From Monocercomonoides exilis PA203 (taxonomy: Eukaryota; Protista; Preaxostyla): 64,000 nt of DNA. The notes below the pieces were generated by a model. That model searched no databases and had not been told where the DNA came from. It worked only from the letters and a program-made list of their open reading frames with translations. Below, piece by piece: positions 1 through 64,000 of the stretch. A program made the translations under genes and the position numbers. Location: NCBI GenBank assembly GCA_001643675.2, contig LSRY02000039.1:186001-250000 (forward strand), given 5' to 3'. Position 1 is the stretch's first letter; each line of letters begins with the position of its first letter.

Positions 1-703
1 AAACTTTATAAAAATAACATCCAGAAAAAAGTTATGATTTCAAAAATAATAACCCATATCTGGGGAATAAATCTGTATAATTGTTTTTTCTGAAAGAAAA
101 TTGTGAACCGTGAATTTTGAAATATGCAATCCAGAAGAAGAAACCTCGTGTGATATTGTTCGATGTGTGGTTTATGGATTTTGCTTCATTTTTTGTCTAT
201 TGAGATTCTTGTTTCGATCATTGTTCACTATTTTTTCACTTCCTTTTTGTTTTTCATTGTGAATAATATCTTTTCTAATCTGCAGTTTTTTGTATATATC
301 TGCTGGTGGTGATGTTTGTGAGTGTACATTCATTCGCATACAAGCTTTCGGACTTGCTTCTTCCACACATTTCTGTATAAATCTGTATGTTTTTTTCTTT
401 TTTCGATAGTTGCTGGAGTGTGTGGCCTTTTGTATTTTCCTTCAACCTCAGTATCCTTCTGCCTGAATTGTTCAATTTTTTTCTCTGTCTTCCTTTTCTT
501 TCAAAGCTGCTCTCATTCTAATATTTTCATGTATCATTTCTTCCAAAGGAGTGAAAAATGCATTACGATGTATTCAACTCTGTATTCTGATATAATATGA
601 ACTTGGCTACTCAATAACATCCTTTTGTTTGGTGTTCTGGCGTCTTGAAATGAAACCGTTTGCATCGTTAATTTAGAAAAATTTCGGTCAGTGATTGAGT
701 AAT

Positions 704-776
704 TATTTTATTTTTATTTTTTATTTTTATTTTTATTTTTATTTTTATTTTTATTTTTATTTTTATTTTTATTTTT
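704..776. repeat. (TTTTTA)n microsatellite
   Basis: Roughly a dozen tandem TTTTTA units read directly upstream of the nitroreductase gene. Confidence 0.9.
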
Positions 777-988
777 GATAGAACTCATCAAAAATATTAT
801 GAATAGATGTATTTTTTGATATCGAATTATTTTTTTTCTTCCCAAACTGCTTCAAGTCAAATGATTTTTTTAATCTTAAAAATTCTGTTAATTTGAACAT
901 AAAAGCGATTTTTGTCTATTCCATAATAATTCATTCAGAATTAGTTTCTCCGAGTTATTAGTTTATGGGTATGAAAACTGGTTTATAA

Positions 989-1618
989 ATGGAATCAACT
1001 GTGGAAGTTTTAAGACCAATACAAACACGATGCTCGTGCAGAAGAGTTTAAACAATGCAATATATTTATATTAGTAATATAATAATATTTTTGTCTTTTT
1101 AGTACGACCCAAAGCCTGTTCATCGAGAATTGCTTGAGGCTGTTCTTGAATCAGGAAGAAGGGCACCGTCTGGTAAAAACTTGCAACCTTGGCATTTTTA
1201 TGCTGTTGTGAATTCTGAGAAAAACAAGGAGATTGGTAGAAAAATCCAGCCAATTCTCGAAGAAAAAGTTCCACAGTTGAAAGGAAAAGCTGAACATATC
1301 GGCGTTTCAAACACGTTGTTTTATGATTCACCAGTTGTAATTTATATTACTGTTAAGAAAGATGGACTTTCAACAAAGTACATAGATTTGGGAATTGCAA
1401 TCGAAAATATGATGCTTCAAGCAGAAGCGCTTGGCTTATGCACACTTCCAGCAGCTATGCCCCAATGGTTTGGCTCAGAAATTATTACAAAAGAACTTGG
1501 CATTCCAGATTCGGAAGAATTTGTTATATCACTTTCATTGGGTTATCAACACCCTTCATTTGAAAAGAAACCTACTCAACGTGAACCTTTGGAAAAGGTC
1601 GTCACTTTTATTGAATAA
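989..1618 (+). CDS. Nitroreductase family flavoprotein (FMN-dependent), 2 exons: 989-1045 and 1103-1618
   Basis: Splicing the GT..AG intron 1046-1102 gives MESTVEVLRPIQTRCSCRRYDPKPV...RRAPSGKNLQPWHF...DLGIAIENMMLQAEALGLCT...LSLGY. These match the R-x-S-x-R-x-Y, APS..N.QPW and D.G.A..N..L.A...GLG motifs of the nitroreductase family. Confidence 0.93.
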
Positions 1619-2142
1619 ACCAAAGAAATACTTGAGTCTTATTTTATGAGTTATTTTTATAACGAATTGATGTTTTTTAATTTTGCGTTTTTTTTGATCT
1701 TAATGATATGAGAATATTTTTCATCCAAGCTTTCGGAATTGTTGGATAAAATATTCGCAAATAATGTTATTGAATGTGATATTAAAGACTTTCAGAGAAT
1801 ATTTTTCTTTTTTCTTACAAATAAAAATAAAAAGATAAAACATGTTTTCCAGAACTCGTTAAAGAAATTTTTTTTCCTGAAAGAAAATAAAAAATTTAAA
1901 AAATATCAATCTACACATGGAAATATCTCAATAAAAAAGACCAGTTGATGAAAAATAACAAACAAACAAAAAAAAAAAAAAATCATTCATTTTCAAAAAG
2001 TAACATCATCTTTTTCAGAAATAACTCAAAGTCCAAACACAAACATTCCATTTTCACTTTACACAGATAAAAGATGTTTTAGTGATTTCACAAATAATCT
2101 TTTGATGCATTTATTTTCATTCAATGCAACACTATTCTTTCT

Positions 2143-3539
2143 TCACCGATTCTTTTTTCTTGCTTCTTTGGGGACGGCAACTGAGATCTGTTGAGCATCA
2201 AAATCAATCGGATCTTCAAGACGATTCTGATAGGCGCTATCATTTTTCATCGAAGACGCATCTTCAGCTGACCCGTCAAAAGAGAAATCAACTCTGCTTG
2301 GCTGGTCATCCAGAAGCCTTATTTCATCTTCCGAAGTGCTTCGCTCTGTTGCTATCGTCCCGCTTTCTTTTCTCTGCGCTCCATGTTTCTTGTGATTGTG
2401 GCTTTCTCTTTTCTTTCTCTCCTTTTCCCTTTGCCCCATTTTTGTCTTTTGAGGAAGCGAAGAATGAGAAGGAGACAGCGAGATCGAGCCAAGTGCAATG
2501 CGTTGCATTGGATACATTCGCTGTGATTGGCTTTGAGAAGGAATTACAGATTTTGCACTGAAAAGACCAAATATAATCATAAACACCAGAGAAGGAACAA
2601 CTTCGACAAGGGAGTATTTCAGAGTCCAAACAAAAAAGTATGAAAAACTATTTTAAACAGATAAAAAAGAAGAAGCAACAAGAAAAGAAAATTGTTATTG
2701 CTTAAGTTTAATTAATATCATAAAATTTCAAACCAATGATCACTGAGACAACGCTCAAACATTATTCTGACCCCATCAATCGTGAAGTCATCATTGCAAA
2801 TGGATAAAATGGAGTATATAAATTGCACGAAGAAGATTGCTCCCAAAACAAATGTTGATATGGTTAACACCCAGAGCTTCCATTTAAACATCGATAGAAT
2901 TCCTGGGTTTAAAGAAATGCGAAACATTGATATCCCTTCAATTATCATGAGAATGCTAACGCCAATATAAAGCACTGAGAAAATTGCGTCAGATGCAATT
3001 TCGAATGATCGATTATCTTCGTTATTACCGTCATTGCTCCTCTTAAAAAAAAAAATGAAGTTAAAATTTTTTCTTATACAAAAAAAATGTTAAAATAGTC
3101 TACAAACTGAATCAATAATATTAAGTACAACGCTGCTAATGATGTCTATTGCGAACACAATAGATCCAATTAACGAGAAGAAAATTCGTCGATTTTTTGT
3201 TTTGAATAGTGGTAAAGAGAAAGAGATTCCAATCCAAACTGCAAATAAAAACCAAGGGAGAATCATCAAATAAGTCGGGAATGTCGAACAACTCAAAGAA
3301 AACGATAAGTATGAAAACGGAAAAGGAACAAAAAATATCATGCATCGATAAAGGAACGAAACAGATAAAAGAATCAAGATAATTTTCTTAAGTCGGTTTA
3401 CGTGCAATTTAGACGATTTAAATTCCATCACGGTTTGATATACAGAAAATAATAAGCAAAAAAAGAAAAATATTGCAAGTATTTTAAGAGGAAGGCTTCC
3501 ATTTCCATAAATTACTTTAACAAATTTGAAATAATTCAT
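2143..3539 (-). CDS. Multipass (about 7 TM) membrane protein, THH1/TOM1/TOM3-like; 3 exons (3539-3108, 3041-2734, 2647-2143), about 414 aa
   Basis: GT..AG introns join three hydrophobic ORFs in frame (1245 nt in total). The last helix YSLVEVVPSLVFMIIF resembles the conserved Y..LVE..PS motif of THH1/TOM1/GPR137-type proteins, followed by a charged cytosolic tail. Confidence 0.7.
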
Positions 3540-3842
3540 TTAATTTAAAAAATAAAACGAATACGTACCAGGACAATCGAACATTATGTCATCTTGAAAA
3601 AGACGCATAATGACGGTGATTAATGCGTTGAAATAGCTGGTTTTGTGAAATGCAAAAAATAAAAATGGGTAAAAAATGAGAAACATCAACTACCTCTAAT
3701 AATTTCACCATAAAAAATTTGTATTCTTTTCAAATGAAAAATAGAATAAAATAAATGCAAAAGATCATTTAACAACAATAATTTTCAATAACAACTACAA
3801 AAATTAATTCCTCTAAATCAGAACATTCATTTTGTTGTTTCT

Positions 3843-6800
3843 CTACAACGTGCGACTGGAATTCGCAGAAATGGGTGTTCGAATAGCGGTGCTTGAGCTA
3901 GAAGAGCTGGTACCTCTTCGCTCTGAAGTTAAAGGTGCATAAGGTGTCCTGGCTGAAGAACCAGAAGCCGTGCTTTGTCGAGTGAGAAATGAAGAAGAAG
4001 AAGAAGAAGAAGAAGAAGAAGAAGATGATGATGATGATGTTAATGACGATGATAATGCAGTCGCGTATTGACTCGTACCCGAAGACGACAAAACTGCTGA
4101 GGGTGTTTTGCTTATAGCCCTTTCGAGTGTCTGCGCCAACTCCATCTCAGCCTCTGCCCTGAGTCCCATCATCTCCATCCTCGCCTTCTCTGATGCCCTC
4201 CACTGCAGCCTCTCTCCATTCAGCCTCTCCTTCGCCAGCTCAGCCTCTTTCCTCGCTGCTGCCTCTGCCGAACGCGCACACACAACGTCTGCCTCTGCTG
4301 CTGCTATGCGCTCGCTCGCTGAGCGCAGCTCTTTCCGCATCGACTGCACCGCCTGCTTCAGCTCTTCTGCCTCTCTCTTCTTCTCTGCCAGCACACTCTC
4401 CAGCTCGTCCCGCTCAGATTTCAGCGCTTCTTTCTCTCTCATCCGCACCAGACACTCATTCTCTTTCTCTCTTCTCTTGTTTCTCTCTCGCTCTTTTTCT
4501 CTTTCTTTCTCTGCTTTCTCCCTTTCCAACTGCACCACTGCATCCTGCTTCTCTGCTGCTATATTTGCTGTCTCTTCAATCTCCTTCTTCAGCCTTTCTC
4601 CTTCCTCCACCGCAGCCTTCAGCCCTCTCTGCGCTTCCCTCAGCTCTCTTTCATTCGCCCTCAGCTTCTCCCGCACGGCTTCCAGTTCTTCTTCCAGCGC
4701 TTCGGCCTCTTTCTCTTTGATCTGCAGCGTTTCTTCGCTTTCTCTCGCCTTCTCCTCCAGCTCATTCACTTTGCTTTCTGTTTCCATCGAAATCTGCCTC
4801 AGCTTTTCTGTCTCTTCTGAAAGAGTGGCAATCGTCTCCTTCTCTGCACAGTGCAGCCGAAGAGAGAAGGAAGACAGCAGAGAACACACTGGATCTCTTA
4901 AATGACTCAAGGGAAGAGCAGAGGAAGAAAGAGAAGAAGAAGCAGAAGAAGCAGAAGAAGCAGAAGAAGAGGAAAAGCTGGCTATATTCTGCTCATTCTC
5001 CTCTCGTGTTGGCAAAGGCGGGAGAACACATTCAGTTCTGCTGTTGATCAGCGCCACAAACAGCGGAGACACCTCAAACGGGAAGAAAGCTCTGATTCCA
5101 TCGTCAAAACGAACAACTTGGCATTTCTCTTCCTCAAATGCGCTGTCACACACACGCAGAACAGAGAAGGGGTCAGAAGCGTCTGCCAATGAAAGGTCTC
5201 TACATCCACTGCCTGGTTTGGTTTCATAGACAGATTTGTATTTATTGATAGAAGAACTTTCTTCTTGTTCTTCTCCTTCTGCTGGCTTTTCTTGCCTTGT
5301 TTTCTTATTATTGATATTCGATCTTCTTTTGTTCAGCTGCTCATTGGTCGAAGGAGGAGAAGAAGAAGAAAGAGGAGAAATAAACAGAGGAAGAGCAACA
5401 GATTGCAAAGAGGAAGAAGAAGATGATGATGATGAAGGTGAATTCAGCAAATCAGCATTTGAAGAGTATTTTGGTGTTCGAGTAACACTTGAGGAAGGAG
5501 AAAGCCCGCGAAATGAAGAAGAAGAAGAAGAAGAAGAAGAAGAAGAAGAAGAAGAAGAAGGAGAAGCCAATGAAGAACTGTTCAAAGAAGATCGATAAGA
5601 AGAAGGTTGAATTGCGTTTCCATACACACGAGTGGAAGATGCAAACAGCTTGTGGATTCTGTTTGAGGCGATGACTGAAATAACAGCGACTCGGAAGCGG
5701 CGGAGCCAGATTTGAGACATATTTGAGGAGAAGATGGAAGAAGAAGAAGAAGAAGAGGAGGAGGAGGAAGAAGAAGATGATGATGCGTTCAATGATAAGC
5801 TAGCAGAAGAGGAGAAATTGGATGAATTGTTAGGCGAAGTGAATGAAGAAGAAGAATTCGAACGGATGCGGTTGACTTGCGCAGAGCTATTCAAATAGGT
5901 AGATTGAGGCGAAAGAGAAGAACGAGAGGAAGAAGAAGAAGAAGGAAGCGGAGTTGAAAGTGGATAATCATTCCTGTCAGATACAAATGAGCTTCTCTTG
6001 TTTTTGGAGGCAGTGCGCAACGTCTGCTCGCTGTTTAACTCATATTTTGATCGTTTACTCTGCTCTGAAAAGGCAAAAGGCGCATTTTCTGTGTTAATCT
6101 GCTGCTTTTGAAGAGAACCGGACAGCTCATTCTGCCTCGTTCCATTCAGATCCTCGCTTATCTGTGTGGCATTCACCACTTCCCTCTGAATCGCTAAGCA
6201 ATGCGCTTTCCCCTCTTCAAACCAGCTGTTCAGCATCTTCTTCTGCGCCGTCACATCTCTCAGCCTCACCCGCATCGCCTGCTCAATCCTTGCCATCATT
6301 CTGTTTGCCTCCTTCTCCTGTGACAGCGACGCATCCAGCGACTCCATGCTCTTCTTCATCTGCACATTCTCGTCTTCTCTTTCAGATAAGCTCCGCCTCA
6401 CTCCAAACAGCTCTGCCTCCAGCTGCTCAATCTCGTCCTTCAGCTTGTTCGTCTCGATTTCACTCAGCCTCTTCGTCTTCTCCTCCTTCGCACTGCTCTC
6501 TCTCTTTACTCTTTCTCTTTCTCTTTCTCCTTCATTTTTTATTCTCTCCACATCCTCTTCGTTTCTCGTTCTTTCCTCTTCCAACTGAAGCTGTGCGTTC
6601 TTCAGCTGCATCAGAACATCGCTGTTTGCCTGGCTCAGCTGTTGAATCTCGCTTTTCTGCCTTTTGTTGTCTGAGAGCAGTCGTTTCACATTGTTTTGTA
6701 GAGCTTCCTTCAAATTGGGCCAAGAAGATAAATCACTCACTGACACTTCTTCTTCTTCTTCTTCTTCTTCTTCTATTTCGTCCTCTTCCTCTTCATCTCC

Positions 6801-9631
6801 TTCTCCTTCTCTTCCTCCTTCTGTTTCGCTTCCCTCTTCGTTCACAGTATTTTCTCCGCTTCTTTCCTCTTCATCATCATCCTCTTCTCCTTTCTCATCT
6901 TCATCTGCATTCCTTTTCCCTTTCCCTTTCCCTTTCCCTTCTTTGCTTCTCTTTCTCATTTTCATTCTTCTGCTTTCCTTCTTCTCTGTTGGCTGCAACG
7001 CAAAGATCGTGTTCAACACACTCTTTACAGCCCTCTCTCTTTCTCTCAGCTCCTGTATCGCCATCTCCTTCTGCTGCTCCTCCTCTTCTGCTCTGTCTTT
7101 CTCTTCTTCTCTCTCCTTCTCCACTGCCTCCAGCTCATTCCGCAGCCGCTCCACTTCTCTTTCGCTCGCCTCGCACTGGTTCTTCGCTGCAGACAGCTCC
7201 GACTCAGTTTTCGCCTTCTCCTTCTGCTCATTCACGACTTTGCTCTTGTTCTGCCTGGCTGCTTCTCTTGCCTCGCTCAGCCGGTTCAGAACAAGTGTGA
7301 GCTTCTCTGCAAGCGAGCTGGCACTCACAGAAAGAGTTGGGTTGTCGATGGAAGGAGGAGGGGTGAGCGGAGAGAAGGAAGAGGAGAAGCGATAAGGAGA
7401 AGATGGAGAGGAGAAGGCAGATGAAGAGGAAGAAGCAGAAGATGAAGAAGAGGGAGAAGAAGAAGCGAATGAAGACAAAGTCTGAGAAACAGCTCGTGGG
7501 GTGTCTGTTGGATAGCGCCGGAGTGGAGTTGAGGTGGAGGAAGACGAAAGAGCAGCATCGAGAATGGGCTGATTGGATGGAAGAGGAATGTAATCACTGT
7601 CATTAGAAGAAGGATCAGAAGAGTCAGATGAAGAAAAGTTAGAAGATGAAGCAGAAGAGGAGGAGGAAGAAGAAGTAGATGGAAAAGGAGACGAATAAGC
7701 GCCAGGGGTATTTGACACATTAAACAACGGTATAGAACCAGGAGACGAGGCAGGAGTGGCATAATTCACCGACAAAGGAGAATTGTGCTTGTCAAACGAA
7801 GGAAGAGTCCCACCGTCCAGCACAACTCCTGCGATTCTCCGCATCCACCCATGCACTGCACACAGCTGCTCCACAACCGCCGCCAGCTCCTCGTCTTTCT
7901 TCCTTTCCCGCTCTTTCCCTTTCTCCTTCTCCTCTTCCAGCCGCCTGATCTTCTCTGCCCCTCGCTTCAGGTCTTCTTTGTATTGCCCCATCTTCTTCTC
8001 CTTCTCCACAGCTGCTGCACCATACAGCAGCTCTTCCCGTTCTGCCTGCAGATCTTCAATTTTCCTCTGTGAATCAACTAATTTCGCATTGACCTCGTTC
8101 AGTTTCTGTCCCAGTGCATTCGCCTCTTCCTCTTTCACTTGAAGATCAACTGCTGTCGCCTTCCATTTGTTGAGCGATTTTTCCAAGTTTTCCGTTTTTT
8201 CTCTTTCTGTTTCTAATTCATCGTGCAATCTTGCTTCTTCAGCTTCAAACTGCTCCTTCATTGACACCTGCTCTTTCTTCTGTTCTTCGATCTTTTCCGC
8301 TTTCTTCTCGTTTTCTTCAATCAGCTGCTCTTTCTCCTCTTCCACTCTGTTCTTCTCTTCATTCAGATTGTCAATCTCTGCCATCATCTGCCTCTTCTCC
8401 TCTTCCCACTCTTCCCTCTCTCTTTCTAACTGTTCTCTGATCCCCCTCTCTTTCTCCAGCTCTTCTTTCAGCTCAGCAGAAATCCGGCCTTCCTCCTTTG
8501 CTTCGACAGAGGCAGTCACTGCTTCGTCTCTCCAACGCTCCGTCTCCTTTTCTTGTGTATGCAAGCGAACATATGCAGTCTATTGAAATATTCACATATT
8601 TAAATATTTTAATGTCAATTATTAAAATGAATAATAAGATGATATTTACTCCAATAATGAATGATTAAATATTACAAAGAGCACACCGTTAGCTCATCTT
8701 GCACTCTTTTCAGATTCCTCTCTCTTGTATCTGCATCCGTTTCTAAAGCTTTTATCCTTGCATCTTGTTCCAATGAAATATGGTTCCAATCTCCTTCCCG
8801 CTCCAATTCTTCATCCTGGAGTCGATTAATCTGCTCTTTCATTGTCTTTTCTTTGGCTTCCATAATTCTGAGACTGGCTTTGGCTTCTTCAAGAGCACTT
8901 GAGCTTTCCTTTGATCTTTGCTCACTTTCTCTTAATTGTTCTTCAACTGAATCCAAAGTTGCTAAAAGCTCTTCTTGCTTTTTCTCGAGAAACACCACTC
9001 TTCCTTCAAGTTCGCTAATTTCCTGATCACGCCTCTCAATTTCTTGTGACAAACGCTTCACCTGCATTAATTCATAAAAAATTAGCAATGAAAATTCGAT
9101 AATCTGAGCAAACTGGCTCTTTCATTGATCTCACAAATTGTATGCTTCCTTCTTCGAGCTTTGCTGTTTGCGATCTAATTTGTTCTTCGTTCATTGTTAG
9201 TATTTCATCTTTCTGATTTTCAAAAATAAAAAAATGAAAACTCAATGTTAAGCTAAAAAAATGACCTTTGGAGAAAGAGCTCTATTTCTTTTTGCTATTT
9301 CAAGAAGTGGAGTGCTCTGAGGAACTTTTTTCGAACTATTAATCAAAAACAACAATAAATCCAAGATTTAATTGGCTTCTCTGAAGTTGAACACACGTCG
9401 ATGATATATCAGATTTGTAGGGCGAGTATTTCGTTAATGGTGTTTTCAACATTTCTTCTGTTCTCTGTGGGGTTCGAAAACTTTGTTCATAGATGGAATT
9501 TGAAAGTGGCTGAGTCTCTTTTGAACTCAAAGATTTTCGTTGAACTTCCAATTCGAAAAATTTAAAGATATAAAAACAATAATACATTATAGCATACGTA
9601 TTGTTGACAATCTTTGCGGATGCTCCGTCAT
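3843..9631 (-). CDS. Large coiled-coil protein with a PACT-like (pericentrin/AKAP450, CCDC171-like) motif; about 6 exons
   Basis: ATG at 9631 (MTEHPQRLSTI), short exons linked by GT..AG introns, then exon ORFs 8672-9088 and 3843-8564. E/K/R-rich heptad segments, plus motifs RLRDVTAQKKML and RRFRVAVISVIASNRI. Confidence 0.8.
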
Positions 9632-9806
9632 CGATTAAGTTTAAAATCGATCTGATTTTACCCACAATATTTCAGTATTTTCATTAAATCATAAAACATA
9701 TTTTTTTAATTTTGGTGGTTTAAAAATAATCAAAAAGTTTTGTTTGAATATTTTAAGTGAATTTGATTTTTCAGATCTGCACCAATATCGATAGTCTTTT
9801 TTTTCT
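9632..9806. promoter_or_regulatory. Putative bidirectional promoter between the coiled-coil gene and MON2
   Basis: Only about 175 bp of AT-rich DNA separates two divergent start codons. No specific motif identified. Confidence 0.45.
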
Positions 9807-12752
9807 ATGCACTCAAAAAAGACCAGCGTCGAAAAGAGTTTCAGCGAAACTCTAATAGCTGGCATTACAACTCTTTCTCAAGAGCGGCAATCGAAAAAAG
9901 AACCTTTGAAGACAGAATTTTCGAATGCACTTTCATTTTTGAAACATTCTTGTGGTGGAAGCGATACACATACCATATCACAGCGTCTTTGTACAAACGA
10001 AATCATAATTACTCCTTTAATTCATATCACTTTGAAATCAAATGATTTAGTTCAACTTAGACACGAAATTCTTATGAAACTAATTGATAATGCTTGCCTC
10101 AGTCGAAAGGCATTTTTGCTTCTCTTTGAATTTATTGATTCAAACCACCAAGCATGTGGAAACGAGCAAGCTGCGAATAGGCTTATCCAACTTCTTCGAA
10201 ATGTTGTTTCAAGAGAAACTTCTGGAGATGCTTTATTTGGTGGATTTTTGATATCACTTTCTTTTCTTGAGTCAAAAGTTAATCACATTCAAAATGGTTC
10301 AAAGGAATTACCGAATGTTGCAATTACTACGATTTGCCGTAGATTTATAAACACATTTGGACTTGATTCAGATATTGCTCCAAGTCAGCAACGTCCACTG
10401 AGCTTTGCTGAAATTAACATATCACAAGATACTTTGAAGCTTTTTGATTACATTTTAGATATGATCTATCATGAACCAAAAGCTGTTTCATGGCATCATA
10501 CCTGGACTTATCTTCTCCCATTCACAGAATATGCATTTTTACTGTCTTTACCTCGATCACCTCATTTTTCGCGATTTCTTCGATCAATTCAAAATAAATT
10601 CGTTCCTTTAATTGCCTCATCATTCGGCGCACCAACTCGCTTGATTCAAAGTGTGCTGTCAACTCGGCTAACCTCATATCACAAAGCAGTTGTTAAACAA
10701 TCGAAAGAAGGGAAGAAGCGCCACTATGCCTCAGAAGTCTTCCACGGCAGCTGTGTGTACCATGCTGTGTTTCCCTTTTGTGTGGTGTATCCCACCAGGC
10801 AGGAGGATGAGCAGTCCGTCAAGAGCGTGTCTTCTTATCCTCCTTCTGTTCTGGACAGCGAAGATGGAGACGAGGAGCAAGAAGACGAATGCTCTGAGGA
10901 ATGCGGAGAAGAAGAAGAAGAAGAAGAGGGGGAGGAGGATGAGGAAGAAGAAAGTAGAAGAGGCGAAAGGAATGAACGAGAAACTACAACAGTCCCTCAT
11001 TTTGGGAAAGTGCCGCTGGAAGACTACTCGTGGCGCGATGAATACGATGACTGGGAATACAGACAACGGATGAGATCACAGAACAACCACATTTCTATTG
11101 ACTCTTCATCTTCTTCTTCTTCTCTTCCTCCTTCTTTTCCTTCTTCTTCTTCTGTTTCATCTTCAACAAAGCTGCCATCGCATCGCTGGATTGAGATCGA
11201 AGAAGGGCTCGATGCAGCGCGGGCAGCTGTCAATGCGTCTGTGGAGTTCCGAATGGCCACCACACCTCAGCACCTTCTCTTCCACTCTGCCTCTCTCTCT
11301 CATTCTCTGTCATCTCGCCCTTTTTCTCCTCTCCTCCCCTCTGAGATCAGCGCCATCACGTCATTCGCGCTCCTCCCTCTCCATCAGCAGAGCATCCTCC
11401 TTCAGCCCCACCCTTCCCCTGTACATTTGCACACCCTTTCCAATTCTTCTGCCATTTCATTCGCTTCTCAATACAACAACTCCAACTCACCTTATTCCTC
11501 ACTTTCAGGCTCTTTATTTGCACAGAGCCAGCATGCATATTCTTCTTCTCCACAGCCAACAGAAGTTCTTCTGGATGATTCTTCTTCCTCTTCTTCCTCT
11601 TCTTCTATTGCTCCTTCAACCTTATCTGAACTTTCAATTCCTTCTTCTTCTTCTTCTTCTTCCTCCTCATCATCGTATTCATCATCCCCATCTCCTCCAC
11701 TCTCTGCCACATCTCACACTTCTCCCATGTCCCACTCCTCCTCTCTCTCTGCTTCTTCTTCTTCCTCCAACTCTTCCTCCTCCTTCTCTTCTTCCTTCTC
11801 TTCCTCCTCTTCTCCTCCATCCAGCACACCCCGCCAGTTCAGCGCTCGCAGTGTCTCAACCACATTTCCCATCCGATCGCCCGCTTCGACTGCGTCTTCC
11901 CTCTCAAGCAAGACACAAACAGTGCCCACTCCTTCACGTGGCTTCCTCTCCCTCTTCTCTGCTCTTGGAGGAAACAAAAACTCTCCTTCCCCTTCTCCTT
12001 CCCCTCAATCATCAAAACAAGACACAGGCTCATCATCATCTTCTTCTCCCTCTCATTCAGACGCCGCCCTACCCCCAGTCACCCCAACCTCTCTGTCAAT
12101 GCTCACTCTCGGCTTCTCGCCAGCCCACCGCCTCGGCCCTTCCTTCTCCATCCACAACTTCGACGAGCAGTCACACGCAGGATTCGCCCGCACCCCGCGC
12201 CACAAGACCGCCGCCTTCACATCTGCCGTGTCTGCCTCCTATTCCACCGTCTCCTCCTCCACTTCTCCACACACGCTCGCCTCTCAGCTGCCTCCGCCCA
12301 CGCCCACCAGCGACACCCTCCAGTCTGCCCCTGTCATTGCCACTCTTGCGCTGAGGCTGCTGGCTGCGCTTGGGCCGTTCTTGGTGACGGAATCTGTGCT
12401 TCTCATCCACTCCATTGCTCTCCTCGCTCACTCACCTGACACACTCAGCAGGGCGGTCGCTGTGCGTGTGCTGTTTGCCATCTTCTCTGACCCGGCGCTA
12501 CTTGCGTTCGTGTACTACATCACTGCGCCTGTCGAGAAGTCGGTTCTGTTTGCTCCTTTTTCTGAGACATCGAATGAGTTTTCAAATGTAACTTCATCAT
12601 CGTCATCGATAACATCTTCTTCTTCTTCTCTTCTTCATTCTCCCTTTCCTTCTCCTTCTACTGCTTCGACTGTTTCATTGCCATCTGACTTTGCTGAGTG
12701 CAATCCCAATAACAACAACACCTCATTTTCTGAATCTGCATCTTCTTCCTCT

Positions 12753-12784
<32 letters not shown>

Positions 12785-15700
12785 TTTTTCATCATCAACA
12801 TCAACAGCATCGCTATCATCAACCACACCACAGCCATCTGTTTTTGCTGAGCTTCTGTCTGTCATTCCATTGTGCACGCCTTCTTATTACTCTCTCCCTG
12901 ACTTGCACTCAGCCAGCATGCCTTCTTCTCCTCAAATGCGCTCTTTCTCTCCACCTCCTTCCTCCTCTCCTCCTCTCCTCTCCTCTTCATCTTATCCATC
13001 CTCTTCTTCTTCTTCTTCTTCCTCTTCCTCTTTTTCTTCACCCTTCTCTTCTCTCTTCACATCCTCCAACACACCCGAAGCCACTTTTCGCATCCTCTCC
13101 TCTGCCTCCTCTGACCTTGCCCAGCCACTCCACCGCCTTCTTCCCCATTCAAACGAGCCAGTGGCGTTGTCCTACAACAGAATCAAAAACAGCAGCCGTT
13201 ATGTGTGTGTGTGCTGCAAGCGCTTTCGTGAATCGGCCATTTACTTCTCTCCTCAGCTTCCTTCTTCAATCAAAGCAGACACCAAAGAAAGCTTAAAATT
13301 GGCAACACACTCGTCTTCCTTCTCAGATCTGACACAGGAGCCGTCGCTTTTGCTGTCTTCTTCGCCGTTCGTTGCAAGTTCTGCTTCAAATGCGTCAACT
13401 GCTAGCAATGCATCAACCACACAACCTGAACAATCACAACCTGCATCATCATCAAACTTATCCAATTCTAATACAAATACAAATAACAACTCTAATTCAT
13501 CATCATCCTTCTCCTCCTCTTCTTTTTCTTCCTCTTCTTCCTCTTCCAACTCCAGCACCGCTTCTGTCTCCTCCCCGCACCTCACCTTCTCTCCTCCCCA
13601 GACCACCCAGCAGACCATCAACATCGCGCAGATCAACGACATCCGCCTCTATCTCCCCAACATCCACTCCTTCTGGACACTTCTGAGTGACACAAACGAT
13701 GTCTGCTCATCTGAACTGACTGAATCGTATGCGCTGGCTTCTCCGCTTGCTCTGATTGACTCTGCCTCAGAACTGGCGAGGAAGTGGGCGAAGCTGCAGA
13801 AGAAGGCGAATGTGACACGGTGTGTGGAGTCGTTTCTGCTGGAAGACGAAGGAGAAGACAAACAGATGGAGTCGTTGATAGCAGAAGAGAAACAACATAA
13901 CAACCAACATCAACATTCATTAGGAATGAATTCATCCACCTCTTCTTCCTCTTCTTCCTCTTCCTCCTCCTTCCCTCGCTCTGTCTGGCTGCAGCAGCGG
14001 ATGACCGTCGAGGCTGTGCAGAACATCCGCTATGACGAGGCAACCATCGCTGAATACCGCCAGCTGTGGCACAGCGTCCGGATACAGACAGCCAAACAGG
14101 CCAATCAGAACGATGGAGAAAACAACACTCGCTTCGCGGAAACCAGCCAAATGGGCAGACAAACAGCAGAAGAGCTGGGGGAAGTGCAAGGAGGTGGATT
14201 CAATGAACAACAGCAACACAGTAACCAGAATCATCATCATCATCATCACAATCACTTTCCCTATGACAACCCCAATTCAACTGTTGTTATTTCCTACCGT
14301 TTCATTGCTCCACCCACATCCATCCACAAAATGCTGGCTGTCTCTCTCCTCCGCTCCAGCCTCATGTTTCTCATGTCTTCCCTCTGCATCTTTGCCCACT
14401 CGGCTGCTGACTACACGACAATCTCTGCTGCCAAAAGCACTTCGCTTCTCTCCTCTTCTCCATCACAAGGAAGCTCTTCTCTTTCTTCACAATTAGGCGG
14501 ATCATCATCATCTTCTTCTTCTTCTTCTTCCTCTTCTTCCTCCTCCTCTTCTTCACTGTCTGGTTCTCAAGGCTCTCCGATGCTTCCTCTTTCCTCTTCC
14601 TCTTCATTCCAGTCATCTTTAGCGCAAAGTGGATTGTCTGCTTTTTCTTCCACTTCTTCCTCTTCCTCTTCATCTTCTTCCTCGTCCTCGTCCTCTTCTT
14701 CTTCAGCCCAGTTTCTGTCATCATCACTCACATCTCCATTACAACCTTCTTCAAGCTATTTGACTCGTCGCAGTTTTCTTCCTTCTCGAATGCTTCAGTC
14801 ATCATCATCATCATCATCATCATCTTCTTCTTCTTCTTCCTCTCAAAATTCTCAGAATTCGGCTTTGTCTTCTTCCAATTCACTCTCAAGTTCTTTAATG
14901 AGTTCATCTTCATTCCCTTCTTCTTCTTCTTCCTCTTCTTCTTCTTCATCCTCTTCCTCCTCTTCCTCCACCTCCCCCTCCAACAACTCACCCAACTCTG
15001 CATATTCCTCATACACCACCGTCTCCTCCTCTTCCGGCGCCCTCTTCATTTCCCAGCGCCGCAAGCAGAGCATCCTCCCTCAAATAGACTCCACCCTCAT
15101 CCAAGCCACGTCCTCCATCCCTCTCCGCTTCATCCGCTCTTGGCGCTCTTCTCTGCTCCTCTGCCGCTCGCCTGCTGACACAAACAGCTATTCAAGAAGG
15201 AAGTCTTGTGCTTTCAAGAAATGTGCACTCAAGGCGATTCAGGACGGGAAGCAGCAGAATAAGCAGAAGCAAAGTGATGATTGTGAGAAAGAACAGACAG
15301 ACAAAGAGAGTTCTGAAGCAGCAATTGAATTCTCACAGCAGTTGCCAGAAAAAGAAGAGAAAGAACAAGATCACTCCATCGTATCCTCCGAAAAGCGTTC
15401 ACTGCCCATTCCCCTCATCCACTCGCTCTCTGTCTTCCACCGCAAAGAAATCATCACCTCATCCACGTCATTGAAGGGCACGCACCACGCCATTGTGGAA
15501 GAGTCTGAGCGGCTTCCCTCTTCTTTGTCTTCGTATTCTGCTGTCTATCTGCGCAGCCTCATTCACATGGCATCTGTTGTGGGCGAAGACGTCATCAGAG
15601 ACACATGCCTTTTCACTCTTTCTATGCTCCTCTTCATTTTCAGTTCATCATCATCTTCTTCTTCTTCATCCTCATCTTCTTCCTCCTCTTCATCTTCCTC

Positions 15701-18700
15701 TTCCTCTTCTGATGAAGTGCTTACCCAAATCCCCTCTGCCTCACCAGCCACCCTTCCGATGATGGCAGCCGCTGGTATTCTCCCATCTCCCTCAATGTCT
15801 CCTGTCTTGTCTGCCTCTTCTCCTTCCTCAGCTGCCTCATCTCCACCCAATCACTCATTCTTTTCTTCTGTGCTGCTCCATTCTGATCCTTCCTCTCCTG
15901 TTTCTTGTTCTCCCTCGAAGTATCCTGTCTCCATCATTCAACCTCCTCATTCAGTTTCACCTGCACAAAACACACAATTTGCAACTCCTCCTTTTCAATT
16001 TGGTGATTCTTTGTGTTTGTCTGGTGAAGCAGCTAAGCAATCCATGCAGGTTTCTTCCTCAGACAACTTCGACAGCTCAATCATTCCTGTTTCTCGTTCC
16101 TCCTTTTCTCAGCCTTTCTTTGCCTTCACCTCACTTCTCTCTTCCCAGGCAGCCCTCATCCAGCCTTCCTCTCTCATTCCACACCTCCACCCCTCAAACT
16201 TAGACAACCGCCTTGTCTTCTACTCCATTTTCTTGCTCCGCTCCGTTCTGACTGACTACACTTTGCTTGGCTCTTCGTGGGGGGTGGTGGCGCCTGCTGT
16301 GATTGCATTCCACAAGCAGATTGCACTGGCACAGATGCAAACCGATGCCTCGCTTGACCCATCCGTCGTGGTCATCTCAGAGAACGCCCCAGCTCTTTCG
16401 CGTGTATCCCCCGAGCTGCTGGCTGTGGTGTCTGAACTGACCAACACTTTCTTTGCACTCAGTGTGTTTCTGTCTGAAGGAGACCTGCTTTCACTCGTGT
16501 CTGTGCTCTCACAGATGGTTCTGAGTGATTTGGGGGTGATTGCAAACCAGCTGCAGGAGACAGAACAGCAAAGTGACAAAGGAGAACAGGGAGAAGCAGC
16601 TCAAACACAAACACAAACACAGTCACAACAGCAGCAACAGCAACAATCACAGCCACTCACTCATCCACTTGAGCTGAATGCATCTGAAGTGATGTTTAAC
16701 ATCCAGTCACCAGAGCTCCACCAGCCGTTTCTCATCCCCACCATTTATTCTCCGTGCCAAGTACCCTCTGCAGATGCCGATGAGACTGACACTCAGTTCC
16801 GCCCGCGCTCTCCCACACACGACCTGAACAAGTGCCCTTACTGCCTGGGGAGGAAAGACGTGTTTCTGGACTGTCCGTTTCTGACTGACTATATGTTCTC
16901 GAAGACGAGGAAGCAGACAGGAAGAGTTACATTCAACTTCGCTCCACAGACGACTCCAGAAAAGCAAGCGACTCGTTCACATACAAGTGCAACTGCATCA
17001 ACATCGCCACATTCATCATCATCATCATCATCATCATCAGTGATGGATGCTGCAGGAAACCAGAATTCGCCTGAGAAAGGAAATATAACATCAGACTCAA
17101 CACTCACTAACAATGCTTCTGCAACAGCAGGCAATTTATCTCCAACCAAATCAGTCGATGCACACCAAGCAACTTCACAAGAACAAGACGGATATTCAGT
17201 TGAACAAGATTGGCAGTTGGATGAGAAGGACACGCCGTTTTGGCTGACGGCGGAGGAGCAGAAGAAAAGACGAGCTTTTCTCTGCACGAAAATGAGGAAG
17301 AGCACAAATGTGCTGTTTTTGGAGGCGATTTCTCATTTTGTGCCGTTCGAGTGGAAGAAGAAGAACAACAAGAAGAAAAGAGAATCGTTCCAGAAGCAGA
17401 AGAAGAAGTACTCCACTCTGCACATGAATGAGAAGGCGAATGAGGAACATGTTCAATCAAAACAGTCTTCAAGTGCTTCGAGTGAATATTCAATGCAGAC
17501 AGCAGCAGCACAGTCACCAGCTGAATCTGCACAATTGACTGAAAGTGAAAGCGGAATCGGTGCCTTTGAGCTGAGCCAGCCTGCTGATCTACTGTCTGCC
17601 CCTTCAAAGTTTGACACAAAGAATACGATTGCTGAGCATTCAATGACATCTTCTCGCCTCACCACGCCCATCAGACACACACACAGCACCAGCGAGGGCA
17701 AGACATCGCCTTTCCCGTCTTTCTCTCACTCAGCCAGCAGCACCTCTTCAGCTGCAAACTCTGATCTGTCAGCCAGCGAACACTTGCCCAAACCAAAAGC
17801 AGAAGCCAATCCGCTCCGCCATTTGGCAGGCTCTCCACTCGAAGCAGCGCTGTTTTCTCCACTTCCAGGCAGCTCGTCTCCTCCACCGCAGCACCCTTCC
17901 ATCATCGGCACAAAGGGGAATCGCTCAGAAGGAACTGCTTCTTTTCTATCAGACCAGCAGAAGTTGCAATCTCCATCATCATTGTCTTCTTCTTCGACAG
18001 CAGCAAGCTCTTCTTCGTCGGCTAAGTCGTTGAACAGGCCGATTCCTCCACCGCCAATAGAGACACACGACTTTGTCAACTCTTCTGCAAAGAAGCAGTC
18101 GCAGCCCATTCGCATAGCACATGCGCAGAATGCGGAGCTGAGCAAGATTGCAAGGGAACAACAGAAGGAGAAAAATAAGGAGAAAAAGGAGGAAAAGAAA
18201 AAGGAGAAGAAAAAGAAGAAGGGAAAAACAGGACTGACGAAAGCGGAGAAGGAAATCATACTCAAAATACTGAACGATGAAGAGAAAGAGAAAGAAAAGG
18301 AAAAAGGAAAAGAAGCAGGAGCACAATCTGCAAATGAAGAATCTCAAAATCAGAAGCACCGCTCTTCATTCAAAGCGAAGCTCAAGAGAATTCTCTCGGA
18401 GACACTTTCTGAGAAAAGCTTGGATTCATTCAGTGAAATCGAAGACGGCAGCAAAAGTGAAAGCGGTGCATCGTCTTCAGACACGTCAGACATCATGTTC
18501 TCTTCGTCTTCTTCTCTTTCATCCATCTCAATCGAGTCCTCTGAGCGGGCAGCGAAGATTGTGAGGTTTGTGGAGATGCGCCTCAAAAAGATGAAGCAGA
18601 AGGAGCAGCGGAAGCAGCAGCGGTCTTCTTCCAGCTCTCCTTCATCACAGACAGATAGCTCGGCTGAACTGGTGAATCTGACAAGGCGGAGCAGCTATTT

Positions 18701-21700
18701 GCCAGATGCATCTGGAAGCAGAGAGACTGGAGAATACCACAGAAGCAGGAAAAGCACAAGGCAGGAGGATTCAGCAGCAGCAGCGTCGTCGTCTGAAAAG
18801 CGGAGGAAGCGAAGCGGGTCTGTTGTTTCTATCAGACAGGAGGAGTTTTCAGAGGAAGAGAACGAAGGAGACGAGATTGCGTATCCGTTTGAGATGACAC
18901 ATGTGACAGACATCCACACGAACGACCTGTCTGAAGAAGGCGAAGACGAGATCGACCAGCTGATTGAAGATGTGCGCGAGAAGCTGGAGCAGGAGACACA
19001 CAGAAGAAGCACCATTTCTGAGGATCTGTCGGATTCGCTGAATGCTTCTGGCTCGCCTGTGGAGAGTGAACAGTCTCCAGAATCGAACCTTCCAAGTGAG
19101 GTTGGCTCTGCTTCGTCGCTGAATGAGTCATCTCCTGGCGAATGGACAGACAGCGATCAATCATCTGCACATTCTTCTTTATCTATGCATTCTCTTTCTT
19201 CTTCGAATGACACTGTGACTGTGGATGATGATGAGAATGGCATGCTTTCAGAATCAAATGGAAAGGAAACTGAATCCAATAGAACAGAAACAAATAATAA
19301 AAAACGCGCCAAAGCAAAGAGTGTTTCGCCAAATCAGCATTTGTCAATTTCAATTCCTCTGTCTTCTCCAAAAGCTTCCATCGATCCCCACGCAAATGCG
19401 TTTCAATCATCTCCTGCTGAGTCTTTGTGTGCATCTCCTCCTTCACAGCCGCTGGCTTCACCATCGGTTCATTCCTCAATTGCCGGTGCTGCAAGTTGCT
19501 TGGCATTTGACACGTTTGAAGAGCTGCAGCCTGCTTATTCGCAGACACAGGCACATCAAACAGCATCTTCGTCTCAGTCCTCTCATTCGAGCCCAGTTGT
19601 AATCATCTCTCGACAGAAGAACAAGTCTGGCCAAGAAATCCCTACAGCTGAAACATTACCTGCTCAGCTGTCCTCTGACCCATCGATTTCTTCCTCAATG
19701 GCAGTGTCTTTGATGTCTGTACCGCACATAATACCGCTGGATCCTTCTCATCTACCAACGAAAGCAACCAACCTTTCTGTGAAATCCTACAAGCGCAGGA
19801 TAAAATCACGTCGTGCACAGAAAAATGGCAGAGAAAGCAAAAACAAAAACAAGCACATGAAAAAGAAAGGGCGAGCAAAGAAGGCGACGCCACAGAGAAC
19901 CTTGCGGCACTTCTTCCGTGGTGTGTCTCATTGGGACGTGCCTTTCTTTGCCGAACTGGCAGATTCTCCTTTTTCTCCGTCACTTTCACTGATCCATCCA
20001 ACCCACTCGTCTATTATCAGACCCAAAGGTGAACAAAAAATATTTGAGAATTTCGCACAGCATACTCCTGCGAATCTGAGCCGCGAGATATTTCCAATCT
20101 TCATTTCGAGAGTAATCCCAACACAGACAACAATCAACACATTTTACACGTTTGGGCTGTGCAGGCTGTTGGATGTCATCCGATTCAACGCGTTCCGCAT
20201 CAACGTGCTGCTTCCGAAGCTGCTGCCACTTCTCCACATTTTGTGCATTTCCCAAAGCAATTTCGTCAGACTGCTGGCTGTTGAGGCGTGTGCAAGCATT
20301 GTGAATGCGCTGATGGTGTTTTCTGTGGACAACAAGCATCTTCCTCACTCAATATACGATGTGCATCCACACATCACTCTCATATTCAACTTCATGCGAT
20401 TCGAAATTCGAACAGCTGCCTTTTCAGATCTTAAAAACTCTTTTATTGACACAATGCACAAGTTATTTGTCATCTGGTGCGACAGATTTAATGAGCAAGA
20501 GACTCAGATTGCACTGGAATGCATCATCGAACTCTTCAACTTTCCAATCGATTCTTCTCTTATTGTGCAGACTGATTATGTATCAAAGCATCTGCAAGCT
20601 GATGAATCCACGAAAGTTCAGCAAGAGTCCAACATCGTTCCATTGAATGCACCAAAATCAGAAGTGTTCTTTGAATGCAAATCAACAGGAGAGTATTCAG
20701 GCTGGGGCGGTGGAGCATTTGTGGGGATTGAAGCAGCATGTGAAAGATTCAAGCCAAATAACGAAGGACTGTTTGCTGTTGTGCGTATTTTGCACTCTTC
20801 TCTGTTGAATGAGTCACAAATGAATGAACTTCTAACTCCACAAAAGCTAATTCCAGAATCTGAAACCGTTTGGAAAGGGATCGATTTCCTGCAGCATTTG
20901 GTGAACAACCATCTAATTTCGTTCTCTCCTAACACTCTTGTTCTTGTGCTAGTTGCGTCTGCCTCTGTCGTCTTTGGACAATTCCCTCTTTCTGCCTCAC
21001 TCACCTGCTGCGACATCTTCTTCGAAGCCACAAACACAGCAGCCAAGCGTGCTGTTAAAGAGGGCATCAATCTTATTCCAACGCAGCCTCTCCAAGATAT
21101 CCAATTATCAGAGCCATTTGCATTTGACTATGTAAATTCCACACATTTTGCACTGCACGTATTCATCCAGATGATCCACTCTCCAAGCATCGAGATAAGA
21201 ACCTGCTGCATCATGACGCTGTCCATCCTTCTTTGCGACAGCCGGTGGAAGTCCACAGGAGATGCACAGACTGTCCTGTGCGCCATTGAGAAACTGCTGC
21301 GGATGAGTCGTGTGGTGTGGGCAGAGATCATCATGAATGCATACGACATTGTCACTCCGCTGATTGAAGGAGAGAGCACACAGACATCCGCTGCATCGTC
21401 GGTGTCTTCTGCTCTTCTGCAGCACCACACACACGGCAAAGAGCACCGCCAGTGGGAAAACACACTCGCCATCTTGTCAAAGACACTTGCAGACATTCTG
21501 TTCAACCAGCTGCAGCTGATCTGCGCTGCTTTCCCGGACATTCGTTCTGCTCAAACAAAACTCAACTTTGCATTTGCGCCTGCGCTGGGGGCATATCTGG
21601 CGAATCTGCTGTTGTTTGGAACAGGAGAAGTGGCTGATGCTGGCTTCCATTTGGCGCATGTGCTGCTCTTTAAGCTTCAGGATGTTATATCCAGCAGACA

Positions 21701-24700
21701 TTTATTTGATAAAAGTCCATCTCAAAGTGAAGATAGTACTCAGAATGAGATTGAAAACACAAAAGAGAAAGCAACTGAAAAGTCACAATCAAATGTTCCC
21801 TTGGCAGTTGAGCTGTGGAATGCTGTGTGGTGTTCTCTTCAAGTGTTCTGCGAAGATTCTCAAAGTGGATGCCCTCATTGCAAACATCTCTTCACGCCTT
21901 CCTCGTTCGCCAAGCGATGCTCTTATCTTTTGGGAAGTGTTGAAGGTCTTTCTCTTCCAGTCTTCTCGCTGCTTCCTTCGTTCCCTTGTCCTTCCTATCC
22001 GCCTCTGTTTCTGAGGATGGCCAGATGCCCTCTCTGCTCCTTGACTCCGTCGAAATCTGCGATTCTCGCACTTCTCATTCAGCCTTTCCTTCCTCGTGCG
22101 CTTCCACTTCCAGTCACCGCACTCCCTTCTTCTTCAGACATCCAGTTCAACTGGGACAGACACGAAATGTCTGCCTTTCACGAGAAATCCTTAAAGAAAC
22201 CAGCTGAACAAGCTCCTTCATCATCATCTTCTTCTTCCTCTTCTCATTCTCATTCTCAATCCCAATCACAATCCCAATCACAAACGTCATCAGCAGCCTC
22301 ACGTTCAAACAACATTCCTCTTTCTGAGTACATTATGAAAGAAACCTCTGTTTTTGGGCCTTTTGGAGTCTCATCGCCATTTGAATACTTGCTTTCTTCT
22401 TCCTTGCCCACTCCCAATGAAAATTCTAGTGCTTCTTCTTCTTCTTGTTCTTCTTCAGCAAACACAGAGCCTTCCTCCGCTTCTTCAAACTCCTTTACAT
22501 CTGTTGGGAATTATTCATCCTCCTCTTCAGCTTCCTCATTTGTCCAGACACATCACGCAAAATCTATCCCTTATCTTGTCCAATCAAACACAAAGATCCC
22601 CTTAGCTGTTGACATCCCACCTCCCCTCCGCACTCTCTGTGCCTCTCTCATCCACTGCGCTGCACATCGCACATACGCTGCCTCTTTGCCCCGCCTCTCC
22701 CGCTCGCTCATCGATCCGCTCTTGTCCTTCACTTCCATCTCAACTGGACCACTGAAAATAGCCAAAGTTGCAAGAGCATCACACAGCTTCTTCCTGCGCA
22801 GCATCCTCGGCGAAGAGTATGTAACAGCTCTGCCTCCATCCCAGTTCTCTTCGGCAACACTGATGGTTGTTCCCACGAAGGATAAGGAAAAATCAGAAGG
22901 ATGGAAGAACAGAAGAGCACGTGGCGGAGCGGACAAATCTCCAAAGCAGAATGCTTCTTCTTCTTCTTTGTCTGGAGAAGATGCATCAGATGCACTTCTT
23001 TCTTCATCTTCTTCTTCAATGAGCTCCTCTTCATCACAACAGTCTGACTCCAACAACATGACCGACGATGAATTCGAAGAAGCGCAAACAGACTGGTTTT
23101 CAAAGGGATACTACAACCTCTCTCAGCCTGCTCCACAGAAGCTGTTTCCCTGCTGTGCTGATTGGATGGCTGAGTGTCAGCGCGACCCGGCACTCGACGA
23201 CGAGCCAACTCTGCTTTCATCTCCAAGTCCCTCTTCTTCATCTGCTTCTTCTTCTGCTTCTGCTTCTTCTTCTTCTCTTTCATTCGATTCTTCTAATTCA
23301 AATATTGCAACTTCTTCATCGGATCTTCCAGGGTCACTTGAAAACAATGTAACAAATAAAGATGAATCACTTGAATGCACCTGTAAAGGCAGTAACGAGT
23401 CATCCGCGTCTGTTCTTCCTCTTTCTACTCCATTTCCAACTCTCCATCGGTTTTGTGATGTTCTTCGTCTGCTTGTCATTACCTCTCTCTGCGGTACAGC
23501 CATCACCCCCTTCACTCGCAGTTTTTCTCCTTTCTCTGCCAAGTTCCAGGATTCAATCACAGGAAACACGGGACATCGCTACGAGGCACCTCCTTGTGGG
23601 CCTTATCTGCGCTTACAAGACGTTGAAGCATACATTCAGTCAATGAACTTGAGTGAAGGTGATGGCAATCACAATGAAGATAGCAAAGATGATGTTCCAA
23701 GTGATAACAGCACTGTTAAAGATGGTATTAAACCATCAAAGATACAAGAGCAAACAGACAGATGTGAAGAGCCACGTCCTCTGGTTATGAAGAAAGAAGG
23801 CAGAGAAAACAAAATAATGACGCCTGAAGATGTGATTGGTGCTGTCACTGTTTCTCAATGCTGGCCCTGCTATTTCCATGCATCTTTCATTTTTTCTCCT
23901 TCTTTCAATGCATTTTCCTCCTACTTTGCTGTCCCTCCGCTCGATTCTCTGCTGAAAGATTCCTTTGTCAGAGAGAAAATCAACTTGCCTTTCCTTCATT
24001 TGTCCACTCTTCACACTTTGTCTTTCTTTGCACCCAATCTCCAGATGCAATCAGAGTGTGGTGCTTACTCCCCTTCTGAATCTTCAATTCTCAGTGAAGC
24101 CTTGATCTCTTCGCTGTGGAGAGAAGTATCCTTTGCCTTCTCCGAGCTGCAGCAGATAAGCTCAGTATTCATTGCATGTGGATGTCCAGAGACGGCTGTG
24201 AGTGAGCTGGAACATGAGGGAGAAAACGACACTTTCCAGTCATCTTCAGATTTTGCCTCATCAAAGCCGAAAAACATCATGTTTTCAACGCAACTGAAGT
24301 TGGGCTTCCGTCACTCGGCTGAATCCCCAGGCGACACATTCACAGCGCTGCATCTGAAGGTAATGGCAGCTGCATTCTTGTCATCGTGCAAGCTGCTGGC
24401 CTGCTGTTTGGAGTCTGTTGCATTCATCATCCAGTTCCTGCACGCCTCGTTTTCTGTGCGTCTTATCGAAGCGCTGACGGTTCCTCTGATTTATCTGGCG
24501 AATTATTGCCCGCCAGTTCAGTTTGCATCAGTGTCCACTCTGATTGCTCTCTTTTCACGCACTCTCGATGAAAACACACCAATTATTCTGTCAATTCCTT
24601 CATCTGCAAAGCAAACTTCAACACTTCGCTCCAAATTGTGGAGTCTGTTTATTTTGGCATTCTCAAGAATTAAGTTCACCTCTGCACTTCGCTCCGATCT

Positions 24701-27700
24701 GTTGTCAAATGTGCCTTTTTCAAAAACAGTTCGTTCGCTCCTCGAGTCTATAAGCAGCTCGACAGAACGTCATCTTCCTCCGCTTCAGCTGCTGAGCCTG
24801 TTTGATTACTCAGTCTTCATCAAGTGCTATGCAAAAGAGCTGATCGGCTTTGAAGACGTGGCTGAATATCAAGATCATGTCGAATGGCACATTGCCTGCA
24901 ACTGCTTCCTCGAGCAGGTTATTTCCTCCTTCCAGCTGCACAAGGCGCTGGTTCAGGAAGAAGCAGAGTCTGTCAAAAGGAAGCAGTTGGAGCAGCGCAA
25001 TCAGACAAGCAGCCGAAGAGAGCGGGCTGTGTCTGTTGCAGAGAAGAAGCCACTTTTTGAACGAGGGGCGCCTTCTTTGAGAGGAATGCCTGCAAGTGGC
25101 ACTGCCAGAGGCAGAGGAAGGGTGCGTGTGAGAGGGAAAGTGTATGACCGAGCACGTGGATTGGGGAGGATTGTGGTCAGAAGCAGAGGGACGGGGCATT
25201 CTGTGCTGAAAGCATCGGCTGTGGGTGAGGAGAGAAATGAAGAAGATTCGACTCTGCTTCAGAAGGTGGAGAAAGACGGAGAAGGCGATGAAGGGGAAAG
25301 AGAAGGGGAAAGCGTCGATCGTCAAGCAACTGGAGATAATCAACAAGCGATTGAAGAACAAGGTACAAATTCTGCTGAAGCGAAATCTGCTTCTTCAATT
25401 CTTCAGGCAAGTGAGCAGACACGTTTGCATTCATCCAAACAACATTCGACAAACGAACAGAATTCACAAAGGAAAGATTTACAAGATGTGGAGTCTGGTG
25501 ATGAAAAGGAACAGATCGCAAAATCTTCTTTTGATGAAAACGAGTTCAGTTGTGAGATGACAATGGGAAGGATCAAGGAAAGCATGTCGCAGTATCCTAA
25601 TTTCGATAGCGGAGAGAAAGGCGAAGAGACCGAAAGCTTTTGCAGCAGAGAGGATGTTAACATTGTCAGCTACAAAGACGAAAACAGACGAAGCGGGGCA
25701 ACTGAAAACTCTGCCAGCTACCAGGAAGGAGACGAAGAGCCAAGCTCGAAAGAGAAAGCGAACGATCCAAAATCCCTCAGCAACGACGAGGATGAGCCTG
25801 CTCCGGTGCTCAAGCAATCCAGAAGCAGTCAGTACAAATCACGTTCTCCAGAGGCGGTGCAGGCTACTTCTCCTTCATCGCCTTCCAACAGCCTCCATCT
25901 TTCCTATCAGAATGTGACACCCGACGAGGCAGGATCAGAGGTTGAGTCAGACATGGAGGTGCACATTGAGTCGTATGAAAACAGAGAAGAAATGATGTCT
26001 CCGCCAACACAGCCAGAGTCGCATTCACAGGCAGAGTCATCGTCTGACTCGCAGCCTGGCTCTCAGTCTGGTTCACAGCACGATTCTCAGCCACATTCTT
26101 TAAGTAACTCACAGCAGAAACTCAAAGCAGGAGAGGAAAGAGTGGAAACTGTGGAAGATTTGATTCAAGTTTCACTTTCTTCAGCAAGTGGAAGAGCAGA
26201 ATCTGAAGACAGCTCTTCACCTCTGACAGCCGTATCTGCATCTCCTCCATCTCCCCTTTCTCTTATGTCTTCTCCTTCTTCTCAGCTTAATTACAAGCTT
26301 CAGTCTAGCCCCAAAATAGCTGCTCCTAAAGTTGCGTCGTTGCCTCGTTATTCTCCTTCTTCCTCGCCTTCTTCTTCAGCATCTCCTCCACCACTGTCCG
26401 CACGCTCTTCAATGTCAACACTCAGCAACATTCCCCAACTTGGCAATCCTTCGACTCTTGCGGCACAAGCGCAAATGCCAACACCAGCATCATCACCATC
26501 ACCGTCTCAAACATCGCATCGATCTCATGTGTGGGATTATGCAGCGACTCTTCCGCGGATGACATTCTGCGCCATCACAAACAGCATCATGGCAGCGTTC
26601 CACAGCGGCATCCGCATTTCTGCTCCACCGGTTGATCTTTCGTTCCGCAATGAAGCGACTTCAAAGGGAAACGAAAAGGAGCAGACAGACATCCTGAACA
26701 GCCTCCGCGGTGCAATGAAATCGGATGCAATTGAACAGGAGAAGGAGGCAGGAAGAAGAGAGAAAAACGGGCCTCTTCCGTTTATTTCCCCCACATCCAA
26801 TCCAATCTTGTTTGTTCCGATTGATGTGCACAATGCAGTTAGCACTGAACCACTGCTGTTTGTAACGTATGTTGGCGAAGCTGGTTCTTCTCTTAAGAGC
26901 GGGAATAGATCTGCATCAGCATTGCATTCTCCAATGAGAAAGCCTTCTTCAGTTGGACTATCTGTGTATCAAGACATTCCCGCCCGCAATGCTTTGCCTA
27001 TTAGTCGCTCAATTTCCGTAACTCAATCGTTAGCATCTTCTTATTTAACACACTCTCCACAGCTGCACGTCTCATCTTCTTCCCTGTCTCTCCTCGCTTC
27101 GCCTTCAACAGGATCACCAGCGTCTATAAAACGGAAGCACACACTATCGTTTCCTTCTCAGCACTATATGCCACCCGGAAGTTCAGCTCCAGTACCCCTT
27201 CAACTTTCTTCGTCTCCTTTTTCTTCAATTCTTCTTTTCAGCACTGCCTGGCCAACGATTACTTCTCTCTGCCGTCCAGAAAGCGAACTGACTGTTCTGT
27301 TTATCAATGCAATACGTCAGATCTTCCTTCCAAATGCTGTTGCTTTCACTCTTCGTTGGATCAAGGATAGCATGGAAGATTCTGAGAGTGAAACAAATGA
27401 AACTAATATTGAAGAAGGATTTAATCAAAAAGGCTCATACGGTTCAGATATTTCAAGTGATGATGCTGACAAAAGTGATTTGAGCTATTTGAATGACAGC
27501 ACCTGTGCAGAAGAAAAGCTATTAATCGCACAAAAATCATATTCCGAACAACACATTGAGGAAAAGCTGTTATATAATTTGCTGTCGACTGCAGATTCAA
27601 CTAAAAGCTGCATAAAAGACCCTCTAAATTATGTGGATGAGAAGCATATGCCACCTTCATTTTTTGCACAGATGATGAGACACTTTGTGAAAGAACTTAT

Positions 27701-28949
27701 GAACAATGCTAGCTTTCCTCTTATTAAGCAAAATCATCAATACACTTTATCTTCTATGCGCTGTTCTTCAAAGTTTTCTGTTGCACAGTGCGTGAAGGGA
27801 GATGATTCTGAACATCAATTTTCCGAAGTTAAAGGAAATGATTCTTCTTCTTCTTTTTCTGATCAAGCATCAACTTCACTTGTTGGCTCGAATGCAAATA
27901 TTTTTGATACGTCATCTCCTTTGCGTGTTCTTATTGACTCTCTCTTCTTCATCTTGGAAAATGATTTGCCTGGTCGCGGCCATTCTCTTTCATTGCGCTA
28001 TTTTTCTCCCATTTCCTCTTCCTTTTCATCAGGTGGAGTTGTGAGTCCATCGTATTTCCCTTCTTCTTATCCACTATCCCATCCTGCAATGGCAGCGATC
28101 AACGCGTTTTTCTCTGTGTTGCATCAACATTCGACTTTGTGGAAGCGCTATATAGGCTGCGTTTTCAATGAAATGGAATTCGTGAAAAAGCTTGTTCCGT
28201 TTTGGGCATCTAAATACTTTGCGTCTTCTGCTTCAGGGGAAGCAACTGATCCGAAATCTTTCTCTCTTCTCGAGATTTCTCCACAGGATGTGCTCTACAC
28301 GTTGATATGGCCCAGACTCCTGTCTTTCTTTGCAAACTTCCCCCAGCCTTCATTCGCACGATATGCAACTGTTCGCCCGTTGCCCATCGATCTTTCAATT
28401 CTCAACGGTTTCAACGGGATCTTTCGCTCTTTCCTTTTATCTACAGAGCTTTTGGCGCCTTGCTTATCACCAAACATCAACAAGATGCTGTATGGCCTGT
28501 GGAAACAGCAAACGAAAGCATTTTGTTCTGCAAACTTTTATGAATGCAGTTGCGTCAATGATAAAAGTGTGGAGTTGTTTTTCTTATTTGAAAACGAGGC
28601 CATCTCGAAAATTACAACTTATAAAAGCAGGTCTGATATGTCATTTGAACACTCATCATTATCTCCAAAATCTCGAATAAGTGTTAACAATGCAAGCAAA
28701 ATGCCCGCAGTGAGTGAAACTCAACCACCAAAATTTTCCGCTCAGTTTCTTGCTCTTCAGAAATGTCTTATATCGTTTTTAAAATACTGGATTCAGAACC
28801 CTGTCTTGCGTGGAAGTACACTGAAGCAGAACCCGTCGCTTCTTCCTCCTACAATTAACGTGTGCACTGCGTTGCTTTCGAGAATAGAGCAGTTGACAGG
28901 GCTGGATCTCTTTTCTCAGTCTGTCTGTTTTGAGAAGTTCTTTGAGTGA
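9807..28949 (+). CDS. MON2: Mon2 homologue (Sec7-family-related HEAT/ARM Golgi-endosome trafficking scaffold), 6380 aa, inflated by low-complexity inserts
   Basis: One uninterrupted ORF. Ordered islands resemble MON2 in the same order: IRDTCLFTLS (cf. RDAFITAIC), LGSSWGVV (cf. LGTSWQLV), FGLCRLLDVIRFNAFRINVL...VRLLAVEA (cf. [20 protein letters not shown]...REWGAEA), FLQHLVNNHL...ASLT (cf. CLQLVVTDFL...ISLT), LLQHHTHGKEHRQWENT (cf. LIHHSRDTAEKQWAET). The MON2 motifs are recalled from memory, not aligned by software. Confidence 0.8.
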
Positions 28950-29672
28950 AGATAGTGCGCACTTTGATATTTATATTTTCTATAAACTTAGTTTTTCTAT
29001 TGTGAAATTTTTTATAAATTTGTTCTATACTTTTTGTTTCTTGCTTATTTTTAATTATAATTAGATCTTTAAAGGATCTAAAGTTCTGATTGCTTTTTAA
29101 TTTGTAATGTATCAGTATCTTTTTCTTTTTTATTTTATGAAAAATTTATATTTTGCACTGAAACGTTACAAAAAAAGTGAAAGAACTTGGAGTTGACATT
29201 GAGTATAAATTTTTTAGATGAATTTTTATTTAAAAAACATAAAAGATTATTTATAATGCTCAATGATTCGTTTTTTTGTATCTTTCAAAAAATGCACAAC
29301 ATTTCCCCTTCCAACTGAAATGTTATTATTGTTGCTGGAGATGCAAAAAAAGAAGTTAAAGACTAAAAACAAAAATGTAGAATATTTGGCAATCACGAAA
29401 ATTGAAGTTCCTGAAGGTTTTTGATAATTCGAAAATTGCTTAAAGTTAACATTTGAAAGGAAGTGTAACTCACAACAATTTATGAACATGCATTTTCACA
29501 GGTGTTAGAAATAATGCTGTGAAATAATATGAATTGAAAAAATTGCCAAATTGTGAGGTTCAGCATTGAGAAAACTGAATGAAGATAAGCTTCCTTTTGT
29601 GGCTTTTTGCAATAATTAAGAACCTATTTCATTAACGTAGAAATAAATTCAATATTTCTCCAGAATCACAAT

Positions 29673-31110
29673 TTAAAAGAAGGACCCTTCAAGCTGAGTC
29701 AAATTGTATATGTCGCTTCCTCCTTTCATAAGGAAGCTCCTTTTAGATAGAATGATATCCTCAAACCCGTTCTCTTCTAACATATCTTTGAAATCATTGA
29801 ATATTCTTTTTGCATCTTTCTCCTCTGCTCTTAAATTTTCCATCAAATGGTGAGAAAAATTGTCCAGAATAATTAAGGCAGCGTCAGCTATCTCGTTGCT
29901 TGAAATATCGCTCTGCAAAAAGGAGAACGTGCATTCAACAAAATTGTGCTTCCATAATATTTTCAGATTTTCCCACAGACCGTTTGAAGAAATTTGCAAA
30001 AATATATTCGAACAAAGCGCCTCAATGCACCCGCATCTGTTCGAATAGCGCATGCATTCATTTATAAGAAAATCCAATAAATTAATACCCTGCTTTGAAT
30101 TAATAAGTAAATCCTCTAATTTGGTAAGTTCTCCAAAGAGGTTGCACCAATTGCTTATCAAATATACTTGCTTTTTTTTATTGCGCATGTTCAATTGATA
30201 AAAAGAATGAAGTAATTCGTTAAGCTCCATTTTCGCCACTTTAAAAAATTGGATTTTGCCTAAATACTCTGCTGCATTTGCATGACAAACGTTCAGTAAC
30301 GTAATCATCACTTTCCATAATTCATAATAAACAACATGTGACATTTGATAGCGCTCAATGTAATTGCATGCTAAATCTTCAAAACTGCTTCGAATGTCAG
30401 ATTTAAAAAAAAAGGAACGATTCACATAATCTATAAAAGATGAACAAATTAAAATTGAATATAATTTTTAATAACCATAACTATACTGTCCATCGAAATA
30501 TGACTCAAAGCTAGAATAGAAATTTCCACTTCTTTTATGCTTTTTGCCTTTTCTTTATTTATGGCAACATTCAGAAGGACTGGAATTGTAACATTTAAAA
30601 CACTCTCCCGAAAGTGACAGTTTCTAAGACTAAGCAAATGCATGACTTCACTCATAAAAATCAAAGCTTCTTCATCAGAAGGGCTTTTATATGACAAGAT
30701 CTTTTTTTTTAATTGTTGATAAAAGCTTGATGAACAAAAATTTGTGCTCATCCAAATGCCAAGTTTCGCGCAATTAAATCCGAGCTCCCTCATAATTTTC
30801 AACGAATCGATATATCCTATCTGATTTTTTTCGATCATCAAATTTAATTCATTATAAGGCATCGTTTTAATCATTTTTATTAAATCATTCTCATTCATCA
30901 ATTCCATCATTTCAATGATTTCCCCAACCCGTATTTCATGAACATCCTTTTCAATCGTACGAAGTTGGTAAATTGCTTCTGAAAAAAATAAAAATAGAAA
31001 AATGGCAACAAAGAAAAAAGAAAAAATTTAGATTTCGACAAACTTTGGCACTTTTCAAAAAGAAATTCTGTTTGATTATTGCAAGATTCAACTATTTTCC
31101 CTTCATTCAT
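29673..31110 (-). CDS. ARM/HEAT-like helical hypothetical protein of a lineage-expanded family; 3 exons, about 440 aa
   Basis: ORFs 30907-31110, 30449-30910 and 29673-30425 join in phase through GT..AG introns (CAA A|GTTTGT..CAG|AA; GAC A|GTATAG..TAG|AT). The segment IPVLLNVAINKEKAKSIKEVEISILALSHI resembles a large oxymonad helical-repeat family. Confidence 0.7.
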
Positions 31111-31839
31111 AATTTATCTAAAACCATGAAATTTATAATTTTAAATTTTGATTTATGATCTTCCAAGAAACCAAAAGAAATCTTATTTGGGACAGAATTT
31201 TTTCTTTAAAGAAAAAATTAGATGAATTGCACTATTTTTCTGTTATTTTGAAATTATTGAAAAATTTTGAAATTTGTATATGATATTTTGAAATTATCAA
31301 GTAATTTTGAAATTCTCCAGAAAATTTGAAAAAATGGCAGTTTTTTTGAGTTTTACCAACAAATTTCAAGTAAAATATTTATTTTGGGAAGATCCGTATT
31401 TTTCTCCAAATAATTGTGGAAATCAAAAATAGCTGTTAATTAATCACAACTATTTTTAAAATATCAAATGAATAATTTTCAGAACATTCACCAACAAATT
31501 TTGCGAAATATATCATTTTTCGTAATTTTGTTTAAATCGTAAAGAAAAAATAAATATAATTCGACGTCAAAAAACGTTTATTGAAATGCTAATTGCAACA
31601 AATGATTGTCAATATTCAAAGCATTTCAAATTTTCAATTTGAAATGGTTTATAATTGCTGAGTTGCAAAAATTGACAGAATGCATCAAACATGAATAAAA
31701 AGAGCAAATAAAAATTCAAAAACATTTCAAATATTGATGTTTTGCACAATAATGAATATTTCATGGAGAATAAAAATGTTAACGTTGAAGAAAAAAATGT
31801 CAAAAAATGAAAGAAAAAACAAAGTTTCATTATGATCGT

Positions 31840-32841
31840 GTCAACTTTTCAATGAGACTTTTTTCTTAATTGGCACTTTTTTTGTTTTTGCTTGCAAAAT
31901 TCTGAGAAAAGAGAAGTAGTTTTCAGCATTTCAAAAATCCTTTTTAACAAGTTTTATTCTATTTATTTGCAGTTTGTTTTTATATTTTAACTTATTACAC
32001 ATTGAGAAATTTCGTTTTTTGTTAAATTTTAAAGGACTTTTTCTAGCCAACTGGGAATCGCTCAAGAAATTGGGGACATGTTTTATATTGCATTTGCTTC
32101 GAACTATTAATCTTTTAAATCTTTTTTTTGACAAACACTTTTTTCTTGATTTATTCGCATTTCAAATTTTCATCAACATGATTATATTAAACTGTTTATT
32201 TCTTTATTAATATAATGAAATGAAAAAAATAAAAATATGATATGAATAACAAATTCTTTTATAATGAAGTGTTAAAGATAAATTGAAAATGAGAATGTTT
32301 TATTTTTTCAACAGACAAATAGCGCTTGCTTGAAATGATCAATGACCAAGTTTTAGAAACAAAGTTAAGTTCTTGAAAAATAGATAAAATTAATGTTTTG
32401 TATTTACAACACTTCATTATAAAAGAATTTGTTATTCATATCATATTTTTATTTTTTTCATTTCATTATATTAATAAAGAAATAAACAGTTTAATATAAT
32501 CATGTTGATGAAAATTTGAAATGCGAATAAATCAAGAAAAAAGTGTTTGTCAAAAAAAAGATTTAAAAGATTAATAGTTCGAAGCAAATGCAATATAAAA
32601 CATGTCCCCAATTTCTTGAGCGATTCCCAGTTGGCTAGAAAAAGTCCTTTAAAATTTAACAAAAAACGAAATTTCTCAATGTGTAATAAGTTAAAATATA
32701 AAAACAAACTGCAAATAAATAGAATAAAACTTGTTAAAAAGGATTTTTGAAATGCTGAAAACTACTTCTCTTTTCTCAGAATTTTGCAAGCAAAAACAAA
32801 AAAAGTGCCAATTAAGGAAAAAGTCCCATTAAAAAGCTGAC
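31840..32841. repeat. Long inverted repeat / fold-back element A: arms 31840-32273 and 32408-32841 (434 bp), 134-bp spacer
   Basis: Identical mirror ORFs in the track (31931-32134 - equals 32547-32750 +; 31974-32210 + equals 32471-32707 -). Arm ends were checked by eye, and the only mismatches seen are 4 transitions in the outer 25 bp. Confidence 0.95.
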
Positions 32842-32860
32842 CCTCCATTTATTGGAAATA

Positions 32861-33920
32861 GGGTGGTTTTTTTATCCGGACATTTTTTTTATCCGGACAA
32901 AAATTTTAAATTTAAATATCTCAACAAATATTCAATATTAATTTCCAGCAATTTGCACAGTTGTATGTTAGCATATGTGACATCGATTCTTATACAAATT
33001 TTTAATAGCAGAGTGGTATTTTTTTTGAAATAAATAATTTTTATTTTTGAAAATCCGACTTTTGATGAATTTTTCTATTTTTATAAAACGATTCGGTTCA
33101 TCTTTTATATACACAACTTATTTTTTCCATGATATAAACAATTCTGGTTATTTTTTATTTTCGGCAATTTGCTCGTTTGGACTGAATGGAAATTTGTCAT
33201 TTTTGAAAAATCATTGTCAATGGGACAACTTAAAAAATAATTTTCATTAAATGAAGGAGCATCTAACAGAAACCAACACTTGCATTAATTAATATAATAG
33301 TTATATAAAATTACCACAAAGTGATAATTAAAAATGATTCAGAAGGTTTTTTATAAGCATCATTTGTTTTCATAATTGATGATTTTTAATATTCAATTTC
33401 ATTGAAATTCGAATAATATTTATTTTTTGGAATCTTCACTGAATCATTTTTAATTATCACTTTGTGGTAATTTTATATAACTATTATATTAATTAATGCA
33501 AGTGTTGGTTTCTGTTAGATGCTCCTTCATTTAATGAAAATTATTTTTTAAGTTGTCCCATTGACAATGATTTTTCAAAAATGACAAATTTCCATTCAGT
33601 CCAAACGAGCAAATTGCCGAAAATAAAAAATAACCAGAATTGTTTATATCATGGAAAAAATAAGTTGTGTATATAAAAGATGAACCGAATCGTTTTATAA
33701 AAATAGAAAAATTCATCAAAAGTCGGATTTTCAAAAATAAAAATTATTTATTTCAAAAAAAATACCACTCTGCTATTAAAAATTTGTATAAGAATCGATG
33801 TCACATATGCTAACATACAACTGTGCAAATTGCTGGAAATTAATATTGAATATTTGTTGAGATATTTAAATTTAAAATTTTTGTCCGGATAAAAAAAATG
33901 TCCGGATAAAAAAACCACCC
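32861..33920. mobile_element. Fold-back element B, a putative non-autonomous DNA transposon (MITE-like) with ~482-bp TIRs, 96-bp spacer and TA flanks
   Basis: Structure is TA|GGGTGG...CCACCC|TA. Arms 32861-33342 and 33439-33920 appear perfectly complementary, with mirror ORFs 33047-33250 + and 33531-33734 -. Subterminal tandem motif TTTTTTATCCGGACA occurs twice at each end. No transposase ORF. Confidence 0.75.
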
Positions 33921-34250
33921 TAGTCTTTTTTTTTTTTTTTGTTGGAAAATAATTGTTTCGTGAAGAATTTGATATAATTTGAAAAGATTTCGTAATAAAG
34001 AAAAGATAGATTCAAACAAGAAAGATTGTTTCATGTAAATAAATCAAAAACATTTCCAACAAAAAATTAACTTTATCCAAAAGTACATTGACTTTAGGAA
34101 AAGACAGTATCTTTCCGAAAAATATTCAATGTTTCTCCAAAAGTGCGAGTATTATTCCTTTTAAACTGCAATTTTCGAATTAAAATTATTTCAATGTGCT
34201 TTAACAAAATAAAATTGGAAAAAAAATGAAATGCAGGAAGTGTTATTTTT

Positions 34251-34865
34251 TTAAACAACAGCAGCAATATGACGCTTTTTATGTTTCGGCTTTCTGTTCC
34301 TTTTGATACGTCTCTAAAAATGGATTTGTAAGTTTATTAAATTAAAGTTAAAAAAACACTTGACCTTCCATTTTTATATTTTACAAACCTGTATTTTTTT
34401 TCGAATGTCAGGACGCCTGCTTAGCTCAATTTTCTTTTTGCGTGATTCACCTAAAACGGAACATGCTCAACAAACTGATAAATCACAAAATGATAAGAAC
34501 AAACTCATTTTCTTTTTAGGTTTTGATTTTTGTTGTTCATTTTTTGTTTCTTTTTCTTTTGGGGTTTCAATTCCTTTCTGTTTTCTTATTTCTTCAGCTT
34601 TCTTTGCATCAGCAGCTTTTCTTCTATTTTGAAGTCTCAGATCAGCCATAAGCAGCTTGTATCTTTCCTCGTAGTCAGCTAAAACTTTCTAATATCATCA
34701 CCATAATTTTAAATGTTAAAAATACAATAAAACAATAACAATTCTCGATCTAAAAAACTTATATAAGAAGTTTCACACGGGACGTTCTTTTTCAACTGCG
34801 ATTCTATGGTTGGCTCTCTCTCTTTTGTTGTGGACATTGCCTTTACACCCTAATCTCTTTCCCAT
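34251..34865 (-). CDS. Small Lys/Arg-rich hypothetical protein, 4 exons, about 130 aa
   Basis: MGKRLGCKGNVHNKRERANHRIAVEKERP | KVLADYEERYKLLMADLRLQNRRK...KKKMS | ESRKKKIELSRRPDIRKKIQ | RRIKRNRKPKHKKRHIAAVV*. Three phase-compatible GT..AG introns. Confidence 0.75.
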
Positions 34866-36071
34866 TAATAGAATACTTTTTTTATGGGCTCATTGAACCA
34901 TAAAATTTTCATTAATTGTTTGAAACATTGTTTTTTTATTTTAAGAATTGTTTCCACACAGTTTTACACATGAATGAGCTTTGAAAGGTGCAAGATAGAT
35001 GATGAAATGAATCTGTTGAGAAATTAAAATCAGTGAATTCAATTTTTTTGTTGAATATAAATATTTAAATATTTCTTTCAGATTAAATTCAAATTTCAAA
35101 AATGATCAATGATTTCAATAAATCATCTATATTTTATCAGAAGAAAGTTGCAAGTTCAAAGCAATGAATTGAAAAGACGAGAAAAGAGCAAGATTAAATT
35201 ATCGAGAAGCATTTTGTGAAAAAAGCTATCAAACCAAAAATATTTACCCTTCTGTTAATAGCCTTTCAAAAGGAAATTTCAATGTTGATCAATATCTCAA
35301 ACGGAATCCAAATTAAACGTTCAACATAACTTTATATTCCATTCCAAAAGAAGCGATTCATATGGACATATGACATTATTCACAGATTATGCATCATGAA
35401 CAAGACGTTGGGAACAATGTAATATGAACGACGAAATGAAAAATGATGAATATATGCAAATAAAGGATGATAAAGGATCAATTATGTCTAAAAGCAGCTG
35501 TGACGAGAAGAGTGTAGAAATGAAAAAGAAACACAAGCTCTGTTGATGCAAACATAGTTTTGTACTTCATTGCGCAGAAGGAATATTTCAAGAAATCTTA
35601 TTAAAGTTGTAATCAATTATTTTCAAGAAACATTTTTACAAAAATGAAATACAATTATTATTTAGGAGAAAATCATTTTAACCAGAATAAAAAGTCTAGA
35701 CTCTGCACCAGGGTTACCATCACGAAAAAGCAAAAAACGCCATCCTTTTGTAATATTTCAAGGATATCAGACGCTTGTTAAAATTGGTCAGCTTGCATGC
35801 ACTTTACCTTTTCCAGTCATCAATCATAAACAAACAAAATTTCAATTAAATTAAAGTTCATAAATGCAAAAATAAAACAAAAGAATTGGACAAGAAGATA
35901 TATTATAATATAATAATGGAATATGAAAAAGAGATATACATGACAAATTGTTAATATCACGAGATAAAAGAAATTCGTTAAATTATGTTTTTTCAATAAA
36001 CTCAGGATGATCAACACCTATCAAATAAGGTAATTTTGAAAGTGATGTTTTAGAGTTCTTTTTTTCAACAA

Positions 36072-36142
36072 GCAGTAATGGTCTAGGGGTAGAATGCAAC
36101 GTTGCCATCGTTGCGACCCGGGTTCGAGTCCCGGTTACTGCA
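36072..36142 (+). tRNA. tRNA-Gly (anticodon GCC)
   Basis: Acceptor stem GCAGTAA/TTACTGC plus discriminator A, anticodon arm CAACG-TTGCCAT-CGTTG, T arm CCGGG-TTCGAGT-CCCGG, and a downstream T-run (Pol III terminator). Confidence 0.97.
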
Positions 36143-36582
36143 AGTTCTTTTTGTCAATTATTACTTTTTAATTGAAAAAAGAAAAAACAAATATTTTTAT
36201 ATTACGTTTTTTTGATAGAAAAATTTTTGTTTGAAAAAGAAATAATCGTGATCTTAAAGAAAGTAATTAAAAAATTTAAATAAGATTGAAATTGTTATGT
36301 TAGAATATTTAAATAAATTTTAAATTATCGAATTTGTTTGTTAAAAAATATTTTATCTTCTTTTAGTTGCTCGATGAACTTAAGCTTGTATTGCATTTTC
36401 ATTCATTCAGATTTATATCATATAAAAGTTTTTTTAACGAAAAAAATAGAAAAATTTATCTTTAAAAAAATATTCTTCGAAGCAAACTTCAAACACACAA
36501 AAAACTGAATGAGGCAAAGCAAACTTGTCGTTTAAATTGCAGTAGCTGAGATTCTAAGACCGTCCTTTTCCCATAAAAGTTG

Positions 36583-39500
36583 TCAAACACAAAGGCTAAC
36601 AGAACTTAGCTGCTCGGAATATTCTCCCTTTAAACAGAAGCTTCCTAATGTTCCAAGTTTAATTCTCATTCCTCCGCCTTCCGGACTCAACGCAGATGTC
36701 AAATCATCCAAAGAGCAGTTCACAATTGACAGATGCGTCTCAAGCTGAACAGACCCAAATGAAGGCTGCTCGTCATACTCACTCACATGAAGAGAAGTGA
36801 ATTCACAGTTCTTGAAGCTTATTTCAGATGGCTGAGATTCTTGATTGGCTGAAGAGGAATAATCATCTTTTGCATCTGGTGTTGAAGGAATCAGATCGAA
36901 AAGTGAACAAGTTGAAAATGACAAATGTGGAAAGCGGACTCCCTCGAATGAAGCTTGAGCTGTTTGTGAAATCACAAAAGGCGTAACATTAAATGCTGCT
37001 TTATCAGTATAACATTGAGAAAGCTGCACAACTCCACCCAAAACGCTGATCAAATGCACGCAACTTGAAACATCTTGCGATTCTGAAGAAGTGATAATGA
37101 AAGAGCACGATGAAAATTGGATGTTTCCTGTTTCTGTGGAAGAGGAAAACAACGAAGCACCTTCAGGCATCTCAATAACAAAAGCAGAAGGAATATGAAA
37201 ATCGATCGAAGAAAACGAAAGAACGGATGTAGATGAAACAACACTCCCAGATGCAAACTGAACATTGGTACTGATGTTAATCCCGCTGTTTTCTCTGTCA
37301 AATGACAGAACATTGACTGAGTTGAGCGAAATATCATTTTCGATCGAGCCATTCGATTTCACAGTGATCACACGAAGTGGCACGTCTGCACTGCTCTCTG
37401 CAAGTCGATTGACAGAATAGTCAAGCGATTGGAACTGAACAAAATTGCTCCCACAAAACACCTCGTTCTGCCCTGCTGGAGCCTCAACCAGAACAGATAC
37501 ACTCACAAAACCTTCCACAAAAATCATATGAACAAGCTCGACTTGGACATTTGCGCCATCATCAGTGAAAAAGGAGAGCTTTTGGTACTTTTTGATTGAC
37601 CTATTAAAAAATTAAAAATACCAATTTTTCAATTGCTCGAGCTTTATGTCCAAAAGGGTTACAAAAGATTTGCATCATCACCATCTGAAAGTTTTTTGCT
37701 TGAAGCTGTTCCATTCATCGAGCTTATAAAAGGAAGTTTCATTTGTTTCTGATCAACAATAATTGAAATTCACAGAACGGTTTTTACAGCAGATAGGTTT
37801 GAAAGAGCTTAACAAAAAAGAACATCTGAAGATGCTGATTTTAGAGGCAACATAAGAATAAAAATGAAAGAAATACTCCGAATTATTGCTCCTTGCATGA
37901 AATACGTCTGTCATAACAATTGTCAAACGAAGAAGCAACATCAACCGAGCAGTTTTAAAGAGAGAATTTCACGTTTGATGGAATGATATGTGCAATGTTA
38001 GAATTAAATAAAGAAGAAGACTTCTCAGAAATCTGTTGAATCTACAATCAATGATCGAAGCATTATAACAAGAAGAAATAATAAGAGAGAAAACGAAGAA
38101 GACGATATCTGATAATTATTTGCTGCGAACCTTTACGTAGAAAACAGAACAGATTCAATAGAAAACAGCTACACAAACAGAACTCAGCTGATAGTCTGAA
38201 CAACTTTTATGAAATCTAATTGAGAAATACTTTGAACAGAAGCCAATGATTGAAGGGGCTTAATTTAATTTTATTTATTTATTGATAATTAAATTGAACG
38301 ACACATGGCATTTTCAGTATTTCTGCATTTCTATTTGAAAGTTAAAAACTCAAATTTCGAAAAATCAACTTATTTTCATCGGTAGAAAAATTGCTTTCTT
38401 TGCAGCTTAATTTTCAATCGTTGCTTTGTTCACACATGAGCCTATTAATATCAGAGGCTTTATTGCAATCATCAGAGCAGCTGGCATATATATGTCTTCT
38501 TCACAAAGCATCAACATAAAAACGAAAAAGCATGCACGATTGTTTTGCATAGAAGGATTCCAACTCTACATCCCCATTTATCTACACAATAAGATGCAAT
38601 TATTATCTACTCGTTCGTTGTGTTTACTTTTTGAAATATCTCCTTTATCATTAATTATCAATCGTGAGCCAGTTATTGCGGAATACAAAGATGAAAAATC
38701 AAAGCTGTCAATTTCATAATTTCTATCTGTGGGTGCTATATGTATCTGGAAGCTCACTCGCTGCTGTGTTTCCAAAGAAGCGACAAGCTGAATACGTATT
38801 CTTGCAGATTTTGTACATGAAAATTGTATCACCTTTATCTTCTGAATGGCATCTTACAAATACTGAATTGCTTATACAAAGATTCCAACATTTATTTGCA
38901 TAGTGTCCATCGAAATATATTGCACCTCCCTGTAGCCCTTTTCATTCAATCCATTCTTCATTAGAAAATATTCCGTGCTGCTTTTCCATTATTATACGGT
39001 CAGTTCTGGATATGTGGAATTTTGAAGATTTTTCAGTTGATTGTGAATGTGAGCATTGAATTAAGTGGTTGAATGATGATTGATGATAAAAAGCAGTCGA
39101 GCTGGGCGACAGTCCGTGTACAACAGTTCAATAGAAAATGTCTACACATTGGAAAAATGTGTTGAGAAGAATAGAAGAATTATCAATGAATAAACTGTTA
39201 GTCATTTGAAGATTGTTAAAGCATTCTTCTTTTATTCTTTCATTCGAAAAAGTGCAACTCTCAACGAATTCAAAATCTCCGATGCCTCCGCAGGAAAACG
39301 AAGAAAAATTTGATGAATAAAAAACCAAAGAATTAAATGAAGAAAATAAAACTGATGACCTTCCAGTTCCTCATCAAAGCCACGCCAAACTGCAAACAGA
39401 GCGATTCCAATCCGCCTCGAAAACAACTGAAAAATTTTCTAAAAAGCATTTCCAACTTGACATGCAAGACGGATGGAAATTATTTACAGGCTTCAATTAA

Positions 39501-39700
39501 ATTATGAGGTTCAATGACAATATGAAATTCTTGTCACGGATAATATTGCAAAGCAACCTCTTTCATCGAGCACCAAGTTCGAGTGCTTCAACGAAGAATT
39601 AAAAAAGTCCAACAAATGAAGCTTTCCGAATGTAACTTTTTGAACCATTTAATTGTCAATTGAATCAATGGGAGCATTTGCCCCTTCGTTTTATGCATGT
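36583..39700 (-). pseudogene. Degraded member of a large beta-helix/GGAI-repeat surface-protein family
   Basis: ORF 36583-37527 (IFVEG...GQNEVFCGSNF..SLDYS; SPEGGGMRI) is rich in S/F/C beta-strand repeats and ends abruptly. Upstream fragments with stops and frameshifts include GGAIYFDG near 38900-38930. The upstream boundary is approximate. Confidence 0.6.
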
Positions 39701-40059
39701 TCTTCAACATATTTCTCAAAAGTGTTTTAACCAGAACTATAAAATATTCATTTTGAAAAACAACAATTTAAGTGATTCGATTAATTTTTTTGGCAAATAA
39801 TTTAATAGTATTCTTTAAATTTTCGAAGAAATAAATCTGATAAATAATTGATTTCTTATCATTTTAATGCCCTGCTCAACACCGATAAAAATACTTACAT
39901 CAACTTTTATTACTATCGAAGTTATCCGAAAGAATTCACAAAAATTCTAAAATTTGTCAATCACACACATAATCGAAAATGTAAAGAGCTTGAAAAATGC
40001 ATGTTAGAATTTAAAAATCATCTTCAAGCGAGAAGTGAAAAAATGATAATTCTCACATT

Positions 40060-40660
40060 TTACTTCAATGGAATAAAACGACTGGAGTGTGTGGCACCAA
40101 TACCTGGACGACCATGGGTTGACACCTTGTATGTGATGGCAAATTCACCAAGATAATGTCCAATCATCTCAGACTAGGTTAAAGGAATTGATAGTTAAAA
40201 ATTGAAAAGCATTCACAAAACAAAATCTTACCTTAATTTCCACAACATTGTAAGCTTTTCCGTTGTGAACACCAATCATGCTTCCGACCATTTCAGGAAG
40301 AACAACCATGTTTCTGTAGTGAGTTTTGACTGTGGCGGGCTTTTCACCAGCTTGGCAGTTGCGTTTCTTTCAAAAAAAATAGAATTATAAAAAAGCAAAA
40401 TTTAAGTTATAAGTATTTTATGAGAAGATGAAATCTTTCATTCATACTGCCTTTCTCAATTTTTTTAAGAATGTTTGCTGTCTTTTCCAAATTCCTGTGC
40501 GGAACTTGCGACGAAGGCGAGCTGGGAAAAGACGAAACAGTTCTTGTTCCTTCAAGTCAAGAAGTTTCTGAAGCTCAACCCCACGATAGGTGAACTTTTT
40601 CAAGCCCCTTTTACGCTCTTCATGTTTTGAAAGATTGATTTCTCCAGCGTCTTTTGGCAT
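40060..40660 (-). CDS. RPS15: 40S ribosomal protein S15 (uS19), 3 exons
   Basis: [16 protein letters not shown]...PARLRRKF | [37 protein letters not shown]...EIK | [34 protein letters not shown]. Confidence 0.97.
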
Positions 40661-40918
40661 TTTTTGATACTGATCGTAACTGTTAAATTGCGGATTTACG
40701 AGTAATTTAGTATAAGGGTTTGATCAATATATTTTTATTTTTTAAAAATTTGAAAACATTAAAAAAAATACAACTCTAAGAAGATTGAAGTGCAAGCTTC
40801 TTTAATTGATGCTCATTGCAAAAAAATAATTTTGAACAAAATATGAAATAAAGATAACACAAATACAAAGTTCATTGGAGAAAGAAATAAAGAATTCTCA
40901 CGAAATGAACAAGAGACA

Positions 40919-42068
40919 TTAGCATCCACAAAGTCCTCCTTGTCCTCCATCATTAGTATCATTTTTTTGAGCAGAAGGATCTACAACTTGGGGAGAAGAA
41001 GAAGAAGATGTTGATGAAGATTCCGATCCAACCTGAGTCGAAGATTTTGCAGGACGATATATCCTGCAACGTTCTGCAAGGGTCGGTTGATCGAATATCT
41101 TTTGATTAAAGAAAACTTTTTAAACAATAAAATTCGAACTTGGCAAACCTTCTCTATTGTTTCCATAAATGCTTGCTCCACCCCAGTTGTTTCCTTTGCT
41201 GAAGCCTCAATAAAAAGCATTCCTCTTTTTCTTGCAAAATCTTTTCCTTCTTCCAACGATATTTGTCTCTGATGTTAAGCAACCAATGTTTTATTCGAAA
41301 TAAAAAATGTTTCAAAAAGGTGAATATACAAACAAAAATTCCAAATAAATAGAAAAATTGGTCGAAAAATAAATGTTGAAAAAAAATTAAATATAACACA
41401 CATCTGGAAGATCTGCTTTATTTCCAACAAGCATTGTCACAGAGTCTGTCTCGCCAATGTGTTCTCGTGCTTCTTTAAGCCATCTATCTAAATTCTCAAA
41501 TGTCAAACGTTTTGTAACATCATACACAAGGATAATCCCGGTTGCACCTCGGTAATAAGAACTTGTAAGAGTTCGATATCGTTCTTGTCCAGCTGTATCC
41601 CAGATTGTAATTCGTACCATCTTTTCTCGGAATGTTATATCTTTTGCTTGAAAATCCACTCCGATTGTTGCAGGCTGGTTAGGATCAAATGTATCTTCAG
41701 TAAATCGAAGAAGGAGAGAACTTTTTCCAACTTGACCTTAAAAGGCCATGTAAAGTTTCAAAAAGAGCATGGATGGATAAATATGAAATATTTGTCACGG
41801 GGTAAAATTATCAAGAGAAAGCAAAAAGAAAAAAATTTCAAATGATATTTAAAAAGTTAACATCATATTAAAAATGATAAATTAACTCAAACTTTCACCG
41901 ATTACAACAATTTTAACTTGGTAATCACACTAATTATAAATATTAACAATCATTGGTGTTCAAATGAAGAAAATTCACGAAAATGGAGGGATAGTTAGAA
42001 TAGAATAAATTACATAAATGTGAACAACAATTCTTTTTCCAAATAAGATAGCAAGCCTCTTCGTCCAT
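40919..42068 (-). CDS. RAB18: Rab GTPase, Rab18-like; 5 exons (42068-42057, 41929-41893, 41736-41402, 41268-41149, ~41098-40919)
   Basis: MDEE|CDYQVKIVVIGE|SQVGKSSLLLRFTEDTFDP..ATIGVDF..WDTAGQERYRTLTSSYYRGA..LVGNKAD..FARKRGMLFIEASAK, with a C-terminal CGC prenylation motif. GES.VGKSSLLLRF, RTLT.SYYRGA and MLFIEASAK are Rab18 hallmarks. Confidence 0.9.
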
Positions 42069-42235
42069 TTTTATAATTTAGTTACCCATAACTCATTTTT
42101 TGAATCTTTCATTTTTATCAATATTTTTTTTAATAATAATATATTTAATTATAACAAAAAATATGTAAAAATTTTAATTTCATATGGTGTTTAAAAACAC
42201 AATTTGAAATGAAAACGTAAAATATTATAAAAAAT

Positions 42236-42646
42236 TTAGGCTCTTTCTGCCCTAATTCTTCTTGCCAGTTGCATATCTTTTGGCATGATTGTAACACGTT
42301 TTGCATGAATGGCGCACAAGTTAGTATCTTCAAACAATCCAACGAGATAAGCTTCGCATGCTTCCTGAAGAGCTGCAACTGCTGAGCTTTGGAATCTCAA
42401 ATCAGTTTTGTATTCTTGTGCAATTTCACGAACAAGACGTTGGAATGGAAGCTTTCTAATCAAAAGTTCAGTGCTCTTCTGATACTTTCTGATTTCACGA
42501 AGTGCCACGGTACCTGGACGGAAACGATGGGGCTTCTTCACACCACCAGCTGCAGCTGCTGTTTTACGTGCTGCTTTTGAAGCGAGCTGTTTGCGTGGAG
42601 CTTTTACACCAATTTGCTTACGAGAAACTTGCTTTGTTCTAACCAT
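42236..42646 (-). CDS. H3: Histone H3 (variant with divergent N-terminal tail), intronless
   Basis: The histone fold is near-canonical ([40 protein letters not shown]...[23 protein letters not shown]). Confidence 0.98.
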
Positions 42647-43855
42647 GATTAAATTTATAAAAATATACTTTTATTTAATAAATTAATTAATAAAGAATTT
42701 CATTCTCGTTATATATTCGAGGTTGGATGAAAAGATCATTTTGTACGCAAATTTGATCAGCAAAAGAATATGGATTAAATAAGGTTATGATCTAATTTTG
42801 AACTTTTCTCAAGCATTATTAAAATGCTCGCTATGATAAAATTTGTACATTTTAATGTTAAACATTGTAATAATACGGTTTGATGAAATGACATGATTGT
42901 TAGAGAAGAGATTTTCTTTTATTCCATTTCGCTTCTTTTGAGAAAAATTATCGCAATACGTTTTGGTAAATTTTGTTTAACATCTTGTAGCTCTCTGTGA
43001 AAATGATTCATCACATTTATCACTTTGAATAAAATTTATTTTCAAACATCAAATGGATATTTAATTTTTTTCAAACCTTCTTTTTTTCTTTCCAACCTCC
43101 TGTTCTGTTTCCGAAGAATCATGATAGTTTCGCCTAAAACGCATTTGATCAATGGGTTGACGTTGATTTGCATTTTGCACAGACACTTGAGCAGGACTTG
43201 ATTTACACATAACTTTTGCTTCCTTTGTAAATAAATAAACAAAATTGCCAGATTGAATCAAAAAATTATTCAACCTTTGGAGCAAAGAAGTCCATAAGAT
43301 TAACTTTTTGTGAACATTGACAGTTTTCGGAATAACTTGACACAAGTTTAATAAATGAAGAAAATATTAAAACAGCACTATATATGCATATGATTCCTTT
43401 CATAATATAATAAGATTTAAGAAAAAAGCTACGAGCTGTTTTTTATTTCGATCATTTACAGCAAAAATGAACAGTTAAAAAAAAATTTTTTTGTTAAATA
43501 AATATTACTTCTATCCGATCTTACACATATTTACATGAAATGAAAAAATAAATGAATTAAACAAAAAAATATTTAATGAAAAGCAAAATAAAACAAAAAA
43601 CAAATAATAGACAACATCTTCGTGTGTCCGACTATAATTCAACGAAAGAGAATTAAGAATCTCTACAAATTAATATTGTTTATTGATGAAAAATTGAAGA
43701 ATAAGGATGTTATAGACATAAAATTAAAAATCCAAAACAACATTATACAGAAATAATGTGATGATTTAATGAAATGAGAAGTGTTTTTAATAAATGTACT
43801 TTTTTTTTTTAACAAAAAAATACAAAGTACAAGAAATGACTAACCTATACACATA

Positions 43856-46800
43856 TCATCTCCTCAAAGATAAATAAAGAACGAGGATAAGAAATAGAAC
43901 CGCAACAATAGCCACAATGCCCACAATGCCCCAGAAAATAATCCTCTTCCGATACGCCCTGTACGTGAACTTCGCCATTTTGTGCACGGCCCAAGGCGGA
44001 AACGACGTTTCGGGTCTTTCCGGCGGGGGCAGGAATGGATCCTGATTCGGAGTATTCTGCCCTTTTCCCGATGGTGTCGCCTTGGCGTATTTCTCCGAAA
44101 CCACATCCAGTGACATCTCCACCTGGCCCTGTGGCCCCGAATACATCGGATGGGTCATCACGAGCCACTGCTTTCTGATTGTTTGGTTCTGCTTCGTTCT
44201 GTACGCTGCTTTAAACACACCGCCCAGATGCAAAACAGCCTCTGCAATCGAGTCGTTTGCAGACAGCATGTTCTTGTCCCATATTTGCAGTTTCAGCCGC
44301 GGCACGTGGCAGGGCAGCGTTAAGGGAAACACGAATCTCCAGTTGAAGTTGCCTATGCCATTCGTAGAGCGCCAATGAACATCTGTCTCCTGCTGGTCCT
44401 TTGTCAGCTCCATCTTTCCTGTGAGGAAGATGTCTGACTTGTCCTGGTTCATGAAATCGTTCGAACACGAGCACATCTCCTGGCAGAAGCTCTTCTTTTG
44501 CGACTTCTTCAGCTGTGAGTCATCTTCAATCCCTGCCTCCATCTCTGCCATCTTCTTCAGCGGGGAGCCAGACTTGATGTCCTTGAACACCACGTCCTTC
44601 GTGTTCCAGATAACCACACGCAGCTCCCACCCTTCAATGGAAGGCGCCTGGATCGGCTTCGGCGGGTTCAGTCGCGCCTCTTCAGGTGTCATAATCTCCA
44701 GCCACATCTCAATCTTCCCTTGAGGAAACGACGAGGCAGGTGACCACAGCGTCCGCCACTCAATCGGCTTCTCCTTCCAACTCCTCCACTCTTCGCTCAG
44801 CAGCCTCGTCTCCAGGTCGATTGTTGTCCGCCCCATCAGCTCGTCTGAGCCCACCAGATTCGCGTCCCACACCTCAATAGCCAGCTCTGAATTGCCTGGA
44901 ATTGTCGCGGGGATCTCGTAGCACTTGTAGAAATCTGGCTTCAGCGTCTTGGATTTCTTGTTTTTCTTGTCGATGATAATATTCTCCTTCGCTGTGCCAT
45001 TCGACAGCTTCAAATACGGTGTTGCTTTTCCTGACGATGACACAGGCACCATCTGCCTCCCCCTCAGAATATACGCCCGCACCACAAACGGCCGCGGCTC
45101 GTACTTTTTCCTCAAAGCAGCTTGTGCCACCTCCTTTGCAACGAGCTGTGCATCTTCTGCCTGAAACACACTCAAATTCCCCTTTATCTTCCCCACGCAC
45201 GTGCGTGTCCCCATCGGTCGCGACTTGTCTGCGAAGAAGCGGCTGAACGTCGAAAGCCCAAACTTCTGCCCGCGCCACAGCGGAAACTCGTCAAAAGGCG
45301 GGTTTTTCAGCTCAAACTCAAGTTCCCACTGGAATTTGGGGGTGTCTTTCTCTTTCTCGGCCTCTGGGTCTGATCCATGGATTTTGGTGTCGGGGACATC
45401 GGGCATTGTGCGGACACCTGAGAGAAGGGGAGAAAAAAGGGGGAAAGGAGAAAAAGGAGAGGATGATAGAGAAATTAATAAAAGAAACATTATGTTTTGT
45501 AATTGTGAGAATAAACGAAAATAAATTATTAAAAAATGAACAATAAGAAACATAAATACATAAAATAAATATAATTCTATTACATATTTAAAAACTAAAC
45601 ATACCACCACCAGCTTTTGAGTCACTCTCATCTTCATCAACTGGCTCTCCCGTCGACATCTCCAGCCTCTCCCCGACTTTCTCATTCGCGTCTTTCACAT
45701 CCTCCGGAATCAGATCAAACATCCTCTGCCTCTCTGCCTTGATCCGCTCTGCCTCTTCCTTCGCCCTCTGCTCCTCCGGTGTCAGCTCAGGAACTGATTC
45801 AGCAGCAAGATCTGGATCCTCTTCTGCCCCTGGGATGCTCTCTGCTTTCTCTGGCAGATTGTTCTGCGGCTTCTCATCATTTGTCCAGGGGATATACGGT
45901 GCCAATGGGATTGACGTGGTGCCCAGCAACCGTGTTGTCATCCCACTGTCCAGCACACGCGCATTGAGGGTAGGTGCATACAACTGGTTGAGCGGCAGAT
46001 CCAGCTTGAAATGCAGCACTTCGAGAATATTCGGTGAAGTTGCTGTGGGCTCCGCAGACGGTGTGGTCTTCTTGAATGTCCTGTAGTCCCCGCAGTTGAT
46101 CTGAATGTACGGCTTGTTCACTGACTGCAGCCGCTTCGGCACCAGCCCTCGCAATCCAATGCACTGAAACTCCACCACACACGGGCGCATGGGAGGTCGG
46201 ATAGAAGGAACTGGCTCTCTTGCTGCCTCCATAATGGGCAGCAGCTGGAAAGAGGCTAAAAGCGAGCCTTCTTTCTCGTCTGTGTCTCCCACATACAGCT
46301 CGTGCCAGCGCGGCTCGTTCGCCACGTGGCGTGTCATCTGATTGAACGGCACTTCAACTCTGCCGATGAGCGTGTTCTTAGAGACGCTGTTGTGGTCGTA
46401 GATACTCACAATCAGCGGCGGTGCAAGGAGCGGGTCTTCAGGCAGAGATACATTCAGGCAGAGCGTCTGGTACCACACGGGATACAGCGACTTCTGCACC
46501 ACCCGTGTCTTCGCTTGCCTTCCCCCGTACGTCACCAGCACAAACGGGTCACTTGTGCCCGTCGCATCTGCCGCCGGCAGCTCCTTCGCCTGGTAGAGAT
46601 GCGCTCTTACTTGGAAGGGGATCTTCTTCGGCGCCAGCATCTCGTGCCGCTTCGGGCGTGTGGGTGTGCCATCCGGGTTCTTCTGATCCAGCCCAAAACA
46701 CAGGCGCATCAGCAGAAACCCGCTCACCTCACCCTCAGTGTACACAGAGCTCGTCTTGTCAGGCACGATCGTGTGCCACTCAGGCTGCCTGGCAAAGCCA

Positions 46801-48546
46801 GCGATGTCTTCCACACGCAGTCGGATGTAGCCCACACGTGATGCGCCCATGATGGTGCTGACAGACTCCACATCCACAATCACATCCGGCACCTGCGCCA
46901 GGTCCTTCGGCCACTCCATCTCTTTCTCCTCGAACTGCTGGTAGTACTCCACTTTCCCTGCCTCCATCTCGGCTTTCTTCGACTTCAGCTCGTGATGCCC
47001 CATCTTCACACTCACCCGCACTTTGTCCAGCGTCTTCACGGGCACCTCTGTCGCCATGAACAGATCCGCCCACAAAACATACTTGGCTGTCTCTGGCTCT
47101 TCACAGGGGGCAATCTGATCGCTGCCCAGCTTCGGCTCGTCTGTCTGCTCGGCCAGCAGCGTGAGGAGCACCCGCCCTTTGTAGCACGACGTGGGCATGT
47201 CGCCGTTCTTGATGCGCGCAATCATCGAGACCAGCTTGGAGATCTGGGCGCGGTCTCGCATGGATATCGGGTAGGCGCCGTATCTGAGAGGATGTGATGG
47301 TTATTATTGTTATTGTTGTTATTATTATTATTGGAATGTGATTGATGATTGGGGACAAGTGATGTGATGATGATGATGATGGAAGTCAATAATGTTAATG
47401 TTGAGTTAAAAGGAGAAAGAATAAGAAAAAAATAAGATTATCAAAAAGATAATGATAATTAATAACGCAAAATGTTTAAAAAAAGTACACACAAATTCAC
47501 CCAAGCAGGGCCAAAGTGGTCTGTGAGGATGGACGACCAGCGGAAGTTCATTGTGGCGATCGGCTCATCGTCCCCAACTTTGTCGTAGTCGACAACACGC
47601 ACAGCTATTCTGTCGCTCATCGTAGGCACATACACAGGAAGGCGAAGCTCTGTGTTCCAGATTGGATCAAAATTCTCCTTCTTGTAGTCCGTCTTCATCG
47701 ACTCCGAGGCAAATTGCGCCAAAACGTAGGCATCCGTCTTTCCAACTTAAAAAAAATAGAATTTGGAAATTATTGATGAAAAATTCATGAAAAAAATTCG
47801 AAAAAAAAATATACAAGTATCAGTCTTTGGAAGTTTTTCCGCTCTATATGCTCTCACCTTCAATTCATATCCAATTCTTTCAATTTGAGGAGGAAGAAGA
47901 ACCATTTTTTGTAAGTCTTCACCTTCCACCTCTTCGTCATCATCATCATCCTCGTGATTTGCAGGAACATCTCCTGGTCCCAAAACAACAATTGAGCAAC
48001 GAAGGTAGCCTTGAAGCTCAGAACCAAGATCGGCATTGTATAAGCCAACCCACTTTCGATACAGCTCATGGTCATCTTCTCCATAGACGCGTGTCTGTAA
48101 AACAATAATATTTGTTGAAAATTTTTATTAATGGAAAAATGATACCATATCGAATTCAAATGAGCCAATAAGTTCATTTCGAGTAAAAGTGTTTGCGTTG
48201 TACACTTGGAATTGTATCTTACCATCCAAAAATTCATCTTTTGTTATCTTGAGATTAAAGAAAAACATTTGCTCCCAGTAAGGAGAAAGTGTTTTCTTTT
48301 CAATGGTTGTGTGTTGCGATTGACCGCAACAACGGACATAACAAACGGGATCGGACATTGAATTTTTATTTCTACAAAAATCGATAAAAAGCAAGATTTT
48401 CAGTTTGCAAAATAAAAATAAAAAATTAGAAGTTCAAACTTTCCTTTAAGATCTCTGCATTCAATTACACATACTCTAACAGAAAATTGCTGAATTCCAC
48501 CAGGTCCTGCCTTGGCAGAAGACTCAGCTCTTTCTAAGGCATCCAT
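43856..48546 (-). CDS. Ferlin-family multi-C2-domain tail-anchored membrane protein, about 6 exons, roughly 1350-1400 aa
   Basis: Tandem C2 domains (SDPVCYV..YWEQMFFF; HELYRKWVGL..QGYLRCSIVVLGPGD; YKGRVLL; AHLYQAKELPAADATGTSDPFV; VRAYILRG..IDLETR; ELRVVIWNT..ETDVHWRS..GNFNWRFVF), then G..PNQDPFLPPPERPETSF and a single C-terminal TM helix. Confidence 0.93.
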
Positions 48547-48995
48547 TTTTAAAAATGGGTTAAATAAAAATATCTTCAGAACAGTTTCTTGTTGCACAAA
48601 AATAAATAAGCATTTGACTCCATATTTCCCCGAGACAAAGAAGATTTTCCCATATTCCAGATGAGTTTTTCATGTTGGATCAAAGGAAAAGCTCCGTATC
48701 TTCCCAAATGCACTGCATTTCTGAACATTACACAAAGGGCTTAGCAAACAATTATTCCTCTTCAATATATGCGTCTTACAATCATTTGCAAACATACAAT
48801 GGTTTTTTATCGCATTTATTAATATTCTCTTTTTGTTCAATATCATTAATCATGTGAATTACATCATCTTGCAACACATATGATTTAGTTAAAAACAGCA
48901 AACCAAAGGAAAAAGATGAAGATGAGTTCAAAATCATTAGTATGCAAATACTTTCACTTTACAATTAGTCATCTTTTGCTTTAGAAGCAAATTTA
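48547..48995. promoter_or_regulatory. Putative bidirectional promoter between ferlin and the GSK3-like kinase
   Basis: About 450 bp between divergent ATGs. Inferred from gene arrangement only. Confidence 0.35.
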
Positions 48996-51900
48996 ATGGA
49001 TGGGACCTCCTTGATGACAACTGAAAACGCAAAACATGAATACTATATTTTAAAAGAGTTAGGAAAAGGAAGTTTCGGGTCTGTATTTTTGGCAAAAGAT
49101 TCAATAACAAAAGAATATATTGCCGTGAAACAAGTCCGCCATGATCCTCGATACAAAGTATCCATGTCATTTTTTGTAGTAATTGATTTATCTTTTTTTG
49201 CTCATAATTGTTTTTTTCAGAACAGGGAATTATCAGTGCTCGCTCGAATAAATCATCCTAATTGTGTTAAACTACTATTTGATTTTTTTTCAAAGGATGA
49301 AATAGTGTGCTCAAGCATTAACTTTTTATACTCAAGGATTATTTTATAACAGACCGGAGAGACATTCATAAACATTGGGATGGATTATGTTCCTCACCCT
49401 CTAAATGCTTTGATTCGTTATTATTCCAAGCATAAGCTAACAATTCCCACATTTTATAGTCGAGTGTTTGCCTTTCAACTATGCCGTGCAGTTGCATATC
49501 TGCACGGGTTGGGCATATGCCATCGCGACCTGAAGCCTCGTTTGTGCTTTGTTATTTTATAAATTATTTTTCCTATAAAATCTACATTTTTTCAAAATGA
49601 ATATCATTTCTGTACTTTTAACCTATCTCCCTAACATTGAATAACGGAAATGCAGAAAATATCCTCGTTGACTCTAAGACAGCTGTGCTGAAGCTATGTG
49701 ATTTTGGAAGGTTTGATATTCATCTCTCTTTATTGCTTTCATTTTTAAACTAACTTTTGCATTCTTTTAATTCATACATTTTATTTCTTTTGTAGCGCCA
49801 AGCCGATTTTACCGTCAGAGACAAGCATTTCATACACTTGCAGCAGATATTACAGAGCGCCCGAACTCATTCTTGGCTCATCGTCTTATGACAAAACAAT
49901 TGGTTTGATTCAAAGAGATAAATAAACTTGAAATTGTGCTTATAAATAATTTTTTCCCCTGCTTATTTCGATAATATTGTAATTCTTCTTATTTTTCTTT
50001 ATATCTTTCATTTTTCCTCCTTCATTTTCCAACTTTCACAATATTTCTCTTTCTTTCTCTCAAATTTCATTCATTTCCATTCCCACCTACTCTTTCTCAT
50101 TCTTCATTCAGATTTGTGGTCTCTCGGCTGCATCGTTGGTGAGATGCTGCTTGGCCGGCCACTGTTTGCCGGCAAAAACAGCTTCGACCAGCTAGCCGAA
50201 ATAGTTGCACTGATGGGTTTTCCGACAGGCGAGGAGCTGAGAGAAATGAAAGTAGAAATGCCACAGAGGATAGGAGCGCCGTTTGAAGGAAGCGAATGGA
50301 TGGGAGAGAAGAGTGAAGAAGAGACAGAAAACGAGAAGGAGAAGGAGAAGGAGAAGGAAGAAGATGAAAAGATGAATGAGAACAGATACAATGAGCAGCA
50401 TTGTTTGGCTGAAGTTTCAGCTAATGCTTCATCATCATCTTCTTCTTCTTCCTCTTCCTCTTCTTCCTCTTACAAACCCGAACATCAACATCCATCCCCT
50501 TCCTCTCTCCGCCCAGGTTTTTACTCAACAGCCACACTTGCCCGTCTGTCTCCTCTTCAGTTGAGCATACAGAAGACAAACATTTCCAATAGAGACACGA
50601 AAAAAGAACATCCATTACAGAGCAAGCCAACAGCTGCTTCTATTGCCAATCCTTCTTCTTCATCTTCCTCCTCCTCTTCCTCCTCTTCTTCTTCTTCAAC
50701 AGCAGCCGCTTCTGAAGAACTCTCCAAGTCCAAACATTCCCATTCCCATTCATCATTAACTTCTTCCTCTTCCTCTTCCTCTTCCTTCCCTCCTCTTCCT
50801 CCTTCTCTTTCCTCTGAAGACTCTGTCTTCCTGTGCCCTCAGCTTCCTCTCTCAAAAGTATTCCACCCGAAAACTGATCCAGACGCCATCTGCTTCATCC
50901 ACCGCCTCCTCTGCTTCTCGCCCAGCCGCCGCATAACAGCACTAAAAGCACTTTTTCACCCGTTTTTCACACCTCTGTATGAAATGCTGCCTTCAGAGCA
51001 GATTTTGGTACTGGAGAAGCAGATGGAGAAGGAGAAGGAGGAAAAGGAAAAGGAAAGACAAGAGAAGATGCAGAATAAGAATGATTTCTTGACAAAAAGT
51101 GCAGCTGATGAGATTGAGCAATTGTCAGATATTTCTCATTCATCTTCTTCATCTTCCTCTTCCAAGTCCTCATACACCATCCCTCCGCTCCTCCCCTTCA
51201 CTGCCGAAGAGCTCTCTCTCAACCCCCCTGGCTATTCTGCTCTGATTGAGCACATCTGCAGCTGTGTTAGAGAAAAACAAAAGAGACAAAAAATTTCACT
51301 ACAGCATCATGTGCAATTAAAAGAACAAACAAAAGAACAAGCACAAGCTCAAACACAATCACAAACGCAAGCACAAGCACAAGTACAATCACACACTGAA
51401 TCACAGGAACAAGTACAAGAACGAACACAAGGACAAACAGAAACAGAAACACAGTCTCAGCCGAATTTACAATCGCAATCACAATCACAGATACAGCCAC
51501 AACCTCATTCTCATTCTCATCCTCATTCTCATTCACAGCCAAATCTTCAGCCAAATCTGCAGCATCAACATCAGCTTCAGCTTCAGCTTCAGCTTCAACA
51601 CCAATCTCATTCTGACAATCTGTTGCAGCAAGCACAACGACAACGGGAAGAACAGCAGCAGAAGATGGACATGACAAATGATCAGGAAGAAAAGGGAAAG
51701 ATGAGTTCGAATACAAATACAAATATGAATGCAAATACAAATATTGGCACGAATTTGAACATAAACATGAACACAAACACGGACACGAAAACAATTATAA
51801 ATTCAGATATGGATGCTGATTCGAATACAAATGCGAATGTGAATGCGAATATGAACATAAAAATGGATGTGAAAACGGACGTGAACCAAAAAACGCAGCA

Positions 51901-64000: not shown

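Follow-up and report, generated by a model that had tools for sequence, protein, structure and literature searches.

The two long palindromes lying back to back in the analyzed window (the 64,000-nt stretch of the Monocercomonoides exilis PA203 contig LSRY02000039.1, positions 186,001 to 250,000) are very probably two non-autonomous, TA-targeting DNA transposons of the Tc1/mariner–pogo type, called here A and B. This high confidence applies to the explanation taken as a whole, including the origins of the two elements, their adjacency and the homogenization of their arms. Judged by their sequences, A and B represent two new families within a known kind, the non-autonomous pogo-type DNA transposons with long arms and a fold-back structure; among known elements, Tc4 comes closest to them in architecture. 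Each element consists almost entirely of two long terminal inverted repeats (TIRs; about 440 bp in A and 480 bp in B) joined by a loop of 96–120 bp. It would move by the cut-and-paste mechanism, with a pogo-type DDE_1 transposase supplied in trans and recognizing both the GGGT... ends and two subterminal direct motifs. After excision, the element would be reinserted at TA (occasionally at TC or TT), and these 2 bp would be duplicated, giving the target site duplication (TSD).

The repeat search of the region 30500–35500 detected inverted repeat A, with 441-nt arms (31840–32280 and 32401–32841) of 98% complementarity spaced by 120 nt, and inverted repeat B, with 484-nt arms (32859–33342 and 33439–33922) of 100% complementarity spaced by 96 nt. 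The gap between them is 17 nt. This is the same layout as in the earlier note, which described two ~1-kb near-perfect palindromes placed back to back and 17 bp apart; its size of the B arms (484) was reproduced, whereas for A it gave arms of 434 and a loop of 134 in place of the 441 and 120 computed here. The boundaries of both elements were refined by comparison with other genomic copies, and the alignment of 13 full-length A copies with their flanks placed the outer limits of A 2–3 bases beyond the computed arms on each side. The order in the window is repeat D, TC, A, TC, 13 nt, TA, B and TA, with the following coordinates:

31213–31836, no strand: copy of repeat D, a third dispersed repeat of ~620 bp, older (from aligned genomic copies)
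31836–31837, no strand: left TSD of A, TC (the same dinucleotide lies beyond the right end of A)
31838–32843, no strand: fold-back A, 1006 bp (arms 31838–32280 and 32401–32843, loop 32281–32400)
32844–32845, no strand: right TSD of A, TC (from comparison with other A copies)
32846–32858, no strand: host DNA between the two insertions, 13 nt (from reading of the sequence)
32859–32860, no strand: left TSD of B, TA (from comparison with other B copies)
32861–33920, no strand: fold-back B, 1060 bp (arms 32861–33342 and 33439–33920 at 100% identity, loop 33343–33438)
33921–33922, no strand: right TSD of B, TA (from comparison with other B copies)
36072–36142, + strand: tRNA-Gly(GCC) gene, the nearest gene to the right of the island (ARAGORN; Rfam RF00005, 56.2 bits)

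With arms accounting for 88% of A and 91% of B, both are fold-back elements in the sense that nearly the whole element consists of inverted repeats. The list of open reading frames contained none longer than 78 aa in A.

The genome of M. exilis PA203 (one assembly of 82,301,135 bases in 101 contigs) was searched with the arms and the ends of both elements. The A arm matched at least 20 further loci at 80–94% identity and the B arm at least 30 further loci at 81–94% identity, and in both searches the matches were nearly always arranged as +/− pairs ~1 kb apart. The terminal motif of A (28-nt end, up to 3 mismatches) occurred 197 times and that of B (21-nt end, up to 2 mismatches) 154 times, versus 0 occurrences of the reversed control in either case. 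Most of these ends were paired ~1.0 kb apart, which gave ~100 A and ~77 B elements distributed over most contigs, often with several per contig. The full-length A copies elsewhere are likewise ~1.0 kb long. The copies of either family diverge from one another by 5–20%, and their flanks are unrelated from copy to copy. Further size classes with B-type ends were ~2.0 kb (at least 11 pairs), 3.07 kb (C56:51822–54891) and 4.8 kb (C91:1061667–1066499 and C91:1518823–1523654). Exact A or B end motifs gave 0 matches in the metagenome contigs. The copy number, checked in this way across the genome, thus supports the transposon reading with roughly 100 and 77 dispersed elements.

The left end of the A copy in the window reads GTGTCAAC and its right end GCTGACCC. 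The consensus ends of the A family, derived from 13 full-length copies, are GGGTCARC...GYTGACCC flanked by TA. Among 14 A copies with flanking dinucleotides scored (the copy on C27 included), TA/TA was found in eight, TT/TT in one and TC/TC in the window copy; the remaining copies had one flank altered (e.g., TA/AA or CA/TA). In B, all sampled copies that retain both ends intact have TA directly outside GGGTGG on the left and directly outside CCACCC on the right. Each B end is built of two tandem 16–17-nt units containing ATCCGGACA, so that this subterminal direct motif occurs twice, ~17 nt apart; the subterminal direct motifs of A are AATGGGAC and AATTGGCAC, also ~17 nt apart. The layout GGGT-N4-TTTTTA-N3-GGAC is common to the ends of A and B, and 14 of the first 21 bases are identical.

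The palindromes had been presented before as unrelated and sharing no obvious sequence. The arms of A and B indeed gave no alignment with each other, but the GGGT starts, the 2-bp and mostly TA duplications, the 14 of 21 terminal bases and the paired subterminal motifs are held in common, and "unrelated" was thus an overstatement. Despite their non-aligning arms, A and B are, by the type of TSD and the organization of their ends, one kind of element, and A would form a family of its own whose ends are built like those of B. Both can be regarded as MITE-like: they are non-coding and have TIRs and TSDs. They do not seem to be typical MITEs, however, given a length of 1.0 kb, ~100 and ~77 copies and a divergence of 5–20%; MITEs are usually shorter than 800 bp, and their copies are numerous and homogeneous.

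An element encoding a transposase between B-type repeats was found at C17:391012–394632 (L061). It is 3.6 kb long, and its 434-nt arms, 99% complementary, are the same repeats as those of B and enclose 2.7 kb, with an ORF of 503 aa (C17:392231–393739) that matched DDE_1 (Pfam PF03184, E = 1.1e-17). B aligned to positions 8–459 (93%) and 3060–3622 (91%) of L061, i.e., to both ends of the element. Hence, B corresponds to the autonomous element minus ~2.6 kb of internal sequence with the transposase gene, and the B loop corresponds to the 80 nt that adjoin the right repeat of L061 on its inner side. By this alignment, B is shown to have arisen by internal deletion from a 3.6-kb autonomous element of the pogo type.

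As a putative acidic catalytic triad of the transposase, the motifs FDES, MDNHS and PCDS were picked out by eye by reference to pogo motifs; 35 residues separate the second aspartate from the third, a combination and spacing that would fit the pogo pattern. At least six transposase gene copies with ≥90% identity lack an internal stop, and the first-pass search pointed to over 1000 candidate places in the genome for proteins of this family. No exact or 1-mismatch B end was present, among the matches listed, near the other five intact transposase genes. The 113-aa upstream ORF and the first 156 aa of the transposase gave no Pfam match at E ≤ 1 to helix-turn-helix domains of the CENP-B, psq or Tc5 type; the DNA-binding domain of the B-type transposase may have diverged too far for such a match, or an intron may interrupt it.

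Within most copies, the two arms were 98–100% identical, and the nearest other copy sampled showed 90–95% identity. In the genome-wide search, the B copy on C44 combined arms of 100% identity with a best match elsewhere of 90%; the A copy on C31, with arms of 100% identity too, found its best other matches at 97% over 374 nt and at 94%. The nearest other copy denotes in these comparisons the best of ~40 scored candidates, and a closer relative could escape. Since the duplication of the arms is older than the split between the copies, without homogenization the arms should have diverged at least as much as the copies did. In the window copies, differences from the family consensus affected both arms in 24 cases and one arm in 4 cases for A, and 25 and 0, respectively, for B. 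Among the changes seen in a single B copy, 135 affected both arms and 48 one arm. Trees in which each arm was a separate entry placed both arms of one copy as sisters in 12 of the 12 B copies and in 8 of the 13 A copies. The pattern of arms being closer to each other than copies are, as it appears in these sequence comparisons, implies arm-to-arm homogenization.

In the young A cluster (C65, C14b and C10b), left arms grouped with left arms, which suggests that transposition copies both arms faithfully and that homogenization is not part of every transposition. Homogenization would be most simply understood as a separate, slower process of gene conversion between the inverted repeats. In a small number of decayed copies, the identity of the arms was 67–89%, and the pattern is therefore not forced by polishing of the assembly. 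The near-perfect arms would thus be kept alike by gene conversion, recent insertion alone being probably insufficient. Arm-to-arm gene conversion is known from the palindromes of the human Y chromosome and from plastid inverted repeats. The likeness to A and B lies in arms that remain 98–100% identical while the whole diverges from its relatives; the differences are that A and B are ~1-kb mobile elements with ~100 copies and that conversion is deduced for them from sequence comparison within one assembly.

The maintained complementarity of the arms, with changes appearing on both of them, might also be ascribed to selection, if elements that were transposons by origin had been kept in the window as a source of hairpin RNA or small RNA, or for a regulatory or boundary function at the flanking genes. 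Perfect hairpins of 440–480 bp, if transcribed, would be ideal substrates for Dicer. We consider such a role very improbable: the arms are evenly conserved over their length, whichever copy is taken and wherever it lies, paired changes are explained by gene conversion without selection, and the Rfam search returned no family match to A or B.

For A, no autonomous coding element with A ends was found among the pairs of arm hits and end motifs at a spacing of 2–6 kb. The only A-end pairs of this spacing among the matches listed were those of C27 and a 2.4-kb pair at C14:463758–466171. Searching the sampled loci with the B-type transposase (tblastn) revealed degenerate pogo-type genes near the A copies at C33 (45% identity) and C22 (32%), both without A ends. 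The transposase acting on A is probably encoded by one of the many diverged pogo-type genes, or A is cross-mobilized.

The C27 locus (C27:599616–605616, L062) offered another candidate for the origin of A. Here, perfect inverted arms of 898 nt surround ORFs for gag, reverse transcriptase (PF00078) and tyrosine recombinase (PF00589), and the outer 440 nt of these repeats are the A arms. Such an arrangement could be expected if A were a non-autonomous derivative of a DIRS-like (tyrosine-recombinase) retrotransposon, arising from the inverted terminal repeats of the latter. This derivation was rejected as very unlikely on the basis of the retroelement copies found elsewhere. In ten of them, the match breaks off at L062 positions 1595–1601, ~20 nt past the A loop and within the A stub, and A sequence is missing. 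Of the L062 arm, the inner 300 nt are complete in other copies only at the 3′ end, with an inverted piece of 73–87 nt at the 5′ end. In addition, A has 2-bp TSDs and GGGT ends, like B. The absence of A sequence from the other retroelement copies indicates instead that the retroelement was inserted into an A copy at C27. The 898-nt arms are best read, from the sequences compared, as the outcome of a later conversion between the A arms and the short inverted ends of the retroelement, in which ~460 nt would have been copied.

With A and B treated as pogo-type transposons, their position side by side can be set against the surroundings. The GC content is 23–24% across 31–34 kb, versus 39% for the whole window, and ORFs of at least 100 aa are absent between 30911 and 36582. 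The description of the region as a gene-free AT-rich island was accurate in these two respects and needs to be supplemented with repeat D and the tRNA-Gly gene. Repeat D has at least 40 genomic copies of 73–84% identity that align to 31213–31836 of the window, and it directly abuts the left end of A; no terminal inverted repeats were visible in it on reading the sequence. The repeat search of the right flank, past A and B, gave no D-like matches, and the Rfam scan of 29000–37500 detected the tRNA only. The location of repeat D directly to the left of A indicates that the island is a pile-up of transposons.

B-family sequence was present within 600 bp of A at 3 of the 17 distinct A loci, namely in the window, at C27 (2 bp away) and at C33 (520 bp away); the rough expectation for such neighborhoods under random placement in 82 Mb is ~0.04. 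The neighborhoods at C27 and C33 involve B fragments in a geometry unlike that of the window, and a complete A beside a complete B was seen only in the window among the 17 A loci. Since the three neighborhoods differ in geometry, no specific relationship between A and B is indicated. The loop of the A copy at C32 harbors a third fold-back that has TA flanks and contains CCGGACA repeats. The flanks of the copies are mostly AT-rich, and some have a GC content of 40–45%. Repeat-dense regions of low coding density, with more classified repeats in them, were described for the M. exilis genome (PMC8767320). Taken with these published regions, the clustering of A and B, repeat D and the nested fold-back of C32 suggest that TA-targeting elements accumulate in AT-rich intergenic DNA. 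A and B of the window would then be independent insertions 13 bp apart and next to an older repeat, in AT-rich DNA with few genes in which transposons gather. The proposal of the earlier note that they are two fold-back/MITE-like families where insertions gather was borne out by the dispersal of the copies, their TSDs and the transposase-encoding relative of B.

The other proposal made there, a centromere, a replication origin or a cruciform, did not survive the same data. A region of 23–24% GC without protein genes, with two long near-perfect palindromes adjacent to each other, might resemble a centromere core, a replication origin, a programmed cruciform or another structure with a function in the chromosome. 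We find this hardly credible for the window pair, since each palindrome is one of ~100 or ~77 dispersed copies with unrelated flanks and TSDs of its own, and the arrangement of A beside B with both complete is confined to the window among the 17 A loci. A centromere or origin would be expected once or a few times per chromosome at a fixed position, whereas 197 and 154 ends were spread over most contigs, and scattered copies had been named beforehand as the outcome that would speak against a centromere. The finding is therefore one of ordinary genome furniture, and a false lead towards a centromere or origin is removed.

Fold-back chimeras are a known artefact of ONT sequencing. The origin of the assembly from ONT reads with Canu and Pilon polishing (PMC8767320) and the 100% identity of the B arms might thus raise the suspicion that the palindromes are nanopore or assembly chimeras absent from the native genome, which is scarcely conceivable when dozens of copies in different flanks agree in their 1.0-kb architecture and in a conserved, oriented loop, show 5–20% divergence and have TA duplications, and decayed copies have arms of 67–89% identity, because an artefact would not produce an evolving family.

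Among the known systems that can be compared with these pogo-type fold-backs, Tc4 of Caenorhabditis elegans, reportedly described by Yuan et al. in 1991, is a fold-back element of the IS630/Tc1/mariner group. It has arms of 774 bp and a 3-bp TNA duplication, and there is a rarer, longer variant with the transposase gene between the same repeats. Tc4 is like A and B in being non-coding, in having long near-perfect TIRs with a short loop and in belonging to the same broad transposase group; with B it also shares the existence of a longer, transposase-carrying form between the same repeats. A and B differ from it in their 440–480-bp arms, the 2-bp TA duplication, the pogo-type DDE_1 match and the oxymonad host, and there is no sequence similarity.

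Elements of the pogo/Tigger type, e.g., Lemi1/Emigrant of Arabidopsis, have a DDE_1 transposase and duplicate TA; their MITEs have the ends and the transposase-bound subterminal motifs in common with the autonomous element, are typically 80–600 bp long and have short TIRs (PMC1636448). The A and B families resemble them in the TA duplication and the subterminal repeated motifs, and B additionally in having a DDE_1 relative with the same ends. Unlike in pogo MITEs, the autonomous element and the derivatives both have terminal repeats of 434–484 bp here, and a CENP-B or psq type domain was not detected in the transposase region of the B type by Pfam at E ≤ 1.

Very long TIRs and a majority of non-autonomous copies also characterize Foldback, Galileo and Tetris of Drosophila, which belong to the P or Mutator superfamilies, generate duplications of 7–10 bp and have tandem sub-repeats in their arms, and for which recombination or conversion on the long repeats was proposed (PMC4079207, PMC3573991). 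In contrast to these, the arms of A and B are free of tandem arrays beyond the two terminal 17-nt units and the TSD is 2 bp. Galileo recruits new terminal-repeat sequence from internal DNA in inverted orientation (PMC3573991), which resembles the extended arms of the C27 copy. The Galileo willistoni paper makes no mention of arm homogenization.

Repeats make up 46% of the M. exilis assembly, and unclassified repeats amount to 35% of the genome (PMC8767320). The terms "MITE", "DIRS" and "palindrom" are absent from the paper describing this assembly (PMC8767320). The present results are of some value for its annotation, as they define, with ends and target sites, two fold-back families, their autonomous relative of the pogo type and a family of DIRS-like elements.

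Apart from the families themselves, one B copy (C10:965710–966778) was located at the exact center of a larger palindrome. Tentatively, and with less than even confidence, the long-armed fold-backs may be viewed as dynamic palindromes whose arms are continually homogenized and into which neighboring DNA is drawn, as at C27 and C10. If this were true, inverted gene duplication in this genome would be naturally seeded by the fold-back families, and the window pair would be two seeds that have not yet expanded. Co-evolving arms together with the occasional growth of fold-backs to multi-kilobase palindromes may offer a natural system for hairpin-driven inverted duplication. In the C10 case, which is a single one and is seen at the level of the assembly, the flanks of the B copy were perfect reverse complements of each other over the full 1500 nt examined on each side, giving a perfect palindrome of at least 4 kb. 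These flanks have a GC content of 51% and include an ABC-ATPase reading frame, a fragment of an ABC-transporter gene.

The A copy at L062, a locus on contig C27 of the Monocercomonoides exilis assembly (G000), contained a DIRS-like retroelement with a gag-like ORF, a reverse transcriptase (RT, PF00078), and a tyrosine recombinase (PF00589), inserted approximately 20 nt beyond the A loop. The inverted arms of the whole structure were 898 nt long and 100% identical, combining the arm and loop of A with a stub and 300 nt from the end of the retroelement; they probably arose through conversion between inverted repeats. The family of this retroelement had at least 20 copies genome-wide with RT identity of 87–92%, and there were many more diverged lineages (86 RT matches scored among 511 candidates). 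The term "DIRS" is absent from the M. exilis genome paper (PMC8767320).

G000:C27:598600-606700 (L062), element 1014-7017: A copy with the inserted DIRS-like retroelement
C21:321178-322677; C91:965876-967375; C80:644122-645618 (G000): example copies of its family

The A copy at L063 on C32 carried a third fold-back element nested in its loop, with TA flanks, the ends CAGATATCGC, and two ATACCGGACA motifs resembling those of B. Ends of the B type also delimited size classes of ~2.0, 3.07, and 4.8 kb, as measured between end positions; the ~2.0-kb class had GGGTGA at one end and GGGTGG at the other.

L063:1466-1878 (G000:C32): third fold-back, ~410 bp
G000:C1:1240258-1242282; C5:1750192-1752228; C16:399687-401712; at least eight more: ~2.0-kb class
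C56:51822-54891: 3.07-kb element
C91:1061667-1066499; C91:1518823-1523654: 4.8-kb elements

At two B copies, the host DNA beside the TA formed an inverted repeat (22 nt at L060, 10 nt at L034), which hints at B insertion into palindromic AT-rich targets or other fold-backs. A perfect palindrome on C10 was centred exactly on another B copy, whose flanks were 100% reverse-complementary to each other over at least 1500 nt per side. These flanks had 51% GC and encoded an ABC-transporter ATPase fragment.

G000:C58:2039392-2040398 (L060); C91:412069-413132 (L034): B copies with inverted-repeat host flanks
G000:C10:965710-966778, within L041/L042 (C10:964210-968278): B copy in the palindrome

In the window, A was adjoined by an older dispersed repeat of ~620 bp (31213-31836; at least 40 copies, identity 73–84%), in which no inverted ends were visible. 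Window positions 34247-34866 (620 bp) matched C52:357944-358561 with 92% identity, and the tRNA-Gly region (36058-36155) matched C52:355404-355495 and C43:287912-288009 with 98–100% identity; these sequence matches suggest a small segmental duplication that would include the tRNA-Gly gene.
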